From Phyllobates terribilis (lineage: Eukaryota), in assembly GCF_046119375.1 (NCBI RefSeq), contig NW_027362767.1, forward strand, positions 247,070,001-247,134,000: a DNA stretch of 64,000 nt, given 5' to 3'. Below, piece after piece: positions 1 through 64,000 of the stretch (positions are counted from its first letter, which is position 1; every line of letters begins with the position of its first letter). Below the pieces are notes generated by a model that saw only the letters and a list, made by a program, of their open reading frames with translations, was not told the origin of the DNA and made no database searches. The translations under genes and the position numbers were made by a program.

Positions 1-1464
1 CTACTAAATGCCGTTGTCAGATATTGACTGCGGCACTTGTGGCAAAAACAGCAGCGAGGCAGGTGGCCGGCTGTATAACGCAGCAGGCATCCATCATTTA
101 TGATGCGGCCTCAGCTCCTGAGCCTGTTCCATGCACGACATGTACGGTGGATGTCAGGAAGGGGTTAAGATCGCCTACTGAGAAGGTTATAAAAATTGCC
201 TAAAGGAAAGAGTGTATTTGATGCCCATAGCAACCAATGAAAGCTCCGCTTTTATGCAATATACTACTGTTCAAAAATGAAAGCTGCGATGTGATTGGTT
301 GCTATAGGTAACAAATATGACCTTCCTAAGCAATTTTATAAATCTCCCCCATGTGTAGAGACCATTCTCTTTAAGATTGGGGGCTGAAATTTTGGTAATT
401 GTCTATGTCCTCCTACAACTACCAACCTCTTTAGTTTTATGGGGTCACAACGGGAATTTATGAAGGGCTTTAGGCCCCTTTTACATGGTTACCAACATTG
501 ACGTTGGCAATTTAGGTATGCTTTAGTCCAAATGTCACCCCCCAAAAAAATTGTGGGTGAGGTTTGTGTTCCGAACATCGCAAATTACCTCTGTTTCCAA
601 AATTCCTGGACAATCCCAAAAAATACATGATAGCTGGTTCACTGGCGCTCAACCTCCAATGGTGGCAGAACACTAAGCTGCTATGGGGTCCACAAAGTCA
701 GGAGGGTTTTATGGAGTAAGCTCACAATCTGAGGCCACTCCATACATAGTGGGAGTCGGCTGTTTTTCACAGCAGTCACCCGTCAGTAACTGTTGCTAGG
801 GCGGTAGCCCTGATCATAGCAACTTTAAACCCCTTAGATGGCGTGATTACCAGCCAACATGGCATCTAAGTGGTTGTCATGGCACCCAGATCAGACCTTC
901 GCTATGGCGCCCCAGGCATTCTATGATTGCCATTTATGCTTTAATAACATCAAGAAATAGCAATTTTCACTACACACAATTTGTGTGCAAAAATGTCTGA
1001 CTTTTTACCCCACTTAAAAAATTTGGTAAATGGGAAGAACATGGCCAGCCATGGTGTTACAGGTTACTACTATATGTTCCTCAGAAATTGTCAAAAATGA
1101 TTTAAACCTGTGAGGCATGAACAGCAATGGATGAGACAAATTTATAATGTATCATGCCCCTGTGTGTTTGTTAATTTTTTAACCTGTTGTTATGTTATTT
1201 GCAGTTATTGGTATCCAGACTGTTAAAATTACGAGGACGATGGCAATCTCGGCCCAGACGTATCTCATTCTTATCTGGATTGGCACATTCCTCCTCCATA
1301 ACTTATCATTGTGAGCAGGAAGCAGAAATGTGCGGAATAGAATGGAGCTGTGATGTCATAATGTAACTGAGATGTCACCTGCTTCCGAGCCACCCACAAG
1401 GAAGATGAAGTGTTACTTATAGTCCAGTATACACTATATAGGATAAAGTATGTGCCCCCCCACC

Positions 1465-2870
1465 TCCATAGAATATAATGCACTCGCCTTGGTCCTCCAT
1501 ATAGTATAATGCACCCGCCATGGTCCTCCATAGGATATAATGCACGCGCCATGGTCCTCCATGGGATATAATACATGCGCCATGGTCCTCCATGGGATGT
1601 AATGCACTCGCCATGGTCTTCCATGGGATATAATGGACTCACCATGGTCCTCTATGGGATATAATGCACTCGCCATGGTCCTCCATGGGATATAATGCAC
1701 TCGCCATGGTCCTCCATGGGATATAATGCACTCGCCATGGTCCTCCATGGGATATAATGCACTCGCCATGGTCCTCCATATAATATAATGCACCCCCCAT
1801 TGTCCTCTATACAACATAATGCACTCGCCATGGTCCTCCATACAATATAATGCACCTCCATTGTCCTCTGTACAATATAATGCACTCCCCATGGTCTTCT
1901 ATACAATATAATGCACCCCCCATGGTCCTTAATACAATATAATGCACCCCCCATGGTCCTCCATACAATGTAATGCACCCCCCATGGTCCTCTATACAAG
2001 ATAATGCAGCCCCCGTTGTCCTCTATACAACATAATGCAGCCCCATTGTTTTCTATACAATATAATGCACCTCCATTGTCCTCTATACAATATTATGCAC
2101 TCCCCATGGTCTTCTATACAATATAATGCACCCCCCATGGTCCTTCATACAATATAATGCACCCCCCATGGTCATCCATACAATATAATTAACCCCCCAT
2201 TGTCCTCTATACAACATAATGCAGCCCCCATTGTCCTCTATATACAACATAATGCAGCCCCATTGTTTTCTATACAATTTAATGCACCTCCATTGTCCTC
2301 TATACAATATTATGAACTCCCCATGGTCTTCTATACAATATAATGCACCCCCCATGGTCCTCCATACAATATAATGCACCCCCATGGTCCTCCATACAAT
2401 ATAATGCACCCCCATGGTCCTCTATACAATATAATTCACCCCCATTGTCCTCTATACAACGTAATGCAGCCTCATTGTTTTCTATACAATATAATGCACC
2501 TCCATTGTCCTCTATACAATATTATGCACTCCCCATGGTCTTCTATACAATATAATGCACCCCCCATGGTCCTTCATACAATGTAATGCACCTCCCATAC
2601 AATGTAATGCACCCCCCATGGTCCTCCATACAATATAATGCACTCCCCATCGTCCTCCATACAATATAATTAACCCCCCATAGTCCTCTATACAATATAA
2701 TTCACCCCCCATGGTCCTCCATACAATATAATGCACCTCCCATGGTCCTCCGTACAATAAAATGGACCCCCCATGGTCCTCCATACCATAAAATGCACCC
2801 CCATGGTCCTCCATAAAATATAATGCTCTCCCCATGGTCCTCCATAAAATATAATGCACCTCCTCTCCAA
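1465..2870. repeat. ~31-bp minisatellite (CCATGGTCCTCCATRSRATATAATGCACYCS)
   Basis: About 45 degenerate tandem units. Confidence 0.9.
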
Positions 2871-3174
2871 TACTCACCTCTCCTCATTCCACCCTATGCT
2901 CCGGTCTGCTGAGCATGTGGTGTGAAGAGCCGCACATCTCAGAAGAGTGCTGCTCTGGCACGTCAGACGCTGAGGAAAATGATGGGGTTGGAAGAGTCTG
3001 CTAACACTTCCTCCTCCATCAACATTGCGTTCTGACAGCCGGAGCCCTCATTCTGTGCGGGCGGGCGCTGCAGGGCGGATGGGCTGCCCCAGTACGGGCG
3101 CTGACACTGGACCTCCCCAGTTCACAGGCCCCATAGCATTGGCATGGCCTGCCACCATCGGCAGTATGCCACTG
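1465..3174. mobile_element. Right-hand part of a hAT-like element related to 32847-41252
   Basis: 3100-3174 resembles 41170-41252 (GGCCCCATAGCA...GTATGCCACTG terminus) and follows a minisatellite; left TIR and TSD not found. Confidence 0.4.
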
Positions 3175-3401
3175 TCCCTACTCCACCAAACTGTACAGAG
3201 AGCACAATGCAGTCAGGGGGTAACGTTCTCCGGGTATTCACCAGACTCCTCCATCAGATGCGAGATAGAGAAGTATGATCCGTCACTGCACAGAACACAT
3301 CTCCTCCAGAGTCCAGTGGTGGCAGCTTTACATCACTCCATCCGACGCTTGGAATTGTGCTTGGTGATGTAAGGCTGCATGCAGCTGCTCGGCCATAAAG
3401 C

Positions 3402-4907
3402 ATAGCTCCCAACCGTTTTCCGTGGGACTGTCCCTATTTGAAGGCTGAGTCCCGCGTCCCGTCACGGCTCAGAAGTTCTGTGGAGAGTGGTGGGGCGGGT
3501 TGCGGTGGTGGAGCAGCGGGCACGGGCAGTAGCCTGCAGCTGCAGCTACCATGTGTGCCTGCTGCTAAAGATAATGAATATTCACTCCTCTCCATGCCCA
3601 TGGGAGTGGAGAGAAGTGAATATTCATTCGCCTTAATAGCTCACACTGTGAATCGCAGCTGCCAGCTTCCTGCTGTGGCTCCGCGATCCTGTGTGCCCGC
3701 TATTAGAGAGAATGAATATTCACTGTTCTCCACTCCCATGGGTGTGGAGAAGAGAGAATATTCATTCTCTTTAGTAGCGGGCACAGAGGATCGTGGAATC
3801 ACAGCAGGAGCGCGGCCGCTGCTGTGTGCGCTATTAAGGAGAATGACTAGTCACTCCTCTCCTCACCCATAGTCCCGGCGTGGAGAGGAGTGAATATCCC
3901 CGCAGCTCACCTCGGCGTCTGAGGGAGCATGGCAGTGATGTCATGCGCTGCTCAGATGCTGACATGAGCTGCTGGCAGACAGGATGCAGCGCTAGAGCAG
4001 AGGGGAGGAAGGAAGGTGAGTAGAATTGTTTATTTTTTTTCATGTGTGCAGTGATGGGGGGCCATGTATATCAGGATTGGGTCTGAGGGGGCCATGCATA
4101 CCAGGATTGGGGATGAGGGGGTCATGCATACCAGGATTGGGTCTGAAGGGGCCATGCATACCAGGATTGGGTCTGAGGGGGCCATGCATACCAGGATTGG
4201 GTCTGAGGGGGCCATGCATACCAGGATTGGGTCTGAGGGGGCCATGCATACCAGGATTGGGTCTGAAGGGGCCATGCATACCAGGATTGGGTCTGAGGGG
4301 GCCATGCATACTAGGAATGGGGATGAGGGAGCCATGCATACCAGAATTGGGTATGAGGGGGCCATGCATACCAGATTTGGGGATGAGGGGGCCAATGCAT
4401 ACTAGGTTTGGGGATGAGAGGGCCCATCCATACCAGGATTGGGGATGAGGGGACCCATGCATTCCAGGATTGGGGATGAGGGGGGCCCATGCATACCAGG
4501 TTTGGGGATGAGGGGGCCCATGCATACCAGGTTTGGGGATGAGGGGGCCCATGCATACCAGGTTTGGGGATGAGGGGGCCCATGCATACCAGGTTTGGAG
4601 ATGAGGGGGCCCATGCATACCAGATTGGGGGTGAGGGGGCCCATGCATACCAGGATTGGGGATGAGGGGTAACATGCATACCAGGATTGGAGGTGAGGGG
4701 CCCATGCATACCAGGATTGGGGATGAGGGCTGTCTGCTGAATGCCCCTCATTACCAGCGCCCCTCTGACAACTCCTCCTGCCAGGGGAGAAAGAAATGGT
4801 AAATGGGTGTGGATTGGAGTGTGGCCAGGGGCATGGCCAAAATTTGCAGTGCCATGCTATGCACATGATCTATCCCTCTTTCTCTTCTTCAAAAGTTGTG
4901 AGGTATG
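3402..4907. mobile_element. Non-autonomous DNA element carrying hairpins and a 30-bp minisatellite
   Basis: Imperfect TIRs (GCATAGCTCCCAAC vs rc GCATACCTCACAAC); flanks CATAAAGC / CATGAAGC (7/8), suggesting an 8-bp TSD. Confidence 0.55.
4050..4730. repeat. 30-31-bp minisatellite (GCCATGCATACCAGGATTGGGTCTGAGGGG)
   Basis: Tandem period visible directly. Confidence 0.9.
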
Positions 4908-5320
4908 CATGAAGCTCCCAGTGGGGGCGCAGTGTTTGTGCTGATGTTATACCAGAGGAGGTCTGGACTCTGCAGTTATGGGGTCAGCAGAGCGGTGGTG
5001 ACTTTTCTGCCCTCTGCTCCTCAGCACTTGGTCCTCCCTGCTCTGTAACATTACGGGGGTCTCCACTTTGTGGCTGAGTTTCTGCGGTTCCTTCCACTTT
5101 CCGATCCCCATCCTTATGTCTATCTAATAATCTGTCTCCAGTTTATCACGATTTCTGATCTGTGTCACATCATGCGTTTTAGATGTAATTCTATTTTCCA
5201 CCAGCAGGGTTCGCTCTCCCTTCTGACACACAACACTACGCTGTTCTCTCTGCAAAGTAGACTCTTCTCTATAGTCCTGCATGCAGGGATCACATGATGA
5301 AACTTCATCACTGACTGACA

Positions 5321-5338
5321 GTCACATGACCCGGAAGT
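5321..5338 (+). promoter_or_regulatory. Putative PTRH1 proximal promoter: palindromic E-box (GTCACATGAC) abutting an ETS/GABP site (CCGGAAGT)
   Basis: Motifs read directly at 5321-5330 and 5331-5338, 35-50 nt upstream of the PTRH1 ATG; a second TCACATGA at 5290-5297. Function is inferred. Confidence 0.5.
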
Positions 5339-5372
5339 TATCTGCTCTTTTCCACCATGTTGGTAGAGGAGC

Positions 5373-7468
5373 ATGTTGCAGTCGGTGAGAGCCGTGTGCT
5401 GTCTCCGCTTGGGTCGGTGTATGAGTCAGGCCGCCAGTGCAGGTCCCACCAGTGAGAGGCTCTTTATGGTGACTACATTAATTAATATTCACCATGTTTT
5501 TGTTTTACATACTGTGACCAAACTTGTCTGCCATATTAGTATGGGAAGCTGTTCCCAGTGTGATGTGTACCGGGGGGCACATGGACCCTCAGTATCTCTG
5601 TATCACCTGTGAGTTTACACTCTGTTGTAATGTAACGTTTTATACTGTCTCCTATGTGTAGGTGGTCGGACTGGGCAATCATGGCATGTCAGGCACAAGG
5701 CACAGTGTGGGCATGACTGCCATTAACCAGCTGGCGCGGAGGCTCAATGTCGCCGATCAGTGGAAGACAGACAGACGGACAGGAGCCGATCTTGTCACCG
5801 CCCAACTTGATGGCGTCCATCTCGTCCTGATAAAACCTCGGCAGTTTATGAATGTTAATGGGACTAGTGTGGCCAATGCCGGTGAGGAGGGCAATAATGG
5901 CTTCATGTGAGGGGGTACCTGTCACTTATATGAGAGACAACGGCGCCCCAATGACCGATCGAGCCGTCAACGGCACCCCCATGGCCGATCCAGTTGTCGG
6001 GGCAACACTGCATCCTGTTTCTTTTTTTTAAATCCATCACTGTTGGTTCTCATAGAGGGCTTTGCAGCCAGGCTTGTGGAGTCGGAGCCCATTTTGGTGG
6101 AGTCAGTATAAAATGGACTGACTCCGAAAATATATAATAAATTGGGTACTGTAGTTCAATGCAGCTTGTGGGGAATATTTTTTCATAAGAATTTGGGAAA
6201 GTTATGAAATGTCCTATTCCTGATCTAATGGTCTAGACTTTTAGCTGAGATGAATCAGCGCTACAGTAAATTTATTACTTAATCATGAGCCATATATGAG
6301 GTAGTCAGAGTCATGGAGTCCGAGTCATGGAAATTGAGGAGTCGGAGGTTTTGCTTACCGACTCCACAGACCTGCTTGCAGCCGGCCTGCATGGTTATAG
6401 ACTAGCTCTGTTCTGGCTTAGTGTAAGTGTTGATGTTCTGCAGCATCTGACATTTTTTGGTTGCAACATTTATTATTATTTGGGATAATTTAATAATTAC
6501 GGATGGATAATCTTCTATGGATTTTTGTTTTCCAGCTGGAAAGTTCCACCTGACCCCTGAGAATATCTATCTATTGCATGATGAACTGGACAAGTCTCTG
6601 GGGAAGGTGACTCTGAAGCTCGGAGGGAGCGCAAGGTAACTAGTCCGATAATGAGTAAAACGCTGATCACTCGGCCAACTTTAGAGGACTCTTCCTGCTC
6701 CCTATTTAGGGCAGCATAGCATAGAGATAGACAAGCTGAACTTGAGGTTTTATATTCTTCTGTGATTTGATTAATACTTTTCATTTTAGGATTGATAGAG
6801 AAAGCGTGTGAGTCCTGATTGCTCCACCCACCCAGACAGTGATTGACAGCTCACTCGTTAGTGTGTGGTGTGGGAGGAGCAGGGCTCTCAGCCTTCTTTG
6901 ATAAATTATGCAGATTTTTATATAAAAATACTGAATCAAATCATTGAAATCTATTAATCTCCAAACTTTTAGTAAAACATGGCTGCTAACAGCAAACAAT
7001 AACTCTTTACTGATTATTTTAAGTGTCAGATCCCTGTTTTAGTTGGTGATTATTGGTAGCATCTAAGCTAATCACAGATCCTCTGCTGTGTATTCTGACC
7101 TCAGCTGCTCTCTGTATTTTCTAGGGGCCACAATGGTGTCCGTTCCTGCATTGACCACTTGAAATCAGACGTAAGTCCTACAGCAGACATATGCCCACCT
7201 TTTATGTACCGGGATTCTGTAATAAAGACTTTGTGTTTTTCTCTTTCTTCCTTGGCAGACGATGATCAGGCTCTTGATTGGCATCGGGCGCCCGGCTAAC
7301 AAGTCTTCAGTGACTCCCTATGTACTAGGACGCTTTACGAAGAATGAGCAGGAGACGCTGACTTTAGTTTTGGAGAAAGGTCTGGACTTGTTACTTGGAC
7401 ATATCCAAAAAAGGACTCCGGCCACGACCACTACGCCAATAGCTAGGCCGGTGGAAAATAGAATATGA
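5373..7468 (+). CDS. PTRH1: Peptidyl-tRNA hydrolase 1 homolog, 5 coding exons, 223 aa
   Basis: Exons 5373-5468, 5662-5881, 6536-6635, 7125-7170, 7259-7468, all GT-AG, phases 0/1/2/0, total 672 nt. Pth motifs [48 protein letters not shown]. Convergent with CFAP157 as in mammals. Confidence 0.95.
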
Positions 7469-7902
7469 AGGTAGCTAGAATACATGTTGAACTGCACAGA
7501 CGAAAACCGCGACACAGCACCACCTGCGGGGGCCGTCACCTCTCATCTGGTGTAATCACAGGATTACATGGACCCCCACGATCAGCTGTTACCAGCTCAG
7601 GCCATATACACACAGTGTACGGAGCCGGATCAGCACAGCGCCACACACTGTATAGTGGCCATAATAGGTAATGTGGATCAGCTCCTATTCAGCTCAATAA
7701 GAGCCGGGATGCAGTTCTCAGCAAGGGGTGTCGGACCCTCACTGATCTGGATAGGTCTTTGATATCAAAATTGTGGACAACCCTTTAAACTCTTGAACTT
7801 CATAAGCCTCATGTATTAAAGGGGATTTCCTGTTCTACCAAAAAAATTGTTGACCTATTCATTCATCACTATCATAATGGTGAGAGTCTGCCACCTCTTC
7901 TA

Positions 7903-8538
7903 CAACCCCTGGCAAAAATGATGGAATCACTGAGCTCGGGGGATGTTCATTCAGTTGTTTAATGTTGTTGAAAAAAGCAGATCACAGACATGGCACAAAA
8001 CTAAAGTCATTTCAAATAACAACTTTAGGGCTTTAAGAAACACTAAAAGAAATGAAAATTAAAAATGTGGTACTCAGTAAGGGTAATTTTTTTCAGACCA
8101 AGCGGAGGGAAAAAATTATGGAATCACTCAATTCTGAGGAAAAAATTATGGAATAATGAAAAACAAACACACAAAAGAACACTCCAATACATCACTAGTA
8201 TTTTGTTGCACCTCCTCTGGCTTTAATAACAGCTTGCAGTCTCTGAGGCATTGACTTAATGAGTGACAAACAGTACTCTTCATCAATCTGGCTCCAACTT
8301 TCTCCGATTGCTGTTGCCAGATCAGCTTTGCAGGTTGGAGCCTTGTCATGGACCACTTTCTTCAACTTCCAACATTTTTAAACTTGATTTCTTTTAGTGT
8401 TTCTTAAAGCCCTAAAGTTGCCATTTGAAATGACTTTAGTTTTGTGCCATGTCTGTGATCTGCTTTTTTTCAACAACATTAAACAACTGAATGAACATCC
8501 TCCGAGCCCGGTGATTCCATAATTTTTGCCAGGGGTTG
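7903..8538 (-). mobile_element. Internally deleted copy of the same Tc1 family
   Basis: Same TIRs and TA flanks; keeps only the transposase 3' end; deletion junction falls at a CCAC microhomology. Confidence 0.9.
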
Positions 8539-8806
8539 TAGTCACCTGTTACACTCCTTCATACTTTTACTATTGGAAAAGCAGTCCAGGCCCAATCACT
8601 TAAATGGATCAAAGTTGTAGGAAACCAGACCCTAAACAATGCCTACGGCATTGAATGGGGACATGGTCCTCGCCCGTTAAACAGCTGATTGGCAGGGACC
8701 CCCCCTTTCCCAAATTCGATATCCTATCCTAAAGACTTTAATGATCTGGGAAACCCCTTTAATAATACAGTGCACAGATACTATGAATTATTCATCATAT
8801 GCTTAA

Positions 8807-9255
8807 AGGTGTTGTCCAGCTTGAAAAAAAATGTATAAATTAGAAATTTACACAAGTTACCAATATACTTGTATTAATAAACGTGTCCCAATCTCCAGAT
8901 ACCAGCTCCGGTCCCGGCAGCTCCACTTGTGCCCGACCCAGTAGTGAACGACCTATATCTGTTCATCATCAGTGCTAGATGACTAATTTAATAGTTAAGC
9001 GTGCTCCCTTTTGTCTGAGTCAGCCATGACTGAGAAAGAAGGGAGCTGGCTTACCTATTGCTATGAGCAGGCAGCCAGCCCCCTTCACCCACACACACAG
9101 CATTGCTCCCATGCAGACAGAAGTGGAGGTGTCAGGACCGGCACTGATGTCTCCAGATCACTTACCTTTCCTAATTGAAGTATATTAATAAGTTGTACAT
9201 ATTTCTATCTTTGACACACGAAAAGATCATTTTTTGTGGGAGCGGGACAACCCCT
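8807..9255. mobile_element. TTAA-target T2/Kolobok-type MITE
   Basis: AGGTGTTGTCC...GGACAACCCCT with TTAA on both sides. Confidence 0.7.
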
Positions 9256-9604
9256 TTAAAGGAACACTTATGCCTGGAGCAGGACATTGTCTCGCCCGCC
9301 CTGTACCAGGCATAACACTATCACAGATTTGCTCGGTTTTGTGAAGAATAATCTCAATTCTCTCTGAATAAATGTGAAGAGTTTATAGTCGTGTTATAGT
9401 CGCTTTTCTCACACCGTATACGTTGAGAATAGACCTCAATATTACATGTGCCTCCTAAGGTGGTAAGGGAGCGGTGACATTTGCACGTTGATCACACGAC
9501 CCCTGACTGCTCCTGCGGGCGGGGATGGAACTACGTGATCGGCCTCGTCCGTCCATCTTTATTATAGTCGGTTCATCTTATGTATCTAGAAGCATTTACT
9601 GTCA

Positions 9605-17932
<8,328 letters not shown>

Positions 17933-17967
17933 CTTGCTTCTCCCGATGTCACCGAGTGTAGCGTCCT

Positions 17968-17980
17968 GTTACCTAGCAAC
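17968..17980. promoter_or_regulatory. RFX X-box (GTTACCTAGCAAC) in the CFAP157 promoter/5' UTR
   Basis: Matches GTNRCC-N(0-3)-RGYAAC, 36 nt upstream of the ATG within a CpG-rich region; a GC box (GGGGCGGGG near 18071) and a CRE (TGACGTCA, 18157-18164) lie nearby. RFX control of motile-cilia genes is established. Confidence 0.7.
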
Positions 17981-20326
17981 TAAGCCACGCCCTGAGATAC
18001 GCCCACTGGATGGAGCACAGTTAAGCCACGCCCACTCCATGGTCCCGCGTCAGTGGGCGTGTCTAGGCAGCGGGGCGGGGTTTCAGGCATCAGATCGCCA
18101 GGCTGGCAGTGGAGACACGTGTGCTCCATCTGTCACCGCTTATATCTGCTCAGTGGTGACGTCAGTGGTCGCCTCTGTACTGACAGGAGCACAATTTAGG
18201 GAAATATTGTTGAAGAATGAAGTGTTGCTAAAATTCCCATAGGAGCCAATATTCACTTTTGTGACCCTTTAATTTTCCCCTTTAAATACCTCAGTCTATG
18301 TCTGGGCTTCACAGGAGGGCCATGATGCAGCAATGAACAGTGCCACTCCTGTTCACAGGTCGTGTCTGGTATTGCAGCTGATCCCTATTTACTTCAATGG
18401 TGCCCAGCTGCAATACCAGACACGACCTGTGGTCAGAGGTGGCGTTGTTTCTGGAATATACCAGTTATGATTAGCCTGATTTTTTTAATGCATGCATTTT
18501 TATACGGTCTGATTACAGCAGTATTGAGCAGAACGGCCTCCAGCTCCGGGTTCTGGGATTCTCAGTGACTGACAGGCCTCTTGTTATACAGAACAGCATG
18601 GCCGCCCCGCATGGTTTCCCCAATTAGTAAATCTTCTCCCTTCTGCACATGGCGTGTCTGTAGCCAAGTGTGGCTCTAGAGGAATGGAATCGGGCCAGAT
18701 TTATCATCTGCTTTAATTAGTACATAATTAATGTAAACCGTAATGAACGTCGGCACAGCGGCTCCGTTTCCAGGCAGAATGCTTCCCAGCCAGAAACGCG
18801 CTGCTTCAGCAATTTTTTTTTTTAACTTCTTAACATTTTGACTTTCACAAACAAAACAAGTGAAAATAGAGGCAGATACGTTTTTATTTCCCCAGAATCA
18901 GCGCCACCCTTGTTTACAGGCTGTGACTGGTACTGCAGCTATAACCACAACACCTCGGCAATGCGACCAGTTTTTGTTTTTTTCTTCCAAAAGCCATAAC
19001 TTCTTTTTTTTTACATGTCCCTGACATCGCCGTATGAGGGCTTATTTTTTGCAGGACAAGTTGTAGTTATGAATGACGCCATTCATTTTACCATACAATG
19101 TTAGGAAAAATGGGAAAAAATTCCAAGTGGGATGAAAAAGTAAAAAAATCTGGGAATATGATTTCTCCAGGTCGGTATGATTACAGCAATACCAAACTTG
19201 AGTTGTTTTTTTTTTTTTTTTTTGTATTTAAGTGGTTAAGAAAAAATTCAGACTTTTGTAAAAAAAAAAAAAAAAAAAAAAATTATCCTTTTTTTTTTTT
19301 TTTTCAAAAGTAATATATATATATTTATATTATTTTTTGTTTATGTTGTCGCCATTTTCTGAGACTCAACTTTTTTATTTTCCCATCAATACAGCTGTGT
19401 AAGGGTTTATTTTTTGCGACGTGAGCTATAGTCTTTATTGGTACCTTCGATGGATTGATAGCTTTTTAGTACATTTTTAGGCATAGGTTCACGGAACAAA
19501 AGACTGCAGTTCTGCGTTGCGTGGTGGCGATGGGCGCAGAAGCCATTGCACCGTTTAAATGCCACTGTATTTAATAACAGCAGCAATCGGAGAGCTCTGG
19601 TCATTGCTGTTGGAAGCAGGTGCCGGCTGTATAACACAGCTGATACCCACCATGTATGGAGCTGTCCTAGTTCCTGAGCCCGCTCCATACACCGCCTGTA
19701 CCTATATGATGTATATTTACGTTATATTGTTGCAAATGGGGTTTTGCCAGATAATTAATGTATCTCAGGGGGGATCCCTACAGATCGTGAGAAAGGGGCT
19801 GTGAAATACCCCATAGAAAAAGAAAAAACATTTTCTTGTAATGGGGCCTCGTTCTCAGGATCACTGGGTCTCAAGCAATGACTGGCTAAGTTGGAAATAG
19901 CCTTTTAATTAGAGGAATTTATCACTGCTAAGCCTTTTGCCTCTGGTAGAGTACTAAAAAAAAAAGACTCTGGAGTAATGGAATTGCACTACGTGTGATT
20001 TTGTGTTAAAGGGGCTTTTTTCCAGGACTAATATTGATGACCTTTTTCTAGACTAGGACATCCATATTAGATACCCGGCCCCCTCTCCCATCAGCTGATT
20101 GAAGGAGTTGTGGTGCTGCTCTTACAAGTACAGTGGCCTCTTCATCGTTTACAGGGCACAGCGCTGCAGATTTGCTAATGGCAGTGCCTGGTACTGCAGC
20201 TCTGTCCAAGTGAATGGGACTGAGGAGCAGTTCCAGGCACGACCACTAACAAATGTACAGAGCTGAGCCTGGCAAACCCTGAAAAGGCAGCTGGGCTTGC
20301 TAAAGTCCTGTACTGTAGTCCCTTAA

Positions 20327-20621
20327 AAGGGCTATTCCCATCTTTATAGATGGACATTGTTGGATAATGCTTGTAAAAACAAGCACTTTTGCAATTTACT
20401 GCTTAATAAAATTTGAAGCCGTTCCAGAGATAATAACACTTTTCTTTTGTTTACAGTTGGTTGCCTAGAAGACCGACCACTGCTGCCAGACAGCAAAACA
20501 TGCACTGTGAGTTAATATCCCAAGAACGGCTGAAAATTTAAATAAGCAGTAAATTGTAAATGTACTTATATTTACAAGCACTATCCAAAAATATACATTT
20601 ATGACAATGGGAAAAACCCCT
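20327..20621. mobile_element. TTAA-target MITE nested in another TTAA MITE (~20010-20725)
   Basis: TTAA flanks, AGGG...CCCCT ends; related sequence at ~60435-60507. Confidence 0.55.
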
Positions 20622-23316
20622 TTAAATCAGCTGATTATAGGGGGTGCAGGGAGTCGGACCCTCACTGATCTGATACTGATGACTTTACCTAAGGAGAGGT
20701 TATCAGTCATCCTAGAAACCTCTTTAATGTTTGATTTTAGACTGCCCTCCAATCAGAGCTGCCCAGCTCCCCAATAATCCGACATGTTCCTACTGAGACA
20801 GAGCGGGATTCTGCACCGTAAACTTTATTTATATCACAGACCTGAGACGTTACATGTAACCAGCAAACTCCTACAGAAAGGTCTAATCACCAGTCATAAG
20901 ATAATCACTTTACAGTCCAGCATTTACCGTGTCGTGTTCTAGATTTACAGAAAAAAAAAAGATCCTTTTAAGTCAATGTTCATCCAACGGTCTCAGGACA
21001 TGCTGGGAGTTGTAGTTCTGCAATGGCTGGACAGCCCCAGGTTGCAGAACACTAACATTAGTAATTGGATGATCCTTTATATTAATGTGGACAATACTGT
21101 AGTTATCCTAGATCAAGAACAATCACTCCCAGCAGATCAGCGATCCTATGTATGTTATTGGAAGATCTTGGGTGTTCTAGAGCACCCCCAATAAAGACAC
21201 CATTGACTACAAGTCTATTTCCATCTGTTTCTGGAAAAGCTGGGAGTGACTTGTGTCATATCCCCCATAAGGATAAGGAAACCCAGCGTTTCCTAAAGTG
21301 GACGGGTCCTCTCTCCTCCTGTAAATAATACAATCATCCTGGATCATCTTCTCTTAGAAGAAAGCATTGTGTCATTCCTCTGTTATTCCTCCTGGAAATA
21401 TATTTTTTTTTATGTACTTTGACACTGTTCAATCAGTGTAGCGACAAGAAGGTGGTAACACCCAGTTGTCGATTTATTCATACATTTCCAGGGAAGAATA
21501 ACAGAGGAAGCCTTACGGCAGAAGGCCTCATCCAGAAATAAGATATAATTATAAAACAGCTCTTTTAATAATTCCCAAATATATTTATAGAAAATGTTCA
21601 CATCAGACCCCCCCTGAGCTAGAAAGTTCTGTAAGTAAAATAAGATCTCCCCCGGCCCGCACCCCGCATACAATCCGTCTACTATATACAGTAATGCCAC
21701 AGCGAGTCTTGTAAACAGTTCAGTCTGGGTCTGTGGTTCTGACTCCATCTCCTCCTATGAGGCCTGTACCCAGAAAAAATGGGAAATGTTAAAAAGTGTA
21801 GGATTAAAGGGATATTCCCAGGCCTCATTGGTGGGATCCTCATCTACTATACATTTATATCCCATACTAAGAATACGACATAAATATACGAGATGGGAGT
21901 CCCTTTAAAGTACCATTGTCATGTAACCGTGACCCTTTAAGGGCAGGTTCACATGCTGCAGATTTTTCCATTGCAAGTTTCACCTCCCATACATTGAAAA
22001 AAGGGGGACAAAATCTGCATCGGATTTTAACCTTTTCCTCTTTTTTTTTATTTTTCCCTCAACAGCAGAATAGGGGCTGGTACAAAACTTTGCAAAAAAA
22101 TAGTTTTGTGCCATAATTTTTTTTCTTTTACTTTTCCGTCGGCGGAGCTTGTTTTATTGGCACCATTTTGGGCGACGTACAATGTTTATTGAGGGAGATG
22201 CGGCAACAACCCAAAAAATGGAAATTCTGGTGTTTCAATTTTTTTTTTCTTTTTTTACCAGTACGTCCTACCCAGGGAAGGAGCTAAGAGCAGCTCCGCG
22301 GGTCAGTTTCCATGTGGAAAAATTCTGCATCGTGAGGATCAGTAAAATCTCATCTTCATGCCCGATACTGTAATACTCTGCGGATTTTACCTGCACAAAT
22401 GTCCAGGTGAAATATGCAGCTTTTCCCTGCTGTGCGGACCACCTACCCTAAAGATGTCAATAGGGGTTGTCCAGGACTTAGATATTCATGACCTATCCTT
22501 AGGTACCTTGGTTTTCTTGTTTTGCAAACCCACTGTTCCCTGACTGCAACTTTTTAGTAAAAATAAAAAATCAAATATTGCCTTACTCACCCTCCTGGGT
22601 CCAGCAGAGTCTCCGCAGCACTAGAGCACTGCAGCCAGTGACTGGGCGCTGAGGCTCTGCCCAAGTTGCTGGTAAGAGCCGCTGAGCTTTCTAATTGGAT
22701 GCAGCGCTGTGAATAATGACAGACACTGGGAGCAGCAATGGAGACTCAGTACTGGACCCAGGGAGGGTGAGTTAGGCTCTTTTTCCTCGATTTTTTTTTA
22801 ATCAAAAGAAGCTGTATTTTGGGGGTTTCCAAAACCGAAAAACCTCTTTAATTTCAATTGGAGCTGAGCTGAAGTACCAAGAACGGCCACTACACAGTGC
22901 ATAGCGCTGTGCTCCGTACACTGCACATCAGGACCTGCACCCAGCTGATCGGTGTCTGAGGGTAGGTCCTCACCATCTTATTCCTGGACAACCCCCGATG
23001 CTTTATGGAGGAGAAGCTCTTTCCTTACTGTGGCGTCCATTTTAGCAGGACAGTGGGTAGCGGGTAGTCCGCCATTTTCCCATATGGGTCTCATTAATAA
23101 CACTGGCACTTTAATTAGCAGTTTGTTGTACGGATACTACATTCACTTCTGACAGCTGAGAGTTAATATGTGGATTCTATTCCTATCTGCAAGACTGCAT
23201 GGTGCCGACCCCCTGCTGGCAGGTGGGCACTAATGTGAAGTGTGCCTCTGCCGTTCTCCAATGTTCAGGCTCCATGGGTGATAGGTTGTGCCCAGTGTGG
23301 CAGTAAAGCTTCAGGG

Positions 23317-26300
23317 TCACAGCTCATCCCGTGACGCAGAGCGCAGTCCATGAGGCACGTTCCCCCGAGAATCCTTCAGGGTCTTCTGGGATCCGCTCCA
23401 GTCGGTCCGCACGTTGTCGTCATCCCAGAGTGTGGATGTCTCGGTGTCGCTTTCCCAGCTGGGATCCCCGGTGTAATGAGTGGGGTAAACGAGAAGAGGA
23501 TGCACGGAGAAAACCTTCAGGTCTCGGATGGGAAAATTACTTTTATATTCCTTGCTGCAAAATTAAGGTAAAAAGGACGTCAAGGGGGAATGGACACAGA
23601 AGATACCGAGGGTCCCAACATGGCGGCACCTACTTTGGATGCGTGTCTGACATGATGGGCAGGAACTCATCTACTGGGAGCATCTTAGAGAGCGGCTCCG
23701 CATTCAGCAGCTTCTGCGCCCCCTGCAGGGAGATCATATAACACAGGGTCCAATAGGAGTAATCGGCCTCCACTAGGTTCCGCACGTTCTCCACCGGATT
23801 CTCGGGATCTATGGTCACTTGTTTCCTTCCTATATATCTGTAATAGGAAGAGTCGTCAGTTCTTACCCACAGACGCCATCACAGACCACCAGCAATACGC
23901 CGACGGCACCTTACATCAGGTCCCATTCAAGCTCCGCACTGCGGACATCACCCAGGAGTCGAATCATCTTTCTCTTGAAATAGGATTCAAAGCGGACGTC
24001 GTCCTCGAACACCAGAGTCACCTCTAGACGCCGATCTGCGATCTGAAACATGGAGGCTAGATTTTACTGCAGGAGATAAAACAAATGTGCATTGTCTTCT
24101 GCTGCTATAACTATCTTTTATAAAATACACAATAAAGCTGATAGGATCAACACATATCCACCCCAACAAGATTCACCTATACAGGCCTATATTATAGCCC
24201 CAGCCCCCCTGAGGAAGCCTGTATAGGCGAAACTTGTTGGGGTGGATATGTCTTGATCCTATCAGCTTTATTGTGTATTTTATAAAAGATAGTTATCCAA
24301 ATGATGCTGTATTGTTCCATGGACTGCAGTCATGGTGTATAGTTAGGATAGTATATATCTTATAGTGCAAATGCATTATCAGCAGAAAGGACAAGACTCT
24401 AAACACCTATGAGTCCAGTTTGAAAAGGAAAATACAGGTTCACTACTGTAATTTTAAATCTTTACCAAGTTAAAAGAGAATATAATAAAAGTTAATTTTT
24501 TAATACATCCCGTTATTTGGGCTTATTTACCCTTTGGGTAATTTGGTAGTAGGGGGTGTATTGATTTCAACTACTTACAACAGCGCCATAGACCATGACT
24601 GACCGGAAACTAATATCCTTGAGCTCTGCCAAAGCCCTGTTCTTGGAATCGCTGGGGGTCCCAACAGTCAGACCCCAAGTAAACAGTTACTTATAGGATA
24701 ACTTAATATCTTGAGAAAACCCCTTTGAAAAGGGTAAATTTGAAAATGACAGCCCATTTCCATACAGATTTCATGGAGGGGGTCGTGTTCAGGATATCCC
24801 CTGCATGGAGAGTAGAGAGCCGCCCGATACTCGTGGTACCCCACTCTGACGGACTTGCCTGTACCAACAGTGATTTGCAAGGCTGCCATCTAACACTATT
24901 GCCCCCTACGGCGGCTTCCATTCAAGAAGAGTCAACCCCTTTAAATATACACCCAAAGCAGCCAATGGGTTGGGGGCTACAATGCAATCAGAGGTGGTGC
25001 AACATCAGAGGTCTCTGCTCAGGCAGCACCCCCATCACTCAGAGGGTTATTTCCAACATTTCACGTTCGCACCGAATGGGATAAATGACAATTTGCAGAT
25101 CAATGGGGGTCCCTGACCGATTTAAAAAAAAAAGGAGTGGGGGGCTCTTTTGTCTCTCTGCATTTTGGGACTGCTGAAAAATTGCAAATTCTCCCCTTCA
25201 GCAATCCCATAGAGAATGAATGTCACGCATATACAGCCACTGATTCTGATGAGGGCATTTGTGAGCATCGTTCCCAGGGCTGAGACCCCCACCGATCTGC
25301 AAGCTATCCATCTGTCCTGTGGATCTGTGATAACTTCAAATGTTAATCCATAAGCCCCCCGCCCCTATGGACATTGTGACAGAAGAGAGCATTAGATGTT
25401 ACCTCTTTCCAGATTTTAAAATGGCTGAGGAAACAGCCCACCTCCCCTTTCGTGAGGGTCCGACCTGAGAACGGATCATAGAATCCCGGCAGCAGGTTCA
25501 CGCCCAAACGCTTGATGTCGCTGCTGTTCAGGGCCCTATAGGAAGAGTAAAACACCCGGCGATGTATCTACAGCCATAGATATAAACACGTGGCATCAGC
25601 ATGACTGCTGCGCTGTGACGTTAGACTGCAGCGGTCTACAGGACCTCGCAGCGCGGCTGTCTGATCTGATGAGCAGTGCAGGTTTCAGTCTGTGCCGCTG
25701 ACAGCTCTCACAGCATCCATCCCTGCCCCCCCCACCATCAGGTCCAACACTTGCTTCCCCCCGGGATACTCCTCTATTGCACAGTGCACAGCCCAGCTGC
25801 TGCAGAACCTGATGGATTGACGTTAAGTTCCGCGTTTCCCAGTATGGACAGGTTGTGCAGCAGCTGCCGAGCCTCTTTGGGGACCGTAGGGGAACGCCAT
25901 GAATATAATTCAGGAAATGTTTTGATTTCAAATACTCATATGATGCATATCTATAGACGTATGCGAGAATTGTGTGCAAATACCACATTCTGTCCATTGT
26001 ACAGAGATAAGCGGCACCTGAGATACATTCACTTGTGTGGAAAGTGCGCTCTACAACCATTGATTGACATGATTACACACCTCGTCTGCTGCAGAACCTC
26101 GCCATACGCCTCGTCTGCTGCAGAACCTCGCCATACGCCTCGGCTGCTGCAGAACCTCATAATACGCCTCGGCTGCTGCAGAACCTCATAATACGCCTCG
26201 GCTGCTGCAGAACCTCATAATACACACGTCAGCTACTGCAGAACCTCATAATACACACGTCAGCTACTGCAGAGCCTCGTAATACACCTCAGCTACTGCA

Positions 26301-29300
26301 GAACCTCGTAATACACACCTCAGCTACTGCAGAACCTCAAAATATACACGTCAGCTACTGCAGAACCTCATAATACACCTCAGCTATTGCAGAACCTCAT
26401 AATACACACATCAGCTACTGCAGAGCCTCGTAATACACCTCAGCTGCTGCAGAACCTCATAATACGCCTCGGCTGCTGCAGAACCTCATAATACACACGT
26501 CAGCTACTGCAGAGCCTCGTAATACACCTCAGCTGCTGCAGAACCTCATAATACGCCTCGGCTGCTGCAGAACCTCATAATATGCCTCAGCTGCTGCAGG
26601 ACCTCATAATACACCCGTCAGCTACTGCAGAGCCTTGTAACACACCTCAGCTGCTGCAGAACCTCATAATACACACCTCAGCTGCTGCAGAATACTATCA
26701 TACACAGCTCAGCTGCTGCAGAACCTCATAATACACCTCAGCTGCTGCAGAACCTCATAATACACCTCAGCTGCTGCAGAACCTCATAATACACCTCAGC
26801 TGCTTCGGTCTTTATGAAAGGACATTGGTGCTTAATACTAATCAATTAATTTTGGACAGGAAGCCGCTATTTTTAGGTTTTATTCCCAGTGTTGGATCCG
26901 ATATGAGATTACCTTCCATCCACGGCATCCACCACGTGGCAGGATATTTCTTGTTCATACAGGGATCTCTGCATTCTCTCGCGACGTTCAGGGCGACGGA
27001 GAAGATTTATGAGAAATACCTAAAGCAGATAAACAGGTGCATTACAGGAGAGGGGATGGAAGGGGGCATCGTGCAGAGGACGGTGCATTACAGGAGAGGG
27101 GATGGTAGGGGGCATCGTGCAGAGGACGGTGCATTACAGGAGAGGGGATGGAAGGGGGCATCGTGCAGAGGACGGTGCATTACAGGAGAGGGGATGGAAG
27201 GGGGCATCATGCAGAGGACGGTGCATTACAGGAGAGGGGATGGACGGGGGCATCGTGCAGAGGACGGTGCATTACAGGAGAGGGGATGGACGGGGCATCG
27301 TGCAGAGGACGGTGCATTACAGGAGAGGGGATGGACGGGGGCATCGTGCAGAGGAGGGTGCATTACAGGAGAGGGGATGGACGGGGGCATCGTGCAGAGG
27401 AGGGTGCATTACAGGAGAGGGGCTGGACGGGGGCATCGTGCAGAGGAGGGTTCATTACAGGAGAGGGGCTGGACGGGGGTATCGTGCAGAGGAGGGTTCA
27501 TTACAGGAGAGGGGCTGGACGGGGGCATCGTGCAGAGGAGGGTGCATTACAGGAGAGGGGCTGGACGGGGGCATCGTGCAGAGGAGGGTGCATTACAGGA
27601 GAGGGGCTGGACGGGGGCATCGTGCAGAGGAGGGTGCATTACAGGAGAGGGGCTGGACGGGGGCATCGTGCAGAGGACGGTGCATTACAGGAGAGGGGAT
27701 GGACGGGGGCATCGTGCAGAGGACGGTGCATTACAGGAGAGGGGATGGACGGGGGCATCGTGCAGAGGACTGTGCATTACAGGAGAGGGGATGGACGGGG
27801 GTATCGTGCAGAGGACGGTACATTACAGGAGAGGGGATGGACGGGGGCATCGTGCAGAGGACGGTGCATTATAGGAGAGGGAATGGACGGGGGTATCGTG
27901 CAGAGGACGGTGCATTACAGGAGAGGGGCTGGACGGGGGTATCGTGCAGAGGAGGGTGCATTACAGGAGAGGGGCTGGACGGGGGTATCGTGCAGAGGAC
28001 GGTGCATTACAGGACAAGGGATGGACGGAGGCATCGTGCAGAGGACGGTGCATTACAGGAGAGGGAATGGACGGGGGTATCGTGCAGAGGAGGGTGCATT
28101 ACAGGAGAGGGAATGGACGGGGGTATCGTGCAGAGGACGGTGCATTACAGGAGAGGGGCTGGACGGGGGTATCGTGCAGAGGAGGGTGCATTACAGGAGA
28201 GGGGCTGGACGGGGGTATCGTGCAGAGGACGGTGCATTACAGGACAAGGGATGGACGGAGGCATCGTGCAGAGGACGGTGCATTACAGGAGAGGGAATGG
28301 ACGGGGGTATCGTGCAGAGGAGGGTGCATTACAGGAGAGGGAATGGACGGGGGTATCGTGCAGAGGAGGGTGCTTTACAGGAGAGGGAATGGACGGGGGT
28401 ATCGTGCAGAGGACAGTGCGTTACAGGAGAGGGGATGGACGGGGGTATCGTGCAGAGGAGGGTGCATTACAGGTGAGGGGATGGACGGGGGTATCGGGCA
28501 GAGGAGGGGTGCATTACAGGAGAGGGAATGGACGGGGGTATCGTGCAGAGGAGGGTGCATTACAGGAGAGGGGCTGGACGGGCGTATCGTGCAGAGGATG
28601 AAGGCACCCAGATCCTTGCTGTTAGCTCAGGGGCCGTCATCTTCATCCTTTTATCACATCAGATTAATGGAAATTATGTCCAATACACCGAGCATCTTAG
28701 GAAGAGGTCTCCTCCCGGACATGGACACCCAAAATATATGATGTACACAAACCTCATCAAATCCCATCTTGTCTGGTTGCTTTTCCGGCAGGGACACGTA
28801 TGTGGACGGAGTGAATGTGAAGCCTTCCACTGCAAGACAGAAAGCTGAAGGTGAACGTACGGCAGAGAGCGATGACCGGGGCGGATAACAGGAGACCGCT
28901 CTTAGAGGATTTTCCTTCTTTGCCTCATTACAGAAGGTGATTCCTTCAGAAAGATTCCCGCTGCTGCAAATCCCTACAATCTGAACAATGAATGAGCAGG
29001 GGATGCTGGTAGATTTCAGCTCTGAAGCTGTGAATGCAGTTCCCTACTATAGCACAATTATTGTGGCGTATGTGTGTGTATCTATGGCCACATACACTAT
29101 TACGATCCTCTTTGGATGTGTCGGTGCTCACCCATCGCTTCCAGTAGGAGGTGTACAAAATTAAGCTGGTCGTCCTCCAGGTCGTGGTGCGGCAGCGGTG
29201 GTACATTGATGTATCCGAAACGATGCTGATTGCTAACGTAACCTTGTACTCCTGAAACAAAGAACGGTTACCAACCACCGGGACAAAGCCATGGAAAAGA

Positions 29301-31539
29301 CCGACGTCTTCCTATACGTACCGGACGCCAAACATGAGTATGCAAAAACTATGACGTCATCAAAGGTCCAGGTGTAATTTGGGTGAGGGGGGTAGAACGC
29401 CAGCCTGCTGCTCTCTTCCCTGCGCAGGTCCAGCAGGAAGGTGGAGTGCACCATGGGGACAGGGAAGCAGCCGACGCGCTGGCGGTTCTTTGTGGGGTAA
29501 TAATCTGGCGTCCGGCGATAAAAGCCCTGACAACAGGAATGAAGATAATTACTGACAATACCAATTTGTCAAAGAGATGGGGGGATAACTCCTCAATTGC
29601 TGCGGGAGGGGCGACCGCTGGGACCCCCACCGATCCTTAGAAGGGGCTCTGAATCAGAGCAGTGGTCGGCACATTCATTCTAATGGGAGTGCCGACAACA
29701 GCCGAGCATTGCACTGTTATCTCCGGAAGACCCACTAAGGATGAATGCGTGTGATCAACCACCGCTCTGATTAAGAGCCCCGATCCTCTGGATCAGTGGT
29801 CGGACCTCCATCAACCCAGAATGGATAGGGGATAACTTCCAAACTTTAGACAACCCCTTTTAAGGGGTAGTCCTGTTGCAGATGACCACAGGTCTGAATC
29901 CCAGGAGCCATGGCTGTGGTGGTTCCGCTAGAGCCGATTATCAGCTCTGGTTTACATAAGGGGGTCCCAGGTGGTTGTCCTCTCCCCTTATGAGGTCCAT
30001 GTGCCCTACTAGGGTCAAGCGAAAACATTTGCATTATTGGTCACGTACCTGCGGAGTTATCCCGCACCAAAAGTTAGAGAATCCAGTCTGGGCATCCAAC
30101 ATGGGCGCCACCAGGGTCTTATTCAAAGCCATGAGCAACTGCAAGGTCTGAACATTGGTCAGGACGTTGTCTGCATCTGTGAACTGGAGGATCAAAATAG
30201 GACAAGTCGCCATTTTTCTTCAGTCCGCAAAAAGCTACTGACTTGTGAACAGCCCCACGTTCTATCTGGTAGAAAACGTATGGGAAAAGCCACGTGTGAA
30301 TGAGGCCTTACCAGAATATAGTCGGCCTTGTTCTCTCTGGCGTAATCCAAGGCCTCCTGTCTGAGCCGCATCACATGTTCATAGCGCTCCACGGGCCAGT
30401 GTTTAGGACCAGTTTCCTCAGGATACCATCTGTAAAGCAAAGAATAGAGGCAAGAATAAACATGTGCCCTATAATACTGCCGCCATGCATTGCCCAAATA
30501 ATGCCGCCAAACAGTGCTCAGAACCAAAGGGAAAGAAAGTGGTTAGATAGGAGCTGTCACATTGGGTTGGTGATGTTAGAGTGATTGGGGTCTGACCACC
30601 AGGACCCCCAGGGCTAGGGGGTGAGTTTGCAGCGGTGGTTGAGCATGCACCCCGATTTACTGAGTTGTATTAAAAAATTAAAAGGGTCTTCCAGCCTACA
30701 TAATTGTAAGATCGGTGCAGGTCACTTAGATTTACTAGCAGCCCCCTTGGGTGCAAGGCCATGGGCAGGAGGGGTTTATAGGAGCCGCTGGCAGAGCGTG
30801 TGCCCTGTGGCTCCACTCTAGGTCTATGGCTCTGCTGCGCTCTGCTACCTGCATACACTAAACGGCGCCGGATCCATTAACAATGGCGCCCAATGGACCC
30901 AGTCATTGGGGTTTTGCTGCATGTCACGCTTTTTTTTCCTCTACGACTTTGGAAAAAAATGACTCCAGGACAAGAGGGAAGGAATTTTCCGGCACGGCGC
31001 GAGGACCCCTCAGCTATATGGCGAAGTATGTGACAAGCCCGGGCGTGCGGACGTCACCTGGGCGATTCCTGCGCTCTCCACACCACGGAGCGATACGAGG
31101 GCCGCACCGACTCCAGCCACCCCCGCAGCACCTCCAGCGTCCCGTCCTCATTGTGGTCCGTCACACTCCTGCGCAAAAGACAAAAAAAACATAGGAAATT
31201 ACAGGTCAAGGGCAGCTAAAGATGGCTGCATATATAAAGCCAGCGAATGGGGTCACACCCAGAAAAGTTAAACTTTCTGATAGCAATGTGACCCCACTCG
31301 CTTGCACTGTGCATGCTGGGAGTTGTAGTGACTGCAACAATGGCCTCTCACCAGATGGAGGTCCTCTCCCTGGGGTAGTGCAGCCTCTCTAGCGCCCCCA
31401 GGCTGTAGGGCAGCGCATGTGCGGCGTTACGGGCCAGGAGCGCAATGACCAAGGCGGGAGGTGAGGACTCCTCACCGGAGGACGGGAGCAGCAGCCCCGG
31501 CAGGAGAAGAAGCACGACCGCGGCGGCGGCGGGGGCCAT
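23317..31539 (-). CDS. CERCAM: CERCAM / GLT25D3 (COLGALT-family, GT25), 12 coding exons, 587 aa
   Basis: Minus-strand exons 31539-31352, 31168-31058, 30429-30312, 30183-30049, 29526-29322, 29251-29132, 28829-28753, 27019-26913, 25535-25403, 24042-23915, 23837-23634, 23554-23317; GT-AG, phases consistent, total 1764 nt. Signal peptide, [39 protein letters not shown]-terminal RDEL. CGITPQ, PTKNRQR and WSGSQKTL favour CERCAM over COLGALT1/2. Confidence 0.88.
24107..24296. repeat. Inverted repeat (~80-bp arms) with a hammerhead-like core; Penelope-like pLTR remnant
   Basis: Arms 24107-24186 and ~24218-24296 are near-perfect reverse complements; CTGAGGA...GAAAC core at 24209-24233. Confidence 0.6.
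26085..26805. repeat. 29-31-bp minisatellite in CERCAM intron 8
   Basis: Unit CAGAACCTCATAATACRCCTCRGCTGCTG. Confidence 0.9.
27036..28600. repeat. 46-bp G-rich minisatellite filling CERCAM intron 7
   Basis: Unit GTGCATTACAGGAGAGGGGATGGACGGGGGCATCGTGCAGAGGACG, about 34 copies. Confidence 0.95.
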
Positions 31540-32130
31540 GGAGGACGTGTCAGAGGCGGGGAGCGGAGGAGGAGAGGAGGGAGGGCTGTGCCTTGCAGGG
31601 GGCGGCCATGGACCCCTCAGCCCCCTACCTCAGCCCCCGGGTGATATGTAGCAAAGCCTGGAGACATTGCACCCTGCAGCTCCTGTCCATATCTGACTCC
31701 GACCACCGTCCTGGCCGCCATCCCCAGCTTTCCTGCAGCTCTGCATGACCAAAGTGGGTGCAGACAGCACAGAGAGAGGGGAAAGTTGGACCCCAAAGCT
31801 AATAAACATTGCAATATGGCATCACCTAATTTTCCATTTTCCTCCTCCTGTAATATTCCGCCCATACTCTTGTATTGGGGCTTGTTTTTTAGTTTGCGGT
31901 AGGGCTGTAGTTTTATCATCACCTTTTTGGGGTCCGTACGACTTTCCATTTTTTTTGGAACCGTAAAACAGCGATTCTGCCATAAAGATTTTTTTTTCCA
32001 TTTCAGTCCATGATAAATATTGGGATATGTTATCAGTCCGGACAATTACACAGGCGGTGATGCCAAAGTTATTATTTATTTGGGGTTTTTTATTAGATTT
32101 TTCTAGGAAAAGAGAAATATGAACAAATTT

Positions 32131-32262
32131 NNNNNNNNNNNNNNNNNNNNNNNNNNNNNNNNNNNNNNNNNNNNNNNNNNNNNNNNNNNNNNNNNNNNNN
32201 NNNNNNNNNNNNNNNNNNNNNNNNNNNNNNNNNNNNNNNNNNNNNNNNNNNNNNNNNNNNNN
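32131..32262. other. Assembly gap (132 N)
   Basis: Run of N. Confidence 0.99.
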
Positions 32263-33366
32263 AAAATTGCCACCGGCTGTATAGGTGTATAAGCATGGCC
32301 GGCACAGCGGCCTTCAGTGTCCCCTGTCTGCCATGACAATGCCCCACAATCCTATTATTATAGGCGTTTCTAAGGCTAAGTTCCTACAATGAGTTTTCGG
32401 ATGCTGCATATTTCTGCTCAGCAAAAAAAAAAAAAATGCACCGTCTTACTGTTCCAGTAAAGCGGATGGGATTTATAGAAATCTCATGTCCACCGTTTTG
32501 TTTTACCTGTGGTGCGTTTTTTTAAATCTTGCAGTAATTAATAGTTTTTTGGGAGTTTTTTTTTGCAGATTTTTCCCGTACACTTGAGATCGTGAAAAAA
32601 AAATGAAAAAAAAAAGACTAAAAAAAGCATGTTAATTTGCACATGACTGTATCAATAAAGTTTTGTCAAATACCAGGAAATATCAAAAACAGTTTATTTA
32701 AAACATGACATACCAAAAAGAGCCAAAAAAACGCAGCTTAAAAAAAATGTGATAAAAACGTATATAGAAAAAAAAATGCACAAAATACTCATCGTGGGAA
32801 CTTAGCTGTAAATGCCGCTGTCGCAATTTCCAGTGTAATCTAAGGGCAGGGGCGTACATAGGAATCATGGGGCCCCATAGCAGAAGTGCTAAATGGCCCC
32901 CCTCCCCAAATAAAATGTAAGTAATTGTTGGGGTCACAGAGGAGCAGATGTCACAACCTTCCAGCCTTTACATAGTAATTTTCCTCCTGTCCTAGATTCC
33001 TCTTTCATTGCCTCCATAAAGTATGATGCCAATGAAAGTGTCCCCTAAGCACAGTATGATACCCCCATGGTGAATTCCTCCACATGCACAGTATAATGAC
33101 GCCACTGTACCCCACCTCAACTCACAAGGCAAAGCATGGTGACCCCAACACAGTATGATCCCCCAACTGTGAGCCCTAGAGCTAGAGAGGATGGGAGGTA
33201 ATAAGGGAGGGTGTTATACATAATAAAAGAGGAAACTATATAACTAAGGACAGCGCTATACATAAGTGAGTACCCTCTATACTAAGGGACTGTGCTATAC
33301 ATAATAAGTGAGTATGCTATATACTAAGGGACTGTGCTATACATAATAAGTGAGTACACTATATAC

Positions 33367-34353
33367 TGTAACGGGTCTGGGAGGCGGAACCTCTGAGCTA
33401 CTATACAAGGGGGCGGTCCTTGTAAGGGAGCGGGTGGCAATCAGGGATGACGGGCAGGCAGTCACAGCAGGTGACCAGGACAGTCTCTGAGTGGACGGGC
33501 TGGAGGTCACGGAAAGTGACCGGGGCAGTCTCTGGACAAACGGGCAGGGAGTTACGGCAAGTGACCGGGGCAGTCTCTGGATGAACGGGCAGGGAGTTAC
33601 GGCAAGTGACCGGGGCAGTCTCTGGGTAAAGGGTAGGTACGACCTGTGATGGCAGAGCCTCCGGGTAGGCTAGCAGGCAGATGGTAGATGTGTGCTCCCA
33701 GGTGAGCAAGCGAGAGTCTCTGGAATGGTAGGTGGTCACAGCACGTGACGGCGAAGCCTCCAGGTAGGCTAGCAGGCAGGTAACAGGTGGGCGCTCCCAG
33801 GTGAGCGGGCAGGAGTCTCTGGAAAGGCAGATGGTCACAGCACGTGATGGCGGAGCCTCCAGGTAGGCTAGCAGGCAGGTAACAGGTGTGCGCTCCCAGG
33901 TGAGCGGGCAAGCTGGTCCATAGACAGACTGACAGGAGTTGGAAGGCAGACCGTCGGACCTCAGGCTAGCAGGCAGGTGACTGGATATCAGGCAGGACAA
34001 AGGCAGCAAGCTGGCAGGAATCTGGCAGGTAACTGGCAGGTAACTGGCAACGGGACCTGAGGGCTGAAGCACAGGTGAGACACAGGTGCAAACAACATTG
34101 CTCGGGCACCTCCATTTTGGAGGAGGTGCCCTTTATATGGGAGGTCCTCCGGCAATTGGCCGGGGACTCCTTAGGACGGCGCGCGCGGTCCCTTTAAGAG
34201 AGGGGGAGCGCGCGCGCCCTAAGCACACTGCCGGAGAAGGAGCGCGCGCCGGAAGCAGCGGGGAGAGCAGCGCTGGAGGACGCCGCGCCAGGAGCGGGGA
34301 GGTGAGAGGGACGGCGTCTCTGCCTAGAACGGGGCAGAGACGTCGATGCTACA
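33367..34353 (-). repeat. 3' LTR of the Gypsy element
   Basis: Direct repeat of 38553-39539; contains internal ~105-bp and ~39-bp tandem duplications. Confidence 0.95.
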
Positions 34354-37300
34354 GTACCCCCCCCTTTAGGCCCCCTCTTTTTTAGGCCAGAAAGAAATTT
34401 TTCAAGGAGAAGCGGGGCGTTGATGTTCTCCCTGGGTTCCCAAGTTCTCTCCTCAGGACCAAACCCCTTCCAATCTACCAGAAAAAAGGTTTTTCCTCTT
34501 ACCCTCTTGGAGGCCAGAATACTCTCTACCTCAAAGATGTCATCAGCGGAAACCGGAGCAGGAGGGGCACCTGGATTTTTGGAAAAAGAGTTAAAGACAA
34601 CGGGTTTGAGGAGAGATACGTGGAAGGAGTTGGGGATCCGTAGGGTGGCCGGGAGTTTTAATTTGTAGGCCACAGGGTTAATTTGCCTGAGGACTTCGAA
34701 GGGGCCGATGAATCGAGGACCCAACTTGTAGGAGGGTATTTTGAGCTGCACATGTTTGGATGAGAGCCAAACCTTGTCTCCCGGACGGAATTGGGGCGGA
34801 TCCAGACGTCTCTTATCAGCATATCTCTTCATCCGCTCAGAGGAGAGAAGAAGAGCGGACCTGGTGCTCTCCCAAATAGTAGAAAATTCGCTGACAAGAG
34901 ACTCCGCAGCAGGGTTGTCCACAGAAACGGAGACAGGAAGTGGAATCCGGGGATGTTGGCCACCAACTATAAAGAACGGGGATTTGGAAGAGGACTCGCT
35001 CTCATGGTTGTTGTAAGAGAACTCGGCCCACGGTAGAAGATCCACCCAGTCCGAGTGGTGAGCATCCACGAAGTGCCGGAGGTAGCTGGACAAGATCTGA
35101 TTGATCCGCTCCACTTGACCATTGGACTGAGGGTGGTAAGCGGAGGAGAAATCCAGGGTAATGTCCAGCAGCTTACAAGTGGCTCTCCAGAAACGAGAGG
35201 TGAACTGAACCCCACGATCCGACACGATGTGGAGGGGCAGACCATGGAGACGGAAGATGTGGCGGATAAAGTCTTTAGCCAACTCGGGTGCAGACGGAAG
35301 ACCAGGCAGGGGAATGAAGTGGGCCATCTTAGAAAAACGGTCAGCGACAACCCAAATGACGGTACAACCGGCAGAAACTGGAAGGTCGGTGATAAAGTCC
35401 ATAGCGATGTGTTGCCAAGGAGCAGCAGGTACGGGAAGGGGCAGGAGATGGCCGGCAGGTAGATGTCGGGGAACTTTGTTACGAGCACAGGATGAACAGG
35501 CCGCGACAAAGTCTACCACGTCCTTACGTAGGGTAGGCCACCAGTAATGCCGGGCAATAAGTTGAAAGGTCTTTTTTTGGCCAGCATGGCCAGCTAGTTT
35601 AGAAGAATGTCCCCAGCGAAGAACCCTCTCCCGATCTGGCACAGCTATGAACGTCTTACCGGGTGGAAGATGAGTTAGATCCAAGGGAGCCACATTCATC
35701 ACCTTGGAGGAGTCGATGATGTGCGTAGGTTCCTCCTCTTGATCGGAGGACAGGAAAGACTGAGACAAGGCATCAGCTTTGACGTTCTTGTCCGCCGGAC
35801 GGAAATGAAGAGTGAAGTCGAAGCGGGCAAAAAACAACGACCACCGGGCCTGGCGAGGATTGAGCCTCTGGGCATTTTGGAGATATGCCAGGTTTTTGTG
35901 ATCCGTGTAGATAATTACCGGGTAGAGAGCCCCTTCAAGCAGATAGCGCCACTCTCCTAGTGCCAATTTGATGGCTAGCAATTCCCGGTCTCCAATGGAG
36001 TAGTTGCGCTCCGACGAGGAGAAGATTTTGGAGAAGAAGCCGCACGTTACCATTCTCCCGGTAGAAGACTTCTGGGTGAGCACCGCTCTGGCTCCGGAGG
36101 AGGAAGCATCAACCTCCAGGTAGAATTGTTTATTACAGTCCGGACGGTGCAGGACGGGAGCAGAGGCGAAGGCTTTCTTTAGGGAAAGGAAGGCCTCCTC
36201 GGCTTCAGGCGACCATATCCTGGGGTTAGCCCCCTTACGGGTAAGTGCAGATATGGGAGCAGTCCGAGACGAGAAGTGTGGGATGAAAAGACGATAATAA
36301 TTAGCGAAGCCCAGGAATCGCTGTATCGCCTTCAAACCTTCAGGACGAGGCCATTTTAGAATGGAAGAGAGCTTCTCGGGATCCATTTGCAGACCTGTTT
36401 GGGAGATGACATAGCCCAAGAACGGAAGGGAGGTCTGATCGAAGAGGCACTTCTCGTATTTGGCGTAAAGGTGGTTCTGCCGAAGCCTAAGCAGGACCTG
36501 ACGAACATCCCTCCGGTGTGTGGGGAGATCCGGAGAGAAGACCAAGATATCGTCCAGGTATACCACTACGCAGGAGTACAGGAGGTCACGGAAGATGTCA
36601 TTGACTAGTTCCTGAAAGACCACGGGAGCATTACAGAGACCGAAGGGCATCACAAGGTACTCGTAGTGACCGTCCCGGGTATTGAATGCCGTCTTCCACT
36701 CGTCTCCTTGACGGATACGGACCAGATTATACGCTCCTCGAAGATCCAGCTTGGAGAAGATCCTGGCGCCCTTGAGCCGGTCAAACAATTCGGAGATGAG
36801 TGGCAGGGGATATTTGTTTTTTACCGTAATGAGATTGAGTCCTCTGTAGTCAATACAGGGACGTAGCGAGCCGTCTTTCTTTTTGACAAAGAAGAATCCG
36901 GCTCCAGCCGGGGAGGTAGATTTTCGGATAAATCCCCTAGCCAGATTCTCTTCAATGTACTCAGACATGGCTCGGGTCTCGGCTGCAGATAACGGGTAGA
37001 TACGCCCACGGGGAGGAGTGGTGCCAGGTACCAGGTCGATCGGGCAATCGTATGGCCTATGGGGCGGCAACGTCTCAGCTTCCTTCTTACCGAAGACGTC
37101 CGCATAGGGCCAGTAGGGAGCCGGGAGACCAGGTGAGTTAGCTGGAGTAGGCTGAGGGCGAAGTGGACGGACCGGAACCAGGCAGGTCCTATGGCAGTCA
37201 GGACCCCATCGGAGTACTTCACTCGACCGCCAGTTCAATACGGGTTCATGTGTCTGGAGCCAAGGTAGACCTAGCAACAAGGAGTGAGAAAGTCCGGACA

Positions 37301-37622
37301 GCACATGGAATGAGATCTCCTCAGAGTGCAGCATTCCCACCTGTAGGGTTATAGGTTCGGTGACGAGCAGGATTTTCTCCGAGAGAAGTCTTCCATCCAC
37401 GGAAGCAACTGACAATGGCTCCGCCAGGGACTTGGTGGGAATATGGTATCTCTCTACCAGAGACTGGGCGATGAGGTTTCCAGCAGCTCCAGAATCCAGA
37501 TGGGCGAGTTCGAAGAGACGGTTTTCTCCCCAAGCAATAGAGACCGGTAAGGTCAGAGACGGAGAGGACTTACTTTTGTCTAGGACGACCTCTCCGAGTG
37601 GTCCTAGACACTGGCGTTTCCC
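34194..37622 (-). CDS. pol: Pol (protease-RT-RNase H-integrase-chromodomain), entered by -1 frameshift
   Basis: Frame is open from the GGGAAAC site through LDSGA (protease), YLDDIL (RT), EVDAS (RNase H), HHCC and DDE integrase (MDFIT/SDRG/GQVER), GPF and a chromodomain (FLVDWKGFGPEERTWEP); continuous with the 1073-aa ORF at 34194-37415. Confidence 0.93.
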   Translation of the reverse strand, partial: GKRQCLGPLGEVVLDKSKSSPSLTLPVSIAWGENRLFELAHLDSGAAGNLIAQSLVERYHIPTKSLAEPLSVASVDGRLLSEKILLVTEPITLQVGMLHSEEISFHVLSGLSHSLLLGLPWLQTHEPVLNWRSSEVLRWGPDCHRTCLVPVRPLRPQPTPANSPGLPAPYWPYADVFGKKEAETLPPHRPYDCPIDLVPGTTPPRGRIYPLSAAETRAMSEYIEENLARGFIRKSTSPAGAGFFFVKKKDGSLRPCIDYRGLNLITVKNKYPLPLISELFDRLKGARIFSKLDLRGAYNLVRIRQGDEWKTAFNTRDGHYEYLVMPFGLCNAPVVFQELVNDIFRDLLYSCVVVYLDDILVFSPDLPTHRRDVRQVLLRLRQNHLYAKYEKCLFDQTSLPFLGYVISQTGLQMDPEKLSSILKWPRPEGLKAIQRFLGFANYYRLFIPHFSSRTAPISALTRKGANPRIWSPEAEEAFLSLKKAFASAPVLHRPDCNKQFYLEVDASSSGARAVLTQKSSTGRMVTCGFFSKIFSSSERNYSIGDRELLAIKLALGEWRYLLEGALYPVIIYTDHKNLAYLQNAQRLNPRQARWSLFFARFDFTLHFRPADKNVKADALSQSFLSSDQEEEPTHIIDSSKVMNVAPLDLTHLPPGKTFIAVPDRERVLRWGHSSKLAGHAGQKKTFQLIARHYWWPTLRKDVVDFVAACSSCARNKVPRHLPAGHLLPLPVPAAPWQHIAMDFITDLPVSAGCTVIWVVADRFSKMAHFIPLPGLPSAPELAKDFIRHIFRLHGLPLHIVSDRGVQFTSRFWRATCKLLDITLDFSSAYHPQSNGQVERINQILSSYLRHFVDAHHSDWVDLLPWAEFSYNNHESESSSKSPFFIVGGQHPRIPLPVSVSVDNPAAESLVSEFSTIWESTRSALLLSSERMKRYADKRRLDPPQFRPGDKVWLSSKHVQLKIPSYKLGPRFIGPFEVLRQINPVAYKLKLPATLRIPNSFHVSLLKPVVFNSFSKNPGAPPAPVSADDIFEVESILASKRVRGKTFFLVDWKGFGPEERTWEPRENINAPLLLEKFLSGLKKRGPKGGGTVASTSLPRSRQRRRPSHLPAPGAASSSAALPAASGARSFSGSVLRARALPLS

Positions 37623-38539
37623 GGCTTTTCCGGGCAGGAACGGATGAAGTGCTTCTTACTGCCACAATAGAAACAGCTTCCCTCGGCTCGGCGAGATTCT
37701 TGGCGAGAACCGACCATCTTGGTCTGGTCGACCTGCATAGGCTCAGGAGAGACGGAGGGAGTGACGGGTTGCTGAAAAGTAGGAGCTAAGCGTGGAAACC
37801 TCCTCTCACGGGTGACCTCTTTGGCACGCTCCTGGAACCGCAGGTCAATCCGGGTGGCAAGAGCTATCAGGTCATCGAGGGTGGTAGGAATGTCCCGACC
37901 GGCAAGTTCATCTTTAATACGGCCGGACAGACCCTCCCAGAAGACTGAAACCAGAGCGTCATTATCCCAGGCCAGCTCCGAGGCAAGGGTACGGAACCGT
38001 ATGGCATATTGGCCCACGGTGAGGCTTCCCTGACGGAGGCGTAGCAGTGACGATGCGGATGAGGTCTTCCGTCCGGGTTCGTCGAAGACTTTCCGGAAGG
38101 CCGTGAGAAAGGCAGGCAAGTTGGACACCAGGGGGTCTCCTCTCTCCCATAGAGGATTTAGCCAGGCCAGAGCCTCTCCGGTGAGATGGGACATGATGAA
38201 GGCAATTTTGGCCCGGTCGGAGTTAAACTGGTGGGACAGGAGTTCAAAGTGCAGGGTGCACTGATTTATGAAGCCCCGAGCCTGAGCGGAGTCGCCTCCG
38301 AAGCGAGGAGGTGCAGAAAGCCGGGGTCCGGGGTAGGATACCATAGTGTTGGTGGACAGCGGAGCTGTCGGATTGCGAATCATGGCGCTGGCGGAGGTTG
38401 TTGGCGGAGCAGTCAGAGTGTCCAGGCGAGAATTGACATTCCGCAGGTGACCCAGGATGGACTCCTGTTGGGACCTCTGGCGGGACAGTTCATGACACAG
38501 GTCCGAGAGCGAGGGAGCTTGGGTGCCACCGGGTTCCAT
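37604..38539 (-). CDS. gag: Gag (capsid plus CCHC zinc knuckle), 311 aa
   Basis: ATG at 38539 directly after the PBS; RGFINQC, LTGEALAW, LRQGSLTVGQYAIRF, CFYCGSKKHFIRSC; stop TAG at 37606-37604. Confidence 0.92.
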   Translation of the reverse strand: MEPGGTQAPSLSDLCHELSRQRSQQESILGHLRNVNSRLDTLTAPPTTSASAMIRNPTAPLSTNTMVSYPGPRLSAPPRFGGDSAQARGFINQCTLHFELLSHQFNSDRAKIAFIMSHLTGEALAWLNPLWERGDPLVSNLPAFLTAFRKVFDEPGRKTSSASSLLRLRQGSLTVGQYAIRFRTLASELAWDNDALVSVFWEGLSGRIKDELAGRDIPTTLDDLIALATRIDLRFQERAKEVTRERRFPRLAPTFQQPVTPSVSPEPMQVDQTKMVGSRQESRRAEGSCFYCGSKKHFIRSCPEKPGNASV

Positions 38540-38552
38540 GGCCCGAGCAAAC

Positions 38553-39539
38553 TGTAACGGGTCTGGGAGGCGGAACCTCTGAGCTACTATACAAGGGGGC
38601 GGTCCTTGTAAGGGAGCGGGTGACAATCAGGGATGACGGGCAGGCAGTCACAGCAGGTGACCAGGACAGTCTCTGAGTGGACGGGCTGGAGGTCACGGAA
38701 AGTGACCGGGGCAGTCTCTGGATAAACGGGCAGGGAGTTACGGCAAGTGACCGGGGCAGTCTCTGGATGAACGGGCAGGGAGTTACGGCAAGTGACCGGG
38801 GCAGTCTCTGGGTAAAGGGTAGGTACGACCTGTGATGGCAGAGCCTCCGGGTAGGCTAGCAGGCAGATGGTAGATGTGTGCTCCCAGGTGAGCAAGCGAG
38901 AGTCTCTGGAATGGTAGGTGGTCACAGCACGTGACGGCGAAGCCTCCAGGTAGGCTAGCAGGCAGGTAACAGGTGGGCGCTCCCAGGTGAGCGGGCAGGA
39001 GTCTCTGGAAAGGCAGATGGTCACAGCACGTGACGGCGGAGCCTCCAGGTAGGCTAGCAGGCAGGTAACAGGTGTGCGCTCCCAGGTGAGCGGGCAAGCT
39101 GGTACATAGACAGACTGACAGGAGTTGGAAGGCAGACCGTCGGACCTCAGGCTAGCAGGCAGGTGACTGGATATCAGGCAGGACAAAGGCAGCAAGCTGG
39201 CAGGAATCTGGCAGGTAACTGGCAGGTAACTGGCAACGGGACCTGAGGGCTGAAGCACAGGTGAGACACAGGTGCAAACAACATTGCTCGGGCACCTCCA
39301 TTTTGGAGGAGGTGCCCTTTATATGGGAGGTCCTCCGGCAATTGGCCGGGGACTCCTTAGGACGGCGCGCGCGGTCCCTTTAAGAGAGGGGGAGCGCGCG
39401 CGCCCTAAGCACACTGCCGGGGAAGGAGCGCGCGCCGGAAGCAGCGGGGAGAGCAGCGCTGGAGGACGCCGCGCCAGGAGCGGGGAGGTGAGAGGGACGG
39501 CGTCTCTGCCTAGAACGGGGCAGAGACGTCGATGCTACA
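38553..39539 (-). repeat. 5' LTR of the Gypsy element
   Basis: Direct repeat of 33367-34353; about 5 substitutions seen by eye and no net indel; TATAAA on the minus strand at about 39318-39323. Confidence 0.95.
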
Positions 39540-39649
39540 TATACTAAGGACGGCGCTATACATAATAAGTGAGTACACTATATACTAAGGGACTGTGCTA
39601 TACATAATAAGTGAACACATATACTAAGGGACTGTACTATACATAATAA

Positions 39650-39894
39650 GGCTACATTCCTGCATCTGTGTGCAGTGTCGGTGTGCTGCCCTGTTTTATA
39701 GATGCATTGAGCATGTCCTATTCTGATCCTCAAAATCGGATCAGAACAGGACATTCTCTGACCCTCACAGATTTCATTCTCAGATCCGTGATTTTCATGG
39801 ATGTGTGAATGGATCTATAAAACTCTATGAGTCCTTGGACCATCCCATAAAAAAATCTGGCAGCACACGGACATTTCACACAGTGAATGCAGCC
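39650..39894. mobile_element. PIF/Harbinger-like MITE
   Basis: TIRs GGCTACATTC / (rc) GGCTGCATTC with TAA on both flanks. Confidence 0.65.
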
Positions 39895-40339
39895 TAAGGG
39901 ATTTTACATGTAACATTATCGCTCCAAGTCACACAGCGCAGATACAGAATAATATTTACATCCAGGCACTTGCTACTGACATCTCATCTGATCAGAGTCG
40001 GTTTCTGCTGTTTCTTCTCCATCTTGTCAGACCTTCATGTCGACATCTCCCAGCCACGACTCGTCTTATCACGATGATCTCCAGCCTAGAAAATAACAAG
40101 GTCACATATATTATATACATACATGTGTCTCCCCTGCACTGCGCCCCCGAATACAGATATATACCCCCCCATCAATATACTATTAGCCTCTTAGTAATCA
40201 AAATCTAAAGTGATAAGCAGCACTGTGCCCCCCAGTAACTATAGTCTCCACCGGCCAATAATATAAATTATTAAGTCTCTGTGACTCTCCCCAATTAACT
40301 GTAAGGCTATGTGCACACGGAAATTATACAAGCACCGCC

Positions 40340-41070
40340 ATCATTGCTCTCTTCCAGGACCCCCGTCATTGCTCTCTCCCAGCACCCCCCCCGTCATTGC
40401 TCTCTTCCAGGACCCCCCATCATTGCTCTCTCCAAGCACCCCCGTCATTGCTCTCTCCCAGCAACCCCGTCATTGCTCTCTCCCAGCATCCCTGTCATTG
40501 CTCTCTCCCAGCATCCCCAGTCATTGCTCTCTCCCAGCAACCCCCCGTCATTGCTCTCTCTCAGCACCCCCCCGTCATTGCTCTCTCCCAGCAACCCCGT
40601 CATTGCTCTCTCCCAGCATCCCCGTCATTGCTCTCTCCCAGCATCCCCCGTCATTGCTCTCTCCCAGCACCCCCCCATCATTGCTCTCTCTCAGCACCCC
40701 TCGTCATTGCTCTCTCCCAGCATCCCTGTCATTGCTCTCTCTCAGCACCCCCCGTCATTGCTCTCTCCCAGCAACCCCGTCATTGCTCTCTCCCAGCATC
40801 CCTGTCATTGCTCTCTCCCAGCACCCCCCCGTCATTGCTCTCTCCCAGCATCCCTGTCATTGCTCTCTCCCAGCAACCCTCATCGTTCCTCTCCCAGCAC
40901 CCCCATCATTTCTCTCTCCCAGCACCCCCATCATTTCGCTCTCCCAGCAACCCGTCATTGCTCTCCCCATCATTGCTCTCCCCAGCCCCACCATCCCGAA
41001 CATTGCTCTCCCCAGCCCCACCATCCCCATCACTGCCCTCCCCAGCCCCATCACTGCTCTCCCCAGCCCC
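40340..41070. repeat. Pyrimidine-rich minisatellite (CATTGCTCTCTCCCAGCAYCCC)
   Basis: Degenerate ~25-29-bp tandem units inside the hAT-like element. Confidence 0.85.
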
Positions 41071-44000
41071 ATCACTGCGCAGAGATGCAGGGATTGCTCC
41101 TTGCCCGCCGCAAGCAGGGACAAGCTGCACCAGCGCCCCCCCGGTCAGCTGCACCGGCGGCGGTATATCCGCCCCTGGACTGCTATGGGGCCCCCCGGCT
41201 CACGGGCCCCATAGCAGTCACGTGGCCTGCCGCCATTGGCGGTACGCCACTGTCTAAGGGGTTAAGCTGCCGTGATTGGAGATAGCTCTTATCACAGCAG
41301 CTAGACTTAGGTGTGAGCTGTATACCACAGCTGGCTCCAGCGCTGCATATTCATATATATGTCATCGGAGGCCAGGGGCTGCATCTCGGAGATACGCCAA
41401 AGAATTGTTGGCAGTTTCCCCTGATTTCCCCTAAGTCGATGGCTTAAAAATGCAACATTTCCACAACGAATCAGTAGTGGATCTAGTGCAGCCCCTTTCA
41501 TGCGGACACGATTAGTTATTCCCTTGATTTCCAACCGTTGGTGTATTTCTAAAACAGCGGATGGGTAGCAGCGAATAAGCAAACATTTTCCCTGCAGAGG
41601 GCGCTATAGAAGAGATATATTACTGTATGGCATCTATGTGGCCCTAATAGGTCATAACGTCTGGTGTTGTCTTTATCAAAGTTTCTCAATATTCAGTTTA
41701 GGCAAATTTGTCTCCATGGGTAGTTGGGTGACTGACTACTTAAACTCCAGCCGCTGGAAGTGCTCCCTGCGTCTGACCTGCTGTTGGGTAGTCTCCTGCG
41801 TGCCCCATTTACATTGCCACTGCAGTATGAGACACAGCCACAAGAGCAAGTATAGCGCTGTGCCTGGTAATCTAGAGGGGTAACAAAAGTCAGGGATCAG
41901 TCACCATCCACCACACAGGCCTCATCTAAGCAGCATTTATCATTCTGCATGTGGCAATGGATTCTCATTTTTTTGTTTGTTTCAGAATGAAAATATGGCC
42001 ACCGGCTTCAAGGTGGAAATAGATCACACATCATACCAGGACTGTCAAAAATCGAAACCTGGTAAGATGACACAATTTTTGAGTGGTTCTGCATTTCCAA
42101 TTATTATTTTTTTAATGTGGTTCCTACTTTCAAATCTCATGGGCCCAACTATATAGAGGTATAGTGTTTGCCAGTCTATGGGTGCACCATGTGGCACCCA
42201 AACACAATTAGGTCCAGAAATATTTGGACAGTGACACAAGTTTTGTCATTTCAGCTATTTACCAAAACATGTTCCAGTAATATAATCACTATGGGCTTAA
42301 AGTGCAGACTCTCTACTTTAATTTGAGGGTATTCACATCCTAATTGGTGTAAGGGTTTAGAAATTACACCTCTTTAATATGTAGCTGTCTCTTTTTAAAT
42401 GTACCAAAGTAATTGGACAATTATCTCAAAAGCTCTTTAATGGGCTGCATGTGACTTTCCCTCATTAATCCATCATCAATTAAGCAGGTAAAAGATCTGG
42501 AGCTGATTACATGTGTGGCATTTGCATTTGGAAGCTGTTGCTGTGAACCCACAAAATGCTGTGAAAGGAGCTCTCACTGGAAGCGAAACAGTCCATCATT
42601 AGCCTCGAAAAAAAAATCCTTCAGAGAGATTTCGGAAATGTTAGGAGTGGCCAAATCAATGTTTGGGTACATTGTGAAAAAAGAGCGCACTGGTGAGCTT
42701 GGAAACTTAAAAAGTACTGGATACTCATAGAAAACAACAGTGGTGGATGACCGCAGAATTCTTTCCATGGTGAAGAAAAACCCCTTCATAACATCCACCC
42801 AAGTAAAGAACACTCTCCAGGAAGTCAGTGTTTCAGTATCTAAGTCTACTTTGTAGCAAAGCCAGGTATACAGGCTATGACTAGGTGGCTAGCTCTGCAT
42901 ATAACCAGGCTAGGTGTTCATCTATGTCAGTCAGCTGGGAGAAGCTGAGCACAGTGGATTGGGTTGGAGTGGGAGAGAGACAAGCCAGAATCTTTCTGAG
43001 AAGAGACTGCACCAAACTGCAAATATCACTGGTTTCTAGGGACAACAGCTGTTTTGTGAGACCGAACTGGGACTAGCTCACCCGCGTATGAGTAGCCAGG
43101 GTCTATTTTGTGTAGTTAGCACCTGGACAAGGCAAGAATCCAGTGCCTGTGTAAACACTACCTAATGCCTACCTGAGAGTGTGAATCCCTAAAATTAGTG
43201 GATGAACTGCGGGCGTGAAGTCCCAGTGAGCACAGGCGATTGCAATGTGAAGATTGAATGTCCAGGTAAATGCAGCTACAGCATTGCGAACAGTCTGAAA
43301 GCATGGAGGAGCTTTTTAAGCGATTACTCCAGGTGCAGCTGCAGTTGCAGCAGCAGCAGACCCAGCAGGAAACCAACAAACTCCTGATCCAGTAGTTACA
43401 ACAGCAGCAGCAGATTGCTCTTCTGGCAGAACCTGTCCAGGCCAGGGAGGCAGTACCATCCACCAGCCAAAGTGAAGGTATATGGGTGAAGCAAATGGCA
43501 CAGGAGACCTTGCAGAAAATGACTCTGGGGGATGACATACGACCTTGCCATACAGGATGCCAAGGAGTACGGCAAGCTGAAGGTGGAGATTATGGCATGT
43601 AACCCTGGCCGTCATTGTGCAACGGGTGAACCTCTGGTGCTACCACAGGGACAAGCCTCCTTTGTCCCAGAGGTTCGACCTGTTACAGCTGGTGCAAAAA
43701 TGGCTGCAGCCTGAGACCTGCTCTCCTGCCCAGATGGTGGAAAGAGTCGTGGTGAACCGGTTTATCCACTCTACCTCAAGCCATGCAAAGCTGGGTTGCC
43801 CAAGGAAGGAAATCCCCAGAATGCAGAAGACCTTGTGAGCCTCATGGAAAGATACTTGGCTGTAAAGAACACCCTGAGCAATCAAGGGAGCCTGAGGTCA
43901 TATTTCTGGTATATGCAAAATAAGGACCCCAAGACCACAACTTACAGGTGTCCAAAGACTCAGGAGGGGTCAGAGCCCCTGAGGTTCAATGGGTACATCT

Positions 44001-44542
44001 CGTACCAATGTCTGTTGGAGGTGTTGTGTCCTGGGTCATATATCATGGGCAGAGGTTCTTGCTCTATACCTCTATGGCTGCAGCCAGAAACCTGCTCTCC
44101 AGCACAAATCGTGGAAAGAGTGGTAGTGGACAGATTTGTCCACTCATTACCTAAATCCATGCACAACTGAGTTGCCCAGGGAGATCCCAGAACTCAGATG
44201 ATTTAGTGAGCTTGGTAGAAAGATACTTGGCTGTGGAGAACTTTCTGAGCAGTGAAGGGAGCCTGAGGTCACCTTTCAGGAAAACCCAAAAGAAGGGGAC
44301 CAAGATCACCTCTGAGGTACACCCAAGGTCCCAGGAGGTGTCAGAATCAGGTTCAAGGGGTACATCTCGTAACATTGTCTGTTGGAGGTGTCGTGTCCCG
44401 GGTCATATATCATGGGCAGAGGTTCTTGCTCCATACCTTACTGGGGAACTGCAGAAAGCGTACTACAACCTTGCCCTGCATGATGCCATGGAGTATGGCA
44501 AGCTGAAGGCAGAGATTATGGCACATTTGGGCGTAACCCAGT

Positions 44543-45642
44543 TGTGATGAAACAGCTTCTTAATCAGCCAGATGTCTAGATTTATTAAGGCAAGAGAAAT
44601 GCATTATTGTGTTTGTGTTGACTTTAGAACTTGCGTGTGTTTCTTTGGTGGGTCAAGAAGGACAGACCAGTATTTGTATAGCCCTGAATGTTGTCTTCTC
44701 TTGGTTCTGAAACAATGATGATTGTTACTATGATAATTGCATATTATACTAAATCCAGCTAGAAGTTTATTTACAAGAGCCCCCTGCTATAACAACTATG
44801 TAAATTGATTAAAAGCTCAAAAATGAGACCTGAGCCCTGTGGAATAATACCCTCTCTAACCCTTGCCCTGTGGATACTTGAAAGAAAAAATGTGAACTAT
44901 TTAAGGAACATATGCCTCTGCAGCAGGCAGATTTGGAACAAAGAACTGAAAGAGACTTTATAAGGAGAATCAAAGATCAGACTCTCTTCAGACCATCAGC
45001 TTGGTAGCATGGCTTTATCCAAAGAGACACAGATTTGGATTCTACATGATTCCAACCTAAGGGTATATGGCTCTGACTGGAAAGCTTTGGATCTGCTCCA
45101 CTGACCATCAGAGAGCCCATGGATACATTTGGGGAGACCAGGTTGGGACAATGAAGTCACCTGGCCCCATGGATATGTTGTTTGGGGTTGCCAGGTGGGA
45201 CCCTCCGGTCTCCTGGAACCCATGGAGACATTCGGAGAAGCCAGATTGGGACCAGCCAGTCATCTGGTCCCATGGAGACTCTCGGAGAGGACAGGGTGGG
45301 ACCCTCGGGTCTCCTGGCCTTGTACCTCGATGGACTGTCAGCTTCTTAAGCTTGCCACTACCTTTTCTCTGTGGGGCCCGCCAAAAACGGGGGGGGGGGG
45401 GGGGGGGGGGCACTTTTTGAGGTAGTTAGCCCTGGGAGTCCCAAAGCCACAGCTGTTCTATCCCAGGCGGGCCAGCAGAAGGGTGAGAATGTGTAATGTT
45501 GTACCATCTTGGGTATTAGCTTGGACTGTTCTATGTGTTTATTGTCCGCCTGGTGGTTCAATAAAGTATTGCCACACTGTTTTATCCTCACCCTGTGTTG
45601 TCTGAGTAGTATTATGCCCACGGAAGACCCTGGGTCTTCACA
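44543..45642 (+). mobile_element. Solo LTR (1100 bp) inserted in the SCAN-like gag
   Basis: TGTGA...TCACA termini, 5-bp TSD CCAGT (44538-44542, 45643-45647), AATAAA at 45560-45565; host gag is continuous across it. Confidence 0.85.
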
Positions 45643-47013
45643 CCAGTGCAACGGGTGCACTTCTGGCGCTACCAAAGGGACAAGCCTCCCGTGTCCCAGA
45701 TGTTTGACCTGTTACACCTGGTCAAAAATGGCTGCAGCTGGAGACCTGCTCTCCAGCACAAATGGTGGAAAGAGTAGTAGTGGACAGATTTATCCACTCA
45801 CTACCTATATCTGTACAAAACTGAGTTGCCCAGGGAGATCCCAGAACGCAGATGATTTAGTGAGCTTGGTAGAAAGATACTTGGCTGTGGAGAACTTTCT
45901 GAGCAGTGAAGGGAGACTGAGGTCACCTTTCAGGAAAACCCAAAAGAAGGAGCCCAAGATCACGTGTGAGGGGCGCCCAAGGTCCCAGGAGGTGTCAGAA
46001 CCAGGTTCAAGTTCTACATCCCGTAACATTGTCTATTGGAGGTGTCATTCCCCTATTCATATATCGCCCAATTGTCCTTCGATCTTGGAGCCTATGGACT
46101 GCAGCATGGGCCAGCACTGCTCCTATTTCGCCTACACTTCCTGCAGTGCTGTTCCTCATCCTGGCGAGGGGCCTCAGGAATGCCCGGTGACTGTAAACGG
46201 TGCACAAGTGACGGGACTTCTGGACTCGGATTGTGACGGGACTTCTGGACTCAGAGTTTGGTGACCCTGGTAAGGGCCACACTTCCGCATGTGCTACTCC
46301 CTGGGGAGGGGGGGGGGGTAAGGTGTATCCATAGAGACGCCAATAAGTATCCCATGGCTCAGGTGTACATACGCACAGACTGTGGATCTATATCCCACCA
46401 ATTGGCCAAGGACTTGTTTCATGCTATTGTTTTCTGATGTGACTTTCCTTTGCTCTGGGACTTATGGGCTAAAGCTGTAGCACCTAGCAGTCCAGTATGT
46501 TGGCAGGTGTCGGCTAAGGTAACAAGGTCACACGATGTAAATGGCGAATTTCCTTTCACAGCATTGGCTACTGCGGAGGATGATGAAGCCTCCCCTGAAG
46601 CCAATATCCCTGATCTGGAGGAATCCCAGGACAACTTTGAGACTGCCCATCTCAGGGACTTAACGGTAGAAGGTACTCTGGAAAATGTAAATGAGTTCCC
46701 CAGGAGACAGGAGCCAATAATTGGTTTCCGCAATTGTTGTGTTGTGGGACCAAAGTGAAGGGACAGGTAAAAGAGCGTCCCCTCAAGGCCCAAGAGGAAA
46801 AATCAAGGGGGTGTAATTGGTCGGCTCTAGTGAGACAATTTACGCCTGAGGATCAGGTACTTGTGTTAGTGCCCACAAGAGCGAGAAGATTCTTTATAAC
46901 ATGGCAGGGACCTTATGATTTGGTACAAAAGGTGCGAGAGGTTAACTATAAAGTATACTGACCAGGAAAAAGAAGGCCTTCCCCATATATTATGGCAACC
47001 TACTAAAACACTA

Positions 47014-47650
47014 CACTGTGTTCCAAATTATTATGCAAATAATATTTTCTCAGATTTTCCCAAATTACCTATATGAATTGCAGTCATTGTAATTTTCCAG
47101 TCAAATAACTATTAGAGTACAACTGAAAGGTTTTTGTACAAACTGCCTATGATAACAGTATATTTTTAAAAAAATAAAACACTCAAACTGCACTCAAAAT
47201 GCATGTTCCAAATTATTATCCACAGCAGAGTTTTCAACCTTTTCATTTTAATAAAGAACAAAAAAATGGTCATTTTTGAAATTATAAGCATTAGCAGGTT
47301 ATTACAAACTGAAATCAAACAGTTTTCAACTCAAAACTTTATTCTAGGTGATGTTACATTTGCACATAGTACCGCTTGTTCGAAAGGAGCTTCTGAACTC
47401 TCTCGTCCATTGAATTTGTCAGGTTTTGGATGGTTTCTGCTTCAATTGTTTTGCATGAGGACAGAATACCCTCCCAGAGCTGTTGCTTAGATGTGAACTG
47501 CCTCCAGCCATCATAGACACTCCTTTTGATGATGCTCCAGAGGTTCTCAATGGGGTTGAGGTCAGGGGAGCATGGGTGCCACACCATAAGTTTGCCCCCT
47601 TTTATGCCCATAGAAGCCAGAGATGCTTGTGTCATCAAAATGAGCCTCAT
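47014..47650 (-). mobile_element. One-ended Tc1 fragment (transposase C-terminus plus one TIR)
   Basis: TA-CACTGTGTTCCAAATTATTATGC terminus; SPDLNPIENLW in ORF 47354-47650. Confidence 0.75.
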
Positions 47651-48565
47651 GTTCTGGTCAATGTAAAGCCCTGTAGACTCTGTGTGTGTTCAGATGGTGC
47701 CCAGCCCCTGACTTTGGGCAGGACGGGGGGGGGGGATTATAGCAATGCAGGTAGGCTAGGGTTAAATCCCAGCACTACAGGCTCTGATTAGGTGCACATG
47801 GCTAGCTCTGCATACAACCAGGCTAGGTGTTCACCTTAGGCAATCAGCTGGGGGAAGCTGACCAGAATGGATTGTATTGGAGCTAGAGAGAGAGACAAGC
47901 CAGAATCTCTGAGAAGAGTCTACACCTGCCTTGTTCACCAAACTGCAGGTATCAGTGGTTCCTATGGACGAGAGCTGTTTTGTTTGACCGAACTGGGACT
48001 AGCTGAGCTGTGTATCTCAGTCTGGGTCTATTGATTTTGTGTTTATGGTTTTGTTTTTTGGTGCTGTGCAATCTGTGAGAATAAACGTCACTTTGTTTTG
48101 ACACAAGAATCCAGTGTCTGTGTGAATGATACCCAATGCCTACCTGAGAGCGTGAATCCCTACAACCATAAAGAGAAGACTTCATGAAAGCAAATACAGA
48201 GGGTTCACCTCAATGTGCAAACCATTAATCAGGTTAAAAATAGAAAGGCCAGATTAGATTGTACCAAAAAACATCTAAAGACGTCGCCCAGTTCTGGAAA
48301 AGCATTTACAGGACAGAAGAGACTAAGACAAACCTGTAGCAGAATGAAGGGAATAATAAAGTATGGAGGAGGCTTGGGCGGCGCTCCTGATCCTCGGCAC
48401 ATCCTCTGTAACACATGGCGGAGGCGCTGTGATGGCCGGGCATACATGGCTCCAATGGCACCGGGTCACTAGTGATTATTGATGATGTGACTGAAGACAG
48501 AAGCAGCTGGATGAATCCTGTGCGTACAGGGAGATACTCTGCTCAGATTCAACCAAATGCAGTAA

Positions 48566-48920
48566 GGCTATGTGCCCACGATGCAGAAATGAAGCAGAAA
48601 ATTTCTGCTTCAATTCTGCATCTCCTTGCCCGGAAAAATGCGTGCTGAATTTGACACGTGTTTTTTGCGTGTTTTGGACATACGGAATTGCCATGCGTTT
48701 TCTAATGCATTGTAGATGGCAATTCCGCATGCGTAAACGCACAAATAATGGACATGCTGCGGATTTTTGAGCGCATCAAAAATGCTGCGGAAAAATCCCC
48801 AGCATGGGCATTGAAAGTGCGGAATTTCATTGGGGACCATGGGGGAAGGTTTCCCAAGCGTTTACGCTGCAAAAATTCCGCAGCATAAACGCTCGAAAAA
48901 CGCATCGTGGGCACGGACCC
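48566..48920. mobile_element. Palindromic PIF/Harbinger-like MITE
   Basis: TIRs GGCTATGTGCCCACGATGC / (rc) GGGTCCGTGCCCACGATGC; TAA/TTA flanks; internal inverted repeats. Confidence 0.65.
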
Positions 48921-49121
48921 TTAGGCTGCTTGAACGGAGCTTCACAGGACAGATGGACAATGACCCAAAACATCCTGTGAAAGCAAAGAAGTGGGATATT
49001 CTGCAATGGCCGAGTCATCGCGAGATCTCAGCCCATCGAGCCGCATTTCACAGGATGAAGACAAAACATAAGACAGAAAGAGCCACAGACAAGAAACCAC
49101 TGAAGTCACTGCAGTAAAGGC

Positions 49122-49980
49122 AGAGAGAGAGGAGAGAGGAGGCAGAGAGAGAGAGAGGATTCAAAAAGACCTAAATAAACTGGAGCAGTGGGCAGCAACC
49201 AACAGAATGGTTTTTAACAGGGAAAAATGCAAAGAACTACATCTGGGCAATAAAAATGAAAAAAGCATATACAGAATGGGAGGAATAGAGCTAAGCAACA
49301 GTACATGTGAAAAAGACTTAGGTATACTAATAGATCATAGACTGAACATGAGTCAACAGTGTGAAGCAGCAGCAAAAAAGGCAAATACAATTCTGGGATG
49401 TATTAACAGAAGCATACAGTCTAGATCACGTGAAGTCATTATCGGTCTTTACTCCTCTTTGGTCAGACCTCATCTGGAATACTGTGTACAGTTTTGGGCA
49501 CCACATTTTAAAAAAGACATAGACAAACTGGAGCAAGTTCAGAGAAGAGCGACCAGAATGGTGACTGGTCTGCAAACCATGTCCTATGAGGAACGGTTGC
49601 AGGATTTGGGAATGTTTAGCTTGCAAAAAAGAAGACTGAGAGGAGACTTAATAGCTGTCTACAAATATGTCAAGGGCTGTCACATTGTAGAAGGATCATC
49701 TTTATTCTCATTTGCACAAGGAAAGACTAGAAGCAATGGGATGAAACTAAATGGGAGGAGACACAGATTAGATATTAGAAAAAACTTTTTGACAGTTAGG
49801 GTGATTAATGAGTGGAACAGGCTGCCACGAGAGGTGGTGAGTTCCCCTTCAATGGACGTCTTCAAACAGAGGCTGGACAGACATCTGTCTGAGATGATCT
49901 AGTGAATCCTGCTTTGAGCAGGGGGTTGGACCAGATGACCCAGGAGGTCCCTTCCAACTCTACCATTCTATGATTCTATG
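49122..49980 (+). mobile_element. 5'-truncated CR1 LINE (ORF2 C-terminus, 231-aa ORF 49207-49902, plus 3' UTR)
   Basis: EKDLG, LVRPHLEYCVQFW, LEQVQRRATR, RRLRGDLI motifs; terminal (ATTCTATG)2; TSD AAAGGC (49116-49121, 49981-49986). Confidence 0.92.
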
Positions 49981-50438
49981 AAAGGCGGCAAAGCCTCACA
50001 GAGGAGGAAACCAGCGATGGTGACGTCCATGGCCTCCAGACTTCAGAAGTCATTGCTGGAAAGGATTCTCTACAAAGTATAAAATATGAACATTTTATTT
50101 ATGGTAAAGTTAATTTGGCTAATTACTTTTGAGCCCCTGAAATTAAGAGGCTTTGTACAAAAATGGCTGCAATTCCTAAACGTTTCACAGGATATTTTTG
50201 TTCAACCCCTCTAATTAAACCTGAAAGTTTACACTTCAGTTGCATCTCAGTTGTTTCATTTTACATCCAAAATAGCGGCCTGCAGAGCTGTAATCACAAA
50301 GCTTCATCACTGGCCAAATATTTCTGGACCTGACTATATGTACCCAGACTGGCAGTAGTGATTTTACAGCACCTCTGGACTGTGCCCATAATGACCCTAA
50401 AATATACGGTAGTTACTAGACTGCAATACCCATAAGCG

Positions 50439-50452
50439 CCACTAGATGGCAC
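50439..50452 (+). promoter_or_regulatory. CTCF-like motif CCACTAGATGGCAC
   Basis: Matches CCASYAGRKGGCRS; binding untested. Confidence 0.45.
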
Positions 50453-51227
50453 GCTTTACTGTGAAAGTGGCTTTATTACTTTTGCACTCTGCAAATCCCA
50501 GGATCCATAACAGACCACTGAGGCTGCAATATGGCGTGCCACCTGTTTTCCAAAGTGGAGCACTCCTGCCAAGGAGGATATCACTCTCTATAGGAAGCTT
50601 ATAATGCATATGTGCCAGTCATCCGCAATGCCCTCTTTTATGCGGGTAAATAGTGCTGCAGACCTGGCAATGGATATCTGGCATACATGTTGGTTACTGT
50701 GTGCCAAACATATGGACCTCTCGGATGTGAGTGTCTGTCCGTCTCACTCTAAACATCAGATAAAGCAAAGGAGGCATCTTCTACTCTGCGCCAAACACTA
50801 GTGAATTAACATGATTGGGTTCAGTTAATTCCCCAAAAAGTAGGTTGTGCATGAATAAAACACTGGGCAAAATTGCATGTGGCTACCAAATCTGTTGGTA
50901 TGAACAGGCACAGTGGAGTAAAAAAATAATTTAGATATAAAAAAAAGAAATCTGAGATTGTCCACAAGGTGGCAGTCACAGCATAGGTCTAAGAGTAATA
51001 ACAGCTCGCTGATCAACTGATCATCATGTCTCACCAGTCACAACGTGTGCAGAATACAATCTACATACCTACAGTGATATGTAAAAGTTTGGACACCCCT
51101 GGTCAAAATTACTGTTATTATGAACAGTTAAGCAAGTTGAAGATTATATGATCTCTAAAAGGCCTTTAGTTAAAGATGACACATTTCCTCTGTATTTTAG
51201 GCAAAAAAAAAAAATACTATATATATA

Positions 51228-52744
51228 CAGTACAGACCAAAAGTTTGGACACACCTTCACATTAAAAGATTTTTCTGTATTTTCATGACTATGAAAATTC
51301 TACATTCACACTGAAGGCATCAAAACTATGAATTAACACATGTGGAATTATATACTTAACAAAAAAGTGTGAAACAACTGAAAATATGTCTTATATTCTA
51401 GGTTCTTCAAAGTAGCCTCCTTGGGATTTCTTGCCTTATAAATGGGGTTGGGACCATCAGTTGTGTTGTGCAGAAGTCAGGTGGATACACAGCTGATAGT
51501 CCTACTGAATAGACTGTTAGAATTTGTATTATGGCAAGAAAAAAGCAGCTAAGTAAAGAAAAACGAGTGGCCATCATTACTTTAAGAAATGAAGGTCAGT
51601 CAGTGCGAAAAATTGGGAAAACTTTGAAAGTGTCCCCAAGTGCAGTTGCAAAAACCATCAAGTGCTACAAAGAAACTGGCTCACATGAGGACCGCCCCAG
51701 GAAAGGAAGACCAAGAGTCACCTCTGCTTCTGAGGATAAGTTTATCCGAGTCACCAGCCTCAGAAATCGCAGGTTAACAGCAGCTCAGATTAGAGACCAG
51801 GTCAATGCCACACAGAGTTCTAGCAGCAGACACATCTCTACAACAACTGTTAAGAGGAGACTTTGTGCAGCAGGCCTTCATGGTAAAATAGCTGCTAGGA
51901 AACCACTGCTAGGGACAGGCAACAAACAGAAGAGACTTGTTTGGGCTAAAGAACACAAGGAATGAACATTAGACCAGTGGAAATCTGTGCTTTGGTCTGA
52001 TGAGTCCAAATTTGAGATCTTTGGTTCCAACCACCTTGTCTTTGTGCAACGCAGAAAAGGTGAACGGATGGACTCTACATGCCTGGTTCCCACCGTGAAG
52101 CATGGAGGAGGAGGTGTGATGGTGTGGGGGTGCTTTGCTGGTGTCACTGTTGGGGATTTATTCAAAATTGAAGGCATAATGAACCAGCATGGCTACCACA
52201 GCATCTTGCAGCGGCATGCTATTCCATCCGGTTTGCGTTTAGTTGGACTATCATTTATTTTTCAACAGGACAATGACCCCAAACACACCTCCAGGCTGTG
52301 TAAGGGCTATTTGACCAAGAAGGAGAGTGATGGGGTGCTACGCCAGATGACCTGGCCTCCACAGTCACCAGACCTGAACCCAATCGAGATGGTTTGGGGT
52401 GAGCTGGACCGCAGAGTGAAGGCAAAAGGGCCAACAAGTGCTAAGCATCTCTGGGAACTCCTTCAAGATTGTTGGAAGACCATTTCCGGTGACTACCTCT
52501 TGAAGCTCATCAAGAGAATGCCAAGAGTGTGCAAAGCAGTCATCAAACCAAAAGGTGGCTACTTTGAAGAACCTAGAATATAAGAGATATTTTCAGTTGT
52601 TTCACACTTTTTTGTTAAGTATATAATTCCACATGTGTTAATTCATAGTTTTGATGCCTTCAGTGTGAATGTACAATTTTCATAGTCATGAAAATACAGA
52701 AAAATCTTTAAATGAGAAGGTGTGTCCAAACTTTTGGTCTGTAC

Positions 52745-52746
<2 letters not shown>
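51228..52746 (+). mobile_element. DD38E (Intruder-type) Tc1-related transposon, 1519 bp
   Basis: About 190-bp near-perfect TIRs CAGTACAGACCAAAAGTTTGGACACACC; inserted in a TA run. Confidence 0.9.
51531..52583 (+). pseudogene. DD38E transposase (350 codons) with one in-frame TGA at 51963-51965
   Basis: The 144-aa and 198-aa ORFs share a frame; WSDES, QQDND, then 38 residues, then E in NPIEMV. Confidence 0.88.

Positions 52747-52748
<2 letters not shown>

Positions 52749-52796
<48 letters not shown>
52749..52796. repeat. (TA)n microsatellite beside the DD38E element
   Basis: Seen directly; another (TA)n at ~63145-63185. Confidence 0.95.
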
Positions 52797-52800
<4 letters not shown>

Positions 52801-54958
52801 CAGTATATAGTCATTTTTTAAATTTTAAAAATTACAAAGAGGAAAATGGGCCGATGCAAAAGTTTTGGGCACCCTTGGAGATTTGTGTGCTCAGGTAACT
52901 TTGACCAAGGTTTCAGACCTTAATTAGCTGGTAATGGCTTGTTCACTATCATCGGTAGAAAAGGCCAGGTGATGCAAATGTCCCAGCTTTATAAAAACCC
53001 AGCCTCCTCTAACCTTGTGCCAAAAAACAGCAGCCATGGGTTCTTCTAAGCAGCTGCCTAGCACTCTGAAAATGGTGGAGGCCCACAAAGCAGGAGAAAG
53101 CTATAAGAAGATAGCAAAGCCTTTTCAAGTTGCCCTTTTCTAAGTTTGAAAAGTAATTAAGAAATGGCAGTTACCAGGAACAGTGGAGGTCAAGATAAGG
53201 TCTGGAAGACCAAGCAAAATTTCAGTGAGAGCTGCTAGTAGGATTGCTAGAAAGGCAAATCAGAACCTCCGCTTGATTGCAAAAGACTTTTAGAAAGATT
53301 TAGCAGACTCTGGAGGTGCGGTACATTGTTCTACTGTTCAGAAACACCTGCACAAATATGGCCTTCATGGAAGAGTCATCAGAAGAAAACCTCTCCTGCT
53401 TCCTCACCATAAAATTCAGCATCAGAATTGCAAAAGAACATCTAAACAAGCCTGATACATTTTGGGAACAAGTCCTGTGGACTGATGAGGTTAGAATAGA
53501 GTTCTGTAGCCACAATGATCAATGGTATGTGTGGAGAAAAACGGGCACAGAATTTCAGGAAAAGAACATCTCGCCAACCATTAAGCATGGGGGTGAATCA
53601 ATCATGCTTTGGGGTTGTGTTTCAGCCAATGGAACATTTCACGGGTAGTGGGAAGAATGGATTCAATGAAATTACAATAAATTCTTGATACAAACATAAC
53701 ACCATCTGTAAAAAAGCTGAAGTAGAAAAGAGGATGGCTTCTACAAATGGATAATGATCCTAAACAGACGTCAAAATCCACAATAGACCTCAAAAGGCAC
53801 AAGCTGAAGGTTTTACAATGGCCCTCACAGTCCCCTGATCTGAACATCATTGAAAATCTGTGGCTAGACCTCAAAATAGCAGCGCAGGCAAGACCCCCCA
53901 AGGAATCTCACAGAGCTGGAAGAATTTTCCAAGGAAGAATGGATGAAAATCCCTCAAACAAGAATTGAAAGACTCTTGTCTGGCTACAAAAAGCGTTTAC
54001 AAGCTGTGACACTTGCAAAAGTAGGTGCTACTAGGAACCAACCATGCAGGGTGCCCAAACTTTTGCATCTGCCCATTTTTATTTTTGTAATTTTTAAAAT
54101 GTAAAAGATGAAAAAAAATGTTTGCCTAAAATACAAAGGAAATGTGTCATCTTTAACTTTAGGCCTTTTAGAGATCATTTCAGCTTCAACTTGCTTAACT
54201 GTTCACAATAACAGTAATTGTGACCAGGGGTGCCCAAACTTTTTATATGCCACTGTATAGTTCAGAGTATGCATGGATATATGGAAGGCATGAACAGATT
54301 ATATTCTAGTATTTAGTATCCAGTTTTCTAGATTTTTCATCTGAGTGATTAATCCAACATTAACATCACCCTCTAGTGGTGGCTGCTGGTATTTACAATT
54401 TTATCATTGTCTCCTTGATGTCTGGGTGATTTTTTTTCCATTTTTTTTCTTCAAATATTTTCTTCAAGTACAGTATATTCTATACACTGCAATACTACAG
54501 GTAGGCGCTGGAACTGTTATATAATGCGATTGGCCCATTGAATGCAGCCTTTTGAAGTTTCTGGGAAACCCCTTTACATAATAAAATACTAAATCCCTGC
54601 AGCCACCACTAGAGGGAGCATACAGAGTACCGAGTTCACTATGTAGAAAGTATGCAGCTAGCTCCCTCTAGTGGAGGCTGCCGGCTGAGAGAATTATAAT
54701 TGACCGCTATACGTCTATGCAGAAGATTTGGACCTTTGTATCAGAAATGCACATATCAGACTACTATAAAGATAAATTATGAGATTAATCAACAAATAAT
54801 GTGGAAACCACTTCCTATGACCCCTGAATCTTCATGTTCACAAAGTCTTATTTAGCTTTTCTCCTAGTCTCGCTGATTGCACAATAGCAGAGATTTTCCA
54901 TCGCGGTTAGATGAAAAGTTTTATCACCTCCATCATAACTTAATTATTCTTTTTTATT

Positions 54959-56334
54959 TTATTTGGACAAGTCGTCGTCAGATTCTTCATTCTCGCCAAG
55001 GTCGGCAGATGTCTGTGCATTCTTATGGCGAAGAAGCAGCTACGTAAATATCCAGACATCTGTGCTGTAAATGTAAGTGCGGTCAGATCTAATCTAATGC
55101 AGCCCACCCACCAGAGATGCCGCAAGAACTGATCAATCTAAATAAAGGGGTTGTTTGCTATGGACCACCCTTGATCTATGCCCTAACTAGATGGCGGGTC
55201 TCCCCTTTAATATCCATTGAATACTACAGATGCCCGCTGAGTCCTATGGGCACCCTGCGAAGCTTTTCCCAACATCATTAGTTAACGAGACCCCCGACAT
55301 TTCCAAACATGATCATCCCTTTAACCCTATCTCTGCCAGGCGGACCAGTAATGGCCTGAATATTACCATTGGAAGCAGCGACTCACCCTACGTGACTCCA
55401 CTCCCTCCGCTGCGATCCGTCTGCCGCTTGCTCGCTGCTCTGAGCATTCGCTCCTGTTTCCAGATGTATTTTCTATTACGGATTAGAAGCCAAACTGCCC
55501 ACGTGTCGCCCCTCGGAGTCCGGTTTCTGCGCTGATCCTCGCAGTCATCTCTGAATCCTTCTCGTCCCCACCTCCGTACTATTTATTACTTATGTCCTAT
55601 CGATCTGACGTTCACTGGGTGTTAGAAATCCCGCCTGGCCCCGTCACCTCTCATCTCCGCGTCTTACGCAATGGTCGTATCTCATCCCTGTAACACCTGT
55701 CTCACAGCTTTTGCTTTTCTCCCAACCTGGTGCGAGCCGTCCAGTGCAATGTGCCGAGAATCTGCTGCCATGAATTACAGGTTTTTTTTAGGCCCCCGCA
55801 CTGTGACTACTGCTCCGTCGACTGTCACTTCTGTCTCGTGCTACTTTATATCGTGTCTCAATGGTTTATCCGATGCAAAGATTTTTCCATCAGAGGGGTT
55901 TTTGCAGAATGCTCAAATAACTCCATAATTTTGCACCTTTTTAAGCCACTTGGACCTTCATTTAGTTGTCATAAGCTCCCCGACTGTACTGTAACATGTC
56001 AGTCAGAAAGTCTGCAGCGCGTGGGCGTCTCCTTACGGGACTATAAAATAGTATAATAGTATGCCATATATGCTACAAGTTGTATGTAACATCTCCATTT
56101 TCCTTAATGAACCCTAGCAGGCATTAAAAGGTATTTATACCTTTTGGGGCATTTTTTGGGGGGCTAAAAATCTAAATTTTTGATTAAAAAATTGCACCGT
56201 TTTCCTTCTGTAGCCTCCGGGTTGCACCGTCTGTTGCTGAATGAGTTCTCTGAGACTCCGTCAGTGAGCTCGTTCTCACTGAATAGTTGATAACTGCTTT
56301 ATCTGTCTTTTTTTTCCTCAGCTCCTCTGTGCTG
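54959..56334 (-). CDS. Candidate last three exons of an unidentified minus-strand gene
   Basis: Putative exons ~56334-56198 (weak GTGCAA donor, phase 1), 55472-55387 (phase 1 to 0, perfect GTGAGT donor) and 55021-54959 (ends NAQTSADLGENEESDDDLSK*, AATAAA directly after the stop). Phases join in frame, but no domain was recognised. Confidence 0.35.
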
Positions 56335-58507
56335 CTTTCGGACCACATCAAAGTTGAGTTGAACATTAGAGGAGTTTAGAAGAAGAAAGATGAAAGAACT
56401 CACTGATGGATTCTCCAATAACTCATTCTGCAGCCAGTAATGCAGGGAAAATAAAGTGTTTATAAAAGCCAAACGGTGCAACATTTTTAATGAAACCCAA
56501 TTTCAGAAGTGATTTTTAACCAAAAATACATACATTTAGGTAAAAAAAAAAAAAAAAGTCCCAAAAGATTTCCATAGTCTTAAGTTGAGAGTGCTCAAGA
56601 AATTCATGGAAGCCACCACATAAGCTGGTGAGTATGCAGACCTGCGGAGCTCCTCCTTAATTAAGCCTAGCCAATAATGAGGTAGGTTTGTTTTAATTTG
56701 GCAGTGACCAATTGTATCACTTTCAAGTAAAAACTGAGGCCATATCATAAATACAGCGGATTTGGCTCCAGATTTCACAATGCAAAGTGCATAGATCTCT
56801 CGGACCGGATGATGCTAGTGTGCTCACTTTGAAAATCCTTGTCAGAATTGCTGTAAAAATCCCAACATAAAGCTGAGCTTTCACAAACAGCCATTCTGAC
56901 TTAAAGTAAGTACACCAGCCCCATCAGGTCTAGATTAGTTTATTAACATATGAAGGTTGCATTGTTAAATCTGGTGACCATTTCACTTTAAAATAGAAAA
57001 GGGTCTGGACGCCGTTACTAGAAAATGGTTTGCGGGCCGACAGACGGGAAAGAAGATGTCCAAAGCCAATTCTCTAAATGACGTTTCTGGGAAACCCAGA
57101 CGTGTCTTCTATTTTTTTTTCTACTCCCTTATTTCACCTGAATTTAAAGGGATTGTTTCCTTTCAGAAAATGTTGGTCCCCCGGGGCGCAGATTATTGTA
57201 AAAAAATAAAAACAAAAAAATAACTAGCCACATTTTACTTGCTGACCCCTTGCGCTCAGTCTCCACTGCTGCCTCTGGTTTCTGGTATTGGCTGCCGCCA
57301 ATCAGTGAGCTCAGGAAACCTGCGCTTGTTACATGAGAAGCTGAGGATTCTGATGTAGGGGTAAAATCCCACAATGGGAGAACGCTGTGGATTGCAAAAT
57401 TTGCTTGTTTTTTTTTCTCATGCAGAATTTTTTTTTTGCAAGGATGGTTTTTTTTTTGCAAAACCTCATATAAATTTCTACAGAATCACTCAGCAAATCT
57501 GCCACGTACCCAGGTGCATTAAAGGGGTTTTCTGCTGACGGCTAAGGTCACTGATTGGCTGCAGAAGTTACAGCACTGGCTGATGCTTTACGGCGGTGTA
57601 GGGAGGCAATACCATACACAGTGTTAGTGATCGCACACCACAGGGTTAAACGAAAGGCCATTATTTCGTGAGGAGTGCGAGTATTAGGTTGCACGCCCGT
57701 GCTCCTTTCCAAGTGCTGAGATTCTTCTTTGCTCGGCTGCCACTAACGCTGTTTAAATAATGGATTTTCCAGTTAGCACGACATGTCAGAGCTGCCATAG
57801 AAAAAAGAGAGAGAACGCAGCAAATCTCGTCCGTCCTAAGCGTCGCCCAAAAGAGCCCCATCACCCAGTCCCACCCACTCATTAGCACAGTACTATACAT
57901 CAGTGCCCCCGCCTCGCTGCAAATAACAGTATAGTAATATTACGGTAGAGCGCGTTATAGGCGCGGTAACTGGCAGCCATGATTTGCTTGACAATTCATT
58001 ACCATAAGTCCCAGATCATTTGTGCTGAACGGATATGGGGAAGACGGCCGAGTTATGGAAAGACACAACGTGCAAGGGAACAAAAAAAACTATTGAAACG
58101 TTCATGAAGACTCAAGTGAGCCGTGGGCAGAGCCATTAATCACACGTCCGCCGCAGGCAGCCATCTTTCCCTTATCTCCCTCTGACATCACCGGGGGGAG
58201 CGTGTCATTGCACCTCTCCTCCGCGTGACACCTTGCAAACCGGAGCTCTTGTCCGTCTCCCTCGGGTTTGATTTCTTCCTCCCCCCGTCAGCGGATTCGT
58301 AAGGAAACGTCAATGCACAAACGAAAAGCAAAAAAACCCCGCCCCTTATTGAATGTAGATGGAGGTGAACGAAAAGCGATGACATCACTTATTACGAGGT
58401 GTGGGATGTCACTGATGCTCCCTGAGACTCGTGATGTCATCGTGGGAGGACAGGAAAGAACATATCCGTGTTTTAGGTCCATAATTCTGGTCTGATTTAT
58501 TTTTTAA

Positions 58508-58797
58508 AAGGGGTATTTTGATAAGAAGAGGTTATATATCCACATTAGAGGTGATGACCTCTAGATTGGGGGGTGATACCCTGATGATCGGCAGAATGGG
58601 GCACGTTTATCCCTGGCAGCGTGCACATGGGACTTCCGCTCCATTCATTCTATATGGCCCTGTCCCATAGGGATGACTGGAGCAGCAGCCACACGTGGAC
58701 ATTGCAGCTCTCTACTAGGGGGTCCCCCACCAATCTAGAGGTTTATCACCACCTATACTATGGCTAGGTGATAACTTCTCCCTATCGGAATACCCCT
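58508..58797. mobile_element. Palindromic TTAA-target MITE
   Basis: AAGGGGTATT...AATACCCCT ends with TTAA flanks; internal inverted repeats. Confidence 0.6.
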
Positions 58798-58939
58798 TTA
58801 ATATCTGCCTATCTCTCTATGCCTGCCCTTGCTCCAAGGACGATTTCGCTAATCCAAGATTCACCTTCCTGCCCGCCAACTCATAGTCAATAGCTTCATA
58901 TATGCATATGAGGCTGTTGAGTTCAGGTCAGGAGACCAC

Positions 58940-59845
58940 GGGCGGATAGGAGAGGAGGGGCGGTCAGGAGAGGACGGACGGACAGGAGAGGACGGGCGGA
59001 CAGGAGAGGACGGGCGGACAGGAGGCGACGGGCGGTCAGGAGACAACGGGCGGTCAAGAGACGACAGGCGGGACAGGAGACGATGGACGGGACAGGAGAC
59101 GACGGGCAGGACAGGAGACGACGGGCGGTTAGGAGATGAAGGGCGGTCAGGAGACGACGGGCGGGATAGGAGACGACGGGCGGGATAGGAGACGACGGGC
59201 GGTCAGGAGACGACGGATGGGAGAGGAGACGAAGGGCGGACAGGAGACGACGGGCAGGACAAGTGACGACGGGCGGGACAAGTGATGATGGGCGGTCAGG
59301 AGACGACAGGCGGGACAGGAGACGAAGGGCGGTCAGGAGAGGACGGGTGGTCAGGAGACGATGGACGGGAAAGGAGACGACTGGCGGGACAAGAGACTAC
59401 GGGCAGACAGGAGACGACGGGCGGACTGGAGATGACGCGCGGACAGGAGACGACAGGCGGGACAGGAGACGACGGGCGGTCAGGAGACGACGGATGGGAC
59501 AGGAGACGAAGGGCGGACAGGAGACGACAGGCGGGACAGGAGACGACAGGCGGGACAGGAGACGACGGGCGGGACAAGAGACGACGGGCGAGACAAGTGA
59601 CAATGGGCGGTCAGGAGATGATGGGCGAGTCAGGAGACGACGGGCGAGTCAGGAGACGACGGGCGGACAGGAGACGATGGGCGGTCAGGAGAGGACGGCC
59701 GGTCAGGAGAAGACGGGCGGTCAAGAGAGGACGGGCGGTCAAGAGACGATGGGCGGGACAGGAGACGATGGGCGGGACAGGAGACGGACAGTCAGGAGAC
59801 GACGGACGGGAGAGGAGACGAAGGCGGACAGGAGACGACGGGCAC
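58940..59845. repeat. Purine-rich minisatellite (GGACAGGAGACGACGGGC)
   Basis: Degenerate ~22-23-bp units with strong G/A skew. Confidence 0.85.
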
Positions 59846-60507
59846 ATAGCATTAAAAGTGCACTCTGATATCGTACGCAGCCTGCCTAGCATAATTTGCA
59901 ACCAAAATATACAATACTGTATGAAGCATTGATCTCTCACCTCAAGGGCTTGCTGGGAGTAGTAGTGCTTGCAGCAAATCCTCCCTGGTAGATTAATGTT
60001 GTTCCTTTATCTAGATGAGTACTACAAGGTGCAGCTATGTATATGTGTAGTATGTCACCTCAGGATACAGGCATTTTCTACCCAAAACCTTAAGTGCATT
60101 TGTCTTGGAATAGAAAGCGAGCGTGCTGCAACCCACAGCAACCGATTAGGGCTCCGCTCGCATTGACTAATTTGCACTAAATCAATCTTATTTAATTGCT
60201 GATTGTTTTTCATTCTGGGTAAATTTAATAAGGCAGTAATAGCAATCTGTGCGCTCGGTGCTGCTGAGCCGAGAGAACAGTACTGAAGTGTCTTAAAGGG
60301 GAACTCCGGGAACACATCGTAATATAGAAAGTGGACATAGCTAATTTACCCACTATTGAAATCTATTCCCCAATGGATGTTTCAGGGATTGGGAGTGCAG
60401 AGTCATGTTATTAATCTACATCCTATTGACATTTAAAGGGGCTGTCTCCATCTTCATAGATGGATATGATCAGATTTGTGTTGGTAAAAACAAGCACTTT
60501 TGCAATG

Positions 60508-60977
60508 TGCTGGAACCTTCAGTAGTTTAGAAATTCTTCTGTAACCAATGCCATCAGTATGTTTTGCAACAATAAGGTTGCGAAGGTCTTGAGACAGCTC
60601 ACTGGTTTTACCCATCATGAGATGTTTCTTGTGTGGCATTTTGGTAATGAGACACCTTTTTATAGGCCATAAGTTGAACCCATTGATATTATTTTTCATA
60701 AAGTGGCAGGATTGCTTTTTAATTACTGATAGATTTTAGCTGGCACCATGACTCTCCATGGCTTTTTGCATGTCTCTTTCTACGTGTGTTCAATACCTTT
60801 TCCCTGTGTCATTTCTCATTATTAAACATAATTTATGGACATCTATGGTGATTTCTTTGCCTGTGTAGATTGGAAGGGCTGTTACTGACATTGGTGAGAA
60901 TTTCATGTCAATAGCACCTTTAGAATTATATTTACTTAGAAAATTGATGATGTCTTCAATACTTATTTCATCCACTG
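60508..60977 (-). mobile_element. Tc1 5' fragment (TIR plus transposase N-terminus)
   Basis: CAGTGGATGAAATAAGTATTGA terminus with TA; MGKTSELSQDLRNLIVAKH. Confidence 0.7.
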
Positions 60978-63150
60978 TAAATGTATGAATGGGGCTGAAG
61001 TTGCACTTTTGGATGTAGATTATCTGCTACAGTAATTTAATTAGGATTTGCGGCAGAATTGTCATAAAATCCTGAACGTGTGAACATGCAGTTAAATACT
61101 TCACATGATCAATGTTTTTTTGTTTGATGTCAGCAGTTTATGACAGCGAGCAGACCACATCTAAAGACAAAGTGAGAACACCTTGTCCCAAAAAAAGAAT
61201 AGTTTATGTGAACTTTACTCTTTACAATTCATTAAAAAGCTCTTTAACCTACAGTGAAATGTTGACTTCAAAATAGCAAAAATAAAATTAGAACAAAAAT
61301 GAAAAAAAAAATATATATATTAAAAACAGAAATGATAATAAAATATAGAATATAACATACAATTGCTCCAAAATTGAAATACCTTGTTAGCAGTCTTTTT
61401 ATTTTTTCATATACTGTATATTACTATATATTATATATGTGTAGATATATGTTTTGTTTTCAATTTTGGAGCAATTGTATGTTTTATATTTTATTTTTTA
61501 TTATTATTTTTGTTTTTAATATATTTTCTTTTTATTTGTATTTTTGACAATTGTAATTTATTTTTTTTCGATGCGTTTGCGCTGTTTGTAAATCAGTTTT
61601 TTGACCGAACATACGACATGGTATATGGGAAGCTGCTTTATGTGCAGGGCTCTACGTCATCTGTGAATCACCTGGCTACAAAGAAGTATTTGACATGGTC
61701 TGTATAGAGCTATCATACACAACGCTGACCAAGCCCCTGAAGAAGCTGTCATTTGTAGGGCGAAACTCTGAGCTACCATTTCGGTAGCGGTCACCAGGTG
61801 GACTGCTCTGTACATTTGTTTCTAAGCAGTATTAATGACTTTTGTGAATATAATAAACACCTTTTCACTGCTTATCCAGTCTACACTATACTCCGTTTTC
61901 TTTAGGTCACCTGGATTTTTCCTCTTTACAGGGATACCGGCTGTTTCACTATGGATTTTCTGCTGGATTGGATTGATTACTTGGAAACTAAGGACTTTGT
62001 TCACTTTATCTGTATTAGGTGGTGAGCGCTCTCCCATTTCTGCCCAATGTTGTAGCGTAGTGGTTTTATTTTTTTTTTTTGCAGTTTTATTTATTTTGTG
62101 CCAGTTTTAGTCACTTTTTTCCCTCATAGTAAATCTGGTAATACCAACGTGGCATTTTCCATAACCAGACAGGGCAGGGCCGGCAGTAATTGCACAAGAC
62201 TCCAGGACTCTTCTGGATCTCAGGTCTGAGCCGTCAGTGCCTGGACCTCATTTCGTTGCTGATTTTGGCCGATCTGTCACAGATTCGCTGACCCTGAAGC
62301 TTTTTTTTTTCTCTGCACCCTTCTCTATTCTGTGCGTCCCGCACAGCTGTGCTGAGCACAAAGAGCTGTCCCCGACGCACACAATAGCCCTCTGTCCCTG
62401 CCTTCCAGATGCTGGACAGTACCCGGCCTCAGGAGGGACTGAAGGGTCGTGCCAGTCTCCTGCTGGTAGCGCGCTTTGTGGCCAGTGATGAAGAGGGGGC
62501 ACTTTCTATAGATTTTCTTTCCAGATGACCTGTGAAGCCACCATGACCTCTAACCCCTTCACCTCCCACATACACCCAAAAAAACCGTCCTGGCCTATAG
62601 AAAAACGATGAGATTCATGACCCGGGAGGGATTGTTCTCCTAATACTGGGAAGACAAGGTGTCAATAAGTCCCTGGGAATCTGTCCACAGAAGCCATTGT
62701 TGCATTAACACCTTGAGTGCTTAGGAATTTGGATTCCTGATATCTTGACATCTATACGTCCATAAATCCCGACCATGCAAAACTTTTGTTTAACTACTAC
62801 CCATGCCGGCCTTTGGAGAATAGGTTGCTATAGAAAATTTGGGCTCTGGTGCAATATAAAAACTGATGCACTTTGCAGAAATCTCTCTTCCGGATTTTTT
62901 TTTTTTTTACGCAATGCAAATAGCAATAATGCAACTGTTTGGGTATTGAATGGTTAATATTTGGACCTTCAGGCAGAGGCGAGCGCTGAGTACATTACCA
63001 CACACACCAGTTCTCAGGCTGGTGATTATTACCGGCCGACGTGGCCCGTTTCACAGCGTCAATGACAAGTCGCGAATGTCCTCGCAAAGCCCATCCCTCC
63101 ACTGTAACAGCCTCCTCCGCTGCCGCTATGGACACTGCAGCAACCACAGC

Positions 63151-63188
<38 letters not shown>

Positions 63189-63656
63189 AGAAAAACCACT
63201 ATGGGCAACATACTGTATGCATATGTATCCAGGTTCACACCGGGACATAATGCTCCGCAGTCCCCCACATAAATGGTACGCTCCTTGGAAAGATTAATCA
63301 TCTGGGGGTTTTCTGGATAATTCTGATTTAATATCCCCTTGTCATCCCTATGCATCCTCAGCCCTGTCTGCACCTCTTATTTAATGCAACATTGGCTACG
63401 CTCATTTTTTTTCTATTTTCTAGCTCTAAGGCAGGAAGCAGGGAGATCGTGCATTTTGGAGCTCTGGCAGGATGCAGCACACACCATGGTGGCCCCTTCT
63501 TCTCCCTCTCTTCACGTCTTACCTGTAATTAAGCGTCACCTTTGTACCCATAGTATGGAGCGGGCTTAGTACCCTGTGGAACAGTTCATAGACAATCCTA
63601 TAGGATTTACTGACTTTACCATAAGGAGCTGATTATGATCTCATGAAGAGGTTTAT

Positions 63657-63830
63657 CACTTGACAGACTGGGCTCTGCTGCATCTGACAGACTGGGCTCT
63701 GCTGCATCTGACAGACTGGGCTCTGCTGCATCTGACAGACTGGGCTCTGCTGCATCTGACAGACTGGGCTCTGCTGCATCTGACAGACTGGGCTCTGCTG
63801 CATCTGACAGACTGGGCTCTGCTGCATCTG
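63657..63830. repeat. 24-bp near-perfect minisatellite (GACTGGGCTCTGCTGCATCTGACA)
   Basis: About 7 copies; produces the QMQQSPVC repeat ORF. Confidence 0.9.
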
Positions 63831-64000
63831 GCAGATTAGCACTCCTACGTCTGACATACTCAGCTCTGCAGCTTCCTTCAGGTTCAGCTCTTCACATCTG
63901 CCCAGCAGAGCACCCCTGCATCTGGCATACTCAGCTCGCCTATGTCCAACAGACACAATTCTGCTACATCTGTCATCCTCATCTTTGCTACATCTGTCAG

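Follow-up and report, generated by a model that had tools for sequence, protein, structure and literature searches.

The window analysed here is a 64,000-nt stretch of the Phyllobates terribilis assembly GCF_046119375.1 (contig NW_027362767.1, positions 247,070,001-247,134,000), and coordinates refer to this whole stretch unless another contig is named. On its minus strand, the window carries an LTR retrotransposon bounded by two LTRs of 987 bp (39539-38553 and 34353-33367) that differ by 5 mismatches and have the ends TGT...ACA. The 5' LTR (38553-39539) is composed of a U3 region of ~246 nt followed by 741 nt from the predicted transcription start (+1) to the LTR end. A GTATA target site duplication lies on the 5' side (39540-39544) and on the 3' side (33362-33366) of the element, and the 3' LTR (33367-34353) is preceded, 3 nt upstream, by a polypurine tract (34357-34367). 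The insertion site itself is a 39-42 nt tandem repeat that is now found on both flanks (33202-33367 and 39537-39650).

Two long frames lie between the LTRs, both on the minus strand. The gag frame (37604-38539) is open for 311 aa, matches Retrotrans_gag, Ty3_capsid and DUF4939, and has a CCHC motif at its end. The pol frame (34194-37655), open for 1153 aa from stop to stop in the -1 frame, encodes protease, reverse transcriptase (RT), RNase H, integrase, SH3_Tf2-1 and, at the integrase C-terminus, a chromodomain (PF00385, E 1.4e-12, residues 1041-1088). The two are joined by a predicted -1 frameshift signal (37570-37622), which consists of GGGAAAC (37622-37616) and a downstream stem-loop. Its LTRs, target site duplication, polypurine tract, domain order (gag, then protease, RT, RNase H and integrase) and chromodomain make the element a young chromodomain Ty3/Gypsy retrotransposon of the chromovirus type. 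The pol stop lies inside the 3' LTR, ~53 codons beyond the polypurine tract and into U3 (34194-34353). An initial sequence-only reading had judged the element intact enough for experiments. Both frames are indeed open, but against 16 sibling loci this copy departs from at least 90% of the alignments at 1 Gag and 10 Pol positions. The private Pol changes at 345, 523 and 632 fall in what we take to be RT and RNase H motifs, so the enzymes of this copy may not work despite the open frames.

The primer binding site (PBS) TTGCTCGGGC (38550-38541, minus strand) is separated from the LTR-terminal ACA (38553) by 2 nt (GT) and is followed by a C and then the gag ATG. It is not of the tRNA type and is the exact complement of GCCCGAGCAA within the 5' LTR (39293-39284, minus strand), the predicted self-primer and first 10 nt of the predicted transcript, of which a second copy lies in the 3' LTR (34107-34098). 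A TATAAA box is located at 39318-39323 on the same strand. It is separated from the 10-mer by 24 nt, which puts the predicted +1 30 nt from the first T of the box. The sequence-only reading had described a PBS lacking the TGG start and exactly complementary to an LTR 10-mer at TATA spacing, and the coordinates of both arms are confirmed. In dinucleotide-preserving shuffles of the LTR, an exact complement to one of the 10-mers that begin 0-5 nt past the LTR turns up in 33 of 5000. For the window 10-mer itself, the expected number of matches is 9e-4 anywhere in the LTR and ~5e-6 within a 5-nt window. As a control, the Athila-like loci with a TGG PBS described below, many of which are near-identical, were searched for a 10-nt self-complement, which was present in 0 of 27.

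The element belongs to a family with 1759 first-look candidates in its own genome (10.6 Gb), and the 40 that were scored are ~100% identical over 861 nt. The 30 closest copies all share one PBS, 27 of the 28 upstream arms located in them are the same, and loop length alone varies, with TATA-to-ATG distances from 672 to 930 nt. Because the PBS does not vary among these copies, co-variation was sought in sister families, which were collected with a Pfam model and protein queries (six protein or model queries in all yielding frog loci). Ninety 10-kb stretches were taken, and the mapping of LTR pairs covered the first 60 of them. The resulting 254 oriented loci were reduced to 212 distinct ones, of which 187 have both flank anchors, 19 the LTR-end anchor only and 6 neither. 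The anchors use flanking letters only, but they were designed after the initial complementarity search that found the families. Among the 187 anchored loci the two arms pair at 10/10 positions in 133, 9/10 in 35, 8/10 in 9, 7/10 in 3 and at most 4/10 in 7. Of the 10 loci below 8/10, five have mis-set anchors and two carry an extra T that shifts the register. Removal of the five mis-set loci leaves the analysis set of 182.

Co-variation of the two 10-mers across family copies, to which the sequence-only reading had looked, is present in the sister families. The 133 perfect loci represent 11 sequence types (one of them accounting for 89), and together with the 35 at 9/10 they make up the 168 of 182 loci that pair at 9/10 or better. 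At least two pair types occur at 9 of the 10 positions, and the column count needs at least 14 two-sided changes, while arms swapped between different types match at only 5.5/10 positions on average (range 2-9). The perfect types follow the clades of a quick capsid tree of 96 rows, with SH-aLRT support of 97 for A1, 99 for B+Bp, 100 for G and 99 for D, the last two read with a long-branch warning for D versus G. In two loci, L285 and L215, both LTRs carry a private change, and the PBS has the matching one. The perfect type of L152, a CpG transition pair, could reflect decay. Of 60 one-sided mismatches, 40 are G>A or C>T, and they are often confined to one of the two LTRs, as post-insertion decay would produce.

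These types also bear on the identity of the primer. A host tRNA or tRNA fragment could prime the element and leave the LTR match incidental, and the tRNA set compared is small (45 tRNA-like sequences covering Lys(TTT) and TTA-anticodon copies), so that internal fragments of other tRNAs lie outside it. Within that set, the best match to the window 10-mer is 8/10 with G-U pairs counted as half. All 11 perfect PBS types lack a TGG start, and each tracks its own LTR arm, which would require as many host RNAs; a tRNA primer is thus considered extremely improbable.

Several features of the collection were noted in passing. A G follows the terminal ACA in 182/182 loci (as part of the anchor, it is not a free count), and the second gap base is family-dependent. 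In L191 and L238 an additional T separates LTR and PBS, possibly from non-templated addition or slippage at the primer junction. Family E (L160-L165 and L173) is a young sister family, with LTRs 99.5-100% identical in four loci, and has gag and pol in one frame of ~1499 aa, in contrast to the -1 slip of family A. Most family G copies (L207-L218) have only ~2.2-2.6 kb between their LTRs and are without most of pol, with the primer/PBS pair retained; the member L215 is full length. Window-family copies also occur at a spacing of ~5.15-5.23 kb, the length of the element minus one LTR (C9:384840211-384861918, C2:866923042-866929203 and C685:706212-711979), and are therefore likely to be head-to-tail tandems sharing one LTR.

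The upstream arm has several properties expected of an RNA 5' end. When pairing is averaged by position over 10 (sub)families, the Watson-Crick fraction is 0.03-0.08 from -4 to -1 (0.05 at -1) and rises to 0.90-0.99 from +1 to +10. Past +10, it is 0.11 at +11 (0.70 with G-U pairs), 0.19 at +12, 0.88 at +13 and 0.58 at +14. In each of the 10 (sub)families, AT content is maximal at -30 to -24 (0.83-0.98). All 187 anchored loci have a pyrimidine (T or C) at -1, and every one of the 11 perfect types starts with G at +1. A Pol II transcript would, on these grounds, begin at 39293. Together with the 11 co-varying types and the TATA spacing, the -1 pyrimidine and the onset of pairing at +1 and not before lend support to the self-priming proposal of the sequence-only reading.

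Mosaic LTRs provide a further line of evidence. In L184, L251 and L274/L198 the type switches between ~-24 and +18, which is where a first strand transfer from +11 would place the break. Breaks in other mosaic LTRs lie deeper in the leader, the four-gamete and linkage scans for one at +11 gave noisy results, and the triplet breakpoint score favours central breakpoints. Owing to the deeper breaks and this bias of the search towards the middle, the breakpoints are only suggestive. Among the matches listed in contigs of 8 sequencing runs, which as contigs do not display RNA ends, there was neither a minus-strand GT-AG joint, as a spliced leader would leave, nor a poly(A) loose end.

In the window copy, the loop between the two arms is 733 nt long and contains tandem arrays (38631-39235, minus strand) with units of 11 nt (x5.4), 99 nt (x2.6) and 45 nt (x4), which are the likely source of loop-length variation. 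Across the 182 loci, the loop ranges from 138 to 1110 nt with a median of 707. The sequence-only reading had called this loop unusually long and laden with repeats; the repeats are there, but the length is ordinary, with 43% of the 182 loci having a longer one. That reading had also proposed folding the leader. The primer:PBS helix is part of the minimum-energy fold of the window leader, with a pairing probability of 0.92-0.96 for three choices of 3' end but 0.56 for a fourth. Over 12 leaders the probability is at least 0.75 in six and 0.0 in three, where only nested folds are considered and crossing helices cannot be represented.

The freedom of loop length and the three leaders lacking a predicted equilibrium fold-back are also what would be seen if the element's 5' 10-mer primed in trans, from a co-packaged second RNA or a short LTR transcript, in place of folding back across the loop. 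Donors would be plentiful, given the 1759 candidates. The private three-site compensation in L285 and L215 needs primer and PBS to come from the same lineage, however, the fold-back is present in the minimum-energy structure of the window leader, and Tf1, which is taken up below, is described in excerpts of its literature as an intramolecular three-duplex fold. Priming in trans is accordingly regarded as quite unlikely, and fold-back of the RNA onto its own PBS remains the preferred arrangement.

A second helix is predicted beside the first. It would join part of U5, 22-32 nt upstream of the LTR end, to the sequence just past the PBS; in the window copy its strands are GGTTCCG (38571-38577) and TGGAACC (38532-38538, overlapping the gag ATG at 38539-38537), both on the minus strand. 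Among the 133 family A loci, 102 have GGTTCCR:TGGAACC as their longest helix. In B, Bp, E, D and F, the second helix is formed by other letters, with a segment's own partner best or tied in 7/7 rows, and the gag ATG lies inside it in A, D, E and F. The helix significantly outperforms shuffled sequences in B, Bp and E, at z -3 to -4.2; families A (z -0.2 to -0.7), C and G show no such excess. In retroviruses, a U5 segment pairs with the sequence just past the PBS, including the gag start. The frog helix differs from this U5:AUG pairing in surrounding a predicted self-primer site and not a tRNA site, and its function is a prediction.

Because the gag ATG begins 1 nt past the PBS and is part of the second helix, translation should be sensitive to the fold. 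This would suit a genuine 5'-PBS helix with a role in packaging, dimerisation or the control of translation, with something else acting as primer. The 3' arm nevertheless lies exactly at the PBS position, at ACA + 2 nt in 176 of the 182 loci, another primer site is absent, and the geometry matches published descriptions of Tf1. A non-priming role alone is therefore held to be highly improbable. In a self-priming element, the second helix would fit one flanking duplex of the published Tf1 'pretzel'. Of the parts of that structure, the central duplex is strong, the U5:gag-start helix co-varies but reaches significance only in B, Bp and E, and the extension at +11/+13/+14 is short.

A different structure occurs at the start site of the window copy, where a 10-bp perfect hairpin (39290-39317, minus strand) extends from the TATA box to +4 and covers the first 4 nt of the primer (-23.4 kcal/mol, z -6.4, 0/200 shuffles). 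A universal hairpin over +1 was considered and rejected, as the hairpin is strong in family A and weak or absent in B-G. The hairpin has a matched pair at +4 in the 63 youngest A1 loci and in 5 A3 loci, and 45 others have a mismatch there. It can form only with U3 attached, as in the 3' copy. With 31 nt of U3 added, primer:PBS pairing is 0.01 in the window leader (0.56 without U3) and 0.03 in L248 (0.97 without U3); E and G show no such drop. Neither AATAAA nor ATTAAA is found between +1 and the LTR end in any of 133 family A loci, while 14 of 16 family G loci have AATAAA at -30 or -31.

These observations allow a tentative extension, considered unlikely, in which the leader is a fate switch with a guard. 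Since the priming fold buries the cap-proximal 10 nt and the gag AUG, an RNA would be either translated or packaged and primed. The family A hairpin over +1 to +4 would hide the 3' primer copy, so that only a true 5' end could bind the PBS. As family A is without AATAAA, the TATA hexamer may double as the poly(A) signal across the hairpin, which would leave a very short R.

The reading favoured overall is of a young Tf1/sushi-type chromodomain Gypsy element with a PBS complementary to part of its LTR, in which the 5'-terminal 10-11 nt of the element's RNA very likely serve as the primer of reverse transcription. The process would begin with a Pol II transcript starting at 39293, whose 5' end would fold back onto the PBS across a loop of any length. 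The U5:gag-start helix and a short extension past the +12 mismatch would then complete a Tf1-like pretzel. The element's RNase H would cut after nt 10 or 11 to expose a 3' OH, and minus-strand DNA would run back to ~+11 before jumping to the 3' R. Plus-strand synthesis would copy the primer into a new PBS and so spread compensatory changes. About half of Tf1 cDNA retains a full PBS copy at its 3' end, according to excerpts of PMC11042837. A primer may therefore be able to template the next PBS, which would explain the private three-site compensation.

Self-priming has been shown for Tf1 and implicated in elements from fungi to vertebrates, in the portions consulted of PMC6317226, PMC3601003, PMC5341516, PMC7175516, PMC2864245, PMC4600332, PMC4340606, PMC11042837, PMC7472051 and bioRxiv 10.1101/2022.12.06.519325. 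In Tf1, an 11-base duplex forms between the RNA 5' end and the PBS, and RNase H cleaves directly after it, between bases 11 and 12 (excerpts of PMC7175516). The intramolecular three-duplex fold and U3/R breakpoints in fission-yeast elements are described in parts of PMC7175516, PMC4600332 and bioRxiv 10.1101/2022.12.06.519325, and head-to-tail tandems are described for integrase-independent Tf1 insertion in part of PMC11042837. The frog element resembles Tf1/Tf2 of Schizosaccharomyces pombe, Tj1 and Tosmo1-3 in being a chromodomain Ty3/Gypsy element with a PBS just past the LTR that is complementary to the RNA 5' end (a predicted one in the frog). Its predicted flanking duplexes, suggestive recombination breakpoints near the U3/R junction and likely tandem copies would be further points of resemblance. 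The frog elements have 10 Watson-Crick pairs, with G-U at +11 in most families and a mismatch there in the window copy, in place of the 11 nt of Tf1. The 733-nt loop exceeds the whole fission-yeast LTR (392-395 bp, Tosmo). Unlike the fission-yeast elements, the frog element has a Gag with a CCHC motif, reaches Pol via a -1 slip and has a gag ATG that abuts the PBS. It is known from sequence alone, whereas Tf1 self-priming is experimental.

The vertebrate Tf1/sushi V-clade (sushi-ichi, Amn-ichi/ni/san) shares with the frog element its host group, domain order, -1 frameshift, LTR ends and predicted self-priming. A -1 frameshift at gag-pol is predominant outside fission yeasts. The Sushi motif has LTR ends TGTA../CGTTACA, and the Sushi LTR model has an AATAAA near the 3' end (excerpts of PMC3601003); family A differs in having no AATAAA near the LTR 3' end, and family G has one. 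For RT-RNase H, the closest named relatives are in poison frogs, then Xenopus tropicalis (69-70%) and fish proteins labelled Tf2-like (~60%). The nearest proteins are frog and fish chromodomain Gypsy elements, some labelled Tf2-like, and the element's place in the fungi/vertebrate chromovirus clade, judged by pairwise and domain matches (SH3_Tf2-1, DUF4939), is provisional. In a PDB search, no Tf1-type RT was among the best 60 matches, and the top match was Ty3.

As the sequence-only reading had held, the mechanism is a known one, proven for Tf1 and predicted for vertebrate Tf1/sushi elements, the latter in Butler et al. (2001) as cited in the available excerpts. Amphibian examples and the flanking helices may already be documented there or in the primary literature on Tf1. 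In the excerpts consulted, the demonstration of self-priming comes from fission yeast, and for vertebrate elements the mechanism is deduced; among the papers listed in searches, judged on titles and abstract openings, no experimental test in a vertebrate element was found. The present analysis confirms a known mechanism and adds none. With it, a frog family joins the group with good comparative support; its genome supplies a strong natural series of compensatory mutations, allows the start site to be predicted to the nucleotide and indicates that loop length is unconstrained. If it replicates as proposed, this very abundant, recently active family would need no host tRNA and would likely escape control by tRNA fragments.

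Other sequences were encountered in the assembly and the window. The top PF03732 matches in the frog assembly are plant-like elements, which we take to be Athila, with TGGCGCCG primer sites in 27 of 30 loci (L061-L090). As these loci are plant-like and all on small unplaced contigs, they are likely plant contamination of the assembly. Within the window, a coiled-coil-like host-gene exon (16034-16546, minus strand) and a CR1-like LINE tail (49072-49902, plus strand) were labelled by eye, both without a Pfam match. SCAN-domain remnants, possibly from a decayed SCAN-bearing Gypsy gag, lie in a 371-nt tandem duplication (43538-46264, plus strand). The window also holds two Tc1-type transposase remnants (DDE_3, HTH_Tnp_Tc3_2), at 13944-14663 on the minus strand and 51513-52583 on the plus strand.
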